From an uncultured Anaerolineaceae bacterium (GTDB lineage Bacteria > Chloroflexota > Anaerolineae > Aggregatilineales > Phototrophicaceae): 40,206 nucleotides of DNA. Both the position numbers and the translations under genes were made by a program. Positions 1 to 40,206 of the stretch are shown here, in pieces; the first letter of the stretch is position 1, and each line of letters starts with the position of its first letter. Location of the stretch: positions 1 to 40,206 of the forward strand of contig CAZQIJ010000001.1 in NCBI GenBank assembly GCA_964592955.1, in the 5' to 3' direction. The notes under the pieces were generated by a model, which was not told the origin of the DNA, made no database searches, and saw nothing but the letters and a program-made list of their open reading frames with translations.

Positions 1-1
1 C

Positions 2-544
2 CTGGTGACGAGTGATATCACGTATTGGATGAATGTCCCGTTCGACACAGCAGAAGCGGTCAAGCTCCAGCGCGGGCATGCGCTGGCGCGGGGCGTTCAC
101 CCTGGTGAAACCTTTCTGGTCGAACCTTTTGGCGACGGTCTGCCGATTGAGGTGAAGCGGGCCGAACTGGCCGATGTCATCGAAGCGCGCATCGAAGAGA
201 TCTTCGAGAAGGTGCAGCAGGAAATCAAGCGTTCTGGCTACGATGGACTGCTGCGCGCTGGGGCGGTGGTTACGGGTGGGTGTTCGCAGTTGCCGGGGGT
301 TAAGGAAGTGGCATCGCGGGTGCTGGGCGTGCCGGTACGGCTGGCAAAACCAGAGAAAATCACAGGGATGGCCGATGCGCTGCGAAGCCCCTCGTTCAGT
401 ACCAGTGTTGGGCTGCTGCGCCTGGGTCTGCAAATGGATCCGATTGCGCCGCCGGTGACCAACGGAACAACTGCGCCCACGGGGGCCAAGCTTGGCCAGA
501 TGTTGGGCAATCTGTTCAAGCGCCTGCTGCCCGGTGACGAATAG
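2..544 (+). CDS. ftsA: Cell division protein FtsA, C-terminal fragment (5' end lies outside the window)
   Basis: The ORF is open to the left edge. The translation has the actin-like FtsA core 'AGAVVTGGCSQLPGVKEVASRVLGVPVRLAKPE' and a basic/amphipathic tail 'LGNLFKRLLPG'. It lies upstream of ftsZ, as in dcw clusters. Confidence 0.85.
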   Translation: MVTSDITYWMNVPFDTAEAVKLQRGHALARGVHPGETFLVEPFGDGLPIEVKRAELADVIEARIEEIFEKVQQEIKRSGYDGLLRAGAVVTGGCSQLPGVKEVASRVLGVPVRLAKPEKITGMADALRSPSFSTSVGLLRLGLQMDPIAPPVTNGTTAPTGAKLGQMLGNLFKRLLPGDE

Positions 545-998
545 CACCGTAGTGCGCAGGCGATGCCAACGGATGCGAATACTTGCAGCTCATGGCAAGT
601 GACGTGATGGAAAGAAACCTGCTTGCGGCAGCTTTACGCCCATACCTGTAAAGACTCTGCCCTGCCTCAGTGTGAAGCCCTCATGCCCCTTCACCGCGCA
701 GTGAGAGAAAAGGGTGAACCGCAGGCCAGAAAGTACCTGGCCCTGCGTGGGTGTGAGGGCAAAGCTGCCTGAATAGGTACAACGGACCCAACGGGTGACG
801 CGCGGCACTGCGCCACGACGCGCCTGCCCCCACACGCCGCTGGCTGAAGCCCGTCTGTAAGATTATGCTGGGTCATCCTACCCATTCTTCCCGGAACAGC
901 CGCCCTGGTTGGCGTCCACTTGCCGTATGCCCGGATTGAGTCTAAGATTAGGGGTAGGTGGGGCTAATCGAAAGTCCTATTTACCATTTTGGTCGTGG

Positions 999-1026
999 TT
1001 GCTAATCTGGCGTCCCAAACTACAAT
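999..1026 (+). promoter_or_regulatory. Candidate sigma-70-type promoter directly upstream of ftsZ
   Basis: TTGCTA (999-1004), a 16 nt spacer, then TACAAT (1021-1026). The predicted TSS is near 1033. Pattern match only. Confidence 0.35.
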
Positions 1027-1077
1027 ATGCAGTAAATGAGCGTCTTTATGGCGTTTTCGAAAGGGTCAGGGATCGAT

Positions 1078-2292
1078 ATGGATGAACTGTTCACACCAGG
1101 GGAAAGTTTTGCACAGATCAAGGTTGTCGGTGTCGGCGGCGGCGGTGGTAATGCGGTCAACCGCATGATCAACGAAGGTTTGGGCGGGATCGAGTTCATC
1201 ACCGTCAATACCGACAATCAGGCGCTGCTGATGTCTAAGTCCCCGGTCCGTGTGCGCATTGGGGATAAACTGACGCGTGGCTTAGGCGCTGGCGGCAATC
1301 CTGAAATCGGGCGAAAGGCTGCCGAAGAAAGCGCAGATGACCTTTATGAGGTGCTGCGCGGGGCAGATATGGTCTTTATCGCCAGCGGGATGGGCGGTGG
1401 CACAGGCACCGGTGCTTCGCCTGTCATTGCCCAGATTGCGAAGGAACTGGGCGCGCTGACGATTGGCGTGGTAACACGTCCGTTCAGCTTTGAAGGTCCA
1501 CGACGCCAGCAGTCTGCCGAAAACGGCATCGAGGCGCTGAAGAGCCAGGTCGATACCCTGATCGTGATTCCCAACGACCGTTTGCTGCAGGTGGCGCACA
1601 AGAATGCAACACTCCAGCAGGCGTTTTCACTGGCAGATGATGTGCTGCGGCAGGGTATTCAGGGGATTTCGGAACTGATTACCGTCCCGGCGCTGATTAA
1701 CCTGGACTTCGCCGATGTGCGCACCATTATGTCTGAGGGGGGCGCAGCGCTGATGGCGGTCGGACGTTCCAGCGGCGATGACCGTGCCCGCCGTGCGGCA
1801 GAGATGGCCATCAGCAGCGGTCTGCTGGATGTGACCATCGATGGCGCGCGCGGTATTCTGTTCAATATCACAGGGGGTTCAGACCTGAGCCTGTTCGAGG
1901 TCAACGAAGCCGCAGCCATCATCAAAGACAGCGCACACCCGGATGTCAACCTGATCTTCGGTGCACAGATTGACGACAGCATGGGCGACGAGGTGCGGAT
2001 TACCGTGATTGCGACGGGTTTTGAGCAAAGCCGGGTTGCGCGCAAGATGGAGCAGCCCAGTTCACTGCGCCCCTCGCAGTCTGCCCAGTCGATGCAGCGC
2101 CAGTCTCAGCCGCAGCAGGTTCAGCGGCCCGCCGCGCCGCATCAATCTCAGCCCGTGCCAGCACAACCGCCGCAGCCAACGCAGCCGGTGCAGCAGCCCC
2201 CCCCACCCACGCCCACACAGCCCGATTCGCCGTCGCGCGTCTATGATGAAGATGACATCAATCTGCCGGCCTTCCTGCGCAAACGGCGTTAA
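1078..2292 (+). CDS. ftsZ: Cell division GTPase FtsZ
   Basis: '[18 protein letters not shown]' and the tubulin signature '[13 protein letters not shown]' are present. A long P/Q-rich linker leads to the conserved C-terminal peptide '[13 protein letters not shown]'. The ORF opens at ATG 1036. I prefer ATG 1078 because CAGGGA lies 7 nt upstream, the candidate -10 sits at 1021-1026, and about 13 residues before the IKV motif is usual. The start is uncertain. Confidence 0.95.
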
Positions 2293-2385
2293 CTGTAAAT
2301 CACGCATCGTTGGGGCAGCGCGGCGGCAGTGCCGCCTGCCTTCCACGAACACTGCTCACCCCTTCAGCAGCGAAAGAGGCGCTGT

Positions 2386-2420
2386 TTACAGCGCCTCCGC
2401 AGTATTTTGTCTCACTCAGC
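2386..2420. terminator. Hairpin terminator between convergent ftsZ and the secreted-protein gene
   Basis: GAGGCGCTG (2386-2394), TTTA loop, CAGCGCCTC (2399-2407), giving a perfect 9 bp stem. ATTTTGT follows on the + strand and TTTCG follows on the - strand. Confidence 0.6.
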
Positions 2421-2459
2421 CAACTACAAACGCAACTGGCAAACGCCCGATGACGCGAA

Positions 2460-3488
2460 CTACCGAATACCGTTGCCCTCAGATGCGGCCGCAGCACCCG
2501 GAGCCGGGTACCACCCGCCTGCCTCGAACCGGACAGCCGGACCATCCCCGACATTTGTCGCCACCATCAGCACAATGTCATCCACCAACAGCGTTCCCGA
2601 CCCGACCTTGTTGATGGCAAGACTGATGCTGGTTACATTGTCAGGAAGCAGCAGCGATGGCGCAAACACCTGCTGGTATGCGTAATCCCCGGCGGGAACG
2701 GTCAGCGTGACGGTTTCCGTGAGCGCCGTGCTGAACTTCACGGTCGCAGTAATCGTGTTACCCGAAGCGACCCCGGTTCCCTGAAGCCATGCAGAGAGGC
2801 GCAGTTCGTCACCAGCTTCTGCAACGGGGATATTCTTCCATTTCTGGCTCAGGCTTCCCGAACCCTTCAGACGGAACGCACAGTCCCCGGTGTGTGCCAC
2901 GGTTTCAACTTCGCTGTCGCATACGCGGCGGTCGTTACCCTCAGTCACAGTCCATTTCAGCGGCAGTTGGGCAGAAGTCCCCGCAGTTTCAAACCCGCCA
3001 TTCTGCGCGCGCTGGTAAATTGGGCCAGAGGATTGGCTCTGAATGGAGCCGGAATTGCATTTCGTTAAGACAACGCGCGATTCCCAAACATACTGTCCAT
3101 CAGGTGCGACAAGAATTGAGGTGACAGTGACGGGCTGGTCTGCGGGGATCGGCCACGTACCCGTTATCGGACCACCAGATTCGTTATCGAAAAGACCCCA
3201 AGTACTCAAGTATGCATCCGGCCCAATGAACCCGCCAGCAGCCTCGTTCATATAAAGCGTCGTGCCCACAGAGGCCGTTGTCAGAACAGTGTATAAACCA
3301 GGGTCAGCAAGTGCGAATACCGCATTGAAAAACGTTTCACCAGTGTTGCACCCGGTACTATCGAGAGACGCGAACGTGAAGACCGAGATGTTTGCTGCGG
3401 ATGCAGGCATCACTGCCAGCAGGACCAGTATGCCCATCAGCAGGGCAATTGTCGCAGAGCGACGGAACTTGACAATAGACTTTGACAT
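2460..3488 (-). CDS. Secreted hypothetical protein with a C-terminal CBM4_9-like jelly-roll domain
   Basis: N-terminal signal peptide 'IALLMGILVLLAVMPASA/AN'. The C-terminal half ('NGGFE..LPLKWTV..AHTGDCAFRLKG..ELRLSAWLQG..LLVDDIVL') resembles carbohydrate-binding jelly-roll modules. No closer family was recognised. Confidence 0.7.
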   Translation of the reverse strand: MSKSIVKFRRSATIALLMGILVLLAVMPASAANISVFTFASLDSTGCNTGETFFNAVFALADPGLYTVLTTASVGTTLYMNEAAGGFIGPDAYLSTWGLFDNESGGPITGTWPIPADQPVTVTSILVAPDGQYVWESRVVLTKCNSGSIQSQSSGPIYQRAQNGGFETAGTSAQLPLKWTVTEGNDRRVCDSEVETVAHTGDCAFRLKGSGSLSQKWKNIPVAEAGDELRLSAWLQGTGVASGNTITATVKFSTALTETVTLTVPAGDYAYQQVFAPSLLLPDNVTSISLAINKVGSGTLLVDDIVLMVATNVGDGPAVRFEAGGWYPAPGAAAASEGNGIR

Positions 3489-3754
3489 GAACAGATCCTT
3501 GTGTGCTAATAGGTTGGAGGATGGTGATACGCTGAAGGTTCACCCAGTTTCATTATACGCATCTCGCGGATTCGCGCTTGGCAGGCAGGTTGCCACAGGG
3601 CCAGTCTGCTGAGCTGCACGCCGTTTCATCTCTTTTCGCCGCGCGGACCACCATGCGCACACTCTCTTCAGTCTATCACTTTCATTAAAGCTGTAATTTA
3701 AATCCGCTTGATATGCTCCCCGCATCACCAAGTAACCAAGATGGAGTAGAACCA

Positions 3755-4375
3755 ATGGCAGAAACACTGGTAGCAATGTACGACGATTTCAACACCGCGC
3801 GTGATGTGGTTGAAGATCTGGTTGAAATCGGCTTCGATCGCAACAACATCAGCATTGTCGCAAACGACACCACCGGGGAATATGGCCGTACCCTGCGCGA
3901 TCAGAACAACATGGATGTCACCAGCGTAGAAGATGTGAAGGCGGGCGAAGGCGCTGGTTTCGGCGCAGTGGTGGGTACCCTGGTTGGCCTGGGTGCTGCG
4001 GTCATTCCGGGTGTGGGCCCGGTGCTGGCGGCTGGCCCTGCCTGGGCAGCGCTGTTTGCCGGCATCGGCGCAGCCACCGGCGCGGTGACAGGTGGCGCGG
4101 CTGCCGCGCTGATCGACCTGGGCATTCCCGAAGACGAAGCAGGCTATTACCTGGAAGGCGTCCGCCGCGGTAGCACACTGGTTCTGGTGGCGGCCAATAC
4201 CGACCTCGAAGAAACGCGCGCACGTGATGTGATCAACCGCCACAACCCGGTGGATGTTCACACGCGTGGCAGCCAGTACCGCGATGCCGGTTGGACGGGT
4301 TACGATGTGAACGCGGGACCCTACACCACAGATCAGATCCGTGAAGAGCGCAATCGTTACGGCGGCACCCGCTAA
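3755..4375 (+). CDS. YflT/DUF1269-like general stress protein with a glycine-zipper membrane segment
   Basis: N-terminal 'VAMYDDFNTARDVVEDLVEIGFDRNNISIV', a central G/A-rich zipper 'GAVVGTLVGLGAAVIPGVGPVLAAG', and 'DLGIPEDEAGYYLEGVRRGSTLVLV'. The ORF opens at 3713, but ATG 3755 has GGAG 9 nt upstream. Confidence 0.7.
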   Translation: MAETLVAMYDDFNTARDVVEDLVEIGFDRNNISIVANDTTGEYGRTLRDQNNMDVTSVEDVKAGEGAGFGAVVGTLVGLGAAVIPGVGPVLAAGPAWAALFAGIGAATGAVTGGAAAALIDLGIPEDEAGYYLEGVRRGSTLVLVAANTDLEETRARDVINRHNPVDVHTRGSQYRDAGWTGYDVNAGPYTTDQIREERNRYGGTR

Positions 4376-4389
4376 ACCAAACAGGGGTA

Positions 4390-4418
4390 ACAGCGGGGGG
4401 GTATACTGCCCCCGCTGT
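4390..4418. terminator. Hairpin between convergent genes
   Basis: ACAGCGGGGG (4390-4399) pairs with CCCCCGCTGT (4409-4418), a 10 bp stem with a 9 nt loop. There is no clear U-tract. Confidence 0.45.
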
Positions 4419-4424
4419 CCTTCC

Positions 4425-5489
4425 TCAGCGAAGGATCTGGCGCAGTTTGCGCAGCATGTTGCCGCTGAAGATCGCTTCGATGTCCGCTTCAGCATATCCT
4501 CGACCGCGCAGCACATCCCCCAGCAGAAGTAAATCGGCTGTCGTATCCAGCTCGTGCGGGATGCTTTGATAGCCAAAACCACCATCGAAATCGCTGCCGA
4601 TGCCCACATGTGCCGCGCTGCCGGTTAGCTGGCAAACATAGTCGATGACATCCGCCACCGTGTGCAGCGTGACCTCACTTTTAGCATCGCCTTTGGTCCA
4701 GGTGGGGCTGAGGAAGCGGTTATAGAGCACCGTCCCCATCACCCCATCGCGCTCCGCCAACAGCCGAATCATGCCATCTGAGAGGTGCCGGTCGGTGTCG
4801 CGGAACTTGCGCGGGTTGCTGTGGCTGGCGATCACGACGCCATCGTAAAGATCGAGGGCTTCGAAAAACGCCACTTCCGCCATGTGCGAGACGTCAAGCA
4901 TGGCACCAAAGCCCGCCATGACCTCCAGCAGTTCACGTCCCAACCGTGTGAGGCCGCCAGGCGCGCCTGTACCGCCGCTGTAACGGGTATGGTTCCAGGC
5001 GGGGCCCACCACACGTACCCCGCGTTCATACCATTCCTCAAACTGGCGCGGCTCCAGAATAGGATCGGCACCTTCCATCAGGATCACAAGCCCCTGCCTG
5101 CGATCCGTAATGTTCTTACCAGAATCCCAGGTTGCAAGCACTTCGTCCAGGTCAGCGGCGCTGCGCACAAGGCTCACGCGCGGGCTTTCATCTGCGAGGC
5201 GGTTGTAATAATCCATCTGGCGCATGGCCTCATCATAGGCTTCGCCCGGGGTCGCGTAGACAGGCTCTGGCCAGGGCGGAGACCAGTTCTCGGCATCTTT
5301 AGGCGCAACGAACAGCGTGGCAAAGACCAGGGCGACGCGCCCGGCAAGCGATTCGGGCAGCCCAAGCGTGGCTCCTGGCCAGCGTGGATCGGTTTCTGAC
5401 AGGCGAGTTTTCAGCGCACTGCGGCGGTAATCGCGCCCAAAACAGAGGGCGTTGTAGGCAATATCCTGGTGAGCATCCAAAATAATCAT
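4425..5489 (-). CDS. Membrane dipeptidase, peptidase family M19
   Basis: 'IILDAHQDIAYN' at the N-terminus and 'HVGIGSDFDGGFG' near the C-terminus are typical renal-dipeptidase-family motifs. Confidence 0.85.
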   Translation of the reverse strand: MIILDAHQDIAYNALCFGRDYRRSALKTRLSETDPRWPGATLGLPESLAGRVALVFATLFVAPKDAENWSPPWPEPVYATPGEAYDEAMRQMDYYNRLADESPRVSLVRSAADLDEVLATWDSGKNITDRRQGLVILMEGADPILEPRQFEEWYERGVRVVGPAWNHTRYSGGTGAPGGLTRLGRELLEVMAGFGAMLDVSHMAEVAFFEALDLYDGVVIASHSNPRKFRDTDRHLSDGMIRLLAERDGVMGTVLYNRFLSPTWTKGDAKSEVTLHTVADVIDYVCQLTGSAAHVGIGSDFDGGFGYQSIPHELDTTADLLLLGDVLRGRGYAEADIEAIFSGNMLRKLRQILR

Positions 5490-5616
5490 CGTCTATTCTC
5501 CTGCAGCGTGCGCAACCGGCTGCGTGCGGTGGGTATTCCGAAGGCAGAACACACCTTTTCTCATATTATAACGGGTCTGGCGGCGAAAAATTAATCGTTT
5601 TGCAAGGTTTCGGCAT

Positions 5617-7326
5617 GTGCTGTCGTTTATACTGTCTGTGAGTGTGTTAATGGAGCAGATCATGGTGGTGCCAATGAAAGAGAAGTTGTTGTATCCGAGA
5701 CTCGTTACCGGGTTTATCGCAGCCGCGCTGATCACAGCCCCGATCATCGCGCTGTTTTTCGTAGGTGATGTGCTGGCCGGGCTGCCGCTGGTACCGTTCT
5801 CGCTGATGGATTTTGCGGCGCGGAATCTGCCCGGTGACGTCATCACCTTCGGGATTGATTCGATGGTGACGGTCATTCGCGGGTTGAACCTGGGGCCGAC
5901 GGATCAGGTTGCCAAACTGGCAGAACAGACGATGGGGGTTCTTGGTCTGTTTGCGCTGGGTACGCTGTTGGGCGGGCTGCTGTTTCTGGCGCTGCGCCGT
6001 GTGGAAAACCGCCAAACGCGCTTCATGATTGGGCTGGGGACCGGCGCTGTGTTAGGTGGGGTGCTGGCGCTGCTGGTGCTGCGTGTGGATTTTGCCGCAA
6101 CTGCCGCCCCTGAAGTGAGCGCGGTGTGGATTATTGGGGTATTTGCGGCGTGGGGCTATGCCCTTAGCTGGGTCTTCAACGATCTGGTCACGCTCCCGGC
6201 GACGAAATCCGAGGCGGCCAGCGGCGTCACCCAGTTGGACCGGCGCGAATTCCTGGTGCGCGTTGGCGGCGCAACTGCCGTGCTGACCGTGCTCGGTGCC
6301 GGTGTGCGGTTGGTTTCCCAGCCCGGCGAAGAAACCGCGCAACCCATCGCGCGGACGACCGATCCTGGCGCTGGCGCTGCTGACGAAGTCGTCTCTGGCG
6401 TGCCAGGGCTGGACTCTGACGGCAAACTGAAACCGGCACCGGGGACACGCCCCGAATACACGCCGCTGGAAGATCACTACCGTATCGACATCAGCACGCG
6501 TCCACCGGTCATTGACGGTGCAAGCTGGGCGCTGCCCATCACCGGGCTGGTCGCCAATCCAGTCATGCTGACGCTGGATGATTTCCGTAATAATTATGAG
6601 TCGCAGGACGTTATTGTAACGATGTCTTGCATCTCCAACCGCTTGGGCGGTGACCTCATCAGCACGACACGCTGGACCGGGGTGAGCGTGCAGCAGATTC
6701 TTGAGACGATCCAGCCGCTGGAAAATGGCCGCTTCATGCGCATCACCTCTGCCGATGGGTTCGATGAAGTCATGGAAATCGCACTGGCAGAAAATGACAG
6801 TACGGTCATGTTCGCTTATGAATGGGATGGCCAACCGTTAACGGAGGCGCATGGTTTCCCGCTGCGCATTCATATTCCGAATCGGTTCGGCATGAAGCAG
6901 CCCAAATGGATCACCAGTATCGAGATCATCGAAGACTGGGAAGAGGGGTATTGGGTACGGCGTGGATGGTCACAGGAGGCCATTGTGCGCACGACCTCTG
7001 TTGTCGATACCATCGCGGTCGAACAGAGCTATGAGGCCGATGGCCAGACGTTTATCCCGGTGGGGGGCATTGCCTGGGCCTCCAAGCGGGGCATCTCCAA
7101 AGTGGAGGTCAGCGTCGATGATGGCGAATGGGTGGAAGCGCAGCTCCGTGAGCCGCTCTCAGATCGCAGTTGGGTGGTTTGGCGCTACGACTGGCCTTTT
7201 GCAGAGGGGCGGCATACCTTTGCGGTGCGCGCTTATGACGGCACAGAAACCCTGCAAATTCTGGACGTTAACCCGGTGCGGCCGGATGGCGCAACCGGCG
7301 TTCATAACCTTTCGCGCAGCGTTTGA
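5617..7326 (+). CDS. Molybdopterin-dependent (sulfite-oxidase/YedY-family) oxidoreductase fused to an N-terminal polytopic membrane region
   Basis: Moco-domain motifs 'VTMSCISNRLGG' (Mo-ligand Cys) and 'HGFPLRIHIPNRFGMKQPKWITSIEI', plus an Ig-like dimerisation-type C-terminus. The N-terminal ~200 aa are hydrophobic helices. The start is uncertain (GTG 5617, ATG 5650/5662/5674). Confidence 0.85.
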   Translation: MLSFILSVSVLMEQIMVVPMKEKLLYPRLVTGFIAAALITAPIIALFFVGDVLAGLPLVPFSLMDFAARNLPGDVITFGIDSMVTVIRGLNLGPTDQVAKLAEQTMGVLGLFALGTLLGGLLFLALRRVENRQTRFMIGLGTGAVLGGVLALLVLRVDFAATAAPEVSAVWIIGVFAAWGYALSWVFNDLVTLPATKSEAASGVTQLDRREFLVRVGGATAVLTVLGAGVRLVSQPGEETAQPIARTTDPGAGAADEVVSGVPGLDSDGKLKPAPGTRPEYTPLEDHYRIDISTRPPVIDGASWALPITGLVANPVMLTLDDFRNNYESQDVIVTMSCISNRLGGDLISTTRWTGVSVQQILETIQPLENGRFMRITSADGFDEVMEIALAENDSTVMFAYEWDGQPLTEAHGFPLRIHIPNRFGMKQPKWITSIEIIEDWEEGYWVRRGWSQEAIVRTTSVVDTIAVEQSYEADGQTFIPVGGIAWASKRGISKVEVSVDDGEWVEAQLREPLSDRSWVVWRYDWPFAEGRHTFAVRAYDGTETLQILDVNPVRPDGATGVHNLSRSV

Positions 7327-7343
7327 TCTGAATCAGCTTTAGC

Positions 7344-7376
7344 AAACGCGGGCCGCCAACGGCCCGCGTTTCGGTT
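7344..7376. terminator. Rho-independent-type terminator between convergent genes
   Basis: AAACGCGGGCCG (7344-7355), CCAA loop, CGGCCCGCGTTT (7360-7371), a perfect 12 bp stem. TCGGTT follows. Confidence 0.7.
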
Positions 7377-7434
7377 GTGGTGACGCGCGCTAATGGATCA
7401 ACGCATTGAAATCCGCCGGATTTTGTAGCGGACG

Positions 7435-7464
7435 AGGCGGGGCTCGTCCGCTACGATTGTGCGT
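7435..7464. terminator. Second strong hairpin in the same convergent spacer
   Basis: GTAGCGGACGAG (7435-7446) pairs with CTCGTCCGCTAC (7453-7464), a 12 bp stem with a 6 nt loop. TTTT precedes it on + (AAAA follows on -), so its terminator function is unclear. Confidence 0.4.
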
Positions 7465-7563
7465 ATTCGTTTTGGTTTGTCCATAAGTACAGCCAAAGAA
7501 AAAGTGTTGGATGGCGTCCAGTAAATTGACGCAGAACATCCTACAGGATTTATCTGTCTGTAC

Positions 7564-8751
7564 TTAGAGCTGGAGTGCGGGCTGCAGGTAACCGTGCCGC
7601 TGCAGAAAACGGGCGATGCGTTCCAGCGCCTGTTCGATGTTGTCGTCACTGTTGGTATAGCTGGCGCGGATGAACCCGGTGCCGCTGACGCCGAAGGCGC
7701 TGCCGGGAACGGCGGCGACGCGGTCTTCCCGCAGCAGCAGTTCGCAAAAGGTTTCATCGCTGAGCCCGGTGTGGGCTACAGAAGGGAACGCATAGAACGC
7801 GCCGCGCGGCTCAAAACACGCCAAGCCCATGTGGTTAAATCCGTCCACGATGGTACGGCGGCGGCGGTCATAGCTGGCCCGCATATGTTCCACGTCCGGG
7901 TCACCAAACTGAAGCGCCTGCACCGCTGCAAACTGTGCGGTTGTGGGTGCAGACATAATCAGGTACTGGTGGAGCTTGCGCATCGCGTCCATAATCTCTG
8001 CGGGCGCAGTGGCATAACCGATTCGCCATCCGGTCATCGCATACGATTTGCTCATGCCGCTGAGGACGATCGTTCGTTCCACCATGCCGGGCAGCGTGGC
8101 AAAACTGATGTGCTGGTGACCGTTATAGATCAGACGTTCGTAGATCTCGTCAGAAATCACCACCAGATCGTATTTCGCCGCGACCTGTGCGATTTCCAGC
8201 AGGCGTTCACGGGTGAGAACTGCGCCGGTAGGATTATTCGGATAGCTGATCAGAACCGCTTTTGTGCGCGGGGAGATCTTCGCTTCCAGGTCTGCACCGG
8301 TCACCTGAAAGGCATTGCTGACGTGCGTTTGCACCATGACCGGGATCCCGCCTGCCATCTCGACTGCGGCGGGATTAGCCACGAAACACGGTTCGACCAC
8401 CAGCACTTCATCGCCGGGATCGAGGATCGCTTTCAGCGCGAGCCACAGCGCTTCGCTGACGCCAACGGTCACGAGAATCTGATTCTGTGGGCTGTAGTAC
8501 AGGCCATACAGCCGCTCAATGTGGTGACTGATGGTCTCGCGGAGTTCCAGTGTTCCAGAGTTATTGGTGTAGCCGGTATAACCGGCGCGCAGAGACTCAA
8601 TCCCTTTTTCGGTGATATGCTGCGGGGTGGTAAAATCGGGCTCACCGATGCCCAGCGTTATCACGTCTTCCATCGTCGCCGCAATATCAAAGTAGCGGCG
8701 GATGCCGGACGGGCGCAATTTTTGGACGCTTTGCGCGACAAAGTTTCGCAT
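7564..8751 (-). CDS. Class I/II PLP-dependent aminotransferase (aspartate/aromatic type)
   Basis: 'LGIGEPDFTTP', 'YPNNPTGAV' and the PLP-lysine motif 'SGMSKSYAMTGWRIGY'. Confidence 0.9.
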   Translation of the reverse strand: MRNFVAQSVQKLRPSGIRRYFDIAATMEDVITLGIGEPDFTTPQHITEKGIESLRAGYTGYTNNSGTLELRETISHHIERLYGLYYSPQNQILVTVGVSEALWLALKAILDPGDEVLVVEPCFVANPAAVEMAGGIPVMVQTHVSNAFQVTGADLEAKISPRTKAVLISYPNNPTGAVLTRERLLEIAQVAAKYDLVVISDEIYERLIYNGHQHISFATLPGMVERTIVLSGMSKSYAMTGWRIGYATAPAEIMDAMRKLHQYLIMSAPTTAQFAAVQALQFGDPDVEHMRASYDRRRRTIVDGFNHMGLACFEPRGAFYAFPSVAHTGLSDETFCELLLREDRVAAVPGSAFGVSGTGFIRASYTNSDDNIEQALERIARFLQRHGYLQPALQL

Positions 8752-8878
8752 AAAAGCCTGACTTTCATTGTAAACAACGTCTACCGTTTATGGTATTCTA
8801 ACGGCAAATGTGGGAATTCGCATCGGTGCGCAAGCGGTAAATCCCTTTTCGCCAGTTGTACAGACTGTAGGAAACATC

Positions 8879-9646
8879 ATGACTCTTCCAGCCCTCACCC
8901 AGTGGGAGACCACGCGCGACCATCTGCATCAGGTTGCACAGATTTTGGGTAAGATCCGCAAGGCACATGTGCCTGCCCAACCGAATGCCCTGCACTGGAG
9001 TTTGCAGGTGGTCCCTGAAGGACTCACGACCGGCACGACCAAAATCGGTACGCTGACGCTGAACTTCGCGGAAGGCGCGGTTATTTATGCCGGTGACGAT
9101 GGTGCATCGGAACGCTATGCCCTGGACGACGCCGACGCGATGGACGATCTCGAACAGCTCATCCCCACAGTACCCACCACGCTGGAAGGCACCATGCATC
9201 TGCCGGTCGTGGTCGAAAAGACGTATGCGGTCGATGCGGCGCTGGCCGCCGATTATGCACAGGCGCTGTGGGCGATCTTCACGGCAGTGGCGCGGTTTCG
9301 GGCGCGCCTTAGCGGGACGATGACGCCGCTGGTGGTGTGGCCGCACCATTTTGACCTTTCCATGCTGTGGTTTGCTGGGGGAGAGGCGGACGAGCATCAC
9401 AAAGCGCACCTCAATTTCGGTTTCGCGCCGTTCAGCGAAGGCTTCAGCCGTCCATACCTCTATGTCTACGCCTGGCCGATGCCAGACGGTCTGGCGCAGC
9501 TTGCGCTGCCGACACCGGCGCGCTGGTACACCGGTGCGTGGTCAGGGGTTGTCATCGATTATGACAGCATCCGTGATGACGCTGACCGGCTGACACCGCT
9601 GCTGCACGCGATCTTCGAACTGCTGGCCCCCAGGTTACCGCGCTGA
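8879..9646 (+). CDS. Hypothetical protein, DUF5996-like
   Basis: The N-terminus 'LPALTQWETTRDHLHQVAQILGKIRKAHVP' resembles, from memory, the start of the DUF5996 family. The ORF opens at GTG 8810. ATG 8879 has AGGAAA 6 nt upstream. Confidence 0.55.
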   Translation: MTLPALTQWETTRDHLHQVAQILGKIRKAHVPAQPNALHWSLQVVPEGLTTGTTKIGTLTLNFAEGAVIYAGDDGASERYALDDADAMDDLEQLIPTVPTTLEGTMHLPVVVEKTYAVDAALAADYAQALWAIFTAVARFRARLSGTMTPLVVWPHHFDLSMLWFAGGEADEHHKAHLNFGFAPFSEGFSRPYLYVYAWPMPDGLAQLALPTPARWYTGAWSGVVIDYDSIRDDADRLTPLLHAIFELLAPRLPR

Positions 9647-9696
9647 CCTGTTGAAACAGGGTGCGCAGCGGCCAGGGGCGCGGCAACAGACAAAAG

Positions 9697-9726
9697 CACC
9701 GCTGTTCTCCGTAAAGAACAGCGGTG
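9697..9726 (-). terminator. Terminator downstream of the cyclase-kinase operon
   Basis: CACCGCTGTTCT (9697-9708) pairs with AGAACAGCGGTG (9715-9726), a perfect 12 bp stem. On the - strand it is followed by CTTTTGTCTGTT. Confidence 0.6.
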
Positions 9727-9759
9727 CAGGGTGCGCTTCATGTGGCGGGTCTGCGCTGG

Positions 9760-11289
9760 TCAACTGGTGACGCGCAGCGAATCCAGGATCAGTTGCAGAC
9801 TGCCAACGAACCTGTTGCCGCTTTCATCAGACGTATAGGTTTCCAGGACGACGAAGTAGGGCCCGCGCCGCATGTAAAAGACATCGAGCTGACCCGGCAG
9901 GAACTCGGCATGGTTTTCCATACGGTAACTGCGGCGGAGTGTGCCGTCTTCGGCAGTCGCCTCGTCGATGAGCTGCAGAGACTGGCGGGCATAGTAGCCT
10001 TCGTCATAACTCTGGATCTGTGCGGCGAAATCCGGTTCTGCCACAACCAGCGACAACGTTACAAACGCCTCATCGTCGTTCTGCCACATGTGGGCCTGGC
10101 GGTAGCTGTCTGATACATCTGCAAACTGCGCCCCCAACGGCATCCATTGTTCAGGCATCGAAATGCTGTAGCTCGTGTGATTGACCGTAGAGGCACGCGG
10201 GAAGGGGGTAGGAATGGCATCGACGCCGTTGGTCGTACTCACGAGAAACAGGGCACCTGCACCGCCAGCCAGGATCACCAGCAGCAGTACCAGCACCGCG
10301 ACCAGCGGCAGCGATCTGCGCTGGGGTTCGCCCGCGGGTTGTGTTCCAGTGCCCACCCCCGCAGCAGTTCCCGTGCCGGGTGCTGGAATTGCAGACGGGA
10401 TCGCAGGCATTTCGATGGCGGTTGCCATCGTGCTGTTCAGCGGCTGCGCGGGTTTGGGGCGTGGGGTACCCACCGGCTCCCTCAGCGCTACAGACAGGTC
10501 GTCGATCATTGCAGAAGCAGACGAATAGCGCTTATCCGGGTCTTTTGCTGTGGCTTTGGCAATGACATCTTCTACAGACTGGGGGACATCCGGGCGGAAC
10601 TCCGAGACCGGGGGCATCGGCTCGTTAATATGCTTGAGCAGGATGGCCATCGGGGTTTCGGCCTGGTACGGGGCACGCCCGGTAATCATCTCGAACATCA
10701 CGACACCCAGCGCATAGATGTCTGAACGTCCGTCGATAGGCATACCGTTCGCCTGTTCCGGAGACATATAGGCCGGTGTGCCCACAATCATGCTCCCGGT
10801 GAGGTTACTGCCCAGAACACGCGCAATGCCGAAATCGCTGAGGTAGGCATTGCCATTCTCATCCAGCATGATGTTGCCGGGTTTGAGGTCACGGTGGATG
10901 ATCCCCTGCCGGTGCGCGTAATCGAGCGCCTGGGCAATCTGGCGCAGGGGTTGTTCCAGTTCCGAAAGCGACATCGGGCCGCGCCGGATACGCTGATCCA
11001 GGCTGCCGCCGCCCAGGTAACGCATGGCGATGAACGGAACGTTATCGGTTTGCCCATAATCGTAAATGGGCAGAATGTGCGGATGCTCCAGATGCGAGAT
11101 AACGTCCACCTCGCGTTCGAACCGCTCATAGAAACCGGGATCGTGCAGCAGATGCTGCGGCAGCACTTTAACCGCCACAATCCGATTCATGGTGAGCTGC
11201 CGCGCGCGATACACGGAAGCCATACCGCCACGCCCGATTTCTTCCATAATTTCGAACTGACCCAGTACTTTGCCCTGTAGATTGGTCAT
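9760..11289 (-). CDS. Hanks-type Ser/Thr protein kinase, single-pass membrane, with an uncharacterised extracytoplasmic C-terminal domain
   Basis: 'GRGGMASVYRA..VAVKVL', 'HRDLKPGNIML', 'DFGIA' and 'GTPAYMSPEQ'. These are followed by a Pro-rich linker, the TM segment 'LPLVAVLVLLLVILAGGAGALFLV' and ~150 aa outside. Confidence 0.9.
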   Translation of the reverse strand: MTNLQGKVLGQFEIMEEIGRGGMASVYRARQLTMNRIVAVKVLPQHLLHDPGFYERFEREVDVISHLEHPHILPIYDYGQTDNVPFIAMRYLGGGSLDQRIRRGPMSLSELEQPLRQIAQALDYAHRQGIIHRDLKPGNIMLDENGNAYLSDFGIARVLGSNLTGSMIVGTPAYMSPEQANGMPIDGRSDIYALGVVMFEMITGRAPYQAETPMAILLKHINEPMPPVSEFRPDVPQSVEDVIAKATAKDPDKRYSSASAMIDDLSVALREPVGTPRPKPAQPLNSTMATAIEMPAIPSAIPAPGTGTAAGVGTGTQPAGEPQRRSLPLVAVLVLLLVILAGGAGALFLVSTTNGVDAIPTPFPRASTVNHTSYSISMPEQWMPLGAQFADVSDSYRQAHMWQNDDEAFVTLSLVVAEPDFAAQIQSYDEGYYARQSLQLIDEATAEDGTLRRSYRMENHAEFLPGQLDVFYMRRGPYFVVLETYTSDESGNRFVGSLQLILDSLRVTS

Positions 11290-11298
11290 GTCGTATCG

Positions 11299-13155
11299 TT
11301 AATCCTTGAGATCCTTCAGCAGATCAGCCAACTCTGGATCAATAAACAGATTGCCGGTGCTTGTCCCTTTACGGCGTTTGATAACACGATACCCGAATAC
11401 CAGATCGGGGTAGCCCTTGGTCTTTTCGAGTGTTACATGTTCAACCTCGAAATCGTCCTTAACATACTCATAGGTCGCCTGGCTGATGATGATGCTGCCG
11501 TAGGCGTTTTCCTGCAGCACTTTGCTGATGTCCATCGCCTCACCCAGCGCCGCGAACTCCTTACGGCTGCTGCTGCCCACATTACCCAGAACCGCCATGC
11601 CCGTATGAACGCCCACCCCATAATAGAGGCGCTGCTCTTCTGGCAGGGTTTCGTGCAGGGCATAAAGATCGTAGAGCATGCTGAGGGCCGCACGCACGGC
11701 ACGCACAGCATGGTCAGTCTGCGGGTTCAACTGCGTGTTGAAGAGGCCAGTTACCGCATCCCCCATATACTTATCGACAATGCCCTCATAGAGGTTGATG
11801 GCATCGCTGGCAACGCTAAGGTACTGGTTAATCACGCGCATCAGGGTTTCGGGTTCCAGTTTCTCGCTGAAGCTGGTAAACCCGCGCACATCCGCGAAAA
11901 TGGCGGTAATTTCGCGTTCCTGGCCGCCCACATTGATTTCAGAGACACTGCGAATATTCTTCACAAGCGCGGTAGGCAGGTAGCGCCCTACCTCTGCAAG
12001 CTGAGCTTCGCGCCGCTTGTTCTCCGTAAGATCGTCCAGCACCAGCGCCAGCCCCAGCCCGCGCCTGAAGGAATCGCGCAGCGGCGTGGCATTGATATTC
12101 CAGTAACGGAGGCCATCGGCAAATTCCGGCTGCACTTCTACAATGACCTGCCGCCCAGAGGACTGTACCTGATTCAGCGTGGTATAGAAATCCTCTTCCA
12201 GCGGCGGCATGAGATCTGTCAGCGGCATTCCCATCACATCGACCGTCACACCCAGGATCTTCTGGGCTGCGCTGTTGCAGGCCGTTACGTTGCCCTGGCT
12301 GTCTGTCGTAATTACGCCGCTCACAATGGACTCGAAGATGTTGTTCATCAGGTCGCGCAGTTCAGTGATCTGGGCAAGCTGATGGCGTGTTGACTCAAAG
12401 AGGCGCGCGTTATCGATGGCGACTGCGGCCTGGTTGGCGAAGGCGGTGAGCAGTTCCAGATCATGGGGCTGGAATAGGCCTGCCAGAATGCGGTTGTCGC
12501 AATAGACCACGCCTATCACTTCATTGCGCACCTTCAAAGGCACAGCCAGGATGCTGCGCAGGGCATAACCGACGATGCTGTGGCGCTGCTGGTAGCGCTC
12601 GTCCTGGCTGGCATTATCGGTCAGAACGGGTTGCCCCGTAGTCGCAACCTCGTTGACGATGCTGCGGCTCACGATAAATTCGCTGCGCTGTGTTCCGCTA
12701 TCTCCGGCGGTGGGGGAAATCGCAAGCTGTTCCTTGTCCATACCGCGCGCCACGCGGAACTCATCCAGCTCACCTGTCTGGCGGTTCTTAAGGACGATGT
12801 AGCCACGTTCTGCCCCGGTGAGCTGAATCACCGTATCGATAACCTGGTTCAGGACCTCGTTGGTATCCAGCGTAGAGGTAATCAGCGCGGCGGTTTCTGC
12901 CAGCGCCCGCAGTTGGCGCAGCTCAACCTGTGTGTGGACGATATGTTTGCTGATCTCTTCCAACCGCGCGCGAAGCGATTTCAGCCCCTCCAGAGAACCG
13001 GTAGGCAGGTTCATACCGCGGCGACGCAATAAATCCTGTTGGCTGCGCAGTAGTTCAGTAACATCATCGATGTGGCGCATAAGCTGCCGAATACGTTCCT
13101 GTGATGAAGGCGGTTCGTCAGGTGTGCGGATCTTGTTGGTCTCTTCAATCGACAT
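11299..13155 (-). CDS. Class III adenylate/guanylate cyclase with coiled-coil, GAF and PAS domains (metal-site-competent, transition-state residues degenerate)
   Basis: GAF ('LTGAERGYIVLKN..VPLKVRNEVIGVVYCDN'), PAS ('IFESIVSGVITTDSQGNVTACNSAAQKILG') and cyclase ('ITAIFADVRGFTSFSE', 'VDKYMGDAVTGLFN'). The late motif reads 'LGEAMDISKVLQE' instead of GDxVNxAxRxE. Confidence 0.9.
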   Translation of the reverse strand: MSIEETNKIRTPDEPPSSQERIRQLMRHIDDVTELLRSQQDLLRRRGMNLPTGSLEGLKSLRARLEEISKHIVHTQVELRQLRALAETAALITSTLDTNEVLNQVIDTVIQLTGAERGYIVLKNRQTGELDEFRVARGMDKEQLAISPTAGDSGTQRSEFIVSRSIVNEVATTGQPVLTDNASQDERYQQRHSIVGYALRSILAVPLKVRNEVIGVVYCDNRILAGLFQPHDLELLTAFANQAAVAIDNARLFESTRHQLAQITELRDLMNNIFESIVSGVITTDSQGNVTACNSAAQKILGVTVDVMGMPLTDLMPPLEEDFYTTLNQVQSSGRQVIVEVQPEFADGLRYWNINATPLRDSFRRGLGLALVLDDLTENKRREAQLAEVGRYLPTALVKNIRSVSEINVGGQEREITAIFADVRGFTSFSEKLEPETLMRVINQYLSVASDAINLYEGIVDKYMGDAVTGLFNTQLNPQTDHAVRAVRAALSMLYDLYALHETLPEEQRLYYGVGVHTGMAVLGNVGSSSRKEFAALGEAMDISKVLQENAYGSIIISQATYEYVKDDFEVEHVTLEKTKGYPDLVFGYRVIKRRKGTSTGNLFIDPELADLLKDLKD

Positions 13156-13158
13156 AGG

Positions 13159-14922
13159 TTAAAGCCTGAATATCTCGTATACGCGGGTCTTTTGCTGGCG
13201 TCCTTTAGCCTGAATCGGTTCCAGTTCCTGGTAGCGAAAGCTCAGCGGCTGGCCAGATGCTTCCAGATAGGCCAAGGTGTACTCGCTGATAATCATCTGA
13301 CCGGGTGTCGCATTTTCTTCCAGACGTTTGGACAGGTTGATTGTGTCGCCGATGGCGGTGAAATCGCGGCGATGGCTGCTGCCCACATTGCCCAGCGTCG
13401 CTACACCAGAGTTAATGCCGAGACGGTAATAGTGGGGGTCGGGGGCAAGTCCCAGTTCCGCATAAAGTTCGACAAAGGCATCGCGGATGAGCAGCGCCGC
13501 TTCCACCGCCTGCGCGGCGTGATCCTGCATAGGGTTAAGCTGTGAATTAAACAACCCCATGACATCGGTCCCCATGTATTTGTCGATCACACCCTTCACC
13601 TGATGAATGCATTCGGTCGCACGGGAGAGATAGACATTAACCATTTCCATGATCTGCGGTGGACGCAGCCCGGTGGGCATAGACGCGATCGAACGAACAT
13701 CGACGAACATGCAGGTCACTTCGCGGCGTTCACCACCAAGATCAAGACGGGCAATCGAATGGATGTTATCGACCATTTCCGGCGGCAGATAACGCTTCAT
13801 GATCGTAAGCATTTCTTCGCGCTCGCGCTGCTCTGTAACGTCGTCCAGCACAATGGCCGAGCCCTGAGGATTGCCGCCAGCGTCTTTCAGCGGGCTGAGC
13901 TTCATATTCACAGAGATATCGCGTTTGGCGACCGCCATCCGCCCTTCAAAGACCTGTTTCTCGTCTCCGCGCTGCACTTTGCCAAGCGCTTCTGCAAACT
14001 CATCCCCCAGATCGCTCAGCAGTTCCTTCAGCGGTTTACCCAGCACTGCGCCACGGTCATGGCGCGCCAGGATAGCGGCGGCGGCCCGGTTCAGGGTGAG
14101 GATCAGATTCTCGATATCGATGGTGATGACACCGCTTCCGATCGACTCAAATACGTTGTCGATCAGGTCTTTTACTTCGGTGATTTCTGCCAGCGATTTC
14201 TTGAGCGCAGCGTACAGGCGCGCGTTCTCCATGGCGACTGCGGCCTGGTTGGCGAAAGCGACGAGCAGTGTCTTCTCGCGCTGTTCAAAGACCCCGGTGC
14301 GCAGGCGGTTATCCACATACACTGCGCCGATAATCTCGCCTTTGTAGTTGAGCGGCACACACAGCACAGAGCGCAGGGTAAGCGCGGCGATGCTCACGTT
14401 GTTGGCCAGCCGCTCATCCTTATAGGCGTTGTCCGTTAGCATGGGGGTGCCTGTATCTAACACTTCGCGGACAATCGTCATGCTGATTTGTGGGGTGCCG
14501 CCATTGGTGGTGTGGCCGGCCAGTTCGTTTTCGCGCCGCACGGGGAACAGGATGTCTCCGGTTTGAAGTTCGCGCAGAATGATGTAACCCCGTTCTGCAC
14601 CCGTAAGGCTGATGATGACATCCATCGCATTGGTGAGGATGGTATTCATTTCCAGCGACGAGTTGATCATCGCGGCATTATCCGCTAATGACCGCAGTTG
14701 CCCCAGTTCGGTGGTCTCGCTGGTCAGGGAATGCTCCAGCATATTGAGTTCGTTGACAATGGTTGTAAGGACCTGCATCGTCATCGGCGGGAGCGTAAGC
14801 CCTCGCGTCTTCAGGATATCACGCTGACTGCGCAGAGATGTCGTTATTTCTTCCGCCAGGGATTTGAGCTTTTCGACTTCGCCCAGCATACCTGGATGTT
14901 GTGAGGAATTTTCATCAACCAT
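13159..14922 (-). CDS. Class III adenylate/guanylate cyclase with coiled-coil, GAF and PAS domains (paralog; Asn/Arg intact, metal motifs degenerate)
   Basis: It has the same architecture and aligns end to end with the downstream gene. Cyclase motifs are 'VTCMFVDVRSIASMPT', 'IDKYMGTDVMGLFN', 'IGDTINLSKRLEE' and 'KGRQQKTRVYEI'. It is 3 nt from the next gene. Confidence 0.9.
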   Translation of the reverse strand: MVDENSSQHPGMLGEVEKLKSLAEEITTSLRSQRDILKTRGLTLPPMTMQVLTTIVNELNMLEHSLTSETTELGQLRSLADNAAMINSSLEMNTILTNAMDVIISLTGAERGYIILRELQTGDILFPVRRENELAGHTTNGGTPQISMTIVREVLDTGTPMLTDNAYKDERLANNVSIAALTLRSVLCVPLNYKGEIIGAVYVDNRLRTGVFEQREKTLLVAFANQAAVAMENARLYAALKKSLAEITEVKDLIDNVFESIGSGVITIDIENLILTLNRAAAAILARHDRGAVLGKPLKELLSDLGDEFAEALGKVQRGDEKQVFEGRMAVAKRDISVNMKLSPLKDAGGNPQGSAIVLDDVTEQREREEMLTIMKRYLPPEMVDNIHSIARLDLGGERREVTCMFVDVRSIASMPTGLRPPQIMEMVNVYLSRATECIHQVKGVIDKYMGTDVMGLFNSQLNPMQDHAAQAVEAALLIRDAFVELYAELGLAPDPHYYRLGINSGVATLGNVGSSHRRDFTAIGDTINLSKRLEENATPGQMIISEYTLAYLEASGQPLSFRYQELEPIQAKGRQQKTRVYEIFRL

Positions 14923-14957
14923 AAGTTTACTCTGAAGATCGGCTTAATGGTAACCGT

Positions 14958-14986
14958 AGTATATAGGTGGCTTTGGGAAGGCGCAA
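14958..14986 (-). promoter_or_regulatory. Candidate promoter of the cyclase-cyclase-kinase operon
   Basis: On the - strand: TTGCGC (14986-14981), a 17 nt spacer, then TATACT (14963-14958), about 35 nt upstream of the ATG at 14922. Pattern match only. Confidence 0.35.
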
Positions 14987-15192
14987 CTTTCATCCCCGTC
15001 TCTGGTGTTACGATTCAGGAACGCTGATTGCAACGATGTTTCTGATTGTAGCGCATTTGCGCCGCGATTGCGCTGGTCTGGTGCATGTGGGGCGACCAAT
15101 CACCGGCAATAACCGGGGCAGAGTCATGAAGTCGTGCTTTTTCGTGTTAGACTGGACGTTGGAATTTACGAACCAGAATTGGAGAACGTGAG

Positions 15193-15717
15193 ATGGCACA
15201 GCAGCTTATCGTCGCGATTTTCCCTTCGCGCACCGGGCTTACCAAAGCACTGAATTCTGTTGTCCGCATAGAGGGGTTGGACGTTCAGCGTGCCGCTATT
15301 GTTGCGAAAGCGGCAAGCGGCGAAACAGTCATCATCGATGACAAAATCAGTGCAGATGAAGGCGGCATTACCGGAGGAACACTGGGAGCCGCGATGACGG
15401 CGCTTGGCCTGGTGCAGTTGGGTGCGCTAACGCTCCCTGGTGTGGGGCCGATTATCGCGCTGGGTGCAGGCGTGCTCGTTGGCGGATTGGTAGGGAATGC
15501 CACCGGCAGATTTGCCGCCAATCTGCTGGAATCTGGCTTCAAAACGTTTCAGATCGAAGACCTTGAGACGAACTTGCAGGAAGGCAACCCGGCCCTGGTG
15601 CTTGAGGTTACAGGAGACAGCTCCGTGCTGGCACGGTTGAGGCAGGATCTGGCTGCGTTCGGGGCGCAGGTGGTGGAGCGCCCTGGTAAAACCGGGACGC
15701 TGACGCAGCATCCATGA
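15193..15717 (+). CDS. DUF1269-family membrane protein (glycine zipper)
   Basis: 'LIVAIFPSRTGLTKAL..AAIVAKAASGETVIIDD' followed by 'GGTLGAAMTALGLVQLGALTLPGVGPIIALGAGVLVGGLVG'. GGAGAA lies 8 nt upstream of the ATG. Confidence 0.75.
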   Translation: MAQQLIVAIFPSRTGLTKALNSVVRIEGLDVQRAAIVAKAASGETVIIDDKISADEGGITGGTLGAAMTALGLVQLGALTLPGVGPIIALGAGVLVGGLVGNATGRFAANLLESGFKTFQIEDLETNLQEGNPALVLEVTGDSSVLARLRQDLAAFGAQVVERPGKTGTLTQHP

Positions 15718-15844
15718 GAGAGGTGTGCCGCTTACGCCAGGCCGACGGTTCTTGCGTGGCAGAGACAAAATTTTAGCTGTACCTGTTTACCCAGTAGATA
15801 TTTATTGACGACTTAATAAAATAAACGTAACTGCTCAGGTATCT

Positions 15845-15960
15845 TTGCCCCTCACCCCTAAATCCCCTCAGCCCACGCAGGGGCGAGGGAACTTTAGGAC
15901 CTGCGATTCACCCCCTCAGATCCTCAGTGGGAGAAGGAGGCAGGGAGGCTGAGGGGCATG
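15845..15960. repeat. Cluster of CCCCTCA / TGAGGGG G-tract repeats forming nested imperfect palindromes
   Basis: CCCCTCA occurs at 15850, 15864 and 15912, and its complement TGAGGGG at 15950. CCCTCACCCC (15849-15858) pairs 9/10 with GGGGCGAGGG (15880-15889). CCCCTCAG (15912-15919) pairs with CTGAGGGG (15949-15956). The cluster lies next to an AT-rich stretch (15770-15840). Confidence 0.4.
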
Positions 15961-16234
15961 AAAAAGCGCAGCAGAACCGACCTGCTTGGTTACCCATGTG
16001 CGCTGCACAACCGACCCACCAACCAGGTGTTGACGGCCAAATTTACGAAACTGAAACAATGTTGCAGTCTCTAAACGCGTTTCAGGCTGACCACCCGACC
16101 TCATCATGAATAGTAGTTGAACTGACATTCATGCAACATCGTGGCAGCTTAAAAATGGTGATCCCTCAGTTGCTTACACTGCCAGCATCAGCGCGACGCT
16201 GGGTCAGTTGGGGGTATAAGTGTCTCTCCACACC

Positions 16235-16642
16235 TTATTTCACATCGCCGAGCGGCATCTGAGATTTCAGAAGATCGGCCTGGATGCGTGCTTCGTCCAG
16301 TGTGGATACGATGTGGACATTGCGGCCAAGCTCACGGTACACCATACGGAAACTATTGATCATGGTTTGCATGAACTGGTTGGTTGTGACGAAAATAACC
16401 TGATCTGCCGGGTTTGTACGCACCTGCATCGCATTCCGCCCATGCATGACCATGCCGAGGGGCTTTGTGGTGTTCTTCGTCATATCTAGAATGTTGACGA
16501 TGGGTTGGCGAGCCACTTCGGCAGCTCGTAAATTGCGGGTCTCGGCGACGGCGGCATAGAAGTCTTCCCACGTCCATGTACCCACCATCTCCCATCGAAT
16601 AACGGTGTGTGCTTCAGTATCCCATTGAATTGTTATTGGCAT
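16235..16642 (-). CDS. Hypothetical protein (135 aa)
   Basis: The ORF has protein-like composition ('MPITIQWDTEAHTVIRWEMVGTWTWEDFYAAV..'). ATG 16642 has GAAGGA 9 nt upstream. The longer ORF to 16771 would overlap the divergent thioesterase start. No family was recognised. Confidence 0.6.
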   Translation of the reverse strand: MPITIQWDTEAHTVIRWEMVGTWTWEDFYAAVAETRNLRAAEVARQPIVNILDMTKNTTKPLGMVMHGRNAMQVRTNPADQVIFVTTNQFMQTMINSFRMVYRELGRNVHIVSTLDEARIQADLLKSQMPLGDVK

Positions 16643-16744
16643 CGCGCAATCCTTCAACTCTTTCTGGAGTTTAACCGAAGTCTCGCGCGTTTTGTTGTTA
16701 AATTTTATTGGGCGCTCATTTAAGAAAGTGATGGAATTGCTTTC

Positions 16745-17200
16745 GTGACAGACTATCCTTACCCAATCCAAAGTTCGCGCTTTCTTTCTGCGCCGGTTCC
16801 TGCCGGTTTCGGGGTACAGTTCTATGCGGATGCACCTGGAAGCCTGTTTGCCGAGTTAGAAGTGGATGCCAGCAAAGAAGGACCGCCAGGGCATGTGCAT
16901 GGCGGGGCGCTGGTTACACTGGTTGATGAAGCGATGGGCGGGGCGGCGTGGAATGCCGGTTACCGTGTTCTGGCGGTCAACCTTAACATTAACCTGCGCC
17001 TGGCAGTACCGCTCGCGGTGCGGGTGCGCGTAACAGGTCGCGTGGAACGCAAAGAGGGACGCAAAATCATTACAGCAGGCACACTCACCCTGCCGGATGG
17101 GCGTGTCGCTGTAGAGGGTACTGGAATCTTTGTCGAAGCGCCGCACCTTCTGGGAGACAAGGGCATGAACCCTTTCTTACGCTTCGACCCTGACCGTTAG
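16745..17200 (+). CDS. PaaI-family hotdog-fold thioesterase
   Basis: 'GHVHGGALVTLVDEAMGGAAW' and a C-terminal 'GRKIITAGTLTLPDGRVAVEGTGIFV'. GTG start. Confidence 0.8.
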   Translation: MTDYPYPIQSSRFLSAPVPAGFGVQFYADAPGSLFAELEVDASKEGPPGHVHGGALVTLVDEAMGGAAWNAGYRVLAVNLNINLRLAVPLAVRVRVTGRVERKEGRKIITAGTLTLPDGRVAVEGTGIFVEAPHLLGDKGMNPFLRFDPDR

Positions 17201-17224
17201 CTGCTGCTGACGGATGTGGCCCAA

Positions 17225-17905
17225 TTACTGCACCAGGCGCATCACAGACAGCACACGCCCTTGGATACTGCACTGTTTGGCCTGGACGTAAATCGGATCC
17301 ATGGTGGGGTGGGCAGGCTGCAGGCGAACCCGTTCCGCATCCTCAAAGTAGATATATTTGAGGGTTGTTTCGCTGCGTTCTTCTAACCACACCGCGACCA
17401 TTTCACCATTGCGGGCTGTGGCAGTTTTGCGCAGAATCACGATGTCGCCGTCCTGAATCATGGCGTCGATCATCGAGTCCCCCTTCACGCGCAGCGCATA
17501 AACCTCTGACGGATCAATACCGTTGAGCATTGCCGGCGGCACATCAAAGGCGTTTTCGTCGCTAAGCGCCTGCTGCAGATCTTCCGGGACGGAAACCGGA
17601 TGCCCCGCCACAATCATCCCGATCAGCGGCACCTGCAGGAAATCTCCGGCGCGCACGGGTGAGCTTGTCCCTTTGCCAGGCAGCGCCTTAACCAGTTTAA
17701 GCCCGCGCGACTTGGTGGCTGTGCGCTGCAAATAGCCCATGCGCACCAGCTTGTTCAGATTGTAGTTAACAACCGAGGTAGAATTGATCCCGGTCGCTTC
17801 CCCAATTTCACGGATGGTTGGTGGAAAGCCGTTGCTGGTAATGTAGCGATCCATAAACCGGAGGATGTTCTGCTGTCTTTCTGAGAGTTTTTCGAACTTT
17901 TTCAT
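17225..17905 (-). CDS. lexA: SOS repressor LexA (S24 autopeptidase)
   Basis: wHTH 'FPPTIREIGEATGINSTSVVNYNLNKLVRMGYL', cleavage-site region 'IVAGHPV', catalytic 'VKGDSMIDA' Ser and 'VILRK' Lys. Confidence 0.93.
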   Translation of the reverse strand: MKKFEKLSERQQNILRFMDRYITSNGFPPTIREIGEATGINSTSVVNYNLNKLVRMGYLQRTATKSRGLKLVKALPGKGTSSPVRAGDFLQVPLIGMIVAGHPVSVPEDLQQALSDENAFDVPPAMLNGIDPSEVYALRVKGDSMIDAMIQDGDIVILRKTATARNGEMVAVWLEERSETTLKYIYFEDAERVRLQPAHPTMDPIYVQAKQCSIQGRVLSVMRLVQ

Positions 17906-17926
17906 GGTAAGCCCCGCTCACAAGGC

Positions 17927-17938
17927 GAATAACTGTTC
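17927..17938. promoter_or_regulatory. LexA operator (SOS box 2, imperfect), GAATAACTGTTC
   Basis: GAAT-N4-GTTC, one mismatch to the Cheo consensus. It lies just downstream of the lexA -10, around the predicted TSS. Confidence 0.5.
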
Positions 17939-17941
17939 TAC

Positions 17942-17971
17942 AGTATAAACGAACACTCGTTCTGGTGTCAA
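17942..17971 (-). promoter_or_regulatory. lexA promoter
   Basis: On the - strand: TTGACA (17971-17966), an 18 nt spacer, then TATACT (17947-17942). The spacer contains SOS box 1. Confidence 0.6.
17951..17962. promoter_or_regulatory. LexA operator (Cheo-type SOS box 1), GAACACTCGTTC
   Basis: A perfect GAAC-N4-GTTC palindrome (with flank: CGAACACTCGTTC) lies between the -35 and -10 of the lexA promoter. Confidence 0.75.
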
Positions 17972-17995
17972 ATTTCTCTTTGCGGGCTGCTTTCG

Positions 17996-18019
17996 GAATA
18001 CCGTTTCAACTCTTATAAT
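17996..18019 (+). promoter_or_regulatory. Candidate promoter of the gene divergent from lexA, with a weak SOS-like half-conserved box
   Basis: Perfect TATAAT at 18014-18019. No good -35 is present. GAATACCGTTTC (17996-18007) matches GAAC-N4-GTTC with 2 mismatches and occupies the -35 region. Confidence 0.35.
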
Positions 18020-18056
18020 TGGCGTATTGGCCCAGGATGTCTTCTTGGATGTGCGA

Positions 18057-19538
18057 ATGAGCGACGATATTTTTGACGAACTGAACGATGACGAATTAAC
18101 AGGCGTAGACCCGTTTGCAGATGTTACGGATGTGGATTCTGGCGCAGACCCGTCCTCAGGGGAACGCACCGTTGAGGAGTTTGAGGCGGAGCTTGAACGT
18201 CAGATACGCATCCTGTTAACACCGAAACAGAGCGTCGAAGCCCGTGTTGAAGCGGCCTACTGGTTGGGAGACTCCGGTGCCCCAAAAGCCATCAGGTCTC
18301 TGCGAACTGCCTATATGCGCGAGAAGAACCCGGAGATCAAATCTGCTGCCGAGTTTGCGCTGGGCCAGTTTCGCGCCCTGGATCAGGCCATTGTGCGCGA
18401 CGAAGGGGAGGCGGTTCAGGATGCGCTGGGCAGGGACGAGAACAAGTGGGTCATCGATCTGCTGAAAGAAATCGCCCTCTATGGACGCCGCACCAGGAAA
18501 CTGCGTGTGCCAGTGCGGGTTATGCTTATGCTGCAGGGGGTGCTGCTGCTCACTTTCGGTGGGTTGGTCGCCGCCAACCTGAGCATGGGAAACAACGCCC
18601 CTGGGGGGGAAATCTCCCAGATAGCGCCCCCTACCCCCGATACTGTGTCACCCGTGCGGAACGCACTTGCACAGGCCCAGGCCAACCTTGGTACTCTGCG
18701 GGCCGATGCCGAGGCGCTGGATGCTCAGCTTACGGCCAACGAACAGGGACAGCAGCTCTTCTGCGGCTATCCGTTCGTAAACCCGACCGCCGTAATAATT
18801 ACGCCGCAGGTGGAGAATGCGCCAGCCGCGCTGGCAGCGCTCACGCGCTACAACGATTTGCTCGCGCGCTACCAGGGTGCCAGGACCGGTTTCGACAATG
18901 CCTGTGGCGGAACCACAATCTTCATGGCCACCAGCGTGCGCGTGGCGGCGCAAACCGCGCTGGACGATGTGCTGGCTCAGATTCCCGCGCTGGAGACGGA
19001 ACTGGTGCAGGCTGTGAGCGACCTCGCTGCCAACCCTCCACCAGGGAACAATCTCCCCGGGACCCCAGGGGATAATGCCAGCCCGAACGAGACGCCCCAG
19101 CTTGTGCCAACAAACACGGAACTGCCAACCCTTGAACCAAGCCCAACACCGGGGCTTACGCAGCTTGAGATCAACAGCCACGCGGGTGCCATGCTGACCA
19201 TCATTGACGAAGCGCAGCGGCAGAACGCGCAGTTGCTTGAGTTCTGGACGAATGCCCAGAACGGCGATACCAGCGGCTGCCGTCAACTGCGCCCAGCCAT
19301 CCCGGAGAATTACCAACTGCCGGTACAGGACGGTATCCTGGTACCTGACCTGAAAGCCGCCACCGATAACGTGAATGGGGGGCTGGATCTCAGCCGGTTG
19401 GGTTGGGATCTTTTCACCGGCAACTGCCAGGCCGGCACAACCCTTGACGCGGCAGCAACCGGAATCAGCACTGCCGAAACGGCGCGCGGCCTCTTCGACC
19501 TCGCGTCGGCTGCCCTGAACCAACTTACCGGGCGCTAA
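18057..19538 (+). CDS. Single-pass membrane protein with an acidic/HEAT-like cytoplasmic N-domain and a duplicated Cys-pair extracytoplasmic domain
   Basis: HEAT/PBS-lyase-like repeat 'EARVEAAYWLGDSGAPKAIRSLRTAY..NPEIKSAAEFALGQF' and TM 'VMLMLQGVLLLTFGGLVAANL'. The ORF opens at TTG 18027, but the TATAAT at 18014 makes ATG 18057 more likely. Confidence 0.7.
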   Translation: MSDDIFDELNDDELTGVDPFADVTDVDSGADPSSGERTVEEFEAELERQIRILLTPKQSVEARVEAAYWLGDSGAPKAIRSLRTAYMREKNPEIKSAAEFALGQFRALDQAIVRDEGEAVQDALGRDENKWVIDLLKEIALYGRRTRKLRVPVRVMLMLQGVLLLTFGGLVAANLSMGNNAPGGEISQIAPPTPDTVSPVRNALAQAQANLGTLRADAEALDAQLTANEQGQQLFCGYPFVNPTAVIITPQVENAPAALAALTRYNDLLARYQGARTGFDNACGGTTIFMATSVRVAAQTALDDVLAQIPALETELVQAVSDLAANPPPGNNLPGTPGDNASPNETPQLVPTNTELPTLEPSPTPGLTQLEINSHAGAMLTIIDEAQRQNAQLLEFWTNAQNGDTSGCRQLRPAIPENYQLPVQDGILVPDLKAATDNVNGGLDLSRLGWDLFTGNCQAGTTLDAAATGISTAETARGLFDLASAALNQLTGR

Positions 19539-19563
19539 GCAGCGCGCTGGGTAACCCCGCAGG

Positions 19564-19603
19564 CGCGCGTTGATGCAGGGCTTGTTTTCTGCATCAGCGC
19601 GCG
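19564..19603. terminator. Long hairpin between convergent genes (overlaps the amidase stop codon)
   Basis: CGCGCGTTGATGCAG (19564-19578) pairs with CTGCATCAGCGCGCG (19589-19603), 15 bp with one G-U. The loop GGCTTGTTTT is T-rich. Confidence 0.55.
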
Positions 19604-20847
19604 TCGTACAAAGCCATATTCAGCAGCGTGTGGAGCAGGACATTTGCCCCAAGCACCACATGATCCCATTCGGTGAATTCGCGCGGATTATGGGCGACAC
19701 CCAGTGCGGATGGGATGAAGATCATACCAGACGGGGTGAAATCGCTCAGCATCTGCGCATCGTGCCCGGCATAGCTCACCATACGCGTCATGGACTGCAC
19801 ACCAATGCGATGCCCGGCATCTTCGATCATGTCCATCACCCATTCAGACATCGCGGCGGCTGGCATATGAATCACGCGCTGCGAAGTGACCGTGACATGA
19901 TGCAGGTGTGCACTATCCTCTGCCAGTGTCAGCAGCATCGCTTCCAGCACCTGAAGCGCATCTTCGCGCGGGTGACGGCATTCGATGGTCAGTTCTGCCA
20001 CCGAAGGGATGAGGTTAAATGCGCCGGGTTCCACCAGGATATTGCCACAGTTGAAGATCCCTTCGGGGTGATCGGCGCTTACCCGGTGGTGCGCTTCGAT
20101 GATAAAGGCGGCGGCAGCACGCAGCGCATCGCGGCGTTCATCCAGGCCCGCAGTGCCAGAATGCCCGGTTTCGCCGTGAAAGGTCAGCTTATAGGTGGTG
20201 CGCCCCACGATGCCGGTCACGATCCCAATGGGCACATCGCTGCGATAAAGCCTCGCCCCCTGTTCGATGTGCAGCTCGAGGTAACCCAGGATGCTGTCCG
20301 GATCACGCGCGGCCTTGTGTACATCGGACGGGCGAATGCCGGCACGGAACAGGGCGGCACGGAATGCGCCGTTATCGGCGTCACGATCCACCGGGTATAA
20401 AGGCGTCAGCTTGCCTGTAAGACCGCGGCTGCCGAAAAGCGACTGCCAGCAGCCTTCATCGTCTGTAAAGTTGATGGCCTCCAGATGGACAGGCAGCGCA
20501 ATCCCCGCCTCTTTGATGGTGCGCAGGCATTCGAGGGCGGCCAGAACGCCCACAGATCCATCGTACTTGCCGCCGTTCGGGACCGTATCCAGATGTGAAC
20601 CTACCAACAGCGTCCTGGCGTCGTCCAGCGGTGAAAGCAGTATTCCGCTGAGATTCCCGGCGTCATCGTCCCGCACCACCAGCCCGGCTTCGTCAATCTG
20701 GCTTGCATACCAGGCGCGCGCTTCCAGATCTTCGTTAGAAAGCGCCAGCCGGTTTACCCCGCCGCTGCCTGTTGCCCCAATCTTTGCCAGCGCTTCGAAA
20801 TCTTCGCGGAGTCGATCTGCATTAACACAAAGGGTTGAAAGTGTCAT
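19594..20847 (-). CDS. M20-family Zn-dependent amidohydrolase (allantoate amidohydrolase / N-carbamoyl-L-amino-acid hydrolase type)
   Basis: 'LLVGSHLDTVPNGGKYDGSVGVLAALE', 'FTDDEG' and 'HGETGHSGT'. The ORF opens at GTG 20880. The first ATG (20847) gives the N-terminus 'MTLSTLCVNADRLREDFEAL'. The start is uncertain. Confidence 0.85.
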   Translation of the reverse strand: MTLSTLCVNADRLREDFEALAKIGATGSGGVNRLALSNEDLEARAWYASQIDEAGLVVRDDDAGNLSGILLSPLDDARTLLVGSHLDTVPNGGKYDGSVGVLAALECLRTIKEAGIALPVHLEAINFTDDEGCWQSLFGSRGLTGKLTPLYPVDRDADNGAFRAALFRAGIRPSDVHKAARDPDSILGYLELHIEQGARLYRSDVPIGIVTGIVGRTTYKLTFHGETGHSGTAGLDERRDALRAAAAFIIEAHHRVSADHPEGIFNCGNILVEPGAFNLIPSVAELTIECRHPREDALQVLEAMLLTLAEDSAHLHHVTVTSQRVIHMPAAAMSEWVMDMIEDAGHRIGVQSMTRMVSYAGHDAQMLSDFTPSGMIFIPSALGVAHNPREFTEWDHVVLGANVLLHTLLNMALYDAR

Positions 20848-20942
20848 ACACCTTAAGCTGCTTCTCTGAATCTTTGTCACTGTGCGTAATTATATCGCGT
20901 GACAGAGCGTTACAGCAGTCCAATAGCGGTTCAGACACAGCG

Positions 20943-20969
20943 AGGGCCGTTCGCCTGGCGAATGGCCCT
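20943..20969. terminator. Hairpin downstream of the protease gene
   Basis: AGGGCCGTTCGC (20943-20954) pairs with GCGAATGGCCCT (20958-20969), 12 bp with one G-U and a 3 nt loop. There is no U-tract. Confidence 0.35.
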
Positions 20970-20995
20970 TACTGCAAACCTGTCTTGTGAACATT

Positions 20996-22654
20996 TCAGT
21001 CAATCGATATCAGAAAGACCACGATGTAGTTGCCGGTAGAGCTTCCCTCGTAACTGGACATGTAGAACGTCATGCTTTCGTAACCTGCATCCGCAGCCTG
21101 CGCGGGATCCAGCACCAGCATGGGGTCGCGGCTGTCCCCCTGTGTAACCCGGTTACCCCGCGCCAGGTAAAAATCTGTGAGGTCAATCGATTCTCCCCAG
21201 CAGAGATCAAGGTCGCCCGCGTCATCGCATTCGATGGGGTAACCTTCCGTGTCGGTAATGCCTTCACCATTCTCGATCGTGCTGATGAATGGATCCAGTT
21301 GGGATTCTGCCCCGATCATAAAGACCGCCAGCGAATTCCCAGAATCGATCACACTTTGTGTCAGCAGCACCGAAAACGGATCGCCCAGCCCATCCGCCGG
21401 GGTTACCGCCATGCCTTCCAGGATAAGGGCAAAGGTTCCAGCCATACCCTGGTAGCCACCCACCACCAACTGCATATCTGCCAGGCTGGCGCTGGACTGG
21501 GAAAATTCGACCTGCGCCGCGCGCGCGTTGCCTTCTATGGTGCCGAGATCACCTAGCTGAACGGCATAGGTGCTGGCGACGGACGCATCGTCATTGCAGA
21601 AACCGCTTTCGCCATCAGGATTAACGACCATCAGCACGGGGTCAAAATCCCGCGCGCCGATGACTGTTGCGCGATAGGTGAACCCAGAGCGCATCTGCAC
21701 AACGGTCACGCGTGTGCCGTTGGTAATGGCATCGCCATTATCGCATTCAAGGTTGATATCCGCTGCGCCGATGGCCGTGCTGCTGGTAGTGTCGGTCTCG
21801 TCTGGTTCGTCTGCCTGCGGGGTGTTTGGTGTTCCGGTAACAGTCGTCGTGCCAGATTCGATCAGCGCAAGGACGGTGGTGAAGGGTAGAATGCCGCCCA
21901 GCCTGCCGCCGGTGGCGCTTTCGGTGTTAACGGCCGTCGGAATGCCAACCGGCGCACCCTGACTGTTAACCGCCAGACCACCGCTGTTTCCTGGAGAGAT
22001 TTCGGCGTCGGTCTGGTACCAGACGGGCAGGCGGGTACCGTCGATTTCGCCGTTCTGGATGGTGGTGATTGTCCCCTGAATTTGCGCGAAGTAGCCATCG
22101 GCGATGGCCGGATAGCCAAAAATGTAGACGGTGTCGCCCCGTGCAACTTCGTCTGTGGACGTGTTGATGACATCGACAGCGGGGAGATCCAGGGAACTGG
22201 GCAGCACAATCGAACCGCTGTCGCTGCGGTTGATCTGTAGAATGGCAAAGTCCAGTTCTTCGAACACGGTTTGTGCTGTGGCATAATAACGAAGCACTGG
22301 CAGTTCATTCTGATCTTCCAGAATCAGGATGGCGAAGTCATCACCGCCTTCCACCACATGGGCATTTGTAAAGATCAGGCCGCTGCTATCCACGATGGTA
22401 CCTGTGCCTGTAGCGATGGCCTCCCCGTCACTGAATGTAACGATCTGCACGACGCTGGTGGCAAGCGCATCAATCACCGTTTTGTCAAGACGTTCGTCCT
22501 GTGCGAACGCCGCTGCGGGCAGCACTGCCAGCAGCAGGAACAGGACACCGAATGGGATGGGACGCAAGAGGAAAAACGGGCGGGAGGCAGGTACAGAGAC
22601 AGAACACACTGAATACATAGGAAGTACACTCCGTGTGGCTACAATTTGATCCAT
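20996..22654 (-). CDS. Secreted trypsin-like (S1/HtrA-type) serine protease with an acidic C-terminal domain of unknown family
   Basis: Signal/anchor 'FGVLFLLLAVLPAAAFA/QDE' and the catalytic triad context 'FTNAHVV', 'DFAILIL', 'SPGNSGGLAV'. About 260 aa of unassigned C-terminus follow. An alternative start is ATG 22618. Confidence 0.85.
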   Translation of the reverse strand: MDQIVATRSVLPMYSVCSVSVPASRPFFLLRPIPFGVLFLLLAVLPAAAFAQDERLDKTVIDALATSVVQIVTFSDGEAIATGTGTIVDSSGLIFTNAHVVEGGDDFAILILEDQNELPVLRYYATAQTVFEELDFAILQINRSDSGSIVLPSSLDLPAVDVINTSTDEVARGDTVYIFGYPAIADGYFAQIQGTITTIQNGEIDGTRLPVWYQTDAEISPGNSGGLAVNSQGAPVGIPTAVNTESATGGRLGGILPFTTVLALIESGTTTVTGTPNTPQADEPDETDTTSSTAIGAADINLECDNGDAITNGTRVTVVQMRSGFTYRATVIGARDFDPVLMVVNPDGESGFCNDDASVASTYAVQLGDLGTIEGNARAAQVEFSQSSASLADMQLVVGGYQGMAGTFALILEGMAVTPADGLGDPFSVLLTQSVIDSGNSLAVFMIGAESQLDPFISTIENGEGITDTEGYPIECDDAGDLDLCWGESIDLTDFYLARGNRVTQGDSRDPMLVLDPAQAADAGYESMTFYMSSYEGSSTGNYIVVFLISID

Positions 22655-22707
22655 TTTAGCACAGCACGGAGTGCAGTGGACGACGATGCGGGCGGTGCGA
22701 CGCCGCG

Positions 22708-23352
22708 TTACTCGGCGTCGCTAATGCGCTGCTCGAAGCGGGCCAGGGCGTCCTGAAGCTGCTGCTGGCGCAGGCTGGAGGTGAGATCGCCACGTGTGCG
22801 CTCCAGCACACCGCGTACAACATCCGTCTGACGGCGCAGCCCACCCGTGATGGCATCTGGAAAGTCGAAGGCGACAAGTTCATCATAGATGGCGTCCATC
22901 CAGGCGAGCAGGCGTTCGGCCTCAGCGCTGTGTGCATCTTCCTGGCGCATGATGTCCAGGATAAAGCGCCGCAATTCCGTTGCCGCCTCGGCCATTCCCA
23001 ACAGGTACGTTGCCGGTTCCATTTCCAGCGCTTCGGGGGTAGGCAGGGGCAGACCGCGAATAACCGCGTAGGTGAGATGTGCCTCAACGACTTCTTTGAA
23101 GGCATCCTGGGTGTAGCCGCTGTAATAAAGATCAGGATGCGCCGCGATACCTTCGCGGTAGGCCTGCACCGCCTCGCGGATCAGGCCGAGTTTTACCTGT
23201 GCGGCGTCCCACTCCCGGCGATGAACGGCACGTATGCACTCCGAGCAGTGGCGTATCAGTTCCCGCGAGCGTGCAATAGCGGCATCGCGTGCGGTGTTCT
23301 TCTCCGTGAGGATGCGGCGCAGCGTGACAACGATGGGGTCAAGGTCTTGCAT
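22708..23352 (-). CDS. Translin-family protein (bacterial homolog)
   Basis: Family-like pattern along the whole length: 'ARSRELIRHCSECIRAVHRREWDAAQ', 'QDAFKEVVEAHLTY', 'YLLGMAEAATELRRFILD', 'GGLRRQTDVVRGVLERTRGDL'. Recognised from memory of the Pfam Translin profile, not searched. Confidence 0.65.
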   Translation of the reverse strand: MQDLDPIVVTLRRILTEKNTARDAAIARSRELIRHCSECIRAVHRREWDAAQVKLGLIREAVQAYREGIAAHPDLYYSGYTQDAFKEVVEAHLTYAVIRGLPLPTPEALEMEPATYLLGMAEAATELRRFILDIMRQEDAHSAEAERLLAWMDAIYDELVAFDFPDAITGGLRRQTDVVRGVLERTRGDLTSSLRQQQLQDALARFEQRISDAE

Positions 23353-23355
23353 AGC

Positions 23356-23682
23356 CTACTCCGTATCGGGTTCGTCTGATTTGATGTTGTTGAAGAGCTG
23401 GTCAGCCAGCGTCACCGGTTTGGGTGGCGTCGAGATTTCGCCGTGTTTGGTCTCAAAATTGCCAATATTCTGCCCAAGCGCACCCAAAAACAGTTTGGCA
23501 TTGGCCGGGGTCATGGCGATGCGCGAGACAACGCGGGCGCGCGGATCGTTGGGCATCACCTGGACGAAATCCAGAATCATCTCGCTGTGTGTGTGGCTGA
23601 CGATCACGACGTTGGCGTACAGCGTTTGCATGTTGGCCGGAATTTCCAGGCGCAGTTGCGCTTTCTGTGGGGGCTGCTGCAT
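23356..23682 (-). CDS. DUF3467-domain protein
   Basis: 'LYANVVIVSHTHSEMILDFVQVMPNDPRARVVSRIAMTPANAKLFLGAL' matches the remembered DUF3467 core. It is 5 nt and 3 nt from its neighbours. Confidence 0.7.
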   Translation of the reverse strand: MQQPPQKAQLRLEIPANMQTLYANVVIVSHTHSEMILDFVQVMPNDPRARVVSRIAMTPANAKLFLGALGQNIGNFETKHGEISTPPKPVTLADQLFNNIKSDEPDTE

Positions 23683-23687
23683 GTCAG

Positions 23688-25817
23688 TTACTCCTGTAGT
23701 GAGAACAGGGTGTTGCCAGCGACGGCAAAGAGTGTACTCGCGCCATCTGTGGCCACACCGCTAAGGGCAGAAAATGGTTCATCGTCAAAGACGCGGTAAA
23801 TGCCGCGCCGCATACCGCCCAGCGTCACTTTGTAAATGGTGCGCGTGTTGCGGTCTGTGATGTAAATCGCCTGATCCACCGGATTCGTATCCAGATACAT
23901 CGACTGCGCGCTGCGGATTTCCTGCCCAACCGGGAAATCTGTGACGAGGAAATTCGGGTCCAATTCGCCGCTGTTGTAGCTGCGCAGGCTGCCATCGCTG
24001 GAGAGGATAAACACGTTGCCGGTGGGCGGGCTGTCGATGCCGAAATCTACCGCCTCGTTGATGTTGGTGCGGTTCTGCCCTTCAAAGTAGCCGCTTGGGG
24101 TGTTGCTGTATGATCCCCCTTCGCGCAGGTAGCGCCAGATCTGGTTCGCGCCGGGATCGAGAATATACATGCGCCCTTCGCGTATCCAGATCTGCATGGC
24201 GACCGGGGTAACCCAGCTTTCTGAGCCGCGCAGCGTTTGGGCGGAGCAGTCCTGCGTGAGGCGTCGTTCACAGCGCACCAGCGTGCCATTGGCAGACAGG
24301 GCATAAATGGCGTTGTCGAATTCGGAGAAAGCGATATCGATGATGATGCCGACGGGGAAATCATCGACAGTAGCCCCCGTGCTCATGTCTGGGATAGGTG
24401 TGGGCGTGCGGGCCAGGGTGCCGTTTTCCAGCCGCGTATGGTACACACGCTGGCCCTCTTCCACCTCTGCCAGCAGATACATATCCTCGCCCTTCAGAAT
24501 TACGCGCCTGATCTGGCCAGACAGCGAATAAAGGGCTGTGGCTTCCCGGCGCGAAACCTGGTTGATCTGATCAATAATGCCCTGGCCTTCACGGATAACG
24601 GCAGCGCTGCTCAGATCGCCGGGGCGCAAACGCTGGCATTCCTGTGCCTGGGCGATCACGGCATTCCAGGCAGTTACTGTGCCAACCGGATTGCTGGACG
24701 GAACATCGCGCGCGACCAGGACAACATCGTTGGTGGACTGGATGCAGATCTCAAACTGGCTTTCTCCGGTGCCAGACAGCCATAAGCCGACCACGATCAT
24801 GACGATGACGACGGGCAGCAGCACTGCACTGCCCGTGGCCACCGGCAGCGTGAACCAGGGGCGTTTGCCATCCGGCGGTGCGCCGAAGTAGTGTTCGATG
24901 GTCTTATTCACAACAGAAAGTGTGCTGGCCAGACGTCCGGCTGCGGCCCCTGCGCTGATCTGCGTCTGTTTCGCAATGACCGCGCCGGTGCGCCCCAGCC
25001 CACGCCTTGTCTTCTGGCTCTGCGCCTCGGCTTCTTTGGCGCGTTTCCTGCTGCTTTGGGCGCGCTGTGCGTCCATGACGGCACTTGTGGATTCGCCTTC
25101 GGGGACCGATACCGGCAGCGCGACAGGCGCTTCAGGCGGCACAAACTCGATGGCAAGCAGCGTTAGCTGAAGTTTTGCCAGCTCTTTGAATGCCACCAGG
25201 ACGGCACCCACATCCTGCTGACGGAGCGCATCCCTGATCTGGTGGGTGGGGAACTCTGCAAGGTTTGCATCGCTTAGCACCAAACGCGAGCCGACTGCAA
25301 TTTTGTGGCGCGTCAGCTTAACATCCGCTGTGGATTGTACACCCAGGGGCGCACCATACAGCGCTTCGTCATTCGTCAGGTCAGCGGGCAGGGTTTCGAG
25401 CTGCTCGCCGGTCATCAGAAGGATAATGCCAGAACCAACCCTGCCAACAATCAGGTCACTGCCGCGCAGCACCGCACACACGATATTGGCCTCGTAGGTG
25501 CGGGTTCGTGTGGTGCGGTTGTGTTCCAGCAGGTTTTCGTTCAAATGCGCAAAGACGGCGCGCATGGCAGCCGTTACACTGCCGCCGCTGTCGAAGTACC
25601 GCTCTGCGCTGAGATGCGCCATCTGTTCGTAAAAGGTTGCTGGTGCAACGGCATCGCCGGAGGGCAGGACGAGGGCAAAGAAGGTGTCTGTTTCGCGCCC
25701 GCGCGCCGCTTTCAACGGTGCGACTTCGACGAGAGCCCCGGATGGCGGTGCGCTGATGGAACGCCCACCCACCACATAGAGGTGCCCGACTAATGCTTCA
25801 TACTCAAACGGCGGCAT
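23688..25817 (-). CDS. Membrane protein: degenerate PP2C-like cytoplasmic domain, one TM, extracytoplasmic beta-propeller-like repeats
   Basis: The N-domain resembles PP2C strands ('DTFFALVLPSGD', 'NIVCAVLRGSDLIVGRVGSGIILL') but lacks the DGxGG/GDSR acidic motifs. TM 'AVLLPVVIVMIVVGLWL'. The C-terminus has repeated blades ('AIYALSANGTLVRC', 'MYILDPGANQIWRY', 'VFILSSDGSLRSY', 'AIYITDRNTRTIYKV'). Confidence 0.75.
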   Translation of the reverse strand: MPPFEYEALVGHLYVVGGRSISAPPSGALVEVAPLKAARGRETDTFFALVLPSGDAVAPATFYEQMAHLSAERYFDSGGSVTAAMRAVFAHLNENLLEHNRTTRTRTYEANIVCAVLRGSDLIVGRVGSGIILLMTGEQLETLPADLTNDEALYGAPLGVQSTADVKLTRHKIAVGSRLVLSDANLAEFPTHQIRDALRQQDVGAVLVAFKELAKLQLTLLAIEFVPPEAPVALPVSVPEGESTSAVMDAQRAQSSRKRAKEAEAQSQKTRRGLGRTGAVIAKQTQISAGAAAGRLASTLSVVNKTIEHYFGAPPDGKRPWFTLPVATGSAVLLPVVIVMIVVGLWLSGTGESQFEICIQSTNDVVLVARDVPSSNPVGTVTAWNAVIAQAQECQRLRPGDLSSAAVIREGQGIIDQINQVSRREATALYSLSGQIRRVILKGEDMYLLAEVEEGQRVYHTRLENGTLARTPTPIPDMSTGATVDDFPVGIIIDIAFSEFDNAIYALSANGTLVRCERRLTQDCSAQTLRGSESWVTPVAMQIWIREGRMYILDPGANQIWRYLREGGSYSNTPSGYFEGQNRTNINEAVDFGIDSPPTGNVFILSSDGSLRSYNSGELDPNFLVTDFPVGQEIRSAQSMYLDTNPVDQAIYITDRNTRTIYKVTLGGMRRGIYRVFDDEPFSALSGVATDGASTLFAVAGNTLFSLQE

Positions 25818-25834
25818 CGCTGATTTCCGTTGGG

Positions 25835-26191
25835 TTACTTTTCAAGGACGGCGAGCGCATATTCGCGAATCTGTGCTGGTCGTATTGGCTTCAGGACGAA
25901 ACTGATGGGCAGATCTGGCTGCAGCAGCTTCTCGAACTGACGGTTGGAACTGACAATCACCACACGGGTCTGCTGAAGGCGCGGCGTGGTGGTCAGGTGG
26001 CTAAGCACCGTTGCCCCGTTAATATTGGGCAGCAGCATATCCAGGAAGACGATATCCGGTGTGTGCGTTTCCAGCAGCGACATTGCAACCATACCGTCTG
26101 GGGCTTCCAGCACCTCAAAGTCTATTCGTTCCAGTACCCTGCGGTAGATCGAACGTAGTCCTGTGTCATCTTCCACAACCATTGCCAGCAT
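25835..26191 (-). CDS. Single-domain (CheY-like) response regulator receiver
   Basis: 'VVEDD', the phospho-acceptor context 'DIVFLDMLLPNING', 'VVIVSS' and 'VLKPI'. There is no output domain. Confidence 0.9.
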   Translation of the reverse strand: MLAMVVEDDTGLRSIYRRVLERIDFEVLEAPDGMVAMSLLETHTPDIVFLDMLLPNINGATVLSHLTTTPRLQQTRVVIVSSNRQFEKLLQPDLPISFVLKPIRPAQIREYALAVLEK

Positions 26192-26357
26192 GGCCTCAAA
26201 ACCTCAAACGATTGCCCAGGTTAGTTATTGTAACATGCGCACCCCAGCGATAACATGGGGATGACCCGGCAATCAGGTTAATACTCTGTATACACTTCGT
26301 TATCTTTTCGTAAAACAAACAGTTAGGCGCGGAATTCGTGCTGCGGCGGCGAAGCTG

Positions 26358-27416
26358 CTAAGATGTCTGAGATGATGATGTTGACACACTATAGCGCAGC
26401 ACCGGGTTATCTTCCAGTTCGACTTCGTCCAGGTTGGCTACTGAAAGGTAGCCGTGCTGGTACAGAAACTCGATGTGCGCCCCGGCTTCTTCCAGCGCCA
26501 GCAGCACATCGTAGCCGGTCTTATCCGGGTAAAGCGTGCGTGTGATTTCGGCGATGGTGGCAGGATGCCCCATACCCCTGACGATATCCAGCACGCGGGT
26601 CAGTTTGCGCTCGTGGCTGGCCTGGATTTCCTCGATGCGCCGGTATACGTTTCGCACCGGGTCTTCGTGCCCGCCTAATGCCAGAACGACATCGGGGATC
26701 TTCTGGACTTTTCGCAGCGCGTCTCGGTAGTGACCCAGGCCGGTATAATGCGTGATGCTCTCCGGGGCCTGGTGTGGGGTGGTGCGGGAAAGGATATGGT
26801 CCGCACTGATGAGCGTATCGCCGATGAGAATGCACACCTGGCCGGGGCAGTGCCCTGGTGTGTGGATAAACTGCATCCCGTCCAGTTGGGTATCCTCATC
26901 AAGGCTGAAATCCACATTCACAGACTTGAAGTGCTTCTTACCGAAACCGTACATATCCATAAGCTGCTGGCGCTCTTCCGGGGGAATACCAGCGCGCTCG
27001 ATGTAAACGCGCAGGTCTTTGGTGGCCATAATGACGCGTTCTTCGTAGGCCATCAGGACGCGGCGGTCAAGTTCGTGGATGCCGACCACAGCGCCGGTTT
27101 GTTCGACCATAAAGGCCACCCCGCCGAAATGGTCGATGTGACCATGTGTTACGAGAATGCGGCGGATGTCACCAGGTTTCAGCGCTTCCCCAAACTGATC
27201 GTGAAGGGTGTTCAGGCCGTCCATCAGATGAACATTGCTGTCGCCGTAACCCGAACCGCAGTCGATGAGGGTGGGCGGCCCGGCGTTCAGCACCACATAG
27301 CTGAACCCGATAAACCCGTTAGGAAACACCATCATCGGAATACGGTAAATGCGAACTCCGGTATTGGTCTCGAAGCGTTCTACGGCCGGCAGCATGGGCG
27401 ACTCACTCTCTTGCAC
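26358..27416 (-). CDS. MBL-fold metallo-hydrolase
   Basis: 'ILVTHGHIDHFGG', 'HTPGHCPGQ' and 'GGHEDP'. Confidence 0.85.
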   Translation of the reverse strand: MQESESPMLPAVERFETNTGVRIYRIPMMVFPNGFIGFSYVVLNAGPPTLIDCGSGYGDSNVHLMDGLNTLHDQFGEALKPGDIRRILVTHGHIDHFGGVAFMVEQTGAVVGIHELDRRVLMAYEERVIMATKDLRVYIERAGIPPEERQQLMDMYGFGKKHFKSVNVDFSLDEDTQLDGMQFIHTPGHCPGQVCILIGDTLISADHILSRTTPHQAPESITHYTGLGHYRDALRKVQKIPDVVLALGGHEDPVRNVYRRIEEIQASHERKLTRVLDIVRGMGHPATIAEITRTLYPDKTGYDVLLALEEAGAHIEFLYQHGYLSVANLDEVELEDNPVLRYSVSTSSSQTS

Positions 27417-27453
27417 GGGGCGAATACAGCACCAGAATACTGGCGTTGATTAA

Positions 27454-27467
27454 AGCACACGTGTGCT
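27454..27467. promoter_or_regulatory. Perfect 14 bp palindrome AGCACACGTGTGCT, a candidate TetR operator in the divergent MBL/TetR spacer
   Basis: A self-complementary 14-mer, 38 nt upstream of the MBL start and 110 nt upstream of the TetR start. A weaker TGACC-N14-GGTCA (27542-27565) abuts the TetR start. Confidence 0.4.
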
Positions 27468-27576
27468 GTTGTGGCCATAGCGGGTTTTCGCGTATCCCCC
27501 AATTTCTGGGGGGAGCAGCGCACGCATATCGGCTTACGATTTGACCAGATAGACCATATCGGTCACGAGGTCAGCG

Positions 27577-28290
27577 ATGGGTACGAACGAACCCCAAACC
27601 GCAGAACCAGGAAAACCCGCGAATGTGGCGCGCGAAACACGCATCCTTGATGCTGCCGCTGCACTGATCAGCCGACTGGGCTACAGCAAGACCTCCATCA
27701 ACGACATCGCCGCCGAGGCAGGGATTTCGAAAGGCGCGGTGTACCTGCACTTCAGCAGCAAAGAAGCCTTGTTCGAAGCGCTCATTCTGCGCGAATCAGA
27801 AAGGGTACTGGTTGAGGTGGCGCGCGCCATGACGCTTGATCCTGACGGCGGCAGTATTTACAACCTGTACCGCTATTCTTTGATCGGGATTGCCACCAAC
27901 CCCATGTTGAAGGCAGTGGTTACGCGGGATAAACGGGTGCTGGGTGAGCTGATGCGCGCGGTTACCCAGAAACCGATGTACCAGCAGATGCGGGGTTTCG
28001 GGCTGGAATTCGTCCAGCAATGCCAGGCAGCGGGATTGATCCGGGCGGATCTGACGCCGCAGATGGTGGTTTACACCCTGTCGATCATTCGTTACGGTTT
28101 CTTCCAGGTCGATGAAATGCTGCCCCCGGAATATATCCCGTCACTTGAGGAATTCGGCCCGGTGCTGGCCGATGTCGTGCGCAGGATGATCGCGCCGGAT
28201 GGGGGCGATACCCAGGCTGGCAGGCTCGCCCTGGATCAGTTGATCGCCAGCTACCGCCAGCTACGCCACAGTAAGGACAAAAAGGTATGA
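27577..28290 (+). CDS. TetR/AcrR-family transcriptional regulator
   Basis: HTH 'ILDAAAALISRLGYSKTSINDIAAEAGISKGAVYLHFSSKEALF'. GAGG lies 8 nt upstream. Confidence 0.9.
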   Translation: MGTNEPQTAEPGKPANVARETRILDAAAALISRLGYSKTSINDIAAEAGISKGAVYLHFSSKEALFEALILRESERVLVEVARAMTLDPDGGSIYNLYRYSLIGIATNPMLKAVVTRDKRVLGELMRAVTQKPMYQQMRGFGLEFVQQCQAAGLIRADLTPQMVVYTLSIIRYGFFQVDEMLPPEYIPSLEEFGPVLADVVRRMIAPDGGDTQAGRLALDQLIASYRQLRHSKDKKV

Positions 28291-29234
28291 ATGTCATCCA
28301 AACCAACGATCTCACCAAAGTCTATCCAGGCAGTAAGCAGCCAGCGCTGAATACCCTCACGCTGAACGTGACCCAGGGCGAAATCTTCGGCTATCTGGGC
28401 CCCAATGGCGCGGGCAAAACGACGACGATTCGCCTGCTGATGGACTTCATCCGGCCCACCAGTGGGCAGGCCGCCGTTTTCGGGCTTGATCCGCACAAGG
28501 ACAGCATGGCCATTCACCGGCGTATCGGCTATCTGCCTGGGGAACTTGCACTCTGGCCGAACCAAACCGGCGAGAACATTATCCGCTATGCAGCGCGGAT
28601 GCGCGGCCTTACCGACCTGCACTATGCCCATCAACTGGCAGAGCGGCTGGACTTCGATACATCCAAGCGCATGCGCGACTATTCGACCGGCAACAAGCGC
28701 AAGATCGGGCTGATTCTATCACTGATGCACCAACCTGACCTGCTTATTCTGGACGAACCCACAAGCGGTCTTGATCCGCTGATGCAGCAGATTTTTAACG
28801 ACCTGATGCGCGAATGGCGGGCGGCAGGCAAAACAGTGTTCCTGTCGTCGCACGTGCTCAGCGAAGTGCAGGCGATCTGTGACCGGGTGGCAATTCTGCG
28901 CGATGGTGAACTTAAGGCTGTCGAAAAGGTTTCGACGCTGACGCATGCAGATTTCCGCTGGGTTACTGTGCAGTACCGTGAACCGGTGCAGATCAGCGCA
29001 CTGGCCAATGTGCCGGGTGTGAGCGATGTCCACGCTTCGGCAAACACGGTCAAGCTGCGCCTGCGCGGCGATTTCGACCCGCTGCTGCGGGCAATCGGGA
29101 AGCAGTATGTGGTGGATTTGCACGTGCAGGAGCCGACTCTCGAAGAGATCTTCCTGGCATTCTATGGCGAAGACAGGTCACACGCTGGTTCAGAGCTGGC
29201 CACGCATGGGCGGCAGAAGGAGACAATGCAATGA
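28287..29234 (+). CDS. ABC transporter ATP-binding protein (ABC-2/DrrA-like)
   Basis: Walker A 'GPNGAGKTT', signature 'YSTGNKRK' and Walker B 'LLILDEPTSGLD'. The start overlaps the TetR stop (ATGA). Confidence 0.92.
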   Translation: MNVIQTNDLTKVYPGSKQPALNTLTLNVTQGEIFGYLGPNGAGKTTTIRLLMDFIRPTSGQAAVFGLDPHKDSMAIHRRIGYLPGELALWPNQTGENIIRYAARMRGLTDLHYAHQLAERLDFDTSKRMRDYSTGNKRKIGLILSLMHQPDLLILDEPTSGLDPLMQQIFNDLMREWRAAGKTVFLSSHVLSEVQAICDRVAILRDGELKAVEKVSTLTHADFRWVTVQYREPVQISALANVPGVSDVHASANTVKLRLRGDFDPLLRAIGKQYVVDLHVQEPTLEEIFLAFYGEDRSHAGSELATHGRQKETMQ

Positions 29235-30043
29235 CCGGGACCGTATTCCGCGAAATGGTACGCCGCCACTGGCGGCAAACGCTCTACTGGGGGCTGGGGC
29301 TGTTCATCTATGGCATCCTCACCGTGCTGCTCGTACCGGATCTGACAGGTTTGCAGCAGTATGTGACACTGGCGCGCACGCTGCCAGAAGGTCTGATGCA
29401 GGCTTTTGGCCTATCGGACATCGAGGCGCTGGGGACGGTGACGGGGTTCATCGCCTTCTCGTACCACATCTACATGGTGCTGCTGATGGCCACCTACGCG
29501 GTACTCAGTGGGCTGAGTGTGACGAGCGGTGAAGAAGAAAGCGGCATCCTGGATGTTGTGCTGAGCTGGCCGCTCCCCCGCTGGCGCATCATCCTGGAAA
29601 AGACCGCCGCCTATCTGCTGTTCACCACCGTGATTGTGATGCTGGGGCATGTGGGGTTGGTAAGCGGCGGATTCCTGAACGCCAACGCCCGTGATCTTGA
29701 TCAGTGGCTGCTGCTTCAGGGTTCCATTAACCTTCTGCCCAGTTCGTTTCTGGTGCTGGCGTTTACCATCCTGATGGGCGTACTGGTACGACGACGTGCC
29801 ACCGCCGCAGCCATTGCCGCGACATTCGTCACGGGCAGCTTCCTGCTGGACACTATCGGCACGGCTGCCCGTACCGACTTTGCAGATAGCCTGCGTCAAC
29901 TGTCGTTCACAACGCAGTACAACGCCCTGGAAGTCCTGCAGTCAGGTCTGGTGTGGCCCGCGTTTCTGGGGCTTACGGTGGTGGCGGCAGCGATGCTGGT
30001 GGCAGCCGTGATAATGTTTGAGCGGCGGGAGATCCGCATTTAG
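29231..30043 (+). CDS. ABC-2-type transporter permease
   Basis: Six predicted hydrophobic segments. It is translationally coupled (ATGA overlap) to the ATPase gene. Confidence 0.8.
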   Translation: MTGTVFREMVRRHWRQTLYWGLGLFIYGILTVLLVPDLTGLQQYVTLARTLPEGLMQAFGLSDIEALGTVTGFIAFSYHIYMVLLMATYAVLSGLSVTSGEEESGILDVVLSWPLPRWRIILEKTAAYLLFTTVIVMLGHVGLVSGGFLNANARDLDQWLLLQGSINLLPSSFLVLAFTILMGVLVRRRATAAAIAATFVTGSFLLDTIGTAARTDFADSLRQLSFTTQYNALEVLQSGLVWPAFLGLTVVAAAMLVAAVIMFERREIRI

Positions 30044-30054
30044 GGTTGTGCGCA

Positions 30055-30081
30055 GGGGCGGAAGTTCCGAGCTTCCGCCCC
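30055..30081. terminator. Hairpin after the ABC operon
   Basis: GGGGCGGAAG (30055-30064) pairs with CTTCCGCCCC (30072-30081), a 10 bp stem with a 7 nt loop. Confidence 0.5.
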
Positions 30082-30087
30082 GCCTGC

Positions 30088-30372
30088 TTAACGGCTGAGT
30101 GCCGCCACCGAACGCACCAGCAGTGCTTTGCAGCAGGTATCCACGTGATATTCAACGTCAATCTGCTCGTCCTGGCGGGAGTACACCGCCGTAACCTTAA
30201 CCTTAGGCGCTTCGTGATGCTCGTCGCAGGTCATTTCGGCCAGGCGGCTCTCGATATGCTGGCGCAACTGAATCTGCGTGCTTTGCAGCAGCATGTCGGT
30301 TTCATAAGCATCCAGCAGCGGGTCTGCGCTTTGTTCATCCTGGAGGGTCAGATTAATTTCAATTTCAAGCAT
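30088..30372 (-). CDS. Small acidic hypothetical protein (94 aa)
   Basis: 'MLEIEINLTLQDEQSADPLLDAYETDMLLQ..' has protein-like composition. No family was recognised. The longer ORF start (TTG 30393) lies inside the upstream terminator tail. Confidence 0.45.
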   Translation of the reverse strand: MLEIEINLTLQDEQSADPLLDAYETDMLLQSTQIQLRQHIESRLAEMTCDEHHEAPKVKVTAVYSRQDEQIDVEYHVDTCCKALLVRSVAALSR

Positions 30373-30385
30373 TTCTTTACCTTTT

Positions 30386-30420
30386 TTGCGCAAAAAGTTC
30401 AGGGGCGCATCACGCCCCTG
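30386..30420 (-). terminator. Rho-independent terminator of the R3H ATPase gene
   Basis: CAGGGGCG (30400-30407) pairs with CGCCCCTG (30413-30420). On the - strand it is followed by AACTTTTTGCG. Confidence 0.6.
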
Positions 30421-30470
30421 ATCATACCTGTCTGCAAGGTTTCATGGCGCTCTCGCACAGCCAGACCGCC

Positions 30471-32108
30471 TCACACCGTTTCGTGCAGTATTCGTACATA
30501 CCGGTTGGGTTCCTGCCCATAACTCCGGGAGTCCAGCGACGCTTGGCGGGCGAGCTGGTGCTGTTTGCGGCGAACGTCCGCGTTCTGTGGGCCGAGATCC
30601 ACAAATGCTGCCCCAGCGCGGATTTTCACGATCGCAGCTTCAGCCTCCTGGAGGGCTTTCCCAAAAGGGTCGTTGGGGTTCACCTCCAGGTTGAAGAGAT
30701 CAATCAGGAAGTTTTCCATCTGCGAAACGGTGTTGGCCCGCAGCACATAGATGGGCATCCCCTTGCGCTCGGAATCCACGATGATTTTGGGGCGGCGGCG
30801 GTAGTAATTCTTCAGCGTGACGATGGCATCTGCCCGCCCGTAATCATCCACGATATCCAGCGGGACGTGCAGGCGGCGCGCGGCCTGCTGCAAGCGATTG
30901 CGCGCTACGCCATAGGCATAGACCTTCAGGTTCTGCATATTCGCCACATCAAGCAAACGCGGCGGCAGTTCTTCTACCACTGCCGGCGCGCCGCGCCGTG
31001 ATGTGCGCATACTCCCCGCGCCATCTTCGCGGTCCCGGTCGCGGTCCCGTTCGCGGCGCGAGGTGGGACGCCCGTCCTGCGTGCGTTCCATCATCATGGA
31101 GCGCATTTCGGGCTGCACACTTTCGCTGTGAATTTCGCCAACCTCATTACGGGAACGCAGTTCCGCCGTCATCGGGCGGCCACGCAGCAGGCCATCAACC
31201 GACACCGCGACATCCTCATGGACGATCATACGGTCGCGGGACTGAATCTCAATCAGCACATCAAAGGTAGGAGGAGCGCGGCGCTCCAGCACCGTTTTCT
31301 GCGTGCCGCGCCTGCGGGCTTCTTCGTCTGACAACGTTACAGACTCTATGCCACCCACAAGATCCGAAAGCGTCGGGTTCAGCATCAGGTTATCCAGCGC
31401 GGTACCGTGCGCGGTGCCCACAAGCTGCACACCGCGTTCTGCAATGGTGCGCGCCGCCATAGCTTCCAGCTCGCGCCCGATTTCGTCAATGACGATGACT
31501 TCCGGGTTATGGTTCTCCACGGCCTCGATCATCACCTCGTGCTGAAGTTCGGGCCGGGCCACCTGCATGCGGCGGGCGCGCCCAACCGCGGGGTGCGGCA
31601 CATCGCCATCCCCACCGATTTCGTTGGAGGTATCGACAATGACCACACGTTTGGCTTCTGCCAGCACGCGCGCCGCTTCGCGCAGCAGGGTCGTCTTGCC
31701 GACGCCGGGCGGGCCCAGCAGCAGCACGTTCTGGCCAGATTCAACGAGATCCTGGACGATGTCAATTGTGCCATACACCGCGCGCCCCACCCGGCAAGTT
31801 AAACCCACAACCGTTCCCAGACGGTTACGAATCGCAGAGATGCGGTGCAGTGTTCGCTCCATACCTGCGCGGTTGTCTGCGTCGAACGTGCCGATAGCAT
31901 CTACGATGGCGTCGATATCTTCGCGGGAGACTTCCTGATCGCTCAGCACAACTTCGCCGTCAACGAACCGTGCTGTGGGTATACGTCCGAGGTCGAGAAC
32001 GATTTCGAGCAGGTTTTCTGTGTTGCCCAGCCGGTCCAGCGATTCGTTAAGGCGGCGGGGCAGCACACGTTTTAGTTCGTCGATGTTATCCGTTATACGT
32101 CGTTCCAT
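30471..32108 (-). CDS. AAA ATPase with C-terminal R3H nucleic-acid-binding domain (Ycf45 / SpoIIIAA-like)
   Basis: Walker A '[15 protein letters not shown]', Walker B 'VIVIDEIG' and the R3H motif '[29 protein letters not shown]'. Confidence 0.85.
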
Positions 32109-32364
32109 ACGGAAGGAGTGTCCTCCTCAGGCTCTCCGAACTTGTGCCATTTACGCTATCGCAGCAGCCACAGGAGTTGGTGAATACCACGTGTGTAAAA
32201 AGTTTAAGGTCGGGCTAACTTGCAACTGCTCCATTATAGCAGATTTCGGACAACAATCGAAGGGTCTCTTGAACCCTTGTGAGCCATCAAAAGCCATAAA
32301 GAATCAATAAGCGGCTGCTGCCGTTACGGTGCCCGCCGCACTGCCGTCACCGGGCGCTCTGTGG

Positions 32365-33039
32365 CTACTGCACAGAATCCTGGCTGAAGAGCGACATCAC
32401 GTAATCCATAGACAACCCCTGTCCATCCAGATGAACGCGCAGTTTGCGGCGGGCATCGTGCAGCAGTTTGTAGAGCGCGTTGCGATTCGTGCCCATCTGC
32501 TCTGCAACGACATCCATAGGAATGCCGCGCAGGGCCACAGCCTCCAGCGCGCGGTACTGGCGCTCGGTCAGTGCTTCTTTGAGCGCGATATCAATCTGCT
32601 GCAAAACGTCGGCCCGTTCAGTAACTTCTTCGGGGCGTGAAGCAGGAGAATTCGATGCGCTGAGCGTTGCGGGGAGCAGCTCGCCATCGGCGGTCAGGTC
32701 ATCCAGGCTAAAATCGCGGTAGCGGGCGCGGCGCAGGTCGCTGATGGCCAGGCGTACCGCGATTCGGTTCGTCCAGGTGGTGAAGAGGCTTTCACCACGA
32801 AACGTATCAAGGTTATTCATCACGCGCAGCGTCGCTTCCTGGGCCAGGTCTTCTGCAAGCTGCGCGATTTCGTGCGCCGCGAGGTCACGTAGATCGCTGC
32901 GCTCCTGTGTAAGATAGTACAAAAGACTGCGCTTTAAGCGCTGGCGCAGATCTTCGAGCGCCACCGCCTGCACTTCTGGCGCACCTCTGAGATCCGCTAA
33001 CCACTGCGCATTGGTACGTTCCCGTGTCTCCTCAGCCAT
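32365..33039 (-). CDS. ECF-type RNA polymerase sigma-70 family factor
   Basis: Region 2 'LAQEATLRVMNNLDTFRGESLFTTWTNRIAVRLAISDLRR' and region 4 'LTERQYRALEAVALRGIPMDVVAEQMGTNRNALYKLLHDARRKLR'. Confidence 0.85.
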   Translation of the reverse strand: MAEETRERTNAQWLADLRGAPEVQAVALEDLRQRLKRSLLYYLTQERSDLRDLAAHEIAQLAEDLAQEATLRVMNNLDTFRGESLFTTWTNRIAVRLAISDLRRARYRDFSLDDLTADGELLPATLSASNSPASRPEEVTERADVLQQIDIALKEALTERQYRALEAVALRGIPMDVVAEQMGTNRNALYKLLHDARRKLRVHLDGQGLSMDYVMSLFSQDSVQ

Positions 33040-33054
33040 CGCGTCCCGGTTTCA

Positions 33055-33576
33055 CTAGTGCTTCTCAAAAGAGATGCGCACCGTAAGGTGGCCAAAGCGA
33101 AGATCATCCCCATCCCGCAGGACACGTGGCTGATCTTCAACCAGGCGCTGACCGTTCAGAAACGTCCCGTTGTAACTGCCGTAATCCACGATGTGCAGCG
33201 AGCCATCCTTACGGATGATGGCTGCATGCCTGCGGGATACACCCTTGTCTACCCCACCGAACTCCGTCAGATCAATCGGCGGTGCGTCGTTGGTCGCGGG
33301 GTCTCGTCTGCCAATTACCAGTTCCTGCAGATTCCCGGTTTCAAATGACATGATTTTGTCCCCGGTACCTGTCACGATGTTCAGCGTGATCCGTTGGCTG
33401 GGTCGGGCGGACCCCCACCGCGGAAGCACTTCCTCAATTTCAGGTTCATCCAGCGCACGGGTTGCGGCGTGATCTTTGGTGACATCGACCAACGGTGTGC
33501 CACAGTAAATGCAGATTTTGGCTGTGGCGCGGTTTTCACGTTTACATTTAGGACACTTAATCACGGCATCCTCCAA
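33055..33576 (-). CDS. FHA-domain protein with an N-terminal zinc ribbon
   Basis: 'CPKCKRENRATAKICIYCG' (CxxC..CxxC) and FHA 'LVIGRRDP..GVSRRHAAIIRKDGSLHIVDYGSYNGTFLNGQRL'. It is 15 nt upstream of the sigma gene. Confidence 0.88.
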   Translation of the reverse strand: MEDAVIKCPKCKRENRATAKICIYCGTPLVDVTKDHAATRALDEPEIEEVLPRWGSARPSQRITLNIVTGTGDKIMSFETGNLQELVIGRRDPATNDAPPIDLTEFGGVDKGVSRRHAAIIRKDGSLHIVDYGSYNGTFLNGQRLVEDQPRVLRDGDDLRFGHLTVRISFEKH

Positions 33577-33664
33577 TAAGATCGGCTCGTCGTCACGATA
33601 CGACTTGTGGTAGAAGTATATCGCATCCAGTTAATTGTACCATTCATTGCCTAGCGTGCCTGAC

Positions 33665-33693
33665 TTGCAACAATCAGCTACTTCGGTGAGAAT
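33665..33693 (+). promoter_or_regulatory. Candidate promoter of the 800 aa secreted-protein gene
   Basis: TTGCAA (33665-33670), a 17 nt spacer, then GAGAAT (33688-33693). A strong AAGGAGAG SD lies 5 nt before the ATG at 33740. Confidence 0.3.
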
Positions 33694-33739
33694 GAACGTA
33701 AGTTGACCTCTCACCGGTCACATTCCATAAGGAGAGATT

Positions 33740-36142
33740 ATGCGCTTGCGTTGGCTGCTGTTGTTTATCTGTGCGCTCCTTCTCACAACGATACCCCTTC
33801 ATGCCCAGGATGACTGGAGCGCCTGGCTGTTGGAAAACCAGACCAATCGAATGATCCTTGCTGATCGCAACGGATTGGTTGAGGAGCTGGTTTTGCCGTT
33901 GGCAGATGGGTATGATTATCTCTATCATAACACAGTTGTCGTTTCTCCCAACGGGAACTATTTCGCCTACGTGGTGGGGCAAAGCGGCACGAACAACCAA
34001 CTGCTGACCATTTATGACTTTGCACGGCGGTCGGTCATCGGTCAGTATCCCCCGTTCGATGTGTCTTACAGCGGCATCCCCGCGTTTAACCGCGACTCCA
34101 CACAGATTGCCTTTGGAAATTCGATGAATGCCTCTGGCTGGGATGTCGTCATCATTGACCTGGCCACGCTGGCCATCACCGCTACCCTCAACAGCACGGA
34201 AGCCAGCGCCGCAGCGGTTGCTTCGAGCTTTAACCTGACACCCTATTTCCAGTGGTTCAGCGGTACGCAGCTTGGTTTTGCAATGGTGCTTTCTGCCACA
34301 GACGCGACGCCGCCATTCGACAACTTCATCTGGGATACAGCCAGCGGAACCGTGACACCAAGCGTGGGCTATGGCTACATCGGGGCGGATATTCACCCGC
34401 TGACCGGGGAAGTGGCATTCCCGCTGCCGGATGACCGCTTTGCATTGACAGACGCTTTTATGTTTGGCCACTACAACACGGTGCAGGTCTACAGCCCGCT
34501 GACGCGCGAACGGTATCCTGTATATGCTGACACCGAAAATTCGCTGGGTGCTGTGCATTTCGTCAACAACGGGGAATACCTGCTGATTTCTTCGTATGAT
34601 CCTGCGTTTGTCTCAAAGTGGTTTGTCGTGGGGCGCGGTGGAAACCTGGTGGGTACACTGCCCACCCCAGACCTGATTGCGGATGCAGGGGGCACCCCAG
34701 ACGGCTTTATCTATACCAGCAGCATCACCGCTACCAGCACCGTGCATTTTGTCGATCTCAGCGGCGGTGTGGTCAGCGAAGGCACCCCAATCTATGACAG
34801 CGGCAGAAGCGAGTCGCTGCAGGTGGTGTGGGTCGGTTCCCTGACCGGTACAGCCTTTACGGCGGAACCGTTCCCGGCGTGGGTAGAACTGGCCGATCCG
34901 GTGCGTGACGGCGAAGCAGTTGCAGACAGCGGCCCCACTGCGCCGCAGGACGCCACGCTGCGCGTAGGTGGGCAGGCTACGGTGCGCACCACAGAGGGGG
35001 ATGCGCTCAATATGCGCAGCGGTGCGGGCACACAATTCAGCATCGTCAGCCGGCTGCGGTCTGGCAGTGTGCTTACGCTGCTGGAAGGGCCTGTATCTGC
35101 CAACGGGTTTAACTGGTGGCGGGTGCGCAGCGCAGCCGGGCAGGAAGGCTGGGTTGTAGATTCTGCCGATAACGAGCAGACGCTGCTTCCGGGTGTGAAC
35201 ACCAGCGTGGGCCTGGAATCGGAATTGGGCGCGAATCCTGAAATGGCCAGCCTGCTGGCTGTGGGGGATGATGTCATCGTCACGCTGGCCACGCGCGGGG
35301 ATGCGCTGCGCCTGCGCAACGAACCGGGGCTGGATGGCCGCGTTATCTCGCAGATGCCAGCCGGTACCCGCCTGCGCATCATCGATGGCCCGCGACCGCT
35401 GGACAACTACACGTGGTGGCAGATCCGCACCCCGGAAGGCAATGTGGGCTGGGCGGCAGAAATCATTGGCAATGAACGCGTTCTGGTGCGCACAACCACC
35501 GCTGCCGTCACCAATACACCTCCGGCTTCTGCCGCAGGTGCGCCCATCCTGATGAGTCCGCTCCCCGGCACCATCCTGACCAATTTCCCGCGAGCCATCA
35601 CCTTTACCTGGCAGGCTGTTTCAGGCGCAGCCAGTTACACGATTGAGATGGAAGGGTGCCCAGGCTCCAGCGGGCCGTGTGAGCCGTTCAGAACGGTGAG
35701 CGGCCTGGGGGCAACCGCCCACACGGAAACATTCCCAGGCGATGGACGTGGGCGCTGGCGTGTGGGGGCAGTGGCTCCGTCTGGCGCTGCGACCTTTTCG
35801 GACTGGTGGTCGTTCTCCATCGATACCAGCGCGGCGGCTGTACTGCCCGCACCAGAGATCATCTCTCCCATGAACGGCGCAACTTACGACATCTATCCAC
35901 GTACCATGACGCTGAGCTGGCTGTCTGTGGGCAGTGCTGCCTCATATGACGTAGATGTTCAGTATTGCGGTTCGTCCGATGTCTCCACATGCACCAACCT
36001 GCTCACAGAAAACACCAGCGCCACCAGCTATACCTTTGATTTTGTGGGCGCACAGCCTGGGCGCTGGCGTGTGCGTGCGCTGGATGGCAGCGGGGTTGCA
36101 GGAACATGGTCAGAATGGCGCATGTTCATTCACAATCAATAA
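33740..36142 (+). CDS. Large secreted protein: propeller-like N-region, two SH3b domains, two C-terminal Cys-pair Ig/FN3-like modules
   Basis: Signal peptide 'LLLFICALLLTTIPLHA/QDD'. SH3b motifs '..ALNMRSGAGTQFSIVSRLRSGSVLTLLEGPVSANGFNWWRVRSAAGQEGWV' and '..ALRLRNEPGLDGRVISQMPAGTRLRIIDGPRPLDNYTWWQIRTPEGNVGWA'. The C-terminal repeats are described in the findings. Confidence 0.85.
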   Translation: MRLRWLLLFICALLLTTIPLHAQDDWSAWLLENQTNRMILADRNGLVEELVLPLADGYDYLYHNTVVVSPNGNYFAYVVGQSGTNNQLLTIYDFARRSVIGQYPPFDVSYSGIPAFNRDSTQIAFGNSMNASGWDVVIIDLATLAITATLNSTEASAAAVASSFNLTPYFQWFSGTQLGFAMVLSATDATPPFDNFIWDTASGTVTPSVGYGYIGADIHPLTGEVAFPLPDDRFALTDAFMFGHYNTVQVYSPLTRERYPVYADTENSLGAVHFVNNGEYLLISSYDPAFVSKWFVVGRGGNLVGTLPTPDLIADAGGTPDGFIYTSSITATSTVHFVDLSGGVVSEGTPIYDSGRSESLQVVWVGSLTGTAFTAEPFPAWVELADPVRDGEAVADSGPTAPQDATLRVGGQATVRTTEGDALNMRSGAGTQFSIVSRLRSGSVLTLLEGPVSANGFNWWRVRSAAGQEGWVVDSADNEQTLLPGVNTSVGLESELGANPEMASLLAVGDDVIVTLATRGDALRLRNEPGLDGRVISQMPAGTRLRIIDGPRPLDNYTWWQIRTPEGNVGWAAEIIGNERVLVRTTTAAVTNTPPASAAGAPILMSPLPGTILTNFPRAITFTWQAVSGAASYTIEMEGCPGSSGPCEPFRTVSGLGATAHTETFPGDGRGRWRVGAVAPSGAATFSDWWSFSIDTSAAAVLPAPEIISPMNGATYDIYPRTMTLSWLSVGSAASYDVDVQYCGSSDVSTCTNLLTENTSATSYTFDFVGAQPGRWRVRALDGSGVAGTWSEWRMFIHNQ

Positions 36143-36193
36143 GCACGCCGAGGCGGTAAGCGCCTTGCCTAAAGGGGCGCTGGATACATTTTG

Positions 36194-36279
36194 ACGGTGA
36201 CCATGGTAGAGTGCGTCCGGGGCACATCCCGGCAGGATGGTTCAACGCCGCGTGACCACGGTGACAACGGTAAAGTGCG
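36194..36279 (+). repeat. Imperfect 22 nt direct repeat ACGGTGACmAyGGTArAGTGCG, two copies
   Basis: ACGGTGACCATGGTAGAGTGCG (36194-36215) and ACGGTGACAACGGTAAAGTGCG (36258-36279) match at 19 of 22 positions. Copy 2 also forms the left arm of an 11 bp hairpin (GGTAAAGTGCG 36269-36279 with CGCACTTTACC 36290-36300). Confidence 0.3.
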
Positions 36280-36469
36280 GGCTGCGGTTCGCACTTTACC
36301 CGGAACTCCCCTGGGCAATGTCACAATTCCCCAACCTGCTCACCATTTCTCCGCTTCGTCACACAGCGGCCCAGCGCCACATGCTTCTTTGGGGCTGTGC
36401 CGCAACGCGTGCCTGTAAACATTTCTCAACACACCGTCGTATTTTTTGGGTAGGCGAAAAATGAGATTG

Positions 36470-36478
36470 TGCTAAAAT
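36470..36478 (+). promoter_or_regulatory. Candidate extended -10 (TGCTAAAAT) for the CBM48 gene
   Basis: A TGn-TAAAAT motif about 36 nt upstream of ATG 36514. This argues against the longer ORF start at 36469. Confidence 0.35.
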
Positions 36479-36513
36479 GTGCAAAGTCTACTCGCACAGC
36501 AGGAGTGCATGAC

Positions 36514-36807
36514 ATGCTTAAGAAGCAGATTCTCAAAAGTAAACCCGTTTGCAAAGTAACGTTTTACGCTCCGCCTATCGAAGCAGAAACGATCCATCTG
36601 GTCGGCGACTTCAATGATTGGAACGAGACATCACACCCGATGGAAATGCTGAAGGATGGACGTTTTAAGACGACACTCGATCTCGAAGCGGGCAAAGAAT
36701 ACCAGTTTCGCTATCTGGTCAACAGCATGGATTGGCACAATGATTGGGAAGCGGACAAATATGTTCCAAACCCATTCAGCGGGGATAACTCGGTCGTGCT
36801 GACCTAA
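36514..36807 (+). CDS. Stand-alone glycogen-binding CBM48 (AMPK-beta / isoamylase N-domain-like) protein
   Basis: 'KVTFYAPPIEAETIHLVGDFNDWNETSHPMEMLKDGRFKTTLDLEAGKEYQFRYLVNSMDWHND'. AGGAG lies 8 nt upstream of ATG 36514. Confidence 0.8.
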   Translation: MLKKQILKSKPVCKVTFYAPPIEAETIHLVGDFNDWNETSHPMEMLKDGRFKTTLDLEAGKEYQFRYLVNSMDWHNDWEADKYVPNPFSGDNSVVLT

Positions 36808-36815
36808 GTTTCACT

Positions 36816-36850
36816 GACGACGCATGGTTCCCCATGCGTCGTCTCTTTGT
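36816..36850. terminator. Rho-independent terminator between convergent CBM48 and glgC
   Basis: GACGACGCATGG (36816-36827), TTCC loop, CCATGCGTCGTC (36832-36843), a perfect 12 bp stem. TCTTTGT follows. Confidence 0.7.
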
Positions 36851-36870
36851 GCCGAGGGAGGCAGCGGGGT

Positions 36871-38139
36871 TCAGCGTTTCTTCTGTTTGCGGTGGGTGAG
36901 CTGTGTTCCGCTGGGCACCACCCTGTTTTCAAACTGCGCGAAGTCGTCTTCGTCCAGGTCAACCCCCAGCACCACATTGCGCCCAACCGTCATACCAGGG
37001 GGAATATGTGTGTTCTTGCCGATGCTGGTGATCCCCAGATCGCCCATATCCATGATCTTGCCGACGCGTGCTTCCTTGCCCACGACCACAATCTTATCGA
37101 CAATGCAGCGTTCGACCACCGCACCCGCCTCGATATAGGCATCATTCAGCACAATGCTTTCGCGCACCACCGCACCCGGCCCCACATAAACCCCAGGGGA
37201 AAGCACCGAGCGCTCGATTAGTGCGCCTTCTGCGATGGTTGAGCCATCGGTAATGAGGCTGTCGCGTACCATAGCGCCGCTCATGATGCGCACCGGGGGC
37301 CGCTCCTCACTGCGGGTGTGAATGACCCAGGTGCGGTCATTGAGGTTGAGGGAAGGCGGCATATCCAGCAGATCCATGTGCGCTTCCCAATACGCCTCCA
37401 CCGTACCGACATCCACCCAGTACCCCCCGTAAGGATAAGCGAAGACATTCATCTGGCGCTCGATCATACGGGGAATGATGTTACGTCCAAAATCATTGGA
37501 GGAATCCGGGTCGAGCTGGTCTTCGTAGAGCAGATGCTCCAGCATGGCATAGTTAAAGACATACACCCCCATACTGGCCAGGGTTCCGGGTGGGTTGGCC
37601 GGTTTCTCCACAAATTCCTTCACCCGGTAGCTGTCGTCCACATCCAGGATTCCAAACCGGCTTGCTTCGTCTAGGGGCACTGTAATGGTGCAGATTGTGA
37701 CATCGGCCTGGCGTTCGCGGTGGAAGTCAATGAGGACGGAATAGTCCATCTCATAGATGTGATCCCCGGAAAGAATCAGCACATATTCCGGGCGTCCCTG
37801 GCGCACAAAGTTGATGTTCTGGGCGACGGCGTCCGCGGTGCCAGCGTACCAGTCTGTATCGAACCGTCCTTTGTACGGCTGGAGGATCTGCACCCCACCC
37901 GTGAACGTGCGGTCAAGATCCCAGGGGCGGCCACGCGCAATGTGATCGTTAAGGCTGTGCGGGCGGTATTGGGTAAGGATCAGAACGTCAAACACGTTGG
38001 AATTGACACAGTTGCTCAGGGTGAAATCAATAATGCGATATTTCCCGGCGAAAGGTACGGCCGGTTTGGCGCGTTTGGCGGTCAGCGTTCCCAGGCGCGT
38101 TCCTTCGCCACCAGCCAGAATAACGGCTTTTACTTTCAC
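36871..38139 (-). CDS. glgC: Glucose-1-phosphate adenylyltransferase
   Basis: '[43 protein letters not shown]' and a left-handed beta-helix C-terminal half. Confidence 0.93.
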
Positions 38140-38142
38140 GGT

Positions 38143-39657
38143 TTACGTCCCCTTCCTTTTCAGAATAGCTTTCTCATAAAGTTCACTGTACTGCGCGGCG
38201 CTGCGCGTCCAGCTAAAGTTGGTGCGCATGGCACGGGCCTGCATGCGTTTCCAGGCATCCGGGCGATGCCGGTAGGTGTTGAGCGCCCAAACGAGGGTGT
38301 TATGCAGCGCATCGACTTCTTCCCACAAAAAGGTAAAGCCGGTGCCGCGTTCAGCATCGCCATTGTCATAATTCTCTACAGTGTCGGCCAGGCCACCGGT
38401 CTCGCGCACCAGGGGCAGCGCCCCATAGCGCATGGCCAGCATTTGGCCCATGCCGCACGGCTCAAAATGGCTGGGCATCACAAACAGGTCACAACCCGCA
38501 TAGATGCTTTGCGCAATCTGGTTATCATAGCCAAGATACACCCGCGCGCCGCGCCAGCCAAAATCCTTGCCCAAGCGCCACATTTCATGTTCAAGGTCAG
38601 GTTCACCCGTGCCCAGCGCCACAAACTGCACCTCATGGCCGGCCATCAGGCGGCGCATCGCCGGGGCCAGAAGATCGATACCTTTCTGCTGCACCATCCG
38701 GCTGACCAGGCCGATCAGCAGCGTGTCTGCTTTGGCTGGCAGCCCCATGCGGTCCTGCAGTGCGACCTTGTTTGCGGGGCGTGCCGCCTCAAAGTTCTCG
38801 GCGTCGAAATTTGCTGCGATGCGCGGATCCAGCGCCGGATCCCATGTCTGCGTATCAATTCCGTTGAGGATGCCATAGAGATCGTTGACGCGGTTGTGAA
38901 TAAGACCGTCCAGGCCGTACCCCATAGAGGGGTACTGGATTTCGATGGCGTAGCGCGGGCTAACGGTTGTGACGATGTCGCTGTAGGCGATGGCAATGCC
39001 CATCATGTTATCCGTGAGGCCGCGTGCGACGAGCTGCGGATGATTGCGACCGTATACACCTGCCATGTAGAGAAACCCGCCTGCATGGTCACCCTGATAG
39101 GCGAGGTTGTGGATGGTGAGCAGCGTCGCGGTTTTGCGCCAGCCTTGTTCGTGGCGGCTGGCTTCCAGCAGAAAGGGCACCAGGCCGGTATGCCAGTCGT
39201 TGACGTGAAACACATCCGGGAACCATCCGGCGCGCTGGCCAAGTTCCCAGGCAACCGCCATGAGCACCTGGTTATAGAAGATGAAGCGTGGCACGTCCCA
39301 TTCCCAATCGGTGTAAACGCTTGTCTCTGGTCCGAAATAAGGCCATGCCTGCACAAAGTAGAAGGGTACTTCATCGTAGAGCGTGGTATAAACGTTAACT
39401 TCGCTGGTGCCCAGGCGGTGCGTAAACGGAAAGCTGAAAAGGTGTTCGATGTTGTACCGGGTGTGGTTGATAAAGCCATAGCCAGGAAGGATGACGCGGG
39501 CATCGATACCCATACGCCGCAGCGCGCCCGGCAGCGATCCAACAACATCAGCCATGCCGCCGACTTTGGCAAAAGGGGCGGCTTCGGCACTGGTCAAGAG
39601 GATGTTGGTCAAGGCGACCCTCGGTTTCGCTACAATCGGGTAAAAACTGCCCCACAT
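38143..39657 (-). CDS. glgA: Glycogen synthase (ADP-glucose type, GT5)
   Basis: '[25 protein letters not shown]' and '[33 protein letters not shown]'. It is 3 nt upstream of glgC. The start is uncertain: the ORF opens at TTG 39699, the first ATG is at 39657, and TTG 39612 has GAGG 7 nt upstream and would give '[10 protein letters not shown]'. Confidence 0.93.
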
Positions 39658-39736
39658 TGTAACACGAACTCCCTGGCCTGCCCGCAAGTGCTTAAACAAA
39701 CGCTAAACGTGGGTTGCGCAGGTTTCGGTTCACCAG

Positions 39737-39764
39737 GCAGGTCAGGGGGTGTGCCCTGACCTGC
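39737..39764. terminator. Hairpin downstream of gyrA
   Basis: GCAGGTCAGGG (39737-39747) pairs with CCCTGACCTGC (39754-39764), an 11 bp stem with a 6 nt loop. There is no U-tract. Confidence 0.4.
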
Positions 39765-39900
39765 TCACATCGCTGTCCTGGTACAGTCGGGCTTTAATGA
39801 ACCTATCGTTCGATGTCCGAAATTGGGTAAGCCATTGGTCAGTTAATCATAGCTTCATTTCGGCGATCCTGTACCAGATGGATTTTGGATGCTGCACCCG

Positions 39901-40206
39901 CTAGGCTCCGGGAATCTGCCCGGCGTTATCGACCGCGATCTGCCCGCCGCCCAGCTCATCCACGCCATCGCCCATCGCTTCGACCTGCGATTCTGGCACG
40001 ATGGTGATGCCCACCACTTCGTCGTCAGAGGCGACATCCATCACCCGCACCCCAACGGCGCTGCGTCCGGTTTCGCGGATTTCGCTCAGCCGTGTGCGCA
40101 GTACAACGCCGGCACGGGTAATCAGCATGATTTCATCTGTGGCGTTTATGCAGCGCATGGCCACAAGCGGGCCTGTCTTTTCATTGCGGGCCAGTGTGCG
40201 CACACC
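39901..40206 (-). CDS. gyrA: DNA gyrase subunit A, C-terminal fragment (5' end outside the window)
   Basis: The ORF is open to the right edge. It has GyrA C-terminal beta-pinwheel blades 'DEIMLITRAGVVLRTRLSEIRETGRSAVGVRVMDV..DDEVVG'. Confidence 0.88.
   Translation of the reverse strand, partial: GVRTLARNEKTGPLVAMRCINATDEIMLITRAGVVLRTRLSEIRETGRSAVGVRVMDVASDDEVVGITIVPESQVEAMGDGVDELGGGQIAVDNAGQIPGA

Follow-up and report, generated by a model that had tools for sequence, protein, structure and literature searches.

A tandem pair of GAF-PAS cyclase genes with complementary catalytic residues in a Chloroflexota bacterium suggests an obligate heterodimeric class III adenylyl cyclase

Two neighbouring genes of an uncultured Anaerolineaceae bacterium (Chloroflexota) raise the question of whether they encode two cyclases or two halves of one. 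The window analyzed here is a stretch of 40,206 nucleotides (GenBank assembly GCA_964592955.1, contig CAZQIJ010000001.1), and both genes lie on its minus strand, as do all other features described below. The original prediction, made from the DNA letters, was that the genes are full-length paralogues separated by 3 nt, and this proved correct. The gene for a 587 aa protein (positions 13,159–14,922) comes first, its stop TAA is followed by the spacer CCT (13,156–13,158) and then by the ATG of the gene for a 618 aa protein (11,299–13,155), giving the junction TAA-CCT-ATG, and the proteins are 42% identical over 557 aa (BLASTP, E = 9e-142). On the basis of ORFs, Pfam, residue alignment and 120 orthologues of each, we call the 587 aa protein the C2-like subunit and the 618 aa protein the C1-like subunit.

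Both proteins have the same domain order, an N-terminal helical hairpin followed by GAF, PAS and class III cyclase domains. Pfam detected GAF, PAS and Guanylate_cyc (PF00211) in each, the last at 51.7 bits in both cases (gathering cut-off 21.9), which places the two among class III nucleotidyl cyclases by profile. The GAF and PAS domains cover aa 92–231 (14,230–14,649) and aa 255–367 (13,822–14,160) of the 587 aa subunit, and aa 97–247 (12,415–12,867) and aa 270–381 (12,013–12,348) of the 618 aa subunit. The cyclase limits first proposed, about 11,380–11,900 and 13,162–13,710, were approximately right and are corrected here, using PF00211, AF2 and Foldseek, to about 11,413–11,916 (aa 414–581 of the 618 aa subunit) and 13,189–13,725 (aa 400–578 of the 587 aa subunit). 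A conserved C-terminal tail specific to the 618 group follows (aa 582–618; 11,302–11,412), with the motif LF.DPELA.LL.DL and a predicted helix at 607–616. Since the GAF and PAS sensor sets of the two proteins are conserved to a similar degree, two sensor inputs are plausible.

AF2 modelled the cyclase domain of both proteins as a class III fold, with a pLDDT of about 90 for that of the 587 aa protein. Against CyaC, Cya2 and CyaB, Foldseek gave target-normalised TM scores of 0.77–0.85 for the 587 model and 0.73–0.80 for the 618 model, with superpositions at an rmsd of 2.5–3.7 Å across about 190–200 residues. CyaC and Cya2 were the best sequence and fold matches, and sGC chains were among the whole-model Foldseek matches. 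In PDB searches the best matches of the 618 domain included the C1 part of AC9 and sAC, and those of the 587 domain the C2 part of AC9 and sAC, plus sGC beta1.

Residue equivalences were taken from HMMER alignments to Cya2 (2W01), CyaC (1WC1) and CyaB (3R5G), and a second alignment, made using MAFFT with sAC C1/C2, VC1 and IIC2 (sequences checked against the PDB), gave the same placement; the specificity positions were anchored on the E-to-K site of Cya2 and T405 of sAC. Each motif quoted in the original prediction was found at its canonical position. The 618 aa protein keeps the metal/phosphate half-site (11,758–11,892), consisting of the metal-binding D422 (11,890–11,892) and D466 (11,758–11,760), the loop G425-F-T (from 11,883 downward) and K462 (11,770–11,772). 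Its transition-state helix (11,518–11,553) is degenerate as had been claimed, with A535 at the Thr, D542 at the Asn and V546 at the Arg position, and the profile- and structure-anchored alignment puts neither Asn nor Arg at its transition-state positions. Also as described earlier, the 587 aa protein has an intact base-recognition and transition-state helix (13,324–13,359; T522, N529 and R533) together with an intact K448. Its metal site (13,564–13,701) had been called eroded, which holds for Asp2, now T452, and for GFT, replaced by S411-I-A, but not for the first metal aspartate, D408, which remains. D453, one position after the lost Asp2, is an acidic residue specific to the 587 group.

Neither polypeptide therefore contains all six canonical residues (two Asp, Lys, Asp/Thr, Asn and Arg), the 618 aa protein being without Thr, Asn and Arg and the 587 aa protein without Asp2 and the GFT loop, and the canonical catalytic set is complete only across both proteins combined. 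K448 together with T522 in the 587 aa protein is the subclass IIIb signature of Lys with Thr/Ser instead of Asp.

The same columns were counted in 120 + 120 orthologue representatives (120 per protein). Asp1 and Asp2 are each present in 120/120 of the 618 group and Lys in 119/120, and the GFT loop is kept as Gly in 116, Phe in 120 and Thr in 119; at the transition-state positions Asn is found in 11/120 and Arg in 0/120. Lys, Asn and Arg are each present in 120/120 of the 587 group, as is Thr (89) or Ser (31) at the Thr position. Asp2 is found in 0/120 of this group and the GFT loop is lost, with Pro at the phosphate-loop Gly position in 83/120. Asp1 is partly kept (D 89, E 22, N 7 and S 2 of 120), a Glu or Asp has been gained one position after the lost Asp2 in 103/120, and Arg500 (93%) and His497 (88%) are new conserved residues near the lost metal site; the 618 group keeps Lys462. 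As ancestral-type positions we compared those of the cyclase homology domain that are at least 90% conserved in single-copy relatives, and the ones retained by the 618 group only include D422, G425, D466 and A467, while those retained by the 587 group only include D539, N542, R546 and E549. Conserved in this many representatives, the complementary pattern is far beyond chance, and the paired genes of relatives keep the same complementary substitutions, as the original prediction had anticipated.

Twenty-one complete loci were examined (the window, 14 from genomes and 6 from metagenomes), and one more is truncated at a contig end. The genes are neighbours in 21/21, always the 587-type and then the 618-type on one strand, and no unlinked gene of either type was seen in these loci. 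None of the sequence-based checks proposed along with the original prediction contradicted it. Most relatives' junctions are −1 or −4 stop/start overlaps (ATGA, TGATG or TAATG), and since the ORFs there overlap in different frames no read-through fusion is possible; with two ORFs and a stop codon between them, the pair is not a single polypeptide as in tmAC and sAC. For 44 of the top 120 proteins per group, the longest contig was equal in size between groups.

Other Anaerolineae differ: at each of 45 loci a lone homologue carries the complete D-GFT-K-D-T/S-N-R set, and no further cyclase gene lies within 6 kb. These single-copy proteins (L015–L061) and cyanobacterial GAF/PAS cyclases have the domain layout and subclass of the pair at 40–47% identity, and are presumed to be homodimers since the full set is in one protein with no adjacent paralogue. 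An NJ tree separated full-set, 618-type and 587-type clades with mirrored subtrees (587 against 618, r = 0.97), which reflects co-inheritance and not necessarily interaction. The single-copy full-set gene of other Anaerolineae is likely the ancestral homodimer.

A gene for a Ser/Thr protein kinase of 509 aa with one TM segment (9,760–11,289; Pfam Pkinase, 8.9e-55) starts 9 nt past the 618 stop. Only in this subclade does it form part of the operon, as third gene; loci L080 and L081 have it, and it is missing from the more distant paired loci examined. An intrinsic-terminator-like hairpin with a 14-bp stem and a T-run (9,696–9,727) directly follows the kinase gene, and no minus-strand terminator was found between the three genes.

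Since each protein keeps just half of an active site, the two genes most likely work only as a pair. We give a probability of roughly 0.8 to the reading that their products form an obligate heterodimer acting as a class III (subclass IIIb-like) adenylyl cyclase, with a single competent ATP site, one degenerate pocket and two sensor sets. A homodimeric GAF-PAS-cyclase gene would have been duplicated in tandem, followed by complementary loss of catalytic residues. The cyclase domains would pair as a head-to-tail dimer, to which the 618 subunit would contribute the metal-binding D422 and D466 and the GFT phosphate loop, and the 587 subunit Lys448 and Thr522 for adenine selection, with Asn529 and Arg533 for the transition state; combined, these residues would make one competent ATP-to-cAMP site. 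The second site, which would pair the metal side of the 587 subunit with the Asn/Arg side of the 618 subunit, would be catalytically dead and may act as a regulatory pocket. The short spacer in the window and the stop/start overlaps in most relatives would favour equimolar synthesis, and the conserved GAF and PAS sensors of each subunit would allow two inputs to converge on one catalytic centre.

An engineered precedent exists in the bacterial class III cyclase Rv1625c, where the D300A and R376A mutants are each inactive and together rebuild one active site (PMC4821796), a chain without the metal Asp complementing a chain without the transition-state Arg. Wild-type Rv1625c forms a homodimer in which both sites are complete, whereas the split in our pair occurs naturally, is ancient and has become fixed throughout a clade. 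From conservation, linkage and this precedent we infer a heterodimer with one active site, in which the subunits would physically associate, each would be inactive alone, ATP would be the substrate and the second pocket may have a role of its own.

It is possible, though in our view improbable, that catalysis is performed by a homodimer of the 587 aa protein, with D408 and the acidic +1 residue (D453; Glu in relatives) as substitute metal ligands, and that the 618 aa protein only regulates it or serves as a decoy, without catalytic function. Lys, Thr, Asn and Arg are kept by the 587 group, and its acidic residues at Asp1 (111/120) and at +1 (Glu/Asp, 103/120) make weak homodimer activity and residual metal binding possible. 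However, with Asp2 lost in 120/120, Asp1 not strict and the phosphate-loop Gly so often Pro, the 587 aa protein would be expected to be impaired alone as well, since its missing second metal Asp and GFT loop reproduce the defect of the inactive D300A mutant of Rv1625c (PMC4821796). Furthermore, the near-invariant Asp1, Asp2 and GFT residues of the 618 group would make no sense in a non-catalytic decoy, and can act only beside Asn and Arg from another chain.

Even less probable are two independent homodimers whose cyclase activity is non-canonical or very low, or which carry out another nucleotidyl-transfer chemistry, and whose genes are adjacent only through tandem duplication. Each protein does have a full sensor set, and some activity can persist in class III cyclases whose canonical residues are substituted, Rv1900c and Rv0386 being active examples. 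Independent drift would not, however, yield exactly complementary, strictly conserved halves in 120 + 120 sequences or keep an invariant gene order and stop/start overlaps across an order-level clade, and the residues lost are precisely the ancestral conserved residues of the opposite half-sites. That both are pseudoenzymes acting as signalling scaffolds, with cyclic nucleotide no longer made, fits the incomplete catalytic set of either chain but is very improbable given the very strong purifying selection on each retained half-site (120/120, six catalytic positions taken together) and the way the two halves rebuild the full canonical site of the single-copy relatives.

The obligate heterodimer that we favour would resemble several eukaryotic enzymes, as its catalytic residues are distributed over two different cyclase domains in the C1/C2 manner, at the same positions and partly with the same substitutions as in sAC and tmAC. 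In the mammalian membrane adenylyl cyclases (tmAC; VC1·IIC2 in 1AZS and 1CJK) one segment has both metal Asp and GFT and the other has Lys, Asn and Arg, so that a single active site is accompanied by a degenerate, forskolin-binding pocket; in C1 the Asn and Arg are replaced by Thr and His, and in C2 both Asp1 and Asp2 are Ser. As a pseudo-heterodimer, however, tmAC carries C1 and C2 on the same G-protein-regulated chain with 12 TM segments, which belongs to subclass IIIa (Asp as second specificity residue), whereas the pair are separate soluble GAF/PAS proteins with a Thr specificity residue, and their split would have arisen independently from a bacterial full-set ancestor. The closest catalytic subclass, with the Lys and Thr pair, is that of sAC (ADCY10; 4CLF) and class IIIb CyaC (1WC1). 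In sAC C1 the Asn is Asp and the Arg is Leu, likewise Asp and a hydrophobic residue in the 618 aa protein, and K95, four residues before Asp2, matches K462; in sAC C2 Asp1 is Asn and Asp2 is Cys, compared with a lost Asp2 and a partly kept Asp1 in the 587 group. sAC, which has a bicarbonate-binding pocket, differs in having C1 and C2 in tandem on a single chain, and CyaC, Cya2 and CyaB differ in being homodimers with two complete sites.

The two-polypeptide form of the pair is matched by NO-sensitive sGC alpha1/beta1, an obligate heterodimer of separately encoded paralogues, each with sensor, PAS, helical linker and cyclase domain, that has one active site and one pseudo-site. sGC is eukaryotic and GTP-specific (Glu/Cys) with haem H-NOX sensors, whereas the pair has GAF and PAS sensors, Lys/Thr specificity and adjacent operon genes, often with stop-to-start overlap. 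The chytrid NeoR/RGC1 and NeoR/RGC2 are also clustered, separately encoded sensor-cyclase paralogues with two different sensors that are active only as heterodimers, but since RGC1 and RGC2 both keep all catalytic residues, complementary loss does not account for their need for a partner (PMC8815786). Like sGC, these enzymes differ from the pair in being eukaryotic and GTP-specific.

Bacterial class III adenylyl cyclases have been described as homodimers, assembled from single chains, in which the two sites are equivalent, and catalytic asymmetry has been treated as a feature of eukaryotic enzymes (PMC4821796, PMC9552081, PMC8815786). Such bacterial pairs may so far be undescribed, in a search that lay mostly outside subscription-journal reviews, where an earlier mention may have been missed. 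More tentatively, and with the odds against it, this Chloroflexota clade may have independently re-invented the animal-type C1/C2 asymmetry as translationally coupled subunits and rebuilt the dead site into a selected ligand pocket, formed by the Glu at +1, Arg500 and His497 of the 587 group with Lys462 and the hydrophobic residue at the Arg position of the 618 group. Three inputs would then be integrated, two from the GAF/PAS sensor sets and one from the allosteric pseudo-site, and the clade would have retained the "duplicated but not yet fused" state through which eukaryotic pseudo-heterodimeric cyclases are postulated to have arisen. For annotation, calling either gene alone an "adenylate cyclase" or "inactive" would be misleading. 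The pair itself would represent a naturally occurring soluble bacterial enzyme encoded by two genes, in which one site is active and the other degenerate. It would offer a simple system in which to probe how the degenerate site and the two differing sensor arms affect regulation and, as full-set single-gene relatives survive in sister lineages, a tractable model of the evolution of asymmetric cyclases through gene duplication and complementary residue loss.

The 587 aa and 618 aa proteins are encoded on the minus strand (13159-14922 and 11299-13155, respectively), and Pfam finds GAF, PAS and Guanylate_cyc domains in both, with PF00211 at 51.7 bits for either protein (cut-off 21.9); neither was assigned to a specific NCBIfam family. 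They share 42% identity over 557 residues (E = 9e-142). AlphaFold2 was run on the monomers, and the models (mean pLDDT 75 and 79) speak to architecture and not to pairing. They have a common layout, in which an N-terminal two-helix hairpin precedes GAF, a long helix connects GAF to PAS, and a short helix leads into the cyclase domain; the 618 aa model has an additional C-terminal helix. Using Foldseek, both cyclase domains fit CyaC, Cya2 and CyaB, with target-normalised TM scores of 0.73-0.80 (618 aa) and 0.77-0.85 (587 aa). The original prediction was right that both domains exist, but its coordinates for them were slightly shifted. The two-helix hairpin (approximately 80 aa; 14659-14889 and 12880-13104, minus strand) carries a conserved motif, L..Q...L..RG..LP, matched no Pfam family in either paralog and may be a dimerisation or partner-selection module. 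Orthologues of the 618 aa protein (the 618 group) also have a conserved C-terminal tail (aa 582-618; 11302-11412, minus strand) with the motif LF.DPELA.LL.DL and a predicted helix at 607-616 that could serve as a docking or autoregulatory helix; orthologues of the 587 aa protein (the 587 group) have none.

Canonical catalytic positions were fixed by HMMER alignment to Cya2 (2W01; E-to-K variant 6FHT), CyaC (1WC1) and CyaB (3R5G). The sequences of human soluble adenylyl cyclase (sAC) and of the C1 and C2 domains of transmembrane adenylyl cyclase (tmAC), canine VC1 and rat IIC2, were checked against PDB 4CLF, 1CJK/8SL3 and 1AZS and then aligned with both window domains. The 618 aa protein has both metal aspartates, D422 (Asp1) and D466 (Asp2), and a GFT phosphate loop, as do sAC C1 (Asp, D99, GFT) and VC1 (Asp, Asp, GFT). 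At these positions the 587 aa protein has D408, T452 and S-I-A, where sAC C2 has Asn, Cys and a deleted loop and IIC2 has Ser, Ser and DFK. The Thr/Asp, Asn and Arg positions are T522, N529 and R533 in the 587 aa protein, T405, N412 and R416 in sAC C2 and Asp, Asn and Arg in IIC2; the 618 aa protein reads A535, D542 and V546, sAC C1 reads Leu, Asp and Leu, and VC1 reads Asp, Thr and His. Lys is present throughout (K462 in the 618 aa and K448 in the 587 aa protein, K95 and K334 in sAC C1 and C2, and Lys in VC1 and IIC2). Position by position, then, the 618 aa protein aligns as C1-like and the 587 aa protein as C2-like, fully bearing out the complementary half-sites that had been proposed. The best-matching stretch in both AC9 and sAC was the C1 part for the 618 aa domain and the C2 part for the 587 aa domain, which also matched beta1 of soluble guanylyl cyclase (sGC).

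Database searches showed that both orthologous groups are large and come from Chloroflexota, under names such as Anaerolineae, Aggregatilineales and Phototrophicales, with identities to the query of 57-70% (618 group) and 52-63% (587 group), well over the 42% between the paralogs. By these relatives, the window belongs to class Anaerolineae, with MAGs of Aggregatilineales / Phototrophicaceae type. We aligned 120 representatives per group, each a 90%-identity cluster, and counted the canonical columns. Asp1 and Asp2 are both invariant in the 618 group (120/120), the loop is almost so (G 116, F 120 and T 119 of 120), and Lys is found in 119/120. Its Arg position is never Arg (0/120; I, V, F, L, Y or A), its Asn position is Asn in only 11/120 (otherwise T, D, E, Q, S and others), and its Thr position varies (S 50, A 47, T 12, G 11). 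The 587 group has Lys, Asn and Arg in every representative (120/120 each) and T 89 or S 31 at the Thr position; Asp2 is absent (0/120; T 49, N 49, Q 13, H 7, S 2), the loop is lost, with Pro at the Gly position in 83/120, and Asp1 is relaxed (D 89, E 22, N 7, S 2). The half-site lost by one group is exactly the one strictly kept by the other, and the complementary substitutions expected of pairs in related genomes are thus conserved across the 120 + 120 representatives.

Scanning one genome per species gave 79 loci. In the window and at 14 of these loci, a 587-type gene lies immediately upstream of the 618-type orthologue on the same strand, which accounts for every 618-type locus uncut by a contig end; at one further 618-type locus the second gene is cut off in this way. 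Six further contigs were fetched via individual proteins, four of them picked because the partner was missing from the hit lists, and in all six the pair is present and shows the residue pattern described above. No unlinked or lone 587-type or 618-type gene was found among the 14 loci, the window and the six contigs, in agreement with the linkage anticipated for related genomes, and apart from the two cyclase genes no gene is common to all paired loci. Most junctions are ATGA, TGATG or TAATG overlaps, and stop/start overlaps of this kind typify complexes whose subunits are translationally coupled. The window junction is TAA-CCT-ATG, a 3 nt gap that leaves both ORFs in one frame, so that read-through could mimic a fused C1-C2 enzyme; this was rejected, as the frames differ or there is a 1 or 4 nt overlap at 18 of 20 other loci.

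A Ser/Thr protein kinase gene (9760-11289, minus strand; 509 aa, one predicted TM segment and a C-terminal extracytoplasmic region) starts 9 nt beyond the end of the 618 aa gene, and just after it comes a strong terminator-like hairpin with a T-run (9696-9727, minus strand). Given the tight packing, the hairpin after the kinase and no minus-strand terminator found between the three genes, the 587, 618 and kinase genes look like one operon, in that order. In L080 and L081, the two closest relatives examined, the kinase likewise comes third, after the cyclase pair; it is absent at 18 more distant paired loci, and we therefore rejected it as an obligate third component. Divergent to the operon is a small gene (15193-15717, plus strand) encoding a Gly/Ala-rich, membrane-like protein of 174 aa without a Pfam match; L080 and L081 have a homologue of 179-180 aa in the same position, with a faint DUF1269 in L080. 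The window ORFs that were scanned with Pfam include no gene for a cNMP-binding effector. The presence of FtsZ (1036-2292, plus strand; Tubulin/FtsZ GTPase and FtsZ_C), peptidases and an ABC transporter indicates an ordinary chromosomal context and not a mobile element. The window also encodes a LexA repressor (17225-17905, minus strand; LexA_DNA_bind and Peptidase_S24) and a 545 aa protein (30471-32108, minus strand) with an unusual combination of an AAA/SpoIIIAA-like ATPase region, a phosphotyrosine-phosphatase-like domain (PF25516) and R3H.

At 45 loci in other Anaerolineae, including Anaerolineales, Anaerolinea thermophila, Promineifilum and Ardenticatenaceae, the homologue (39-47% identical) is encoded alone and carries D-GFT-K-D-T/S-N-R in full, and at none of them was a second cyclase gene found within 6 kb. 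In a neighbour-joining tree these full-set proteins, presumed to be ancestor-like homodimers, form one of three clades from one node with the 618 and 587 types, and the branching of the 618 subtree mirrors that of the 587 subtree, which fits one tandem duplication followed by co-inheritance. The mirror-tree correlation of the two groups is r = 0.97, a value that shows co-inheritance only, and we did not count it in favour of an interaction. Of the cyclase-domain positions that reach 90% conservation or more in the full-set group, the 618 group alone retains, among others, D422, G425, E431, D466 and A467, and the 587 group alone retains, among others, D539, N542, R546 and E549, a pattern of complementary loss from a complete ancestor. 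Ancestral GAF positions are kept at 43 and 41 of 52 in the two paralogs and PAS positions at 17 and 21 of 28, and with such similar conservation neither sensor arm is decaying. Many of the single-copy full-set genes in Anaerolineales have a large Ser/Thr kinase gene nearby, about 3.5 kb upstream and on the opposite strand (~715-780 aa for complete copies; L023, L025, L031-L035, L039, L044, L047, L048, L059 and L061), an arrangement that may be conserved synteny or a functional kinase-cyclase family link.

The class III active site forms at a dimer interface, with two Asp from one chain and Lys, Asp/Thr, Asn and Arg from the other (PMC8815786, PMC9552081). Both sites of a 618 homodimer would therefore be without Asn and Arg, and both sites of a 587 homodimer without Asp2 and the phosphate loop; in a 618·587 heterodimer one site would be complete and the other defective in both halves. 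Neither the D300A nor the R376A mutant of Rv1625c is active by itself, but the two complement one another (PMC4821796), and their defects are the same two as in the 587/618 pair. The Lys occupies the position where an E-to-K change separates Cya2 from its adenylyl cyclase variant and the 587 Thr aligns with sAC T405; together, this Lys and Thr predict ATP as the probable substrate. Dimerisation, single-subunit inactivity and substrate are inferences, and we give a probability of roughly 0.8 that the two proteins form an adenylyl cyclase that is an obligate heterodimer and has two sensor arms. The single competent site of the original prediction is supported by this comparative evidence.

The main caveat is that the 587 aa protein may not be dead alone, as acidic and conserved residues in its group could provide residual metal binding. 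Glu or Asp directly follows the Asp2 position in 103/120 of the 587 group (D453 in the window; 13564-13566, minus strand). Arg at R500 is 93% conserved in this group, aligns with the Arg of MRVGIHSG in VC1 and is Gly in the ancestor and the 618 group, and His497 is 88% conserved where the ancestral residue is Leu (both codons within 13423-13434, minus strand). H497, R500 and D453 cluster around the lost metal site and are conserved in the 587 group and not in the ancestor-like group, which suggests that a pocket was remodelled and did not simply decay. In the 618 group, Lys462, the counterpart of sAC K95, is retained, and the Arg position always carries a hydrophobic residue. In sAC, bicarbonate binds the regulatory pocket, and by analogy with sAC and with forskolin in tmAC, the second site of the heterodimeric cyclase could be a remodelled regulatory pocket.

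Specialist papers describe class III cyclases of bacteria as homodimers and assign dimer asymmetry to eukaryotes (PMC4821796, PMC9552081, PMC8815786). Full-text searches of a library lacking many subscription-journal reviews turned up no paper on a natural bacterial class III heterodimer encoded by two genes, and earlier speculation is possible. Rhodospirillum centenum GcyB/GcyC was rejected as a precedent, as these are described as non-catalytic subunits or hypothetical proteins and not as a degenerate cyclase pair. The 587/618 pair follows the same principle as tmAC C1·C2, sAC C1-C2 and sGC alpha/beta, but unlike these it is bacterial, its halves are separate GAF-PAS proteins from adjacent genes often overlapping stop to start, and its split appears to have arisen independently from a full-set bacterial ancestor still present in sister lineages. 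While the underlying principle is already textbook, the pair is notable and immediately testable for a cyclase specialist.
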